Positions 1 through 37,793 of a DNA stretch of 37,793 nt are shown piece by piece. Each line of letters starts with the position of its first letter. Within the stretch, counting starts at the first letter, position 1. Position numbers and translations under genes: made by a program. The notes under the pieces were generated by a model that made no database searches, was not told the DNA's origin, and was given only the letters and a program-made list of their open reading frames with translations. This DNA comes from Thelocarpon superellum (Eukaryota): contig JAPEUG010000143.1 in assembly GCA_026025795.1 (NCBI GenBank), positions 1 to 37,793 on the forward strand, given 5' to 3'.

Positions 1-187
1 CGCTCCACTCGATCCTACGCGAGAGAGTTGAGCAGCGGAGGCCACTCCCGCCACGCAGCCGCCGACGGGCGCTAAGCGATCGGCTACGGACAACAAATGA
101 TTCACATGTCGCCCGCCCGCTGATGATTTGTGACAAGATCCCCGAGAGTCCTCTCTCCAATCACGTTGGATCGGAGCACCTTTCAAG

Positions 188-1761
188 ATGGCGCTGTCGG
201 ACGTCCCAGAGGGCTCGGCTCTCGCGGAAGCTCCCGCCACGCAAGGTCAACGCCAGCCCGCCGAGCTCCCCACGCAGGCAGCCCCGCCACAGACCCAAGG
301 GCAACCAAATCCAAAGACCAACGGAGACGCCAAAGCTCCCGGGGAAGCTTCCGCCGGAAAGATCTCGGGCGCGGAATTGAAGAAAAAAGCCAAGGCAGAG
401 AAACAAGCACGACGAGAGCGCGAGAGGCAGACTCAAGAAAAGCAGTCCGGGAATCATCCCGGGCCCGGGGCCAAGGACGGAGACGGAGGACCCAGGCCAG
501 CGGGCAAGGGAGGACAGAGCAAGGTCTCCGCGTCGCAGATGAAGGAAGAGGGCAAGGCGCAGCACAAACGGGCCAATTCCGTCATCGCCGACGGGCCCAA
601 GCCGCTCGTCCTGCGCGGGGCAAAACCCTCACAGGGGTCCACGGCGTCTGCAGGGCCGAAGAAGGAAGACAAGCAGGTGGTGCTCTTTGGACATCTCTAC
701 GGTCACTCAAGGCGGACGTCGGTCAGCGGGGTGGGCAAGGACGTCCATCCGGCGGTGTTGGCGCTGGGGCTACAGATGGGTAACTACGTGGTCTGCGGGA
801 GCAGCGCCCGATGTGTGGCGACGCTGCTCGTGTTCAAGAAGGTCGGTCGATCGACGCATGAACCCAGCTGCCGTGCTCACCGCCGCAGGTTATCGAATGC
901 TATACAACGCCGCCCGGCACTACCCTCACGCGACATCTTCCGTCCCATCTCTCCGTCCAGATCGACTTCCTCGTGTCATGCCGACCGCTCTCGGTGTCAA
1001 TGGGAAACGCCATTCGGTGGTTGAAGCTGGAGATCAGCACCGTGGATATCTCCACCCCGGATGCGGACGCCAAGACGACTCTCTGTTCGGCTATCGACGA
1101 CTTCATCCGAGAGCGAATCACCCTCGCCGACCAAGTCATCGCGAATAGTGCGGGGCAGAAGATCCGTGACGGCGACGTGATCTTGACCTTTGCCAAGAGC
1201 AGCATCGTGCAACAGACGCTCATCGAGGCGCATGCGCGGGGCGTCAAATTCCGCGTCATCGTCGTCGACTCGCGGCCGCTCTTCGAGGGCAAACATCTGG
1301 CGCGCGCCCTGGCCAACCTCGGGGTCGAGGTGCAGTACTCGCTCATGCATGGCGTGGGCCAGGTCATCAAGGACGCCTCCAAGGTCTTCTTGGGTGCGCA
1401 CGCGATGATGAGTAACGGCCGGCTCTACTCGCGTGTTGGCACCGCCGTGGTCGCCATGGTCGCCACCGAGGCCGACGTTCCCGTCATCGTGTGCTGCGAG
1501 AGCGTCAAGTTCACCGAGAAGGTGGCGCTGGACAGCGTCGTCACCAACGAAGTCGCCCCGCCCGATGAGTTCCTCTTCTTGGGCGCATCCTCGCCGTCCA
1601 GTTCATCGCTGTCGTCGTGGCGCGAGACGCGCAATCTCCAGCTGCTGAATCTGATGTACGATGTGACTCCGGCCGAGTACATCAAGATGGTCATCACCGA
1701 GTATGGCTCGCTGCCACCCAGCTCTGTCCCGGTCGTGCACCGGCTGAGTACGAATTCATGA
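188..1761 (+). CDS. GCD2: Translation initiation factor eIF2B subunit delta; exons 188-841, 889-1761
   Basis: Low-complexity N-terminus with 'ELKKKAKAEKQARR' and 'VHPAVLALGLQM'. A 47-nt intron 842-888 (GTCGGT..GCTCAC..CAG) joins in frame to the IF-2B domain 'SCRPLSVSMGNAIRWLK...VVDSRPLFEG...SRVGTAVVAM...YDVTPAEYI...PPSSVPVV'. Confidence 0.95.
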
Positions 1762-1836
1762 TGTACCTGAGGTCGCAGCCCTTCTTCGGCAGCAGGGTCT
1801 GCAGACCGCGCTGAAGGCGTTGGTCGCGGGTGCCGC

Positions 1837-3141
1837 TCACTGGACGGGCAACGGACTGCCTATCCTCTCGGGAAGGCCTTCATCATCACTGACCGTGTCG
1901 CTCACAATGTCCACCGCCCCCGAATGCGCCATGGCAATGACGTCGTTCCAAATCTTCGGGGACGCGGCCGGCGGGATGGATGTTGTCATGCTGGTCGCGA
2001 GCCTCAACGTCCATGTGCCGGGTTGACCAAGGCATTTGGCCACGACTGCGTCGGGATCGAGCCCATGGTACCGCCCATGCGGCCTCCAAGCTTCATGGGT
2101 GAGCAGGCGGACGAGCCACAGGAACGCTGCTTCACGGCGAGCATCGAGCGCCGGTGGTTGGGATGGCGGCGACGGCATCGTGAGGAGCCTGATATGCTCA
2201 TCCATCAGGGCTGGCAGGAAATGGCGAGTATGCCTGCCGAGGACTTGCATGAGGTACTCAAAGACGGCAACGGATCCGTCGATCGAGCTCCCCAACCTGT
2301 TGGCGTTAGTCACGACCCATCGAGCAGTAGCATCTGTGAAGGGACCCTCACTCTCGATCGTCAGGGTTCGTGATGGCAGCCTCCGCTAAGATGCCGGACA
2401 AGATGTCGGCCTCGCGTCGATTAGGGATGTGGCTTGCCAGACCGCGGAGCAATGCGTTGACTTCCAGAAGGGCGAGGTCTCGTCTTCCGCCCATGTGTAA
2501 ACGAATGTACTGTCTGAGCAGCTCTCGGAGTCGCACCCGTAGCTTGTCTTCCTCCAGCGAGAATTGTTGCCAATACCGCGTCCAACACTCCTTGAGCGCG
2601 TCCTGAGCAGCCTGGCGGAGGACAACGAGCGAAGGAAGCGGCCCATGAGTGGCGTCATGGCGAACATCCACAAAGGAAGCGCGGAGGCCGATCTCCTCGG
2701 CTACATCGTACATGGATTTGACGTAGATGCCCTTCCGCCCCGGATCCACCAATCCCGTCACGAAGCTACCGCGAATGAATCAATTCAACTTTCAGGTTCG
2801 ACCACCTTTCCGGATAAGCTCACAGGCAGATGGCTCCAGCGTAAGCAAATTCCGCGCAGTATGGGATGTTGTCGCCGGTGTCGTTGAGGATCGCCGCGGT
2901 CAACGCGGCCGTGGACGACACCAAGTGAGGGACGCCGCCGCGGACAGACCAGGCCGTGACCTACCTCGAACGAAACGGGTCAACGTTTGCAGGACATGCA
3001 GAGACCGCCATACCAATCCCGTACCACTTCTATCGCCCACAGGCGGTCTTCCCGGCTGACCTTGTCTTCGGGATAGAGTTTGTCTCGCACTTCGAGGAGT
3101 TCCGCCGTATCTTGCCATGGTGTCATCCGTAAACGTGGCAT
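1837..3141 (-). CDS. LAS1: Las1 pre-rRNA processing (HEPN) endonuclease; exons 3141-3025, 2960-2824, 2765-2352, 2296-1837
   Basis: Spliced product 'MPRLRMTPWQDTAELLEVRDKLYP...WSVRGGVPHLVSSTAALT...FVTGLVD...SMYDVAEEIGL..SFVDVRHDATHGPLPSL' contains the HEPN RHxxTH motif. Three GT-AG introns of 55-64 nt. Confidence 0.9.
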
Positions 3142-3634
3142 TATTGTAACAAACGCTCGCCGACCAGGAAATATGAGCAGGCAGCACCGATTCCGCCCGG
3201 TGACATTATAGTACGAGTACGGATGGCCGAGTTTTCTCACGGCGGTCAAGACGGCTCAATCTGACCGCATTTACAGCGTGGCGCCCAAGTGCGAGCTCAT
3301 CTGACCAGAATGTGCGGACTTCAAGACCCTCTTCGTCATTGAGAAAGAACAAGGGAAAGCCATCTAGGCATTAGCATGTCCAGCGTCGGCAGACATGTAA
3401 GAGCAGAGCCCTTGAAGGCGAAGACCAAACTACGCCGGGATCCAGCCATCATAGCGACGCATGACTAATGCTAGATAAGATTTATGAGATGGGGGGAACT
3501 CCCGGTTAGGGGAATTTTCTTTGGCCGGTAGTGGGGCACGGCAAGCGACGCTCGAGCAGACAAGAGCATGAATAGAAGGAAGACCAGTAGGCCTCAACCT
3601 CACTCACAGGGCTGAATACTGCCGCCAAGGAGCA

Positions 3635-3665
3635 ACGAAGACCCCACGAAGACCCCACGAAGACC
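3635..3665 (+). repeat. 11-bp tandem repeat (ACGAAGACCCC, about 2.8 copies) directly before the NAD kinase ATG
   Basis: acgaagacccc acgaagacccc acgaagacc ATG, read directly. Confidence 0.8.
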
Positions 3666-5460
3666 ATGGCAGACAGTCCTGTAATTTCGGCGCTGACGGG
3701 CGCTGACGACCTGCTTCATGTTGAGAGCCAGAATGTCCGAGACGAGGTCTGTCCCCGCCATGAACCAACCGTCAACGATCACGCTGACATTGACCATAGG
3801 ATCATGGCAACTCAAGTGCGAGCGATTCTGAGCAACAGCATGCTCTTGAGGTGCGATAGGGGAATTACGCGTTGCAGCGTTCCCCGTTAAGTCATGGACG
3901 CAGGTGATTTTGGACCCCGAAGTGCCCCATCGACGGAGAGCCTCGCTTGTCCCATCCGATCGTCTTGAAGAAACGCAGCGGTCCAAGAGCTCGACCTGCT
4001 TCATCCACTCGTTGCTGCAGACGCAGAAGAAGCATAAGAACAGTACAGGTGAAGCAAACGGTGTGGTGGGCCATGTCACCGCTACCAAAACGGACGACTA
4101 TGACTCGGCCACGCACTCTCGCCTCTTGACGAAGCGGCAGTTGGCCGACATGGCCTTTGGCGTGCGGGAGCTCTCGAAGCGGCTGGGCAACATCCGATTG
4201 AAGCTCCACGTGCGCAAGATCATCCTCATTACCAAGGCCCATGACGAGTCGCTCATCCAGAACACTCGTGACGTGGCGCAATGGCTACTTTCGAAGGATC
4301 GGGGTGCCGCTTACGTTGTGTGCGTGACGACCACACCCGATACATATCAACGGGGGCTGACGAAATTCTAGCTACGTGCAGAAGACGCTGGAAGACAAGA
4401 AGCAATTCGACGCCAAGGGCCTGCTATCCGAGGACGCTTCGTTTGCGGGGCGGCTTCGATATTGGACGCATGAACTGTGTGCCAAAAGTCCCCACACGTT
4501 CGACTTTGTTGTTACGGTGAGCGTGGCGCTTCTGGGTCTCACCATGGCAAGACTGACTCCGTACTGCAGCTCGGGGGCGATGGCACCGTACTCTTTGCGA
4601 GCTGGCTCTTTCAGAAGATTGTGCCGCCCGTCTTATCCTTCTCCCTCGGCTCCCTGGGGTTCCTGACCAAATTCGACTATAACGACTACCCCACCACCCT
4701 TTCCAAAGCCTTCAACGAAGGCATCACTGTGAGCCTGCGACTCCGCTTCGAGGGAACGGTTATGCGCAGTCGAGAACGATTCAGTGACCGACCTCGTGAT
4801 CTGGTGGAAGAGCTGGTAGGGAGCGAGTGTGACGAAGACTACACGCACCGGCCTCACGGATCGCACGAGATCCTGAACGAGATCGTGGTCGACCGAGGCC
4901 CCAATCCAAGTACGCACCCACTCCGTTTGCCGCCGCGGCGCTAAGTAGATCCTCTGTAGCTTTATCGTCCATCGAGCTTTTCGGCGATCAGGAGCACTTC
5001 ACCACCGTCCAGGCCGATGGAATCTGCGTCGCCACTCCGACTGGCTCAACTGCGTACAATCTGGCAGCTGGCGGGTCTCTGTGTCATCCAGATAACCCCG
5101 TCATCCTCGTCACCGCCATCTGCGCGCACACGCTCTCTTTCCGCCCGATCATTCTACCTGACACAATGGTGCTCCGGGTCGGCGTCCCGCACGATGCGCG
5201 GACGAGTTCTTGGGCCAGCTTCGACGGACGAGAGCGGTAGGCTGCCCTCTTGAGCATGTCTGCCCGCGATGTGTGCTAACTGGAAGCTCAGAGTCGAGCT
5301 CCATCCTGGCGACTACGTGACCGTGTCGGCGTCGAGATACCCCTTTGCGAATGTCATGCGTCAAGATCAGCGGAGCGAGGACTGGATCAACGGGATCAGG
5401 CAGACGCTGCAATGGAACTCAAGAAAGCGTCAGAAGGAATTCACCGACAGAGAGGCATGA
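3666..5460 (+). CDS. UTR1: NAD+/NADH kinase (Utr1-like); introns 3747-3799, 3851-3903, 4320-4371, 4517-4569, 4910-4959, 5237-5291
   Basis: Spliced product has the NAD kinase motifs '[10 protein letters not shown]', '[10 protein letters not shown]', 'LNEIVVDRG', '[24 protein letters not shown]' and '[10 protein letters not shown]'. The first two exons are less certain. Confidence 0.92.
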
Positions 5461-5800
5461 TCGACCACCAATAGTAGTCCTTCGTCGTCCATCCTTGGCT
5501 AGCAACACCAATAGACCGGATATAGACCGGATGTAGAATACTACTCGCTTCTTCGTGGCATCCGCTCTGCACCACACCTCCAAGTTCGAGAGCACGTAGC
5601 CATACCGGTCCCGGAAACATACATGACTCGTTCGAGAACAAATGGTCCTTGGAAGTGTGGAGCGAAATACCAGCCTTGAGACAGAAAAGGAGGCAAATCA
5701 CGTGCAACTCGATGACACGACAGCACGACGTCATGCATGAAATCGTCCCCAGTGAACGACTCGTTTCCGAAGGCTTCCATCTGTACAACCAACGGGGATT

Positions 5801-7148
5801 ATGAACTTCTCCAGCCGAATCCGGTCCACGATTTGGAGAAGCTCCGGGTCATTGCTCATTAAGGTAGGAGAAACATTCGGGCAGTGGAGACTTCCCTGGC
5901 ACTGACCATCCCTCCTTCTTATAGTCCCACCGGTCCGCCGCCATGCATATCCAGTCGATTCCGATGTGTCAGTTCCGCGTGTCTCCCATAGTGATAGCGA
6001 GCCTTTGTTTTTGAACATGACTGACCCGTAAGGCTAAAGGGGAGGATTCGAGTGACAATTACGCCTATTTGGTCGTGGACGACAAATCGAAAGATGCTGT
6101 CATCATTGACCCTGCACATCCCGAGGAGTAGGCATATATCCTCCAGCCACCTCTGCGGTACGATATGACTCATGTCTGATAGGGTGTTACCCGTCCTGAA
6201 AAGCCAAATCGATGCCGGCAAGATCAATATGACCGGAATTATCAATACCCACCAGTGAGTGTGACGTCGGGAGCCCTCGACCGAGGTCTCTGACGGAGGC
6301 TAGTCACCGGGATCATGCTGGTGGAAACAATGAGATGGTAGGCGTCCCGTGGCGATCCCTCCAGACAGGCGCTGATGGGTCATCACAGCTGAAACAGCTC
6401 AAGGGCCTGCCCGTCACAGGTGGGAAGGATTGCGAAGCGGTCACCAAAACGCCAACGGCCGGTGAGATCTTCACAGTCGGACAAGGCATCTCTGTCACGG
6501 CCCTCCACACGCCGTGCCACACGCAAGATAGCATTAGCTACCTGTTTGAGGATGGAAACGACCGAGCGGTCTTTACGGGCGATACCTTGTTTATCGGAGG
6601 TGAGCACAGTCGTTGACATGGCCAGCGGCATAGCCGACCGAGACTGAGCAGCATAGGATGTGGACGTTTCTTCGAAGGGACACCGGCGGAGATGCATGAG
6701 GCGCTCAACGTGACGCTGGCATCACTCCCGGATGACACCAAAGTCTATGTCCGCGCTTCCACTGAAGTTTTGGTGCACACGTCTAATCTTCAGTAGCCGG
6801 GCCACGAGTACACCAAGGCGAACGTGAAATTCGCCGCCTCCGTTCTTGATAGCGAGCCGGTCAAAAAGCTGCAAGCGTTCGCGGAGAGCAATAAGGAAAC
6901 GCAGGGGAAGTTTACCATTGGAGATGAAAAGGTATGTCGTCTCCGCTTGAGAGTCAGGGAGGAGGCGGCTCAGATCTTCTTCAGCTCCACAACGTCTTCA
7001 TGAGACCGCAGGTACATCTCGTCTATTCCATTCGCCGGGTCGAAGCTAACGGACTACGCAGGACCCTCTGATCCAAAAGGCGACGGGAGAAACCGACCCA
7101 GTTGGAATCATGGGCAAGCTTCGCGAGATGAAGAACAACTTCAAGTGA
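5801..7148 (+). CDS. GLO2: Hydroxyacylglutathione hydrolase (glyoxalase II), 10 exons; upstream ATG 5801 (presequence exon) and conserved ATG 5943
   Basis: Spliced product 'MHIQSIPMW..SDNYAYLVVDDKSKDAVIIDPA...INTHHHRDHAGGN...ALHTPCHTQDSI...FTGDTLFIGGCGRFFEGT...YPGHEYT...FTIGDEKLHNVFMR...MGKLREMKNNFK*' has the metallo-beta-lactamase/glyoxalase II signature. Confidence 0.93.
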
Positions 7149-8120
7149 CTCCCACGCATGTTCAGCTCTCGACGGGGAGATAAAAACCGGCCTTGTAGGA
7201 GGAACTCCCAGCTAACGGATGCGGTCCCCTCGTAGATCTCCAAGGATGAGTGGAAATCTGTGACCCTTGAGGGTAAAGTTCAAGGGAAACGCCCAACGAG
7301 TACAATGTAGTGTGATCGAATAGATGGCTCGCCTTGTTACACAGGCTTCTTGCTGTCCCCCTTGAGCCCCTCTATCCGGCCAATCAGACCAGACGTCGAC
7401 TCACTGAAGAGCCGAGCGGATGCCCAAGGGACGTCCATGCGAACGAATCGATGGCAGATGGGTTCTTCTGGCTTCATTGTCCACACTTGCTCGTCCTGGA
7501 TAAGAGGCGACGGCAAGCTCTAGCATTATTTAGAAGCGGGCTGATGGGCAGGGGGGTGACGGCTCGACTTGGATGAGCATAGGAAGAGAGCACGCTGCTT
7601 TTGCAGCCCAACAAGATCGGATTTCAATTCTTAGCTGCTGCAGTATCTTGATGAGTAGTAGCAAGGTGCGACGGGCGACGTCCACCCCTGCATCCGGTAG
7701 GGTGAGATGTTTTGTCCTATGAGACATCGATGGTGTGCGCAGAGGAAATTTCTTGGAACCGCGTGTGAGGTCGTCCAACATGGAGCGTGGCGAAGCGTAG
7801 CCGGGTAAGCCGTTGTGCGACATTCATTCGCGTCGTGCCATACGATCGTCGCCCGGAAGGGTCGGGCAAGGAGCCGATAGTGGTCAGTTCTTTCCAATCC
7901 TTCGTCGTCGAGTCGAGGCTTCGGTACTGCTCGATGCTTTGTTAGTCACAAGGCATCATAGCAACCGTCAAAGCTGTTGGTTGTTGCTCCTGTCCCGGTT
8001 GTGGATCGTGGTGCTTGGGGTCGCTCGCCCCTTTGCTCACTTCTTCCCTACGTCCGCGGTCGAGCACGGTGTTCCTCGCAGAGGACGCCCTCGTACCACC
8101 GCCGCCCCGTCTATTGGCCC

Positions 8121-9958
8121 ATGTCCAGGGCCAACGTGCGAAGACGTCCCAACCTTTGGTCCTACTTCAGCTTCGGGTCCTCGACTCCCCGGCGCACCTC
8201 CATCTCCCTGCCGACGCAGAACTCCGTCGACGACCCTTTCGAGAAAGCCGATCGGCACGTCGATGGTGCGGCGACCAGCTCGGTAGGCTTTCCGAACCAC
8301 GCCAACCCCGCCAGGATGACGCAAGGCCAGAGGTCACGGTATTTCAAGGTCGTGGGTGGTATTTTGTTCGTGCTGCTGGTCTTGTTCTATCTCGGGCCTA
8401 GCCGGGACAAAGTGGGCCAATTCGTTGGCTGTAGGATCCCCCCACCCGTGAAGGCGAAGAAGCTGGAAGGCTGACGAAGGGGGAATCACAGCGCAGAGTC
8501 AAGGGGGTCAGACGATTTCGGATCCCGCCATCGGGCAGACACGATGCCTTAAATCGAGCGATCCGTCAAAACCGCTCATCCAATATGCCCTTATGATCGA
8601 TGCTGGCAGCACTGGCTCGCGCATTCACGTATACCGCTTCAACAACTGTGGGGACACGCCGGAGCTGGAGAACGAGGAGTTCATGATGACGGAGAAGAAG
8701 CCGGGCGGGTCTGGCTTAAGCTCCTACAAGGAGGACGCTGAAGGGGCGGCCAAGAGTCTCGACGTGCTGATGGAAGTGGCCATGCAGCACGTGCCCGAGA
8801 GCCTGCGCGCCTGCACGCCCGTGGCCGTTAAGGCCACGGCCGGCCTCCGTATCCTCGGCAAGGAGATGGCCGATAAGACCTTGGACGCGGTCCGGCAGCG
8901 CCTCGAGACCGTCTACCCCTTCTCCGTGGTGTCCAAGGAGAAGGGCGGGGTGGAGATCATGGACGGCAAGGACGAGGGCGTGTATGCGTGGATCACAACC
9001 AACTACCTGCTCGGCAAGATTGGCGGGCCGGATAAGAACCCGACCGCTGCCGTCTTCGATCTGGGCGGCGGCTCGACGCAGATCGTCTTTCAGCCGACCT
9101 TCAAGAGCCCGTCGGGCGGCATGCCCGAAATCATGGCCGAGGGTGACCACAAGTACGCGCTCAGCTTTGGCGGGCAGGACTTCACCCTGTATCAGCACTC
9201 GCATCTGGGCTATGGCTTGATGGAGGCGCGAAAAGCCATCCACCGCGTCGTGCTCGAGGCCTTGGCCGAGCGGCACGCGTCGGCGCCGGATAAAAGCTGG
9301 CTGTCTAAGGATTTGCCCAATCCCTGCCTCGCCCCGGGCATGAAGCGCGAGGTCGAGGTGGAAATGACGACCAACCATGCCCTCGGCGAGAAGGTCAAGG
9401 TCACCATGGTCGGCCCGACCGAGGCGTCGTCGGCGCAGTGTCGAGGTCTGGCGGAGAAGATCCTCAAGAAGGACGCCGCATGCGACCTGGCCCCGTGTTC
9501 TTTCAGCGGCGTGCACCAGCCGTCGCTGGAGAAGACGTTTGCGCGCGAGGACGTCTACATCTTCTCCTACTTCTACGACCGCACGCAACCACTGGGCATG
9601 CCTGAGTCCTTTACGCTCCGCGAGCTGAAGGACCTGACCGCCACCGTCTGCGCAGGCGAGAAGCGCTGGGGCGTCTTCTCGAGCATCGAGGGCGCCACGT
9701 CGGAGCTGAAGGATCGGCCCGAGTGGTGTCTGGACCTGAGCTTCATGGTGGCCTTGTTGCACACCGGATACGAGATGCCCCTAGACCGCGAGGTGAAGAT
9801 TGCCAAGAAGATCAACAACAACGAGCTCGGCTGGTGTCTGGGCGCCAGGTGCGTCTCGCTCTCCCCTCCCGCGTACCTCCGACTAACCCGCGAGTAGTCT
9901 TCCCCTCCTGTCGCCGAACTCCGGATGGAGCTGTCGGATCAAGGAAATGTCACGGTAG
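8121..9958 (+). CDS. GDA1: Golgi guanosine diphosphatase (GDA1/CD39 apyrase family); introns 8431-8491, 9849-9897
   Basis: N-terminal TM anchor '[15 protein letters not shown]' and apyrase conserved regions '[13 protein letters not shown]', 'KATAGLR', '[15 protein letters not shown]', 'DLGGGSTQ', 'LGWCLGASL'. Start codon uncertain. Confidence 0.93.
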
Positions 9959-10116
9959 ACGCCGCCGGACGCGAAGAGCCCTCGTCGGGCGCGTGATCAA
10001 GCCCGCGGAGGCTTGTGTATGCTTATGTAGATGTATGTTAGTTCAGTGGAGGCATCGGCCGCGTCACGACTCTTCATTCATCTTCGCCCCTATCTCTGTC
10101 GATTGGCACTCTCCAC

Positions 10117-10966
10117 TTAGCCGTCATCCACCTCCTGGATGGTCGGCTTCGGATTGGCGTCGCTGGGCTTGCGCTTCTGTCCCATGAGCCGACGGAGCAC
10201 GTCTCTCCTCGTCCGTGGGCGTAGTCCAGCCCCTTCGTCGTTGCTGGATGCTTCACCGCTGCTGCTGCTACTGCTACTGCTGCTGGAGCTTACGTCGGCG
10301 TCATTGCGCTCTTCCAGCACGCCGAGGCCAAGGTCCTGTATTGTCATCGGTGAGGATGTTGCGCACGACACTGGATCCTAAGGGTCGGAGACGTACCATC
10401 TCGATGTAAGTCTCGCCCTCTTCCACGTCCTCCAGGCCTCTTCTTCTCGACCCTCCCTGCACTGCCTCTGCTTCCAGCGCTTGGTTGGCGGCGGCAAGCT
10501 CCGGGAGAAAACGTGACAGTCGGGGAAGCACTGCCTACAGTCAGCCCTCGCTTCACAATTCTCCGTAGCGCACGATGCGGGTTCGGGGCCACGAACGACC
10601 GGTTCCTCCCAACGGGCGATGCGACATGTTCGGTTTGGGTGTCCGGGGGAGGGTCACGATGGTGGCGGCATTGGTTGTAGGTGTTCGGTCGCCGCTTCCC
10701 GAGGATGAATCGGGGCTGTCATCATCCGCGTCGGAAGTGGATTCGCTGCTGGAGCCGGTGTACTCGTTGGCGGAAAGGGCGGAGCTGGAGGTCGGTGACG
10801 AGGACTCCAGGGTGGTGGCGCCTTCTCTCTCCGTCTCGTCCCATCGTGGGACGGGGGAGGAAATGGCGGTCCTCGCTTTAGGACGTTTGACCACAAAAGG
10901 CTCTGAATTGGACGCATCGTCCAAGACCCTCTTGAGGCCGGTCATCGTGGACGGATGGCGGCGCAT
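10117..10966 (-). CDS. DUF4598/NOPCHAP1-like protein, probably 3 exons (first intron boundaries uncertain)
   Basis: Acidic/Ser-rich N-terminus, then 'LPRLSRFLPELAAANQALE...ETYIEM|DLGLGVLEE' across a GTACGT..CAG intron, ending 'KPTIQEVDDG*'. This matches my recollection of the family motif. Confidence 0.7.
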
Positions 10967-11771
10967 GCCATGCCGGAGCGCTCATATGGCCGAAGACATG
11001 GGGATCGACATAGCGCACCAGGCCCAAGGTGGCGGCGAAACGGGCCTGACGCATAGTGCGCAAAGCGCCGGCCGTTTCCGCGTGACTTGGGGCGCGCAGA
11101 GCGACGCGGCGAGAACGTCGGCACTGCGGACGCCGCCTAGCGAAGCGTCGCTGCGCTCGCTCCGCTCCAACGCACATCCATGCACTGTCAGGGATTACAC
11201 ATGGTGGGGCATCCCTGACAGCGGAGAACCTCTCACCTCCCGTTCCGAGGCCGCGGCTCGATGCTGTGGCGCCATCGACGAATGTGCCGTCAGCCTGGCT
11301 TGTAAACGTCGTGCTGTACCGCTGGACATCGTCCGTTGCCCTCTGCACCTATCATGGCTCGCGCTTCCTGGTGAATGGCGTCGTCTCTCAAGCTCGGGCG
11401 AGGCTGCTGTTGACGATCCGCTCACACTGACGAATCCGTCACATCGTAAGTGAATCATCCTCTCTTGTCGTTCACCAGCCTCCGAGAATCTATTGTCCGG
11501 TCTGGCTCCCTTTGAATGTCCAGATGGATTCCGCCATCGCCCACACTCTCATTCTTCCACTTGTTCTCTCCCCGTTTTCTCCTCACCTCTCTTCGTCTCA
11601 CCCTTTTGCCATCAACTTCACGTTCAGCTCCTCTCTTCAGCTGGCATTGCCCTTGTTCCACCGTGCAATACCTGCGATCATTCCTGTGCCCGTCGATCGT
11701 CTACAAACCTTCACTCTCTTCCTTCGCTGAGCCTTGACCCTTTCTCCCCCTTGCTCTGGCTCTGCGCCATC

Positions 11772-13457
11772 ATGGGGTTCCTGTTCACCACCAGCGATGG
11801 GCGTCGCGCCCCTAACAAGACCCTGACCGTTGACGTCTACGCCAGCAAGCTGAAGCAAGGCCTGCTCTCCCCGGGCACCAAGTCGCTGGGCTTCAAGACC
11901 TTCGTCGAAAAGTCTCCCACGTCACCCTTCTTCCTAGACGAAGATCGCTATCTCGAGGCCTTCCACGCCGAGTGGGAATCTGCCGTGAAAGAAGTAGCCC
12001 CGACCTTTGGGTTCACGCTCGACGAGGCCTGGCAAGCCCTTGATCACGACTCGCCGGCATCCTCGCCGTCATCGACGAGCGAGCTCGACACCCCCGTCGA
12101 AGCACTCTCCCTACTCGATCCAGTCGTCGCCAACTCGGAGCCGCACGTCAACGCCCAGGTCAACGACTTCGCTGCCGCGATCTCACGCGCCCTGCACCAG
12201 TCCGCCGTGACCAAGTCTTTTGCCGCCGTCGCCGAAGCGGAACCGCACATCGTCGAGGTCAACGATTTCACAGCCTCCATCGGGCGCGCCCTGCACCAGT
12301 CCATCGAGACCAAATCCTTTACCCCCGTCCAATCTATGGCGACGCGCCCCACGCTCAAGGTCCATGATCTTCCCACCGCCAAGGCCGAGACGGTGTCTCC
12401 GGCCTCGGCCATCACGCCGTCGTCGGCCATGTCCCCCGGCTCCGTCGACCGCGCCGAACGCAAGCGCATGGTGCTGTCCAAGCTCCGCGAAGACGCTTAC
12501 CCTCTGCGTCACGAATGGGTCTTCTGGCATGAGAGGTTAGGCCGCCCATCTTCTTCCACGTCCGATGTCGCTGCTGTCGAGTCGTCTGCTGTGCTTGCCG
12601 CAATGAGCAAGAACGTGCGACGCGTGACTGTCCTGGGTGTCTCTGTGGACTCTCTTCACGGTCTTGCGAGCACTCCTGAGGGTCAGATGGCGCAACACCC
12701 GGGCGTGCTCCCCACGGCCTTCTCTCAAGAGTCTCGTTTCCTCATCTCGTCGGCTTTGACGAGTGTCATGCATGCGCTAACCGCTTCGATAGACATGATC
12801 ACGACGCCCGTTCCCCTATCGTGGGCAAGACCGGTGCCGCCCCGGCCTACGAGGAGACTCTGGTCCAGCTGATGACGGCGAGTACGGTGAAGAAGTTCTG
12901 GGAGACGACGAACAACTTCGACATTGCGACGATGAAGCTCCGTGACTCCTTCCATTTGTTCAAGAAGACGGTCAAGCCCGTGTGGGAGGACCCGCGCAAC
13001 GTCCGTGGTGGGAGTTGGACGTTTCGCTTGAACAAGAGCATGAGTGCCCAGGCCTGGACCCGCGTGCAGCTGATGGCGATTGGCGAAGCCCTGCAAGACG
13101 TGGTGGAGGCTGGTCCGTGTGCTTCCTCTCCGGCATCTTTGCCACCGCTGACCATGGCCGTGCACAGGCGACGATATCTGCGGCGTGTCCATTAGCGTGC
13201 GCTTCAACTCTCACCTCGTGTCGGTGTGGAATCGGGATGGCGCGAATCAAACGTCGGTCGACGCCATCAAGGCCAAGGTGCTCGAGGAGCTTCCCGAGGA
13301 GCTGCGTCCCACGCCAAACAACATCTACTACAAGAAGCATTCGGAGCACACAGGCTTCTCCGAGGCTGTGGCGGCCAGCAAGGCCAAGGCGGAGGCGGAG
13401 ACGGGAGGCGCGGGCCATCTCGTCACCACCACGATCGAGACGGTTCCGGAGGAATAG
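11772..13457 (+). CDS. eIF4E-family cap-binding protein (class II/4EHP-like) with long N-terminal extension; introns 12536-12792, 13113-13167
   Basis: 'YPLRHEWVFWHER..YEETL...STVKKFW...FHLFKKTVKPVWEDPRNVRGGSW...LMAIGEAL...DDICGVSISVRFNSHLVSVWNR...YYKKH'. Tyr stands at the W56-equivalent position. Confidence 0.88.
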
Positions 13458-13747
13458 AGTGGGGTGATGGTGATATCCTTGGGGGCACTGGACGGTGGAA
13501 AGGTGCATGGAGATGGTGATTGGCGGGGCCCCTGGCTCTTTTCGGACTGAAACGGAGTGCAAGTCTGCGGTCGAGACGGTGGTAGCATCTGTGAGGAGCC
13601 CTATGGAGAAGAACATGGCGATGGCGCTTTCCGTGTATTTACACGATGACCGGTCTGAATGAACCAGATTCTCTGCCTGCAAATGGTGAAGGACATGGAT
13701 GATGCGTCAACACAGATGAGTTGGCGGGATGCGACTCTAGAAGGGAA

Positions 13748-14631
13748 TCAAGTAAACACACCCGCTCGTCTCATGACGGCCTCAAAGTCATCGAACCGCA
13801 CGCCCCTCGCGGCCCCGACACCACCATTCGCCTCCGCCACCATGTCCTTGAGCTGGTCATCCGTCACCTCGTCCTCCTTCAACTCGGCCGCGACGCGGCG
13901 CAGATGCGCCATCGTGATCGGGCCCTCGCTTCCGCCCGTGAAGAGGCGGTAGGCGGCCCGGACCTCCTCGATCCGCGCCTGCTCCGCCTGCCGACCTGAC
14001 GACGATGCGCGCGCGTGCATCTTCAGCGCGCACACGGCAACGAAGGACTCGTAGGGTACTTCGCCAATGGACGTCGGGTCGACGGTCGATAGGATCTCTC
14101 GCATTTCTGCGCCATGGCTGGGTCGTAGGCCTATTGCACTATACGCCGTGCACACCATGCACCATTAGCTAGTTGTCCGCATTCCCCCCTTGCACGTACG
14201 TAGAGGGATGGATAGGATAAAGTGAGGAGGGGGGGGGGCAATGGTGAGATCAAAAGTGGTGAAATGGCCGACGAGGGCTGGATCTCCCAACTTCTCTTAC
14301 ACTCGGGTGCACCTCCTACGTACATCATGGCACGGCGAACATCGGACGTAGACAGCACCTCCCTCTCCTCTGGAAAATACTCTGATCCGGTCGCGGCGGC
14401 GAATAGCTGAAACGCTTCTTTGATCTCGGCCTCCTGCTCGGCAGAGATGTCGTTCTCGCGCGCTAGCTTGGACGGTGCTCGTGCTTTCTTCTCTTGCCCA
14501 CCTGCTTTCGCAGTGGTCACAGGTGCTCGTCGCTTGGCTGGCTAAGCAAAGCGCGTGAGCTCATGTCTGGTCACTACAGTGGAGTTGGAGAGGCGTAGAG
14601 GCCCAGAAAGGAGGGAGGGGAACAATACCAT
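13748..14631 (-). CDS. Centrin/caltractin-like EF-hand protein; exons 14631-14629 (ATG only), 14541-14324, 14138-13748
   Basis: 'MPAKRR...SKLARENDISAEQEAEIKEAFQLF...ILSTVDPTSIGEVPYESFVAVCALKM...EVRAAYRLFT...ITMAHLRRVAAELKE...LKDMVAEANGG...FEAVMRRAGVF', with degenerate EF-hands. Confidence 0.8.
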
Positions 14632-14872
14632 GGTGGATGTGTGTTGTATCAATCAAGCATGAAGATCTGTTGGTGGGACAGTGGGGTTGAAATCATGCCG
14701 TTATCATGGTGGCGTTCAATGTTTGGCTCGCAGACAATGCTTGTACCTCGCTCGTGCATTGCTTTCTTGGTAGCTATCGAACTTGAGTGTACGGATGTCA
14801 TGTTCCCTGCTATCTCGCTCATCTCGCCAGCAGCGAGTGAGGGGCGCTTTACCCGGCATGTTCTTGTACCCC

Positions 14873-14900
14873 CCTACGGGGCCTACGGGGCCTACGGGGG
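14873..14900 (+). repeat. 10-bp tandem repeat (CCTACGGGGG/CCTACGGGG, 3 copies) in the divergent intergenic region
   Basis: cctacgggg cctacgggg cctacggggg, read directly; the core unit is 9-10 bp. Confidence 0.75.
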
Positions 14901-15325
14901 TACGAATTGCTTTCGCTCCCACCCACACACACGCATTCTCGAGTAGGTCATCGAGCAACCCGTCGACCATGACCGCGAGTGGACCCTCGCTTTCTTTTTG
15001 GAGTGGTGCAAGCAGACGGCTCTCTACTGGCGGCAAAGGGTGCAGGCGTGACGCATTCCCCACCAATCGAGCACCCCTGCTGTACTGTGGTTGGCTAGTC
15101 CAGCAATAACGCCGCCACGAGAGCCAGGCAGACTGCCTTTGGCAGCCTTGTCCCTTATCAGCCTTGCCATGTCCAATGTAATGGCTCCCCAGCACCTGCT
15201 CAGCCAAAGCAACGCCGCCCGGGGAGGTCGGCGGCGAGATTCAGACCCTCCGCTGGACTCTCTCGTCACAAATACTGCCATCTTTCGTTTGCAATGTGTG
15301 ACATCCCTCTCCACGGGCGACCACA

Positions 15326-17155
15326 ATGTCTTTTGGCGTCGGCATCGGTGATGTCATAAAGCTCATCGAGTTGACCACACAGACCTATCAAGGGTGGAAA
15401 CATGCGTGCGGCAACTATGCCCAGGTCACGGCAGACCTGCATTCTCTCAAGATCGTGCTCGCCCGCCTGGCTGAGGAGATCAGCAACCCGTCGTCGCTCT
15501 CCGCCCGCCCGCGAGACGGACTCAACGACCTTCAGGGGATTACGGACCGATGCCAGAATGTCGTTGCCCGACTCAACAAGATCGTTACCAAATACAAAAG
15601 CCTCGGCAGCAATCAACAACGAAATTGGGATCGACTACGGCTGGGCAACAAAGGGATCAAAGATCTCCAGGAAATCCTCACCCGGCAGATGACTCTGCTG
15701 AATGCATATCTCAACCTGCTTGGCGTCAGCGCCGTGGGACGCGTAGAGAAAGGCATGGAGAAATTGCCCGACATCTGCCGTGCTATCGACAATGTCGCTG
15801 CCGAAATGCGGGCGGGCAAGCGGGAAGCATCGATCATGACCACATACGATGATGACGACAAGGCGGTGTGGCGCCAGTTCCGAAGAGATCTGGTCCACGA
15901 GGGATTCTCCAGCGACCTGCTTGTGAAGTTCAAGCCGCAGCTCAGGACCTACATCCGTCGACTTCAGCAGCGCGGTCTCCTAGACGAGGAGGAACCTGGT
16001 GCAAATGATGCTGAAACGGGGTATGCAGTCCGCTTCGTCCCCGCCCTTGAAAACCGCTGACAGGAGTTCATAGAGGCGGTAGAAGTCAATCCGCAGAGGA
16101 ACGGATTCCACAACGACGAGTGAGGTTTCGCTGTGACACTCCATTTGTTGTGCCGGGTGATCAGCGTCCTAGAAAGACCCGCGATCAGCGTCTTCAAGCT
16201 ACAGTCGAGACTGATGACTCTGAGGAGGGCGCCGGGGCTTCAAGCGGCCAACCTTCCCCCGAACCCACTTTGCGAACCTACCCCACAGTCTCCAATTCAG
16301 CTGAACCCACACCCACGGAGGCCCAGGAATCCCGGCCGCAGGAATCGCAGACGGACCAATCACGTATCCGAACCTTCCTAGAAGCGGCCGATTCAAGGGA
16401 GCGCAAGATAGCCACGCCGCCTTTCGGAGACACCGCATCTCAGCCAGATGAGCCTGGCAGCCAAGAATTGCCTGGTGCAATGTATAAGTGGTGTTCGTCT
16501 TGTCAGCGACTTCATCATTCATCGTGTTTTACCCAGCCATGTTGTATGAAGCGGCGTTCAGCTACTGCTAATGCAACGCGTCATACTAACAGCTCGTCCG
16601 ATACGCGCCACTACCGCCGCTTCGACGGTAGCCGACGGCCATATTCTTTCTGACCGTCTCGCCATATAGCCACGCCGGTCGGTTGCAAACCTAAAGCTCA
16701 CACCCTCAACCATCACCCGTGAGAATGAGCCACCTCCTCTGCCTGCCGGCTGGGAATGTCGGACAGACGAGGAGAATGGCCTCTTCTGCAATTACCTCTT
16801 CGCCGACATCAGCCCCAAGAGACGCTTCTGGTTGCCGCCCATCCCGGAGAAGCACCCGCACGAGCCTTGACCGTCCGGGTGGGCGCATGTTGAGACGACC
16901 TTCGGCGGCATTTTCTGGCGCTACGCGACAAGCGGTGTTGTCTCCTACGAGCATCCCGCCAGATCTGACAACATCCGCTTCGACGGGGCCTCCGACGTTG
17001 GCTTTCTGATCGGACCTGCGGGCCAGCTGGGCGATCGTGCTTGGTTTCGCTGGCAAGATGTGCCGAGGGGTTCGCGTGTGATCGACGATGCAGCAGTCGC
17101 GTGCCAGATCAGTGCGTGGGCGCTCACACCCGCCTACTGGCGCCCTGAATCGTGA
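15326..17155 (+). CDS. Uncharacterised protein: fungal N-terminal helical (SesA/STAND-N-like) domain, disordered linker, Cys/His motif and two WW-like domains; in-frame TGA at 16868-16870 (possible pseudogene or recoding). Introns 16021-16073, 16544-16592, 16628-16669
   Basis: 'MSFGVGIGDVIKLIELTTQTYQGWKHACGNYAQV...WDRLRLG...SIMTTYDDDDKAVWRQFRRDLVHEGFSS'. C-terminal exon reads 'PPLPAGWECRTDEENGLFCNYLF..RRFWLPP...EP*PSGWAHVETTFGGIFWRYATSGVVSYEHP...'. Confidence 0.7.
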
Positions 17156-17666
17156 TGAGGGTGCCAGATTGGTTCTCTAGTCTAGCAATGGCGAGCTGGG
17201 CATGAGATCGCCACCTATTGCTTCCCAAGTCCGGTCCAAATGTATCGTCATGCTGGCTTCATGGCAAGAGGACAAATTTGGCTTCCTTTTGGAACCGGAA
17301 ATCTAGACGTGACGAAGTCGTCACGGGATGTTTGTAGGTGTAAGTAGCTTGTCCGGTGTTGTAAGCGTACGGGCCCTGGATGCGACCTGCCCAGGAAGAT
17401 TTGACAGTCGTGTGTTGGGATGGTTGTAGCATGGCTGGAACTGGATCGGGATCGTAACTAGTTCTCAGATAAGATTAGATTCCGCTTGGTGACCCGCGCC
17501 TCACAACGCCACCATCCTGCCCAAGGCTGCCACTTACGTATGCGCTGGGGAATGATGAACGGTGGAAGGTCAACGTCTTCTCCGCAAGTCTCTTCATTTC
17601 TCACTGAATGCACCGACCTCCACCTCAGCCAAGAATCTTGAAGCCCAGGGCTCGTAGAAGCGTAAG

Positions 17667-19662
17667 ATGGAGGTTGAAGTATGGATCTACGACCTATCCA
17701 AGGTGAGCCTTCCCGGCGTACGAGCACGCGTACGCGTACGCAGTGAACAAGGCTGATGTACGTTTTGTCTGAAGGGGTTGGCATTGCAAGTACGTGCCAG
17801 TATGGTCCATCGCTACGGACAGTTCAGACACTAATGAAGCGCCTCCGTAGATGTCTCAAGCCATGTTTGGAATGACGGTCGAAGCCATCCACCACTCGTC
17901 CATCGTCATCGGCGGCCGAGAGTACTACTACGGCAACGGGATCCAAGTCGCCTTGCCTGGTATGACCCCACATGGTACGTCTGGAGCAGTCGCGTGGTAC
18001 GAGCCATCTGGTGACGCTAGAGCTAGGATCGCCCATGAGGGTGCTGCCGTTGGGCCTCACCCAGAAATCGGAGGATGAAGTCGCCCAGCACGTCGCCGAG
18101 CTGTCCAAGTCTTACACGCCCCAGGTACGAGGGAGTTGTGTCTGTCTCTACTGTTACCTTCTGACTCTTTGTCCTAGAATTACGACCTGATTCATCACAA
18201 CTGCAATAACTTTGCCGATGAATTGGCCCGGCTCTTGGTCGGGCATGGCATTCCTGAATACATCATCTCCACCCCACGGACCCTCCTCGCCACCCCTCTC
18301 GGCCAAGCACTGCGACCGCATCTGGATCAGATGATGAAATCCGTCAACGGGCAACCTCTCCAACATGGCGCCCGTCAGCTCGGACCCAGTGAAAGCACGC
18401 GTACTGGGAGGGCAGAGGAGTCTGTGCATCCCCCAAAGCCGTCTGGCAAGGTTCGAATTGTGTCCAGTGCGCGAGATCTGGATCCGCTCCTCATCAAGGC
18501 TGCCAAGACCGGGGCGGTCATCTTCTTCACCTCCTCGACCTGCCCACCCTGCAAAGTGTTGTACCCAGCGTATGATGAGCTGGCCGCGGAAGCGGGCCAT
18601 GCGCTCACGTTGATCAAGGTGGACATCAACAAAGCCTTTGATGTGGGGCAGAGATACGCAATTAGGGCGACGCCGACCTTCATGACCTTTTTGAAAGGAC
18701 GAAAGGAGAACACGTGGATGGGCGCCAACGAGAGCCAGCTGCGGGGGAATGTACGACTGCTGATGCAGATGGCACAACATCCGCATGCCTTGTTGGACCT
18801 CCCGATCCTCGCACGCGTGCGGCTGGAACCGGTCACGTATACGAAGATCCCCCCGTTGGATAAATTGGTTACGCGGCTGGGGAAGGCTGGGCATCATCCG
18901 GGGGTGATCTCGGTCCAGGGATTTGTGAAGGCGCGATATGTCGACGGAGAGAAGAACGTCCCACTTCCCGATCTTGGTTCATTCAGCCAATACCTTCAGC
19001 AGCCGATGGACGCGATGGATATCGACAACCTCTTTGCCGTCGTGGACCTGCTTCGAATCGCACTCATGGACGCACGTGTGGGCCAGTATTTTGCGCAAGA
19101 AGTTGAGCACGCAAGTCTCCGCGCTATCGTCCGATTCATCCACGGACCTCCGCAAGCGTCGATACCATACCCACTACACCTCGTGACGATCCAAGCGTCA
19201 TGTAATCTGTTCATGACGCCCTCGTTCCCACCGCAGATCCTCACCGAGTCCTACCTCACCGATGCCATGGTCAAGCTCTCCACCGAAGGCCTGCTCGATG
19301 CCCAGCATCCGGCGATCCGGGTGGCGGCCACGTCGCTCGCCTTCAACCTGGCCATCTTCAACTACCAGAGACGGGTGGAGGATGATGGCGACCTGCTACT
19401 GGAAGGTCCACAAGTGGAGTTGCTGGCGTCGTTGCTGGAAACGCTGGACCGCGCGACGGTGTCGGCAGAAGCGAGTCACGGCATCTTACTTGCCATAGCA
19501 TTCCTGATCTTTCGAGCACCCGAGAATGAGACGATCTGGGAACTGGTACAGGCGCTGGATGCACGAGGGACGATCAATCGAACGGTCAAGAAGTTTCCAG
19601 ACGAGACCTTGGCCAAGGAGATTAGCACGGTGTTACTGGGAAGGGGGTTTGGATCACAGTGA
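17667..19662 (+). CDS. PPPDE/DeSI peptidase-thioredoxin-PUL domain protein; includes a 15-nt micro-exon 17775-17789
   Basis: 'MEVEVWIYDLSK|GLALQ|MSQ...AIHHSSIVIGGREYYYG...YDLIHHNCNNFADE' gives the PPPDE His/Cys dyad. It is followed by thioredoxin 'FFTSSTCPPCK..IRATPTFMTF' and the PUL-like 'FAVVDLLR...RVAATSLAFNLA'. Confidence 0.88.
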
Positions 19663-19933
19663 TTAGATAAACGGCTTCAAGAGCGTCAGACTCAGTTTGA
19701 CGACGCATCGGGTTCGTGTACTTGTAGATGGAAGGGCCGTGGGGCGAGTGTGGTGACTGTCGCTCGCTTGCCGTATGACTGTCGCTGGACTGCCGGACTG
19801 CCGTCTGACCGAGGTGGACCCTCTCTCGGCAAGCTGCATACATGGTGACTGTGGTTCACCCCAATAATCGGCTCGAATGATTTAAACTTTCACGTCGTTG
19901 TTTACCTTTGGCGCCATCCGGCCTAGCGTCGTT

Positions 19934-22082
19934 ATGTATCTGTCCCAGCGACTGCGATATGCTGCTCTCCTCACCGACATCCACGACCGATTGACGAGCA
20001 TGAGCATGAGCATGAGCATGGCAGCGGCAGTGGATCCCCGCGCTCTGGAGCCCCGTGCCTTCGAGCCTCGTGCCTTTGAGCCCCGGGCCTTTCCCGGTGT
20101 CTCGGCCGACATGCGACCGCTCAAGTCCTCGGCGTCGTCCCCGTCGCTGCGATCGCGAGATTCGACCCTCGTTCCTATCAGTCGGCCCGAGACGCCGAAT
20201 GGTGGTGGCGGTGGTAATGTGAGGGTCGTCGTTCGTGTGAGAGCCTTTCTCCCCAGAGGTCCGTGTGTTCATCTTGCTGCCCCTTCCTCCGCCTCCTCCT
20301 CCGTCACATCACTCACCTCCGGCAGAGACCGAACGTGGGGCGGAATGTCTGGTAGAAATGGACCCGGCCTCGCAGGCCACGACCCTGCTGGTGCCCAACG
20401 CCATCGACCCGGCCAACAGTCGATCCAACAGCCGCAAGATCATGGAACCGAAGCATTTCACCTTTGACAACTCCTTCTGGTCGCACCGCACGGAGGATGA
20501 ACACTACGCACATCAGGCAGACGTGTACAACTGCCTGGGGGAGGAGTTTCTCGACCACAACTTCGAGGGCTATCATACGTGCATCTTCGCCTACGGGCAG
20601 ACGGGATCGGGTAAGAGCTACACGATGATGGGCGGGCCCGACCAGCCTGGCTTGATCCCGCGCACGTGTGAAGATCTCTTCCAACGGATCGAGTCCAACG
20701 CTTCGCCCAGCATCAGCTACAACGTGCGGGTCTCGTACTTTGAGGTCTACAACGAGCACGTGCGCGACCTGCTGGTGCCTCGACAAGATCCTCCGTACTA
20801 CCTCAAGATCCGCGAGTCGCCGACCGAGGGGCCGTACATCAAGGATCTGACGGACGCGCCGGTCAAGAACTTTTCCGAGATCATGCGATACATGACGATG
20901 GGTGACAACGTACGTGAGAGTCTTGTGGAAGGTCCCGGGCGAGCCGTCTAACGGGAACAGAGCCGGACGACAGCCTCGACCAAGATGAACGACACGTCGA
21001 GTCGCTCGCACGCCGTCTTCACCATCATGCTGAAGCAGATCCACCACGACATGGACACGGACGAGACGACGGAACGGACGGCGCGGATCCGGCTGGTGGA
21101 CCTGGCAGGATCGGAACGGGCCAAAGCGACAGAGGCCACGGGACAACGACTGCGGGAGGGGTCGAACATCAACAAGTCCCTGACGACGCTGGGACGGGTG
21201 ATTGCCGCGCTGGCTGACCCACGTCACGGGCGCGGCGGGCGCAAGAAAGACGTCGTGCCGTACCGCGACTCGATCCTGACCTGGCTCCTCAAGGACTCTC
21301 TGGGCGGCAATTCCAAGACGGCCATGATCGCGTGCATCGCCCCGTCCGACTACGACGAGACGCTGTCGACGCTCCGCTACGCCGACCAAGCGAAACACAT
21401 CCGCACCCGCGCCATCGTCAACCAAGACCACGTGTCCGCGGCGGAACGCGACGCGCAGATTGCCGACATGCAGGACACCATCCGCAGTCTGCAGCTCAGC
21501 GTGTCGCAGCATGCGGTCGCGAAGCGCGAGAACGACATGCAGACGCTGCAGCTGGAAGAGTATCAGAAACAGGTGGCCAAGATGCAGCGGCTGATGGAGG
21601 AAACGCGGCAAGTCAGCGAATGCAAGATCAAGGCGCTGCAGACGCAGAACGAGGCCTTGCGCCTCCACCTCAAACTCGCCGTGGACTCGCTCAAGAATCC
21701 CATCCGGGTGCTTCCACCAGGTGTGGACGACAAGGAGAATGTGGAGCGTGAGGAATACGACGAGCATGACGGGTCCACTGTCACGGGTTCTACCTGCACC
21801 AACAACACCACCACCACCACCTCCACATCATCTTCATCGACCACCGACCTCGACGCAGCAGAACAGGAGATGCAGCAACGCATGGAACACCTGCTACAGG
21901 ACCTAGGTCATTTCCGACGCAAGGTGAAGGATGATCATGTGCGCTTTCGGGGTGGTAGGACGAGTGGGGGTGTGGGTGAGAAAGGAGGAAGAAGGCGACG
22001 TCGCCAACAACCACAACGAGACGACCAAGGAACGGGAGAGAGGGGACCACAGCAGGCATTGGCTGAAGTTTGGGTCAACTGA
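19934..22082 (+). CDS. Short kinesin-3 family motor (UncB/Nkin3-like); introns 20259-20325, 20910-20960
   Basis: '[15 protein letters not shown]', 'FTFDNSFWS', P-loop '[14 protein letters not shown]', '[12 protein letters not shown]', 'LVDLAGSER', '[22 protein letters not shown]', then a short coiled-coil tail without recognisable FHA/PH domains. Start is 19934 or one of the downstream ATGs near 20000. Confidence 0.93.
20000..20092 (+). repeat. Coding tandem repeats: (ATGAGC)x3 followed by 4 x 15-bp (D/E)PRA(L/F)
   Basis: atgagc atgagc atgagc atg; gatccccgcgctctg gagccccgtgccttc gagcctcgtgccttt gagccccgggccttt. Confidence 0.85.
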
Positions 22083-22104
22083 CGAGCGAGCCGGGGAAAG
22101 TATC

Positions 22105-22140
22105 GACCGACCGACCGATTGATTGATTGATTGATTGATT
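22105..22140 (+). repeat. Compound (CGAC)n-(GATT)n microsatellite between convergent genes
   Basis: cgaccgaccgaccgattgattgattgattgattgatt. Confidence 0.9.
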
Positions 22141-22287
22141 AAGCGTTACGACTTGGACCGGGCCTTGCGTTACTTGTCAGTCAGTCACCTGACCCTACCT
22201 ACTGTACCAACTTGACTTGACTTGAATGACTTCTTGCGTTAAGATCCGTAAAGGTGGGACACCACACCGACCATTTCATCTCTTCCT

Positions 22288-25156
22288 TTACTTCCTCCCT
22301 GGAGGTCTCAAAAGGGCAATGAAACGCTCAATCTCCTTGATAGCGCCCTGTCCGCCGTCTGTTCCCGAAGCAGCAGCTTGGCCCTTGGTCTTCAACATGT
22401 CCAGGCTCTTGACGTCCTTGGCTTTGAACGCCTCCTCGCCTGCCTTGACCAGCTGGCCGCATTTCAAGTACATCTCGATGCGCTCCGACGGGGTCTGCGA
22501 CGTGCATTTGGATACGTAGGAAGACGCCAGCTTCGGGTTGCCTGCGCTCAGGATCTCGTTGAAGAATGGCTGTCGTGCGCATTGTCGCATTTCACTCGTC
22601 AGCTTGGCGCCTTGGGTGATGGTATTTGATTTGATGTGATGAGACAGGTCAAGAACAGGTGGGGTGGGGTAGGGTCAGGACGGGGGCCGAGTAGAGAATC
22701 GGGAGGGAGGAAAGGAAGGAAGGAGGGAAGGAAGGAAGGAAGGAGGGAAGGAAGGAAGGAAGGAGGGAAGGAAGAGGGGAGAAACACACCACCCATCCTA
22801 TTGGACTCTTCCGACTCTTGCCCATCTCCTCCAACTCGGCCCAGTCACGCTTGGCCACCAGTGCGCGCAGACGCAGCCACCAGTACGTCTTCTCGCCAAT
22901 CTTGAACTCGGCTTGGATCTTCTTCGCGCGGCTGCTGTACCCCAGCCGCGTGAGCTTGTAGATCGATTCGTGCACGGAGAGGCCGAGAAAGGACTCGTCG
23001 GACAGGTCGCGTTCCAGGTTCTGCTGCATCTTCAGCAACTTGCTCGTCTCGTCCAGGGCCTTCAGCTCCACGCCGTGCTCCTTTGCGTCGGACAGAAGCT
23101 TCTGTGCCAGTCGCAGCTTGTCCATCGCGGCTGCGACGCTTCGCGCTTGTAGGCTCTCGTCCACGAGGACGCTGGCACCGTCCAGTCGCCGGTCGTCTTG
23201 GTAGTACAGATCCTTGAGGAACTCCTTGTCCTGCGCCCGCGCCGATGACTCCACGAGCGCCGTGGCGACCGGCCGGTGGTTGATGACGCGGAAAAAGCTT
23301 GACAACGGGAGCTTGTTGCGGAGTTGCAGCAGCACGAAGAAGACCAGGTCCGTGTCCCCGCTCTCAATCGCCTTGTCCAGCGCGATCTCATCCTCTTCCA
23401 TGTTGAGCAGCAGCGGGACTTGTTTCGCTGCGCGGGGCTCGTAGTTCAACAGTTCTGTTGCGAGCCGGCCCCGTCCCTCGTCATATGCCGCCTTGGCTAT
23501 TGCTTCGAATGAGATCCCACGCTTGCCCTCCAGCTTCTGCACGATCACCCGGCAGATGCTCTCTTCGTCGTCTGTCGACACCCGCACCTTCTGCCCCGCC
23601 CAGTGCACGTAGATCCCGTCCGTCGGTAGTCGCAGATACTCCGACACCCGGAGCGCCAGGAGGTAGTGTTGTCGATTCACCAGCCGCTGCACCAGCTTCT
23701 CTGGGGTCAAGCGAATGAACTGGTCGTATGACACGGGCAGGCCGATCTCGTAGAAACGCACGGCATTCAGCACCCGTAGCGTCTCGCACACATCCACGAA
23801 ATCGTCGCTGTTGTACAGGTCCAGCACCGATTTGCCAAAGGACGCCGCCTTGAGCAGTTGCTTCTGCCACTGGATGTTGAACTCGTATCCTGCGGCCTTG
23901 ACGCAGGTGTCCACGGCCTCCACCAGGTTCGACCCGATCAGCTGAATGTCGTCGTCTGCTTTGGGAGATTTCTTCTCCAGCTGTTCGATGGCGTCCACCA
24001 GCACCGATGCCGGCGATGTCGACCCAAGCTTGAACACATCCTCTGTGACTTCCGGCACCTTTTGCAGGAATTCACACACGTCGTTGCTGATGATCCGCAC
24101 GCCATCCATGTCGGGGATTAGATGAACATGGCCATCGTAGTAGTATCTGCCTAGGTTAGAGCTACACTCCGCGTGCAACGATCTGCTCACTTTGCCGCTG
24201 CCCCGTTCGGCCCCACCATATGTACCTCATCCTCCCAGGCGAGCACCACCGAGTTGTTGCCGCACCATTGGACGTCCTTCGGATTCGTCTTGGCCTTGGA
24301 ATCGTATTCGCTGAACTTGTTTTGAAAGTCACTGCTAATCACCCACACCTTCCCATCCTCCGTGTGCAGAGCGACGAATTTGCCGTTGGGCGATACGCTC
24401 GTGTGGGTGAACGGTCCGTTCTCCAGCATCCGGTCGTCCGAGTCCGACGCATCCACCACGTAGATGGTCTTCTCAATCGCCAGAAGGACCTCCACCGAGC
24501 GAGACAAGGTATAGGATGGTGGGAGTACCGTCCATGAATGGACCTGTCCTTCCGGCGGGGAGGCCAACGCCTTGGGCCGCGGCTCGTCGAACCCCGTCAC
24601 CGACACCAGATGGCTGTTCGAGAGAAGGGCAACGAACCCGGTCGACCAAAAGCGGCACGCCTGCACTCCGTACTCTTCCGCCCCATTCCCAAGGGAGAAC
24701 TGGGTGAAGTCTCCTTGTAGATCGTAGCATCGCACCGTGCCATCCTGGGTGATCACTAAGAGACTCTCATCTTCCGACCACCCCAGCCCTTTGATCGATC
24801 CTTTGTCCCACTATGCCTATCGTCAGCCCCCGTGTCCATGATCCTCCATGGTCACCCACATTGATTCGTCGGATAAGCTTGCCGGCGCAGCTGCAGATGT
24901 CAATGCTTGACTTGGCAGCTTGCGTGCCACGGTAGGCGTGGAGCTTCTCTTCGTCGCGGTAGAGCGCTACATCACCCGTCAGCCCTGCCTTGCGCACTAG
25001 AGACCACTCACCGATTGCACCACCGCAAGGTGCCCCAGCGATCAGGTAGTTTTCGAGCTCGAGGTCCTGGTCAAAGACATTCGTATACAGCTGCACCTTT
25101 CGATAGAACCGATCCCCAACCTTGTCCCAATCGGCCGTGGGGCTGGTGGCGACCAT
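22288..25156 (-). CDS. VPS16: Vacuolar protein sorting protein Vps16 (HOPS/CORVET); 5 exons
   Basis: 'PTADWDKVGDRFYRKVQLY...IAGAPCGGAIALYRD...WQKQLLKAASFGKS...LRVLNAVR...QVPLLL...ALDKAIESGDTDL...KSRKSPIGW|PFF'. Introns GTGAGT, GTGGGT, GTGAGC and GTGTGT..AG. Confidence 0.95.
22700..22782 (-). repeat. (CCTT/CCCT)n pyrimidine microsatellite inside the last VPS16 intron (22570-22789)
   Basis: The plus strand reads ggaaggaaggagggaaggaaggaaggaaggagggaaggaaggaagg. Confidence 0.9.
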
Positions 25157-25474
25157 TTCCCCAGACTGTGGAAAGTAAAGGGCATTGGTTATCTCATCAC
25201 GATCTTGTACATGGTCGTCAATGTGGATGGGCTGCGGTGGGAGATGGCGGGGCTGGCGGCCGATGTGACTTCCGATGCCACAGAAGCGGGAGACCTTCCA
25301 CTAGGGACACCCGCGAGAACCGTCAATCGTCCTTGCTTCCGATGAGTCTCCGGCCAGCTTCCAAATGCAGGCATGACAGGACCATATCTCATTCGACCGT
25401 GACGGCTCTACGCTGATGCTTCGGCGAGCAGCTCTTGAGTTTGAGACTTCGTGAGCGACAGCATCGCGCACGGC

Positions 25475-26943
25475 ATGTCGGTCGATGGGACGTCCGAGAT
25501 TAACCCCCCTCTCTCACCAATGACGAGCCAATTCTTAGTGGATCGAGTGCGAGGACTCAACGACCTGGAGTTGGTAGTCCTGCTCAGTCTCGTTGCCAAC
25601 GAGCACTGCATCATCGCGGCGGAGGAGGAGGCGCTAGATCCGCTCGAAGATGAATTGAAGCTCGTACGACGGTCCTAACTCCTACATCTACATCCCCGCT
25701 GACACAGAATCTAGGTCGTGGAAAAGGTGTTTGGCCTTTCACATGCCGTGGTGGACTGTTCGGAGCACACGACCCTGGACGACTTTGCCCGGGCCATCCT
25801 CATCCCTGACAATCGATCCGACCCCTCCAGAGCCCAATCACCCACCTCGCTCAAGCAGGAGGGGTCATATTTCCGATCAAAGGACCTCTGGATCCATTCC
25901 CCCGCGGGCCCCCAGCGCTTCGATGCACAAGGCTCGATCGACACGCGGAAGATAGCCAATGTGGTGATCGCCAAGAACCTCGACCTTGCAAGTCAGCAAG
26001 TCCAGGTGCAGGCGCTGGAGGTGAGAGGTTCGAGGGTGGATGTGTGCTCAATCTGATAGGTGATAGTTGTTACGTACCCGACGCATGTTCACGAGAACGG
26101 AAATCCACGCAGCACCTCAGAGCTTCCTCTTCATCCCGCTGATAGCCGGGACCCAGCCTAACCCGCAGCTGATGCGGCACCTGGTATGGGCCTTCTCCTC
26201 CGAGCTTCCCCAGACACTGACGAGTCTCAGAATGACCACATCTTCATGTCACACTATCACGCGCCGGAAGATGGCTTCCCCAATGCAGACGAAGGAACGG
26301 CAAGGATCGACAGCGAGACAGAATCAACGGAGTCGGTGGTGAAGAAGACGCCAAGAGACACTGAAGCCCTGTTCTCAGGCACAGTACGCGAACGCCCATG
26401 CGCATCTTCATCTTCTCCAATGGATGCGTCAAGCTGACGGGAGTCTTGTGACAGGAAATCGACAACATCGGCGTCAAAGCCGACTTGGTGACCATGGACA
26501 TGGACGTGAAGCGGTACATGCATAACATCGTCGTCTTTCTGCGCATGCATCGAGCGGTCGCAGGTGGTGTTACAAGCCAGTCGACGCGGCATATGGATCT
26601 GCTAGTCAGGTAGACACCCTGTCATCCTCCTTCCTCGTGATCCTACTCCTCTCCATGACCCGATCTCCTCGCATGGCGGGTGGGAAACGAGCCTGCGCTG
26701 ACGGGCCTCTGATACGCACGCAGATGTCTCGCACCCCTTCACGCGCTGCAATTCGTGACCCCATCCTTGGTCGCCTTGGCGGCGAGGAAGGTGTATCAGC
26801 ATCGGATTGCCATCACGACGGTGGCCAACGAGCGAAGCATGCAGTGGGGCAGTGACGCCGATGCCGTGGCTGCCTATTTGGATGGACTCACGGCGGAGGA
26901 TATCATCGAGGAGGTGCTGGGGATGGTGGATGTCCCATTATGA
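25475..26943 (+). CDS. Conserved fungal protein, Mtc2-like/degenerate MoxR-ChlI AAA with lid domain; 6 exons
   Basis: 'LVDRVRGLNDLELVVLLSLVANEHCII...FGLSHAVVDC...IANVVIAKNLDLASQQVQVQALELLRTRR...HLNDHIFMSHYH...YMHNIVVFLRMHRAVAGGV...FVTPSLVALAARKVYQHRI...ERSMQWGSD...VDVPL*'. Five GT-AG introns. Confidence 0.75.
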
Positions 26944-27116
26944 GGGAGTGATGATGCAATGACAGAGATAGACGATGCGGATGTAACTGTACGCCTCCCA
27001 CGACCGCATCCGAATCGACCAAGTCTTTCATCACGTCGCTACGCTGGCGTACACGCGCGTCTAAGCTCGCACATGCAGTGTCGACAAGAAGGAGGGTATC
27101 GACGGCCCGGCTCAAA

Positions 27117-28524
27117 TCAAGAATGGAAGAAGCGGACCTGAGGATCCAACGCAAACATCTCGCCGCCGTTCTTCCACTCATCCAGCGTCACCATGATCTC
27201 CTGCCGCGAATCCTCCACGATGGCATCGAGCTTGATGTCGTTCTTGTCGTACCCAAAGGGATCTTCAAGCTGCGACCCGATGCCTTCGATCCCGTACAGC
27301 GTGAAGGTCACCAGCATCACGATCGGCACCGCCCACCATCCCATGTCGTCGGTGTTATGACCCACCATGGCAAAGGGCAGCACGCAGCAGAAGAGAGCCA
27401 GGACCTGCTTCTGGTGGATCCTGAAGAGGACTTCATTAGCATTTCTCGTGGCACGGCACGGCACGGCGAGACGGAGAAGAGGGAGGCTCACAGGTGCGCG
27501 ACGGGAAGAGGCGTCATTCTGATCGTCTCCATCCGTCCATAGGCATCCACCAGAGTGTTCAGCTGCGCTTGCAGCTGGCTGGCCTGCGGCGCGTTGAACC
27601 AGCCGCGGTCCGTGGCCTTCTTGATGTACTTCTCCACCAGGAAGACAAGCTCCAGCGGAAATCCGAGCCCATAGTCTTCATAGCCGCGGAGACCCTTGGG
27701 CAGCAGGTCGTTGTATTCGCTCTTGATGGAACCGTCGCCATCGCTCGAGTCGCTGGGAACACCAACGCCCCACTCTGCCCGGAGGTGGTCTTTGACGGCG
27801 TAGAGGAGCGCGATCAAGATCCGCACCACCTTCTCCGTGTCCGCCCGGTCCGACGTGGTCGCGGGCTGGTCGGCGTGGTAGTAGCAGACGAGGAACGATC
27901 GGCTGAGGTTGCGCACGCAGGTCGAGATCTGCGTGAAGTAGTTCCGGCCCGTCCAGAATCGTTCATAGGACGTTTGGTTCCGAAAGACCTGTATCTTCCA
28001 TCAGCCGCTGATCTCGCGCGACGATCCGATTCTGTGTACAGCGTGGATCTAAGGAACGCTCCCCTGTCAACGGCTCACGTACCAGCATCAACCCTACGAC
28101 GATCGACAGGCTGGGAATCTGTACGCCGTGATCAGCAGGCTCGAGACGCGGAGCTCCGCCGGACGTCTTCGTTGCAACTTACAATGCTGGGAGGAAGACC
28201 AATATCTCCATCCACACTCCGATCAACGTAGACGACGAGGACAGTGAAGAGGGCGTGGAAGAGGACGGGGCCAAGGATGGCTGTGGGACTCCGTGGTCAG
28301 AGACGATTCCTTCACACGTTCTGAGGCTCGACTTACCCGTGTGAATGGCCCCTTTGACAAATCGTAGCACCAGCGGCCATCTAATGAGGTTAGGTACGAG
28401 ACGTGGTCGACGTTCATGGCACTCCCCACCGGCGTGGCTTCTGACGGGACGCGTTGGAGAGGGGAAAGGTGGTCCGGCTTTGGAATGAATACGTCGAGTC
28501 CATCATCCTCTCTGCGTTGGCCAT
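27117..28524 (-). CDS. Bestrophin-like anion channel (UPF0187/YneE family); 6 exons
   Basis: 'RRWPLVLRFVKGAIH...IPSLSIVVGLML|VFRNQTSYERFWTGR...RMETIRMTPLPVAHL..HQKQVLALFCCVLPF...FTLYGIEGIGSQLEDPFGYDKNDIKLD'. Confidence 0.88.
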
Positions 28525-28838
28525 TGTGGCGGCGGGGTCGTATCACCCAAGGCCCTCCAAGTGTCTCGGAGGAACGTATAGGTTTGTATTGAAGATGCCG
28601 GCATGCGAGATTGAAGCTCCATGCCGAGTGACGGCGCTTCCGTTTCAGCAGTCGAGATAGCGCCCGCTCAAGATGGCCGTTTCATGATCAGGCTCAATTC
28701 TCCGCCACGTCAATGGTCCCAACCCATCCAGATTCTCAATACGCTGAGTACACGCAGAATACTAATCTATAGTTACGAGGCCGATGATGGAGTGAGGTCT
28801 AGATCGGGGATACCACCCCTCGAGCGGCACTCCACAGG

Positions 28839-30709
28839 TCACCTCCGGCCCAACTTCCATCGAGCGATTCGATCTTGAATCTCGCTCCACTGGAAATCCT
28901 TTCGCGTGACCATCTCTTCATCGCCTTCCTGCAGAATGACCGTGGGCGCGCCAGTGCCCTTGCCAACATTCTCCACCAGTCCACCGACAACCGTCTTGGC
29001 CACGCGTCGCAGGTCTTGCACGGTCAACTCGTCAATCTTGCGGCACATCTCCTTCACCCCCACCTTGCGCCCGTGCACCTGCACTTGTCGGCCCAGATCT
29101 TCAAGTTCCACCATCCGGCTCTCCAGATTCATAAGAAGCGAGCTCCGCAGCTGGTTCTTCGCTCGGTTCACCTCCGCCGCCTGCAGGCTGGAATAGCCAA
29201 AGTCCAAGGTCAAGGCCTGTAGCTCGCGGCACATGACCTCGAGCATCTGTGAGATCTTGGCGGGGCTACAACTGGCCGAGATACCAAAGAGCCCCGAGTC
29301 GGTGTAGGAGTGATTGAACGCCACGCAGTTCTCCACCCATCCGTGCTGGTTCAGGACGTTGGTGTACAGTCGAGAGTACATGCCCTTGCCCGGACCACCC
29401 GCGCTGAAGGAACCTCCTCCGCCGAGGAGGGTCTGTAACGTGGCCAGGGCATAGATGTCGGGGGAGGAGATGGGGAGCGCCTCAAACGCAAGGTGGATGT
29501 GCGAGAGCCGGGGGAGGGCGAGGTTCGGAGGGGGTGGGAGAGGAGGAAGCGCGAGAAAGCCACCGGTGTAGTGGGAGGGTAGGTGGAGATCCAACGGCGA
29601 AGGTCCCGACGGGGAGAGATGGTCTAACACGGCAGCGTGCGCCGACGCTGACGTGGACAGGTTCTTGAAGAAGGGGATCTTGGAGAGGAGTTGGGAGGAT
29701 TGGGGCGGCGACATGGGCGCGGTCGGAGACTGTAGGGATGCGCTGGAGGATGTAGAAGAGTTGGTCGTGGTATCGGTCGAAGACGGCTGCAAGTGGGAGG
29801 TGGAGCCAATCCCGGTCAGGGAGGGTTCTGCACCGGTCATGTCACCAAAGTACTGGGAGGTTAATCGCGTCGCCTCCTCATGGTTGACCCCAGCAAACGC
29901 CACCACCATGCGCTCGGGCCGAAAGAAGGTGGTCCGATAGTGCTCAATGACGCTCTTGTCGATTTCGCTCAATCGCTCTTGCGGGCAGAGTAGCGGATTG
30001 CCGAGGGTGTTGTCTTTGTACGCGGCCATGTGCACGAGCTCGGGGAGGATCAGCTCGGGCTTGGACCAGATCTCGGTAATCTCGTAGCTCGCCGTCTCGA
30101 GCTGCTGCTGCACCTCCTCTTCCGTGATCCGTGGTTGCCGGATCGTCTCGGCCAGGAGCGCCACGGCAGTAGGAACGGCCGAGTTGAAGGTGGCGGATTG
30201 ATACATAAGTGACTCCCGCGACGACGCACATTGGATGTTTCCGCCGAGCGACTCCAGGGCCTCGAGCATTTCATCCGACGATCGCAACGCCGTGGACTAG
30301 CACCCCCGTCGTCGTCAGTCCACGCACGATAGTTCCACATCCGTCCCGCTTACTTTAAAGGCCAGCCGGTCGACAATATGGCTCACACCTCGGAGGCTTT
30401 GGTCTTCATACCGCGAGCCGGCGTCGAGATACACACCAATGCCAGAGAAGTGCCCTGGTAGGGCCTCGGTGGCGACCCGAATCCCATTGGGAAGAGTGGT
30501 GATCTGGTCCAATTCGACAGGATCCTAGAAGGTCGCGCCAGTGAGCTCCATGACCACGCCACCGATCCGAGTGGAGGCCGGCACACCTTTTCTTCCGCCG
30601 GAGCCACACGAGCCAGGTGTCGCCGCGCCAGCGCCGACGATGAGCCAGCACAGGACAACGGCAGTCGCGCTGTTCGAGCGATGCCTCGCGATGCGCACGA
30701 GCGAAGCAT
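28839..30709 (-). CDS. MAS2: Mitochondrial processing peptidase alpha subunit; 3 exons
   Basis: Arg-rich presequence, 'DQITTLPNGIRVATE...GSRYE..GVSHIVDRLAFK|ST', and the glycine-rich loop 'LGGGGSFSAGGPGKGMYSRLY'. Confidence 0.96.
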
Positions 30710-32262
30710 GACGTTGACGTGGACGAGCTCTAAGACGTTGACGTGCTCGTCATGAGCTACGTTTCGGCGACGGATAGTTCGAGGCGACGCACCAGGCTGG
30801 ACGTAGGCGGGATTTGCCGGATCAGTCAGCCAGACGCCTCACGCCAGTCCATTTGACCTCCCCGCTGTACGAGCATGGTACCTCGTGCGAGTACGAGTAA
30901 GAAGACGAAGATTTGAACGCTGCGCTGCGCTGTACGGGAGAACGACGCGGCTAGCGCACAATTCTCGGGATCTCTTAGGATCTTTCCGTCGAACAATCCT
31001 CCGAAGCCCGCTATGCAGCCGGGAGACGGGAAGTGTTAATAGTCACGTCGATCGAAGGTCTCCTGAGCTCCCATTTCTTCTAGACCCATCATAAGGCGGC
31101 CGGGCAAGTGATAATAGAGATGCGCCACGATCGCCAGCCGACGAAGCCGACCCGGTCATCCGTGGCTTCGACAGGTCGTTGTTGACAAAAGGAGCGTCCT
31201 GATTCTGGCGACATTTCCGCACCCTTGAAGAGCCATACAGAGATATGCTGCGAACAAGCGCCTCGGCCTCGACCGAGTATTCCGCCGGCTTCTTGGCTGC
31301 ATCGTTTCCCCCTACACAGTACCTCCGCCGCCAAGGTTACTTGTGGAGTTGCGGTTAGGGTGCACGTCGACTGGACGAGGACCACTCGTACACACTACTC
31401 GCCTTGCGGCGTCCCCCGCATCGACTGCGGCGACGGGTATCCGGAGGCACCAGGCTATTCCCCCGCCAGGACGACCAGGGGCACCTGCACGCACAATCTG
31501 GTCATGCCTCCCCCCACCCCCCACAGACATAAGCGTCGGCGACCATCAGCCTAACGTTAGTCGTCCCCAGGGCGAGTCCAGGTTGGGTGCTACTCCTGTA
31601 TGTCCCTTCGCTTGATCCATCTAGCACAGTAGGCGCGGCGTTCTCTGCGGCTTGTCCGCGTCTGGGGAGTGGCTGTATGAAAGGCAGACCGCGGGCGAGG
31701 ATGGAGTTGCGTGCGTGGTGCGTTGGCCTGTCGATCCTTTGGGCATACTGCGTAAGTGCTAAAGGTTCAGATCGTGCTGGCGTCGTCGATGCCGGGAGTC
31801 GTGCCGTAGTGCGTACAGCCATCGCCGTCCGCGAAGCTCGACGCCGCGAGGGTAAGCGCATGTACGAGTACTTCGTACCAAGTAACGTACCTCAGCGGAC
31901 AAATGGGCGGACGAGTACAAGAGCTGGGGTCCGTCCGGGCCACTCCCAGGTCTGATTGACTCGTCTGCCAGCCCTTGGGACCGTCCGCTGGTATAATGAA
32001 ACTTGGCGGAGACGAAGGCTGCCGGACCGTGAAACCATCGCCGGAGCCCACCACCACGGCCACTACCGCTCGAGTCCGTGTCCGAGTACCGTCCTGACAT
32101 TGCCCTTCCGAACACCTCCATCACCTTTACACCCTGTCCGCTGCTCTTTCTCTCCCCCCTCCCCGCTCCTCTGTCCCCCTCGACACTTCGTGGACAGCGT
32201 GGGTCAAGTGACGACGTCACCGTAGCCATCTGGCTCCTCGTCCGCTCCTGGGCGGAGGACCG

Positions 32263-34281
32263 ATGTTTGCACCAGCCGCTCCGGCGCCCCCCACATTATC
32301 CGCCACCGTCGACCCTGCGACGTCCACCCCACCGCCCACCCCGTCTGGCCGGTTGCGAGGTTTGGCTTACCTACGGCATTACACCCAGCATCTTCACGGA
32401 CACTCGACCCCGATTTCCCCGCGAAGTGCTTCTCCGAGGTCCGCGACCCAGCCATTGTCCGCCTCGCCCGAACGTCCGACCCGACGAAGGCGGGGGCAGA
32501 GTGCATCGAGATCCTCGAGTCGGCACGAGGCCGACCCCGCCGAACCTGCGAGCGACCATTTCCCGTCTGGGCCCACAAGCGCGTCGTCGCACGCCGGAGG
32601 CGATCACCGTCGACCCGGCCGGAGCTCTACCCGTCTACGATCCCGGTCCCGGCCCCGTTCGAGAACATCGCCTGCGGAAGAGGGAGCGAGCTCTTGCGGC
32701 CCGCCGCCAGGGGCCATGGTCATGGGCCGGAAGAAGACGCCGGCGGCGTCCGCGGTCACGACGACCGAGTCGACAGTGAACGACGTGGCGGCGGACCTGA
32801 GCGGTGCCACCAGCTCTCCCCAGCAACACATGCCCTCGATTCGCCTGATCCCACACCAGGACCCGCGTGCGACACGACCATCCCTCCTCTTTAGCCCCAT
32901 CTCCCGCACTCTCCCATCGCACGCCGCCGTCATCCGCGTGGGCCGGTATTCGGAGAAGGATAGTGAGCCTCCCTCGTCGACCAATACGCCCTCGGCGGCT
33001 CCGGTGGGGTTCAAGTCCAAAGTGGTCAGTCGGCGGCACTGTGAATTGTGGTGCGCCAACGGACAATGGCATATCAAGGACGTCAAGAGTTCGTCCGGCA
33101 CTTTTCTCAACCACATTCGCTTGAGTCAGCCGAATTCCGAGTCCAAGCCCTTTCCTGTCAACGACGGCGACGTCATCCAGCTGGGCATCGACTTCAAGGG
33201 CGGGGAGGAGATGATCTTCCGGTGTGTCAAGATCCGCGTGGAGTGCAACCGTGGATGGCAGAAGGCGCTCAATAATTTCAAGTGGGTTACCCTCGACCCC
33301 GCCCGTCTTGTCCCCTCCTCCCCTCCTCCCTCCTCCCCTCCTCCCCTCCTCCCCTCCTCCCCTCCTCCCCTCCTCCCCTCTTCCCTCTTCCCTCCTTTCC
33401 ATCCTCCCGCTGCTAACATGTGTCTAGCACGACCACGCACAAACGACTACGAGACCTTGCCGCTGTGACCACGGATAGTAAAGGTATCACGCCATCGTCG
33501 GAATGCTCCATCTGCCTCTTTTCGATCGCGGTAAGCCCACATCTCCAGAGAGCGATCTTGACCGATGAGGCTAACGGATCGGTTTGTTCAGCCTTGTCAA
33601 TCGCTCTTTGTCGCGCCATGTTCGCATGTCTGGCACTACAGCTGCATCCGGCCTATCCTGAACGGAACAACCTGGCCACAATTTCTCTGTCCCAATTGCC
33701 GTGCCGTCGCCGATCTCGAGGCGGAAGTAGACGAGCCCAGTGCGGACTGGGCTCGGCAGTTGAATGATGCGGACGCCGTTCCTGCCAGCCGCGACGCCGC
33801 TCTTGTGTCCACCCCCCTGGGCCCGAATGGCGAGGTTGCTCCGCCGCCGGACAAGCGTCCGGGCAAGGAGGAGCCAGAGCGACCGGCGTCGAACCTGGCG
33901 GACGCCGTGGGCGCACTAACGCTCGAGGCGACAGAGCCTGGTGACGGCGCGTCGGACCCCCCCTTACCCCTACGTGAGAGCGACTTTCCCTCTGGCACCC
34001 ACGCCCCGTCGGTGCGACCGTCGTTGGCGAGCCGGCGGTCTGACTCTGTTCAGGCGTTGGATCTAGCCGCTCCATCCACGCCGTCGGGAACTGGAACGAG
34101 CGTGCGCCAGGCCTCGCGTGAGTTGAGTGACAACTGGCTCTCCAGCGACCGCGAGACCGATGCTGCCGACACCACCGTCCACTCGCCTGATCCGCCCGGG
34201 CCTGATGGACCTTTGACGCCGACCAATGACGCGGGGCCCTTTGTCTTTGATGGGAGCGCGGGGCGGGAGGCGGAGGCCTGA
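32263..34281 (+). CDS. DMA1: FHA + RING-H2 E3 ubiquitin ligase (Dma1/Chf); introns 33282-33427, 33531-33591
   Basis: FHA 'VGRYSE...FKSKVVSRRHC...DVKSSSGTFLNHIRL...GDVIQLGIDFKGG' and RING 'ECSICLFSIA|PCQSLFVAPCSHVWHYSCIRP...FLCPNCR'. Confidence 0.93.
33312..33408 (+). repeat. (CCTCC/CCCT)n pyrimidine repeat in DMA1 intron 1
   Basis: cccctcctcccctcctccctcctcccctcctcccctcctccc... Confidence 0.85.
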
Positions 34282-34796
34282 CCAGGCATCTTGGACGATC
34301 CGGTCGTGGTCCGCGAATGTCATCTGCGGGTCGAAGCTTGTACGATAGTTCCGTTGTGCCTTGGTGCATACCTTGATGTACGGAAGCTGCTTACCCTACG
34401 GCGTATGATTACAAGGGAAGGGAGGGCAGCGATTGGGCGCACGGCGAGGCCAAGAGAGCTCGAAGACGGCCCGAATTCTGTGTACTCGGTAATTAGGCAT
34501 GTTCCGCGACTGGTCACGTGCGTCAACTTCTCTGCATGTCAGTGTCTCTGGCTGGACTCCCGACCGCCACGGCTGCGGAGGATGCCGCAGGCTCAGTGTC
34601 TTAGGCTGTCGGACCAGTAGTCAGCCGGAGTAAAATGTTGCAACGGTCGTGCCTTCCCTTCCTCTCCCGTCACCTCACTGACCCTCCATCGTCGCGGCGT
34701 ATGCTCTGTCGGAGCCACCGTCGATGGCGTGAGGTCATCAGCATCACCTTCTAGCCTCGTTGCATCCTCGAGCCCGCTCCACGCGAGCCAGGCACC

Positions 34797-36416
34797 ATGA
34801 CGGACAAGCTCCCGCCCAATCTCCTGGCGCTCTTTGCACCACGCCCGGCGCTCCGCTACCTCCCTCCCATCGACCAAGCTCCCGAAGCCCGCACGACACC
34901 AACCATCACGCCCGTCGCGCAGTACTTGGACCAGCTCCATCAACCCGATGATTACGTCCCCACCGAGAGCTGGCTCCAGCGACGCGACCGACTCAAGCTC
35001 GAGAAGCAGCAGAAGCATGAGAAGCTGATGACGGAGGGTTTTACGGCCTGTACGAACCCCCTCTTTCCATCCCGCCACCGGGAGGAAGAAGGCTGACGTC
35101 GCTTGCCCCGACCGCAGTCAAACCTGATAAAGATCCTCAAGTGCGCGGTGACGCGTTGAAGACTCTCTTTGTCGCGCGCCTCAGTTACGATGCCAAAGAA
35201 TCGGACCTCGAGCGAGAATTCGGCCGCTTTGGGCCCATTGAGCGCGTGAGACATCACCACCTTACCTTGACGATCTCGTGAAAGGCGGGATGGTGACTGA
35301 TGATCGATCGCATAGATCCGCATCGTCGCCAACGCCCATGACACCGACGCCAGCGATAAGAAGAAAAAGAAGAAGCATCGCGGCTACGCCTTCATCGTGT
35401 ATGAACGCGAGAAGGATATGAAGGGTAATCCCCCCTCCCCTCCTGAGTTCCACCGAGTGAGACCCCGCGGCGCAGACATGCGTGTGGTGGAAGCCATGTT
35501 CGCCTGTGCACATCTCCGGCCACCACGCTCTCCCTTCGCATGAGGTTTGACTGACACGTGGGCCTACTCCCTTGCGCGACGTCTAGCTGCCTACAAAGAA
35601 ACGGATGGCATTCGCATCAAAGATCGACGCGTGATGGTCGACGTCGAGCGCGGACGTCTGACCCCAGGTTGGAAGCCACGCAGGTTCGGTGGTGGATTGG
35701 GCGGTCGTGGCTACACCAAAGCAGCACCCCCCCGACCGAGTGGTCCCGGCGGCTTTGGGCCGCCTGCTGGTCCCGGCGGCTTCCGTGGCGGCTTCCGAGG
35801 TGGCTTCGGCGGTCGCGGAGGCTTCCGCGGCGACGGCGGCTTTGGTCGGGGCGGCGGCGGCGGTGGCGGTGGCGGATATGGTGGAGGGCGAGGCGGAATC
35901 GGCTACCAAGGTGGTCGTGGCGACTATGGCCGCGGTGGATACGGCGGCCAGAGCAACGGACACGCCAACGGACAGCCTCCGCCTAATGCCCCGTCAGGCC
36001 CTGGCGGTGGCCGAGGTGGCGGCTTTGGCTCGGGTGGGTATGGCGACGGCGGTCCCAACGGCTCGCCCGGCGGCGGTGGTGGGTATGGAGACGCTCGCGG
36101 CGGCCGCTCATATGATGACAGGGGATACGCGCCCCGTGGCGGCCGCGGCTACGGCGACCGTGGCGATGGGCGATCGGGCGGGGGGAGTGGAAGCAATCGG
36201 GAGCCGGTAAGGCCGAGAGACGGAGGCTACCGCGACCGTGACCGTGATCGTGATCGCGACCGAGATCGTGACCAGGGTCGTGATCGCGACCGTGACCGGG
36301 ATCGAGATCGGGATGGGGAACACGGCAGCCGACACCGAGATGATGACTACTCCAGCAGGAAGAGAACGCACGACGGTGACAGCCATGACGATCCTCGTCA
36401 GCGCAGAAGGTATTAG
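34797..36416 (+). CDS. SNP1: U1 snRNP 70K protein; introns 35050-35117, 35246-35315, 35425-35586
   Basis: '[21 protein letters not shown]...[14 protein letters not shown]...[13 protein letters not shown]...[52 protein letters not shown]', followed by RGG and RD-repeat tails. Confidence 0.96.
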
Positions 36417-37085
36417 GCTGATGTCCTTACATTGGAACCCTCATCATCCGAGTCTCGTCACCCAGCAGCTTCGGCCATGGGTCCGGGCCCAAGGAGCCTC
36501 GAGGGTAAGCCCATCTGGATGGATGCCGTGACCTTTCGCCTCCTTTCGATTTCGCGTGCGTGGTGCACGCACTCGGACCATCGTCTGTCCGGCCTCACTC
36601 GGTCTCATCGATCATTGGACGCCCATCCGAGCTCTTTCGCACTCCAGGCCTCCTCCGCTGACAGTATGACGGGCCGTGGGATGCCATGGTAACTGTCAAT
36701 TAATGCTGACTGCTGGCGCGCGTCTTCTCCCTTTCTTTGGTAAGTAGATAGCAGAGCCTGCGATGAGGCAGGCATGGCCCTGAAAGGCCTGCCACGCCAG
36801 AGGTAGGACGACGTGCTCTCTTGTGAGGTCTCTATGGCGAGACATGTGCTAGCGTGATGCGCGACTGTTGGCTCCTTCGCCTTTTTCCTTATGATGTGTT
36901 ACCAGTATTTGACTTGTGGAACGTCATCTCGGGGTAAGCCGCCGTTCCCCCCTCCGCTATGTAGAATCCCATTTTTCCTCATCACGTCGTGGCTTTCAAG
37001 TCGTTGAATTGTACATTACAAGCATGGTGGTGGTTGTGTTCGTCTTCTGAGACGTATCCCGTGCCCCGTCCCGTCCCGTGCGGCA

Positions 37086-37793
37086 TCATTCCTCCATAGC
37101 ATCTATCCGTGTGACCTCGGTGGTTGCGGCACTCCAGTACCTATAGATGATCCGTCAGTCAGGACCGGTCTAGTTCAGGGTTCGAGGCTGAGCGGCCGGA
37201 GGACTTACGCCAGAAGCTGGACTCGAAACTCCGCCGTCTGCACCCCGAACATCTTGAGCAGTCTCGTCTGCTTGCTGTCCAGGACGTCTCCTTCGCGACA
37301 TACGACATGCTCGGCGCTCAATTGCACCTTGCCCTTGACCAAACTCGACGCTACCCCGAGTGCTCGAAGCGTCGGCTCAAGTGAGTGGGCCAGGGGCACA
37401 TCCTCCTCCGGGTCAATCTCCCCTGCGCGCGAATATACGGTGCCGGCGGGTATGGTAAATGTGCGGGTGCTGGTCGTCCCCGCCCGCGCGTAGTCGGCCG
37501 GGACGTAGGTGGCAAAGAAGTCGATGATGGATTGTGGTTCTTGAGATGTGAAGAGTAGTCCCACGTCGCCTACGAGATACTATAGGGTCTCTCAGTAATT
37601 GTGACCATATGCTAGCCATACCTGCCTTCTCCTGCTCACCTCTGACAGTTGGGACAAGTTCGGTAGGTGCTCGTCTTCCGCCCGCGACCCCAATGCCTTC
37701 GCCATGACCTTGGTTTTGCCAAAGAACAGCCTGTGGTGATGGTGGGCAAGTCAGATAGGATCCCACGTGATGCAATCGAGGGAAGATGCAATG
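37086..37793 (-). CDS. MRT4: mRNA turnover/ribosome assembly factor Mrt4 (3' part; 5' end lies outside the window)
   Basis: 'LFFGKTKVMAKALG...GDVGLLFTSQEPQ...DYARAG...LAHSLEPTLRALG...LVKGKV...VCREGDVLDSKQTRLLKMFG...LLA|YWSAATTEV...MEE*'. Confidence 0.92.

Follow-up and report, generated by a model that had tools for sequence, protein, structure and literature searches.

A putative array of U1-complementary pseudo-5' splice sites in the terminal exon of the U1-70K gene of Thelocarpon superellum and other filamentous ascomycetes

Downstream of the U1-70K gene of the fungus Thelocarpon superellum lies a cluster of 5' splice site-like motifs (positions 36410-36945), which, on balance, we regard as a partly eroded version of an array of U1-complementary pseudo-5' splice sites that occupies the terminal exon of this gene in filamentous ascomycetes and would confer negative feedback. 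Comparison of orthologous loci makes it very probable that the U1-complementary array is under selection. That the array serves the autoregulation of U1-70K and the U1 snRNP appears fairly likely, and the proposal that its effector step is independent of splicing is a tentative one, which we hold to be somewhat less probable than its opposite. The original prediction, made from the letters of this DNA, was a U1-sensing autoregulatory element. A selected U1-complementary element is indeed well supported, both by GTAAG motifs in orthologues and by the motif GGTGGGTAT; autoregulation we still infer, as is natural for a selected element with predicted U1 binding that sits in the mRNA for U1-70K itself.

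The U1-70K locus and its predicted U1 sites

The analysed stretch (the window), which is G+C-rich, comprises 37,793 nt of T. superellum contig JAPEUG010000143.1 (GCA_026025795.1). The spliced U1-70K model has an intact open reading frame, with introns of 68-162 nt, and encodes a 439 aa product with 668 homologues (E<=1e-3) that carry U1-70K N-terminal and RRM Pfam domains. Its tail, which is RD/RG-rich in the fungal protein, ends in ...DDPRQRRRY before a TAG stop at 36414-36416. This ...RRY* C-terminus is common to all 60 homologues whose ends were inspected, which shows that this is the terminal coding exon. The convergent neighbour is MRT4, whose stop (TGA) lies at 37086-37088; the peptide encoded by its last exon corresponds to MRT4 C-termini from three orthologous loci (L011, L068, L049; L-numbers denote U1-70K loci from metagenomes). 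The two stop positions leave a gap of 669 nt, in agreement with the predicted ~670 bp.

Site strength was taken as the predicted duplex energy with the U1 5' end, for which a sequence was assumed rather than taken from these genomes, and sites at <=-8.5 kcal/mol were considered strong. The features of the locus, including the sites labelled S1 to S4, are as follows:

34797..36416, forward strand: coding part of U1-70K (exons 34797-35049, 35118-35245, 35316-35424 and 35587-36416)
36407..36416, forward strand: AAG/GTATTAG (site 36410), formed by the codons AGG TAT TAG of ...RRY*; weak, -5.7 kcal/mol
36502..36510, forward strand: S1, AGG/GTAAGC (site 36505), 89 nt past the stop; -8.9 kcal/mol; first conserved 3'UTR site
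36664..36697, forward strand: sites 36664 (GTATGA) and 36689 (GTAACT); weak, -2.9 and -5.0 kcal/mol
36705..36738, forward strand: branch-like motif GCTGAC (36705-36710) and pyrimidine tract (36723-36738), immediately 5' of S2
36737..36747, forward strand: S2, TTG/GTAAGTAG (site 36740), 324 nt past the stop; -10.7 kcal/mol, the strongest 3' site listed for the window
36767..36793, forward strand: inverted repeat GGCAGGC...GCCTGCC, at the aligned place of the tandem S3 of relatives (AG/GTAAGRYCRG/GTAAGR), which is eroded here
36800..36808, forward strand: S3 remnant, GAG/GTAGGA (site 36803), 387 nt past the stop; -9.3 kcal/mol
36931..36939, forward strand: S4, GGG/GTAAGC (site 36934), 518 nt past the stop; -9.2 kcal/mol; last site of the array
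37086..37564, reverse strand: convergent 3' part of MRT4 (exon to 37209, intron 37141-37208, final exon 37140-37086)

All seven donor-like motifs of the predicted cluster are found where they had been placed, and the same holds for the motif GCTGAC (36705), the pyrimidine tract (36723) and the GGCAGGC arm (36767). However, only four of the seven are strong (36505, 36740, 36803 and 36934), and the other three add nothing to the cluster. Site 36410 is not a free motif, because the conserved Arg-Tyr-stop codons produce GTATTAG, and alignment identified no orthologous counterpart of sites 36664 and 36689. The claim that several motifs match U1 better than real donors holds for the four donors that could be defined, namely those of the U1-70K introns (-0.7, -4.7 and -6.0 kcal/mol) and of the last MRT4 intron (-6.4 kcal/mol). 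The hairpin at 36767-36793, which had been listed as part of the element, proved unremarkable (fold z = -1.8; 11 of 200 shuffles fold equally well).

Searches for other functions of the region returned little. At the gathering score, Rfam gave no match in the window or in 11 orthologous loci, and the two sub-threshold matches within 36300-37250 were judged to be chance. No tRNA was found in the window, and none of the 30 stop-to-stop frames (>=20 aa) in the gap appeared coding-like on visual inspection.

Within the gap, four strong sites occur on the sense strand and none on the antisense strand, against a density elsewhere of 0.91 per kb and strand, which corresponds to ~0.6 expected. Four strong sites are reached in 25 of 2970 sliding windows, at two places. 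A plain count of 9-mer donor-consensus matches (>=6/9) was discarded as evidence for the cluster: the gap has five such sites where the mean is 2.13, and five are reached by 7.3% of equal-size windows, which is not significant. Given the post-hoc choice of the region, the cluster of the window alone is statistically marginal; it takes the orthologue data to make the enrichment convincing.

Conservation in orthologous 3' regions and coding sequences

We fetched 79 U1-70K loci, of which 39 had an identified stop and were reduced to 27 lineage representatives. The remaining 40 lacked an identifiable ...RRY-type stop and were left out, either because the contig ended first or because they belong to other eukaryotes, including a plant-like group, L044-L078. 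The U1-70K of L001 ends in RRYD*.

A search for conserved GTAAG clusters across U1-70K 3' regions of Pezizomycotina, proposed with the original prediction, is strongly positive in these 27 metagenome lineages. In the 700 nt past the stop, the sense strand has 92 GTAAG and the antisense strand 12; for GGTAAG the counts are 78 and 4, respectively. The sense count of GTAAG exceeds the antisense count in 24 of 27 lineages (Wilcoxon p = 1.4e-5), with a mean of 3.4 copies per 700 nt and at least three copies in 19 of 27. By comparison, 372 further stretches of 700 nt taken from these loci contain 0.39 copies on average, with only three of them reaching three copies, and 18 regions 3' of other long ORFs contain 0.22. 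The density of GTAAG, which has a background of ~0.2-0.6 per kb, climbs at the stop codon and is bimodal, with peaks at 0-200 and 300-600 nt, before it falls to background past +700. Among 95 GTAAG sites, position -1 is G in 84%, a flank consistent with pairing to U1. The lineage L010 has no GTAAG at all, and its transcript relative L013 has one. MRT4 is convergent and downstream of U1-70K in L001, L004-6, L011, L049 and L068, as in the window; since the array is present whether or not MRT4 follows, it tracks U1-70K and not the neighbouring gene.

Individual sites recur as well. In 23 of the 27 lineage representatives, the first 220 nt past the stop contain a GTAAG, the counterpart of S1, often as the same AGG/GTAAGCC. 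The S2 position reads G/GTAAGTATGTA in orthologues, where S2 is often GTAAGTATGTA, and S2 of the window aligns with the block ...ttccattGGTAAGTAtgccGCAGAG of L011; the pyrimidine tract 5' of it is seen again in L011, L004, L014, L034 and L043. Tandem GTAAG pairs of the S3 type are present on the sense strand in 14 of 27 lineages and on the antisense strand in none, and late sites comparable to S4 lie at +477 in L004, +417 in L011 and +509 in L014. A further conserved block, S0, reaches past the U1-pairing core and reads GGTTTGTTGGTGGGTAT in several lineages. A purine-purine test at +3/+4 within GGTnnGT was uninformative, being confounded by the GGTTTGT part of S0.

The window copy of this arrangement is sparse, with three GTAAG, a faint S0 and no tandem S3. 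The order and spacing of its sites (+89, +324, +387, +518) parallel those of L011 (+72, +269, +314/324, +417) and of L004. A profile built with nhmmer from eight orthologous 3' regions did not match the window region, and its best matches were at chance level (E >= 1); homology between the window and the orthologues therefore consists in motif content and order rather than in alignable sequence. A MAFFT alignment of seven sequences was mostly unreliable except for the S1, S2 and S3 blocks.

Three further predicted U1 sites lie within the last coding exon of the window:

36033..36041, forward strand: GGTGGGTAT in Gly-Gly-Tyr codons; predicted duplex -13.4 kcal/mol
36078..36086, forward strand: second GGTGGGTAT in Gly-Gly-Tyr codons; predicted duplex -11.0 kcal/mol
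36204..36212, forward strand: CCG/GTAAGG in the Pro-Val-Arg codons of the conserved NREPVRPR; clade-specific donor-like site, -8.7 kcal/mol

The motif GGTGGGTAT is predicted to pair with nine positions of the U1 5' end, including two G.U wobbles. Across 31 lineages, 38 of 115 Gly-Gly-Tyr tripeptides are encoded by GGT GGG TAT, compared with 1.5 expected. After GGTGGG, the Tyr codon is TAT in 38 cases and TAC in 12, whereas overall TAC is the commoner codon (223 vs 180). On the sense strand, 45 copies of GGTGGGTAT fall within -900..+700, as against one copy in 231.9 kb elsewhere. It is thus well supported that GGTGGGTAT represents a second, wobble-compatible class of predicted U1-pairing motif. 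The CCG GTA AGR codons are common to the window, L003, L012, L004-6, L011 and L014/15/17; other lineages encode the same Val-Arg dipeptide with GTC/GTG/GTT and AGG/CGN. A duplex-energy profile also peaks in the coding sequence, but such scans are prone to composition effects and biased to G-rich coding sequence. As this peak is weak by itself, the extension of the array into the coding sequence rests on the codon test for Gly-Gly-Tyr.

Spliced or unspliced use of the array

In the mechanism that we propose, the array would begin within the final ~400 coding nucleotides, with GGUGGGUAU in Gly-Gly-Tyr codons and, in the clade of the window, also CCG/GUAAGR in Pro-Val-Arg codons, and would go on through ~600-700 nt of 3'UTR as S0 (UGGUGGGUAU type), S1, S2, the tandem S3 and S4. 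The U1 snRNP would base-pair with these sites, and because most of them appear to have no partner branch point, they would serve mainly as non-spliced landing sites. Bound U1 would then lower the amount of exportable mRNA, either because cleavage and polyadenylation are blocked or because the mRNA is kept in the nucleus and degraded. The level of U1-70K mRNA would fall as functional U1 snRNP rises, which amounts to negative feedback. A few sites lie just 3' of a pyrimidine tract and an AG and may also be spliced, yielding NMD-prone isoforms. That fungi use U1-70K-dependent inhibition of polyadenylation or 5' splice site-dependent nuclear retention is assumed here from work in animals.

Several observations bear on whether the sites are spliced. 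Branch-point motifs are not enriched in the orthologous 3' regions: CTRAC occurs 18 times on the sense strand, as against 97 GTAAG, with densities of 0.93 per kb sense, 1.66 per kb antisense and 1.28 per kb in controls. At position +6, just 16% of GTAAG sites have T. The transcript-derived contig L013 is without the coding-sequence introns of its genomic relative L010, and its 3' region is colinear with that of L010 over at least 882 nt, with the donor-like motifs retained. Beyond the stop, transcript-like contigs continue for at least 516, 841 and 882 nt, and the array is contiguous with the coding sequence there. The branch-motif result and L013 lean towards a non-spliced U1-binding role rather than towards 3'UTR splicing and NMD. 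The original prediction had left a choice between 3'UTR splicing with NMD and the selection of poly(A) sites; these two results lean away from its splicing arm and towards an unspliced role, which includes the poly(A) idea.

Nevertheless, a splicing switch like that of vertebrates could be the main effector, an alternative that we consider unlikely although it has several points in its favor. U1 would here activate adjacent 3' splice sites, or its site would itself serve as a donor, and removal of part of the 3'UTR, for example from 36505 to an AG at 36744-36754, would leave an exon junction 3' of the stop and thereby trigger EJC-dependent NMD. Such a switch would account for the pyrimidine tract, often with an AG, that directly precedes S1 and S2 in many loci, for the order of GCTGAC (36705), tract and S2 in the window, and for a short intron-like unit after the tandem S3 in L004, L014, L049 and L056, where a CTGAC/CTAAC-type motif follows 30-40 nt on, together with an AG. 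The corresponding candidate intron in the window (donor 36505, branch-like motif 36705, tract 36723-36738, AGs 36744-36754) would measure ~240 nt, which is long compared with the 68-162 nt of the coding-sequence introns. The human gene has such a cluster beside an alternative 3' splice site (PMC3798272), and the EJC participates in NMD in Neurospora (PMC6173133, citing Zhang & Sachs 2015). A splicing switch is at odds with the unenriched branch-point motifs, the rarity of T at +6, the in-CDS sites, which have no evident partner, and the unspliced 3'UTR of L013, the sole demonstrable transcript contig. The absence of spliced forms among the contigs says little, however, since NMD-prone isoforms would be too scarce to be assembled.

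It is improbable, in our view, that the motifs are selected for something other than sensing the level of U1. Conservation demonstrates selection and not purpose, and GGUAAG and GGUGGGUAU might be bound by another factor, for which the width of S0 beyond the U1-pairing core would offer a possible protein site. Alternatively, U1 might be recruited for mRNA localisation, for co-translational assembly of U1-70K with 70K-deficient U1, or for suppression of premature cleavage, resulting in a long 3'UTR. Yet the two motif classes are alike only in pairing with the same U1 positions, with wobble-compatible A-to-G changes at +3/+4 and a preference for AU at +7/+8, and feedback is the economical reading because the array sits in a gene that encodes a U1 snRNP core protein. 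Least probable of all is an ordinary region, with constitutive 3'UTR introns, an unannotated small gene or non-coding RNA between the two stops, chance motifs in convergent 3'UTRs or, in the window, a decayed non-functional remnant: the marginal statistics, the lost tandem site and the lack of alignable homology would suit it in the window, but for the family as a whole it is already largely refuted by the orthologue statistics and controls, the empty Rfam and tRNA searches, the frames judged non-coding by eye, the contiguity of the array with the coding sequence in transcript-like contigs and its association with U1-70K rather than with the neighbour.

Known systems and biological meaning

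The closest known counterpart is exon 7a of vertebrate SNRNP70, where a cluster of cryptic 5' splice sites binds U1 snRNP additively and lowers U1-70K mRNA (Rosel-Hillgartner et al, 2013; PMC3798272). These sites are located in intron 7 and delimit a poison exon in which a premature stop occurs, and conservation is reported only among vertebrates (PMC3798272). The two systems share the gene family, several U1-type sites and a 3' splice site-like sequence just upstream; feedback on U1 snRNP composition by down-regulation of U1-70K is demonstrated for exon 7a and proposed for the fungal array. Like exon 7a, the window has a cluster of U1-type sites in the U1-70K gene, with four sites at <=-8.5 kcal/mol and predicted binding. 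Unlike the intronic cluster and its poison exon, as described there, the fungal array is placed 3' of the normal stop and in the final ~400 coding nucleotides; it belongs to the terminal exon and in part overlaps the reading frame of the protein. It also has more sites (a mean of 3.4 GTAAG per 700 nt plus the GGTGGGTAT copies) and no enrichment of branch points.

When U1 snRNP occupies a terminal-exon 5' splice site, it inhibits cleavage and polyadenylation, as in the late 3'UTR of papillomavirus. A contact between U1-70K and poly(A) polymerase was reportedly described by Gunderson and colleagues in 1998, and a terminal-exon U1 site is said to have been treated in the context of polyadenylation inhibition by Vagner and colleagues in 2000 (cited in PMC11315920). 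The fungal array resembles this system in having U1-complementary sites in the last exon, by predicted pairing, several in a row and putatively unspliced, and the effector there is U1-70K itself. The system comes from animal cells and viruses, in contrast to the fungal setting, and we know of no demonstration of terminal-exon polyadenylation inhibition by U1 in fungi. Another U1 snRNP protein, U1A, regulates itself through a polyadenylation-inhibition element in its own 3'UTR, where it binds a mimic of its snRNA stem-loop. U1A, a U1 snRNP protein, curbs its own mRNA by way of the 3'UTR, as is proposed for U1-70K with the fungal array. The latter, however, imitates a 5' splice site, on which the snRNA acts, and would therefore sense the whole particle rather than free protein.

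An intact 5' splice site motif in an mRNA can also lead to nuclear retention and decay, a process that needs ZFC3H1 as well as U1-70K (Lee et al, 2022; PMC9074902). As in the mechanism proposed for the fungal array, an unspliced 5' splice site in mature mRNA acts there via U1 snRNP and U1-70K. That work deals with quality control in human reporters and intronic-polyadenylated transcripts and not with a dedicated U1-70K array, and its relevance to fungi is presumed. In Neurospora, NMD that depends on a 3'UTR intron and the EJC has been described (Zhang & Sachs, 2015, via PMC6173133). The likeness would be that fungal mRNAs for RNA-processing factors are controlled by splicing 3' of the stop; the difference is that a single ordinary intron is involved there, whereas the fungal array has multiple sites, mostly without branch points, and extends into the coding sequence. 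Our literature search, which covered articles without their supplements, found no description of a site array in the 3'UTR or terminal exon of a fungal U1-70K gene.

The boldest reading of these results is that of an ancient U1 snRNP homeostat of filamentous ascomycetes, in which 5-10 pseudo-5' splice sites, some imposed on Gly-Gly-Tyr and Pro-Val-Arg codons, would count free U1 and throttle the mRNA while remaining unspliced, as a convergent or ancestral counterpart of exon 7a. We consider this full reading plausible, although we would put its chances just short of even. To our knowledge, vertebrates are the only group in which it is understood how U1 snRNP is kept constant in amount and composition, by means of the 3'UTR element of U1A and the exon-7a cluster of U1-70K. 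L001, whose U1-70K tail is Penicillium-like, has the full layout, and models of the Aspergillus or Penicillium type should therefore be suitable. Since GGT GGG TAT is used 25 times as often as expected, synonymous recoding of U1-70K could alter its regulation, and the array, if it acts as proposed, would show plainly how a signal at the RNA level can constrain synonymous sites of the regulated protein. It would also be the first sign of a splicing-independent repressive function of U1 in fungi, where such functions in 3'-end formation or nuclear retention would then exist but have hardly been examined. Finally, if the array works in this way, decoy 5' splice sites that sense U1 from within the U1-70K gene would represent either a recurrent or a very old solution.

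Predicted U1 sites in the U1-70K/MRT4 gap

The U1-70K gene of the window faces a convergent MRT4 gene, and the gap between their stops measures 669 nt, in agreement with the original prediction. A protein search returned 668 U1-70K homologues (E ≤ 1e-3), the best of which, from ascomycetes that are lichen-forming or related to such fungi, match the last exon at 57–58% identity. The nearest named protein in a local BLAST, from Candelina mexicana (class Candelariomycetes), reaches only 66% across this exon; the source organism is thus a filamentous ascomycete without close sampling. The peptide of the last MRT4 exon matches the MRT4 ends in three metagenome loci that encode U1-70K relatives (L011, L068 and L049). 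The convergent pair is kept in several lineages (window 37086–37564, minus strand; L001, L004–6, L011, L049, L068), with long inter-stop gaps of ~520 to 1170 nt across L011, L068 and L049. MRT4 of the window carries an additional intron (37141–37208) immediately ahead of its final 18 codons, which L011 lacks. Upstream of U1-70K, a plus-strand ORF (33565–34281) has a Cys/His pattern that by eye resembles a RING-type zinc finger (CSICLF...CSHVWHYSC...CPNCR). No Rfam family was found in the window or the gap region and no tRNA in the window, and, inspected by eye, no stop-to-stop frame in the gap (30 in all) looks coding.

All seven donor-like strings that had been listed for this region are present. 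We ranked them by the predicted energy of pairing to the U1 snRNA 5′ end, using an 11-nt motif that we take to be this end and that may differ from the one in this genome.

Features of the U1-70K/MRT4 region, with predicted duplex energies and positions in the array (S0 to S4, successive U1-complementary sites downstream of the stop)
34797–35049, 35118–35245, 35316–35424, 35587–36416, plus strand: four U1-70K coding exons (product 439 aa)
36033, plus strand: strong site GGTGGGTAT within the U1-70K CDS
36078, plus strand: strong site GGTGGGTAT within the U1-70K CDS
36410, plus strand: weak predicted U1 site, −5.7 kcal/mol
+62 after the stop, plus strand: S0, ATGGGTCC, faint only
36505, plus strand: strong predicted U1 site, −8.9 kcal/mol; S1 by alignment with orthologues
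36664, plus strand: weak predicted U1 site, −2.9 kcal/mol
36689, plus strand: weak predicted U1 site, −5.0 kcal/mol
36740, plus strand: strong predicted U1 site, −10.7 kcal/mol; S2, block ...tttctttGGTAAGTAgataGCAGAG, close match to L011
36803, plus strand: strong predicted U1 site, −9.3 kcal/mol; S3, GAG/GTAGGA left over from an eroded tandem
36934, plus strand: strong predicted U1 site, −9.2 kcal/mol; S4 by alignment with orthologues
37086–37088, minus strand: TGA stop of MRT4, convergent with U1-70K, in a short last exon behind the final intron 37141–37208

The claim that several motifs surpass most real donors holds for 36505, 36740, 36803 and 36934 against the four donors definable in the window (U1-70K introns, −0.7, −4.7 and −6.0 kcal/mol; last MRT4 intron, −6.4 kcal/mol). 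The weak motif at 36410 consists of the Arg-Tyr-stop codons of the C-terminal ...RRY*, an end common to all 60 homologues listed. The proposed hairpin (36767–36793) proved to be an unremarkable fold (z = −1.8), and it aligns at the position of the eroded S3 tandem.

Taken alone, the cluster in the window barely exceeds chance. The gap holds 5 donor-consensus matches (at least 6 of 9 positions) versus a mean of 2.13, a number that 7.3% of windows of this size, both strands included, attain. Duplexes of ≤−8.5 kcal/mol number 4 on the sense and 0 on the antisense strand, compared with 0.91 per kb per strand elsewhere, or ~0.6 expected in the gap; our own arithmetic gives a Poisson tail of ~0.004, uncorrected for the post hoc choice of region. 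Four such sites are reached in 25 of 2970 sliding windows, at two places, one being the U1-70K 3′ region. The sole other place with 4 predicted sites in 669 nt (33820–34396, minus strand) lies upstream of the U1-70K start, antisense to the ORF at 33565–34281; its sites are G-rich (e.g., GGGGGGTGGA) and may have a compositional origin.

A recurrent array in orthologues

Among 79 metagenome loci with U1-70K relatives, an ...RRY-type stop was identifiable in 39, the other 40 being left out as truncated by the contig end or as other eukaryotes; removal of 9 near-duplicates and of 3 loci with <300 nt downstream left 27 lineage representatives. Taxonomy of these loci is uncertain and was assigned by last-exon similarity to named proteins: some lie near Acarospora (89%; Lecanoromycetes, checked), Lepraria (84%) and Mycoblastus (80%), others near Rhinocladiella (Eurotiomycetes, checked), Exophiala and Fonsecaea (84–88%), and looser ones (58–70%) are nearest to proteins from Leotiomycetes and Dothideomycetes, a class assignment that is tentative at such identity. 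A separate group of about 25 loci (L044–L078; 62–67% identity), left out of the array counts, probably represents plants or other eukaryotes; some of its pairs resemble spliced versus genomic copies of one gene (e.g., L047/L057 versus L078).

The original prediction had proposed looking for GTAAG clusters conserved in the U1-70K 3′ regions of relatives, and these are present: within 700 nt past the stop, the 27 representatives contain 92 sense versus 12 antisense GTAAG, and 78 versus 4 GGTAAG. Sense GTAAG outnumbers antisense in 24 of 27 and equals it in 2, with the reverse in 1 (Wilcoxon p = 1.4e-5), and 19 of 27 carry at least three sense copies. By comparison, 372 other 700-nt windows from both strands of the same loci average 0.39 GTAAG, with three copies reached in 3, and regions 3′ of other ORFs of at least 250 aa average 0.22 (n = 18 only). 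GGTAAG density rises abruptly right at the U1-70K stop codon, to 5.3–6.5 per kb over 0–200 nt, followed by 1.8 at 200–300 nt, 3.3–5.4 at 300–600 nt and ≤1 beyond 700 nt.

The sites recur in the order S0 to S4. S0 is a TGGTGGGTAT-type block (GTGGGT within 220 nt past the stop in 17/27 representatives), and S1 is usually AGG/GTAAG (GTAAG within the same distance in 23/27). S2 follows a pyrimidine tract, frequently as G/GTAAGTATGTA. The S3 motif consists of two sites in tandem, AG/GTAAGRYCRG/GTAAGR; 14/27 representatives have it, versus 0/27 in antisense, and S4 lies farther downstream. The copy in the window is among the weaker ones, and an nhmmer profile of eight orthologous 3′ regions did not retrieve its region. 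What is conserved is the motifs and their order, to the exclusion of alignable sequence. A block, GACTCGTACTGG, is common to L003, L012 and L034 just 5′ of the S2/S3 sites.

Predicted U1 sites also extend into the coding sequence, where the constraints on synonymous sites give the strongest indication of RNA-level selection. Across the last exons of 31 lineages, 38 of 115 Gly-Gly-Tyr tripeptides are written GGT GGG TAT, versus only 1.5 predicted by codon usage in these exons; following GGTGGG, Tyr is TAT 38 times and TAC 12 times, whereas TAC is commoner overall (223 versus 180). GGTGGGTAT is predicted to pair with nine consecutive positions of the U1 5′ end, two G.U wobbles allowed, and the preferred TAT gives the final two of these pairs. 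This 9-mer has 45 sense-strand occurrences from −900 to +700 relative to the stop, and a single one in 231.9 kb elsewhere. The conserved NREPVRPR peptide in the clade of the window uses GAG CCG GTA AGR (window 36204–36212; L003, L012, L004–6, L011, L014/15/17), whereas other lineages encode the same Val-Arg by GTC/GTG/GTT with AGG/CGN. The sole common property of the GTAAG-type and GGTGGGTAT-type motifs is their fit to U1. At the level of sequence comparison, the U1-70K terminal exon is thus shown to carry a selected, strand-specific array of predicted U1-complementary sites that is confined to it.

Splicing and the vertebrate switch

The nearest known system is the exon-7a switch of U1-70K in human, mouse and zebrafish, in which use of an alternative 3′ splice site requires intact U1 snRNP together with three adjacent cryptic 5′ splice sites, and NMD degrades the resulting mRNA; the study describes conservation for vertebrates only (PMC3798272). 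The fungal array shares with it the gene, the clustered predicted U1 sites and the presumed purpose, but lacks the intronic poison-exon location, and we therefore do not count it as an exon-7a-type member. No account of it for a fungal U1-70K gene was found in the open-access main texts searched. A vertebrate-like splicing switch feeding NMD is the main rival for the effector step, and it is compatible with a splicing-independent one.

Some splicing at the sites would fit the enriched sense-strand pyrimidine tracts, the frequent AG immediately 5′ of S1 and S2, and the branch-like motif and AG within ~50 nt after tandem S3 in L004, L014, L049 and L056. Ordinary introns are disfavoured, in that CTRAC branch-point motifs are unenriched (sense 0.93 per kb versus antisense 1.66 and controls 1.28) and position +6 is T in just 16% of 95 sites. 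In addition, the 3′ region of L013 (at least 882 nt), a locus that is RNA-derived since it lacks two CDS introns found in its genomic relative L010, is colinear with L010 and retains donor-like motifs. This RNA evidence is thin because the L010/L013 lineage has the weakest array. Transcript-like L040 and L056 likewise have uninterrupted CDSs and 3′ regions of at least 516 and 841 nt that include the motifs; their transcript status is unproven, since the uninterrupted CDS in genomic contigs L029, L030 and L031 demonstrates an intron-less U1-70K lineage. These long contigs (462–468 codon ORFs) keep the 3′ array (3–4 GTAAG). The L010/L013 lineage has nearly no GTAAG, with AAG/GTAYGT ~45 nt past the stop in both, and the TAC/TGC trinucleotide repeat of its 3′UTR is long in L010 (4900–4990) but much shorter in L013.

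Putative feedback on U1-70K

We favour a splicing-independent effector step, which would be either a block to cleavage/polyadenylation or nuclear retention and decay. The former is known in animal cells, where it reportedly needs U1-70K (Gunderson 1998; Vagner 2000). The latter is also known there and needs U1-70K, according to Lee et al (2022; PMC9074902). In the fungal gene, U1 snRNP would bind the array sites and their occupancy would reduce U1-70K mRNA output, so that the array would exert negative feedback.
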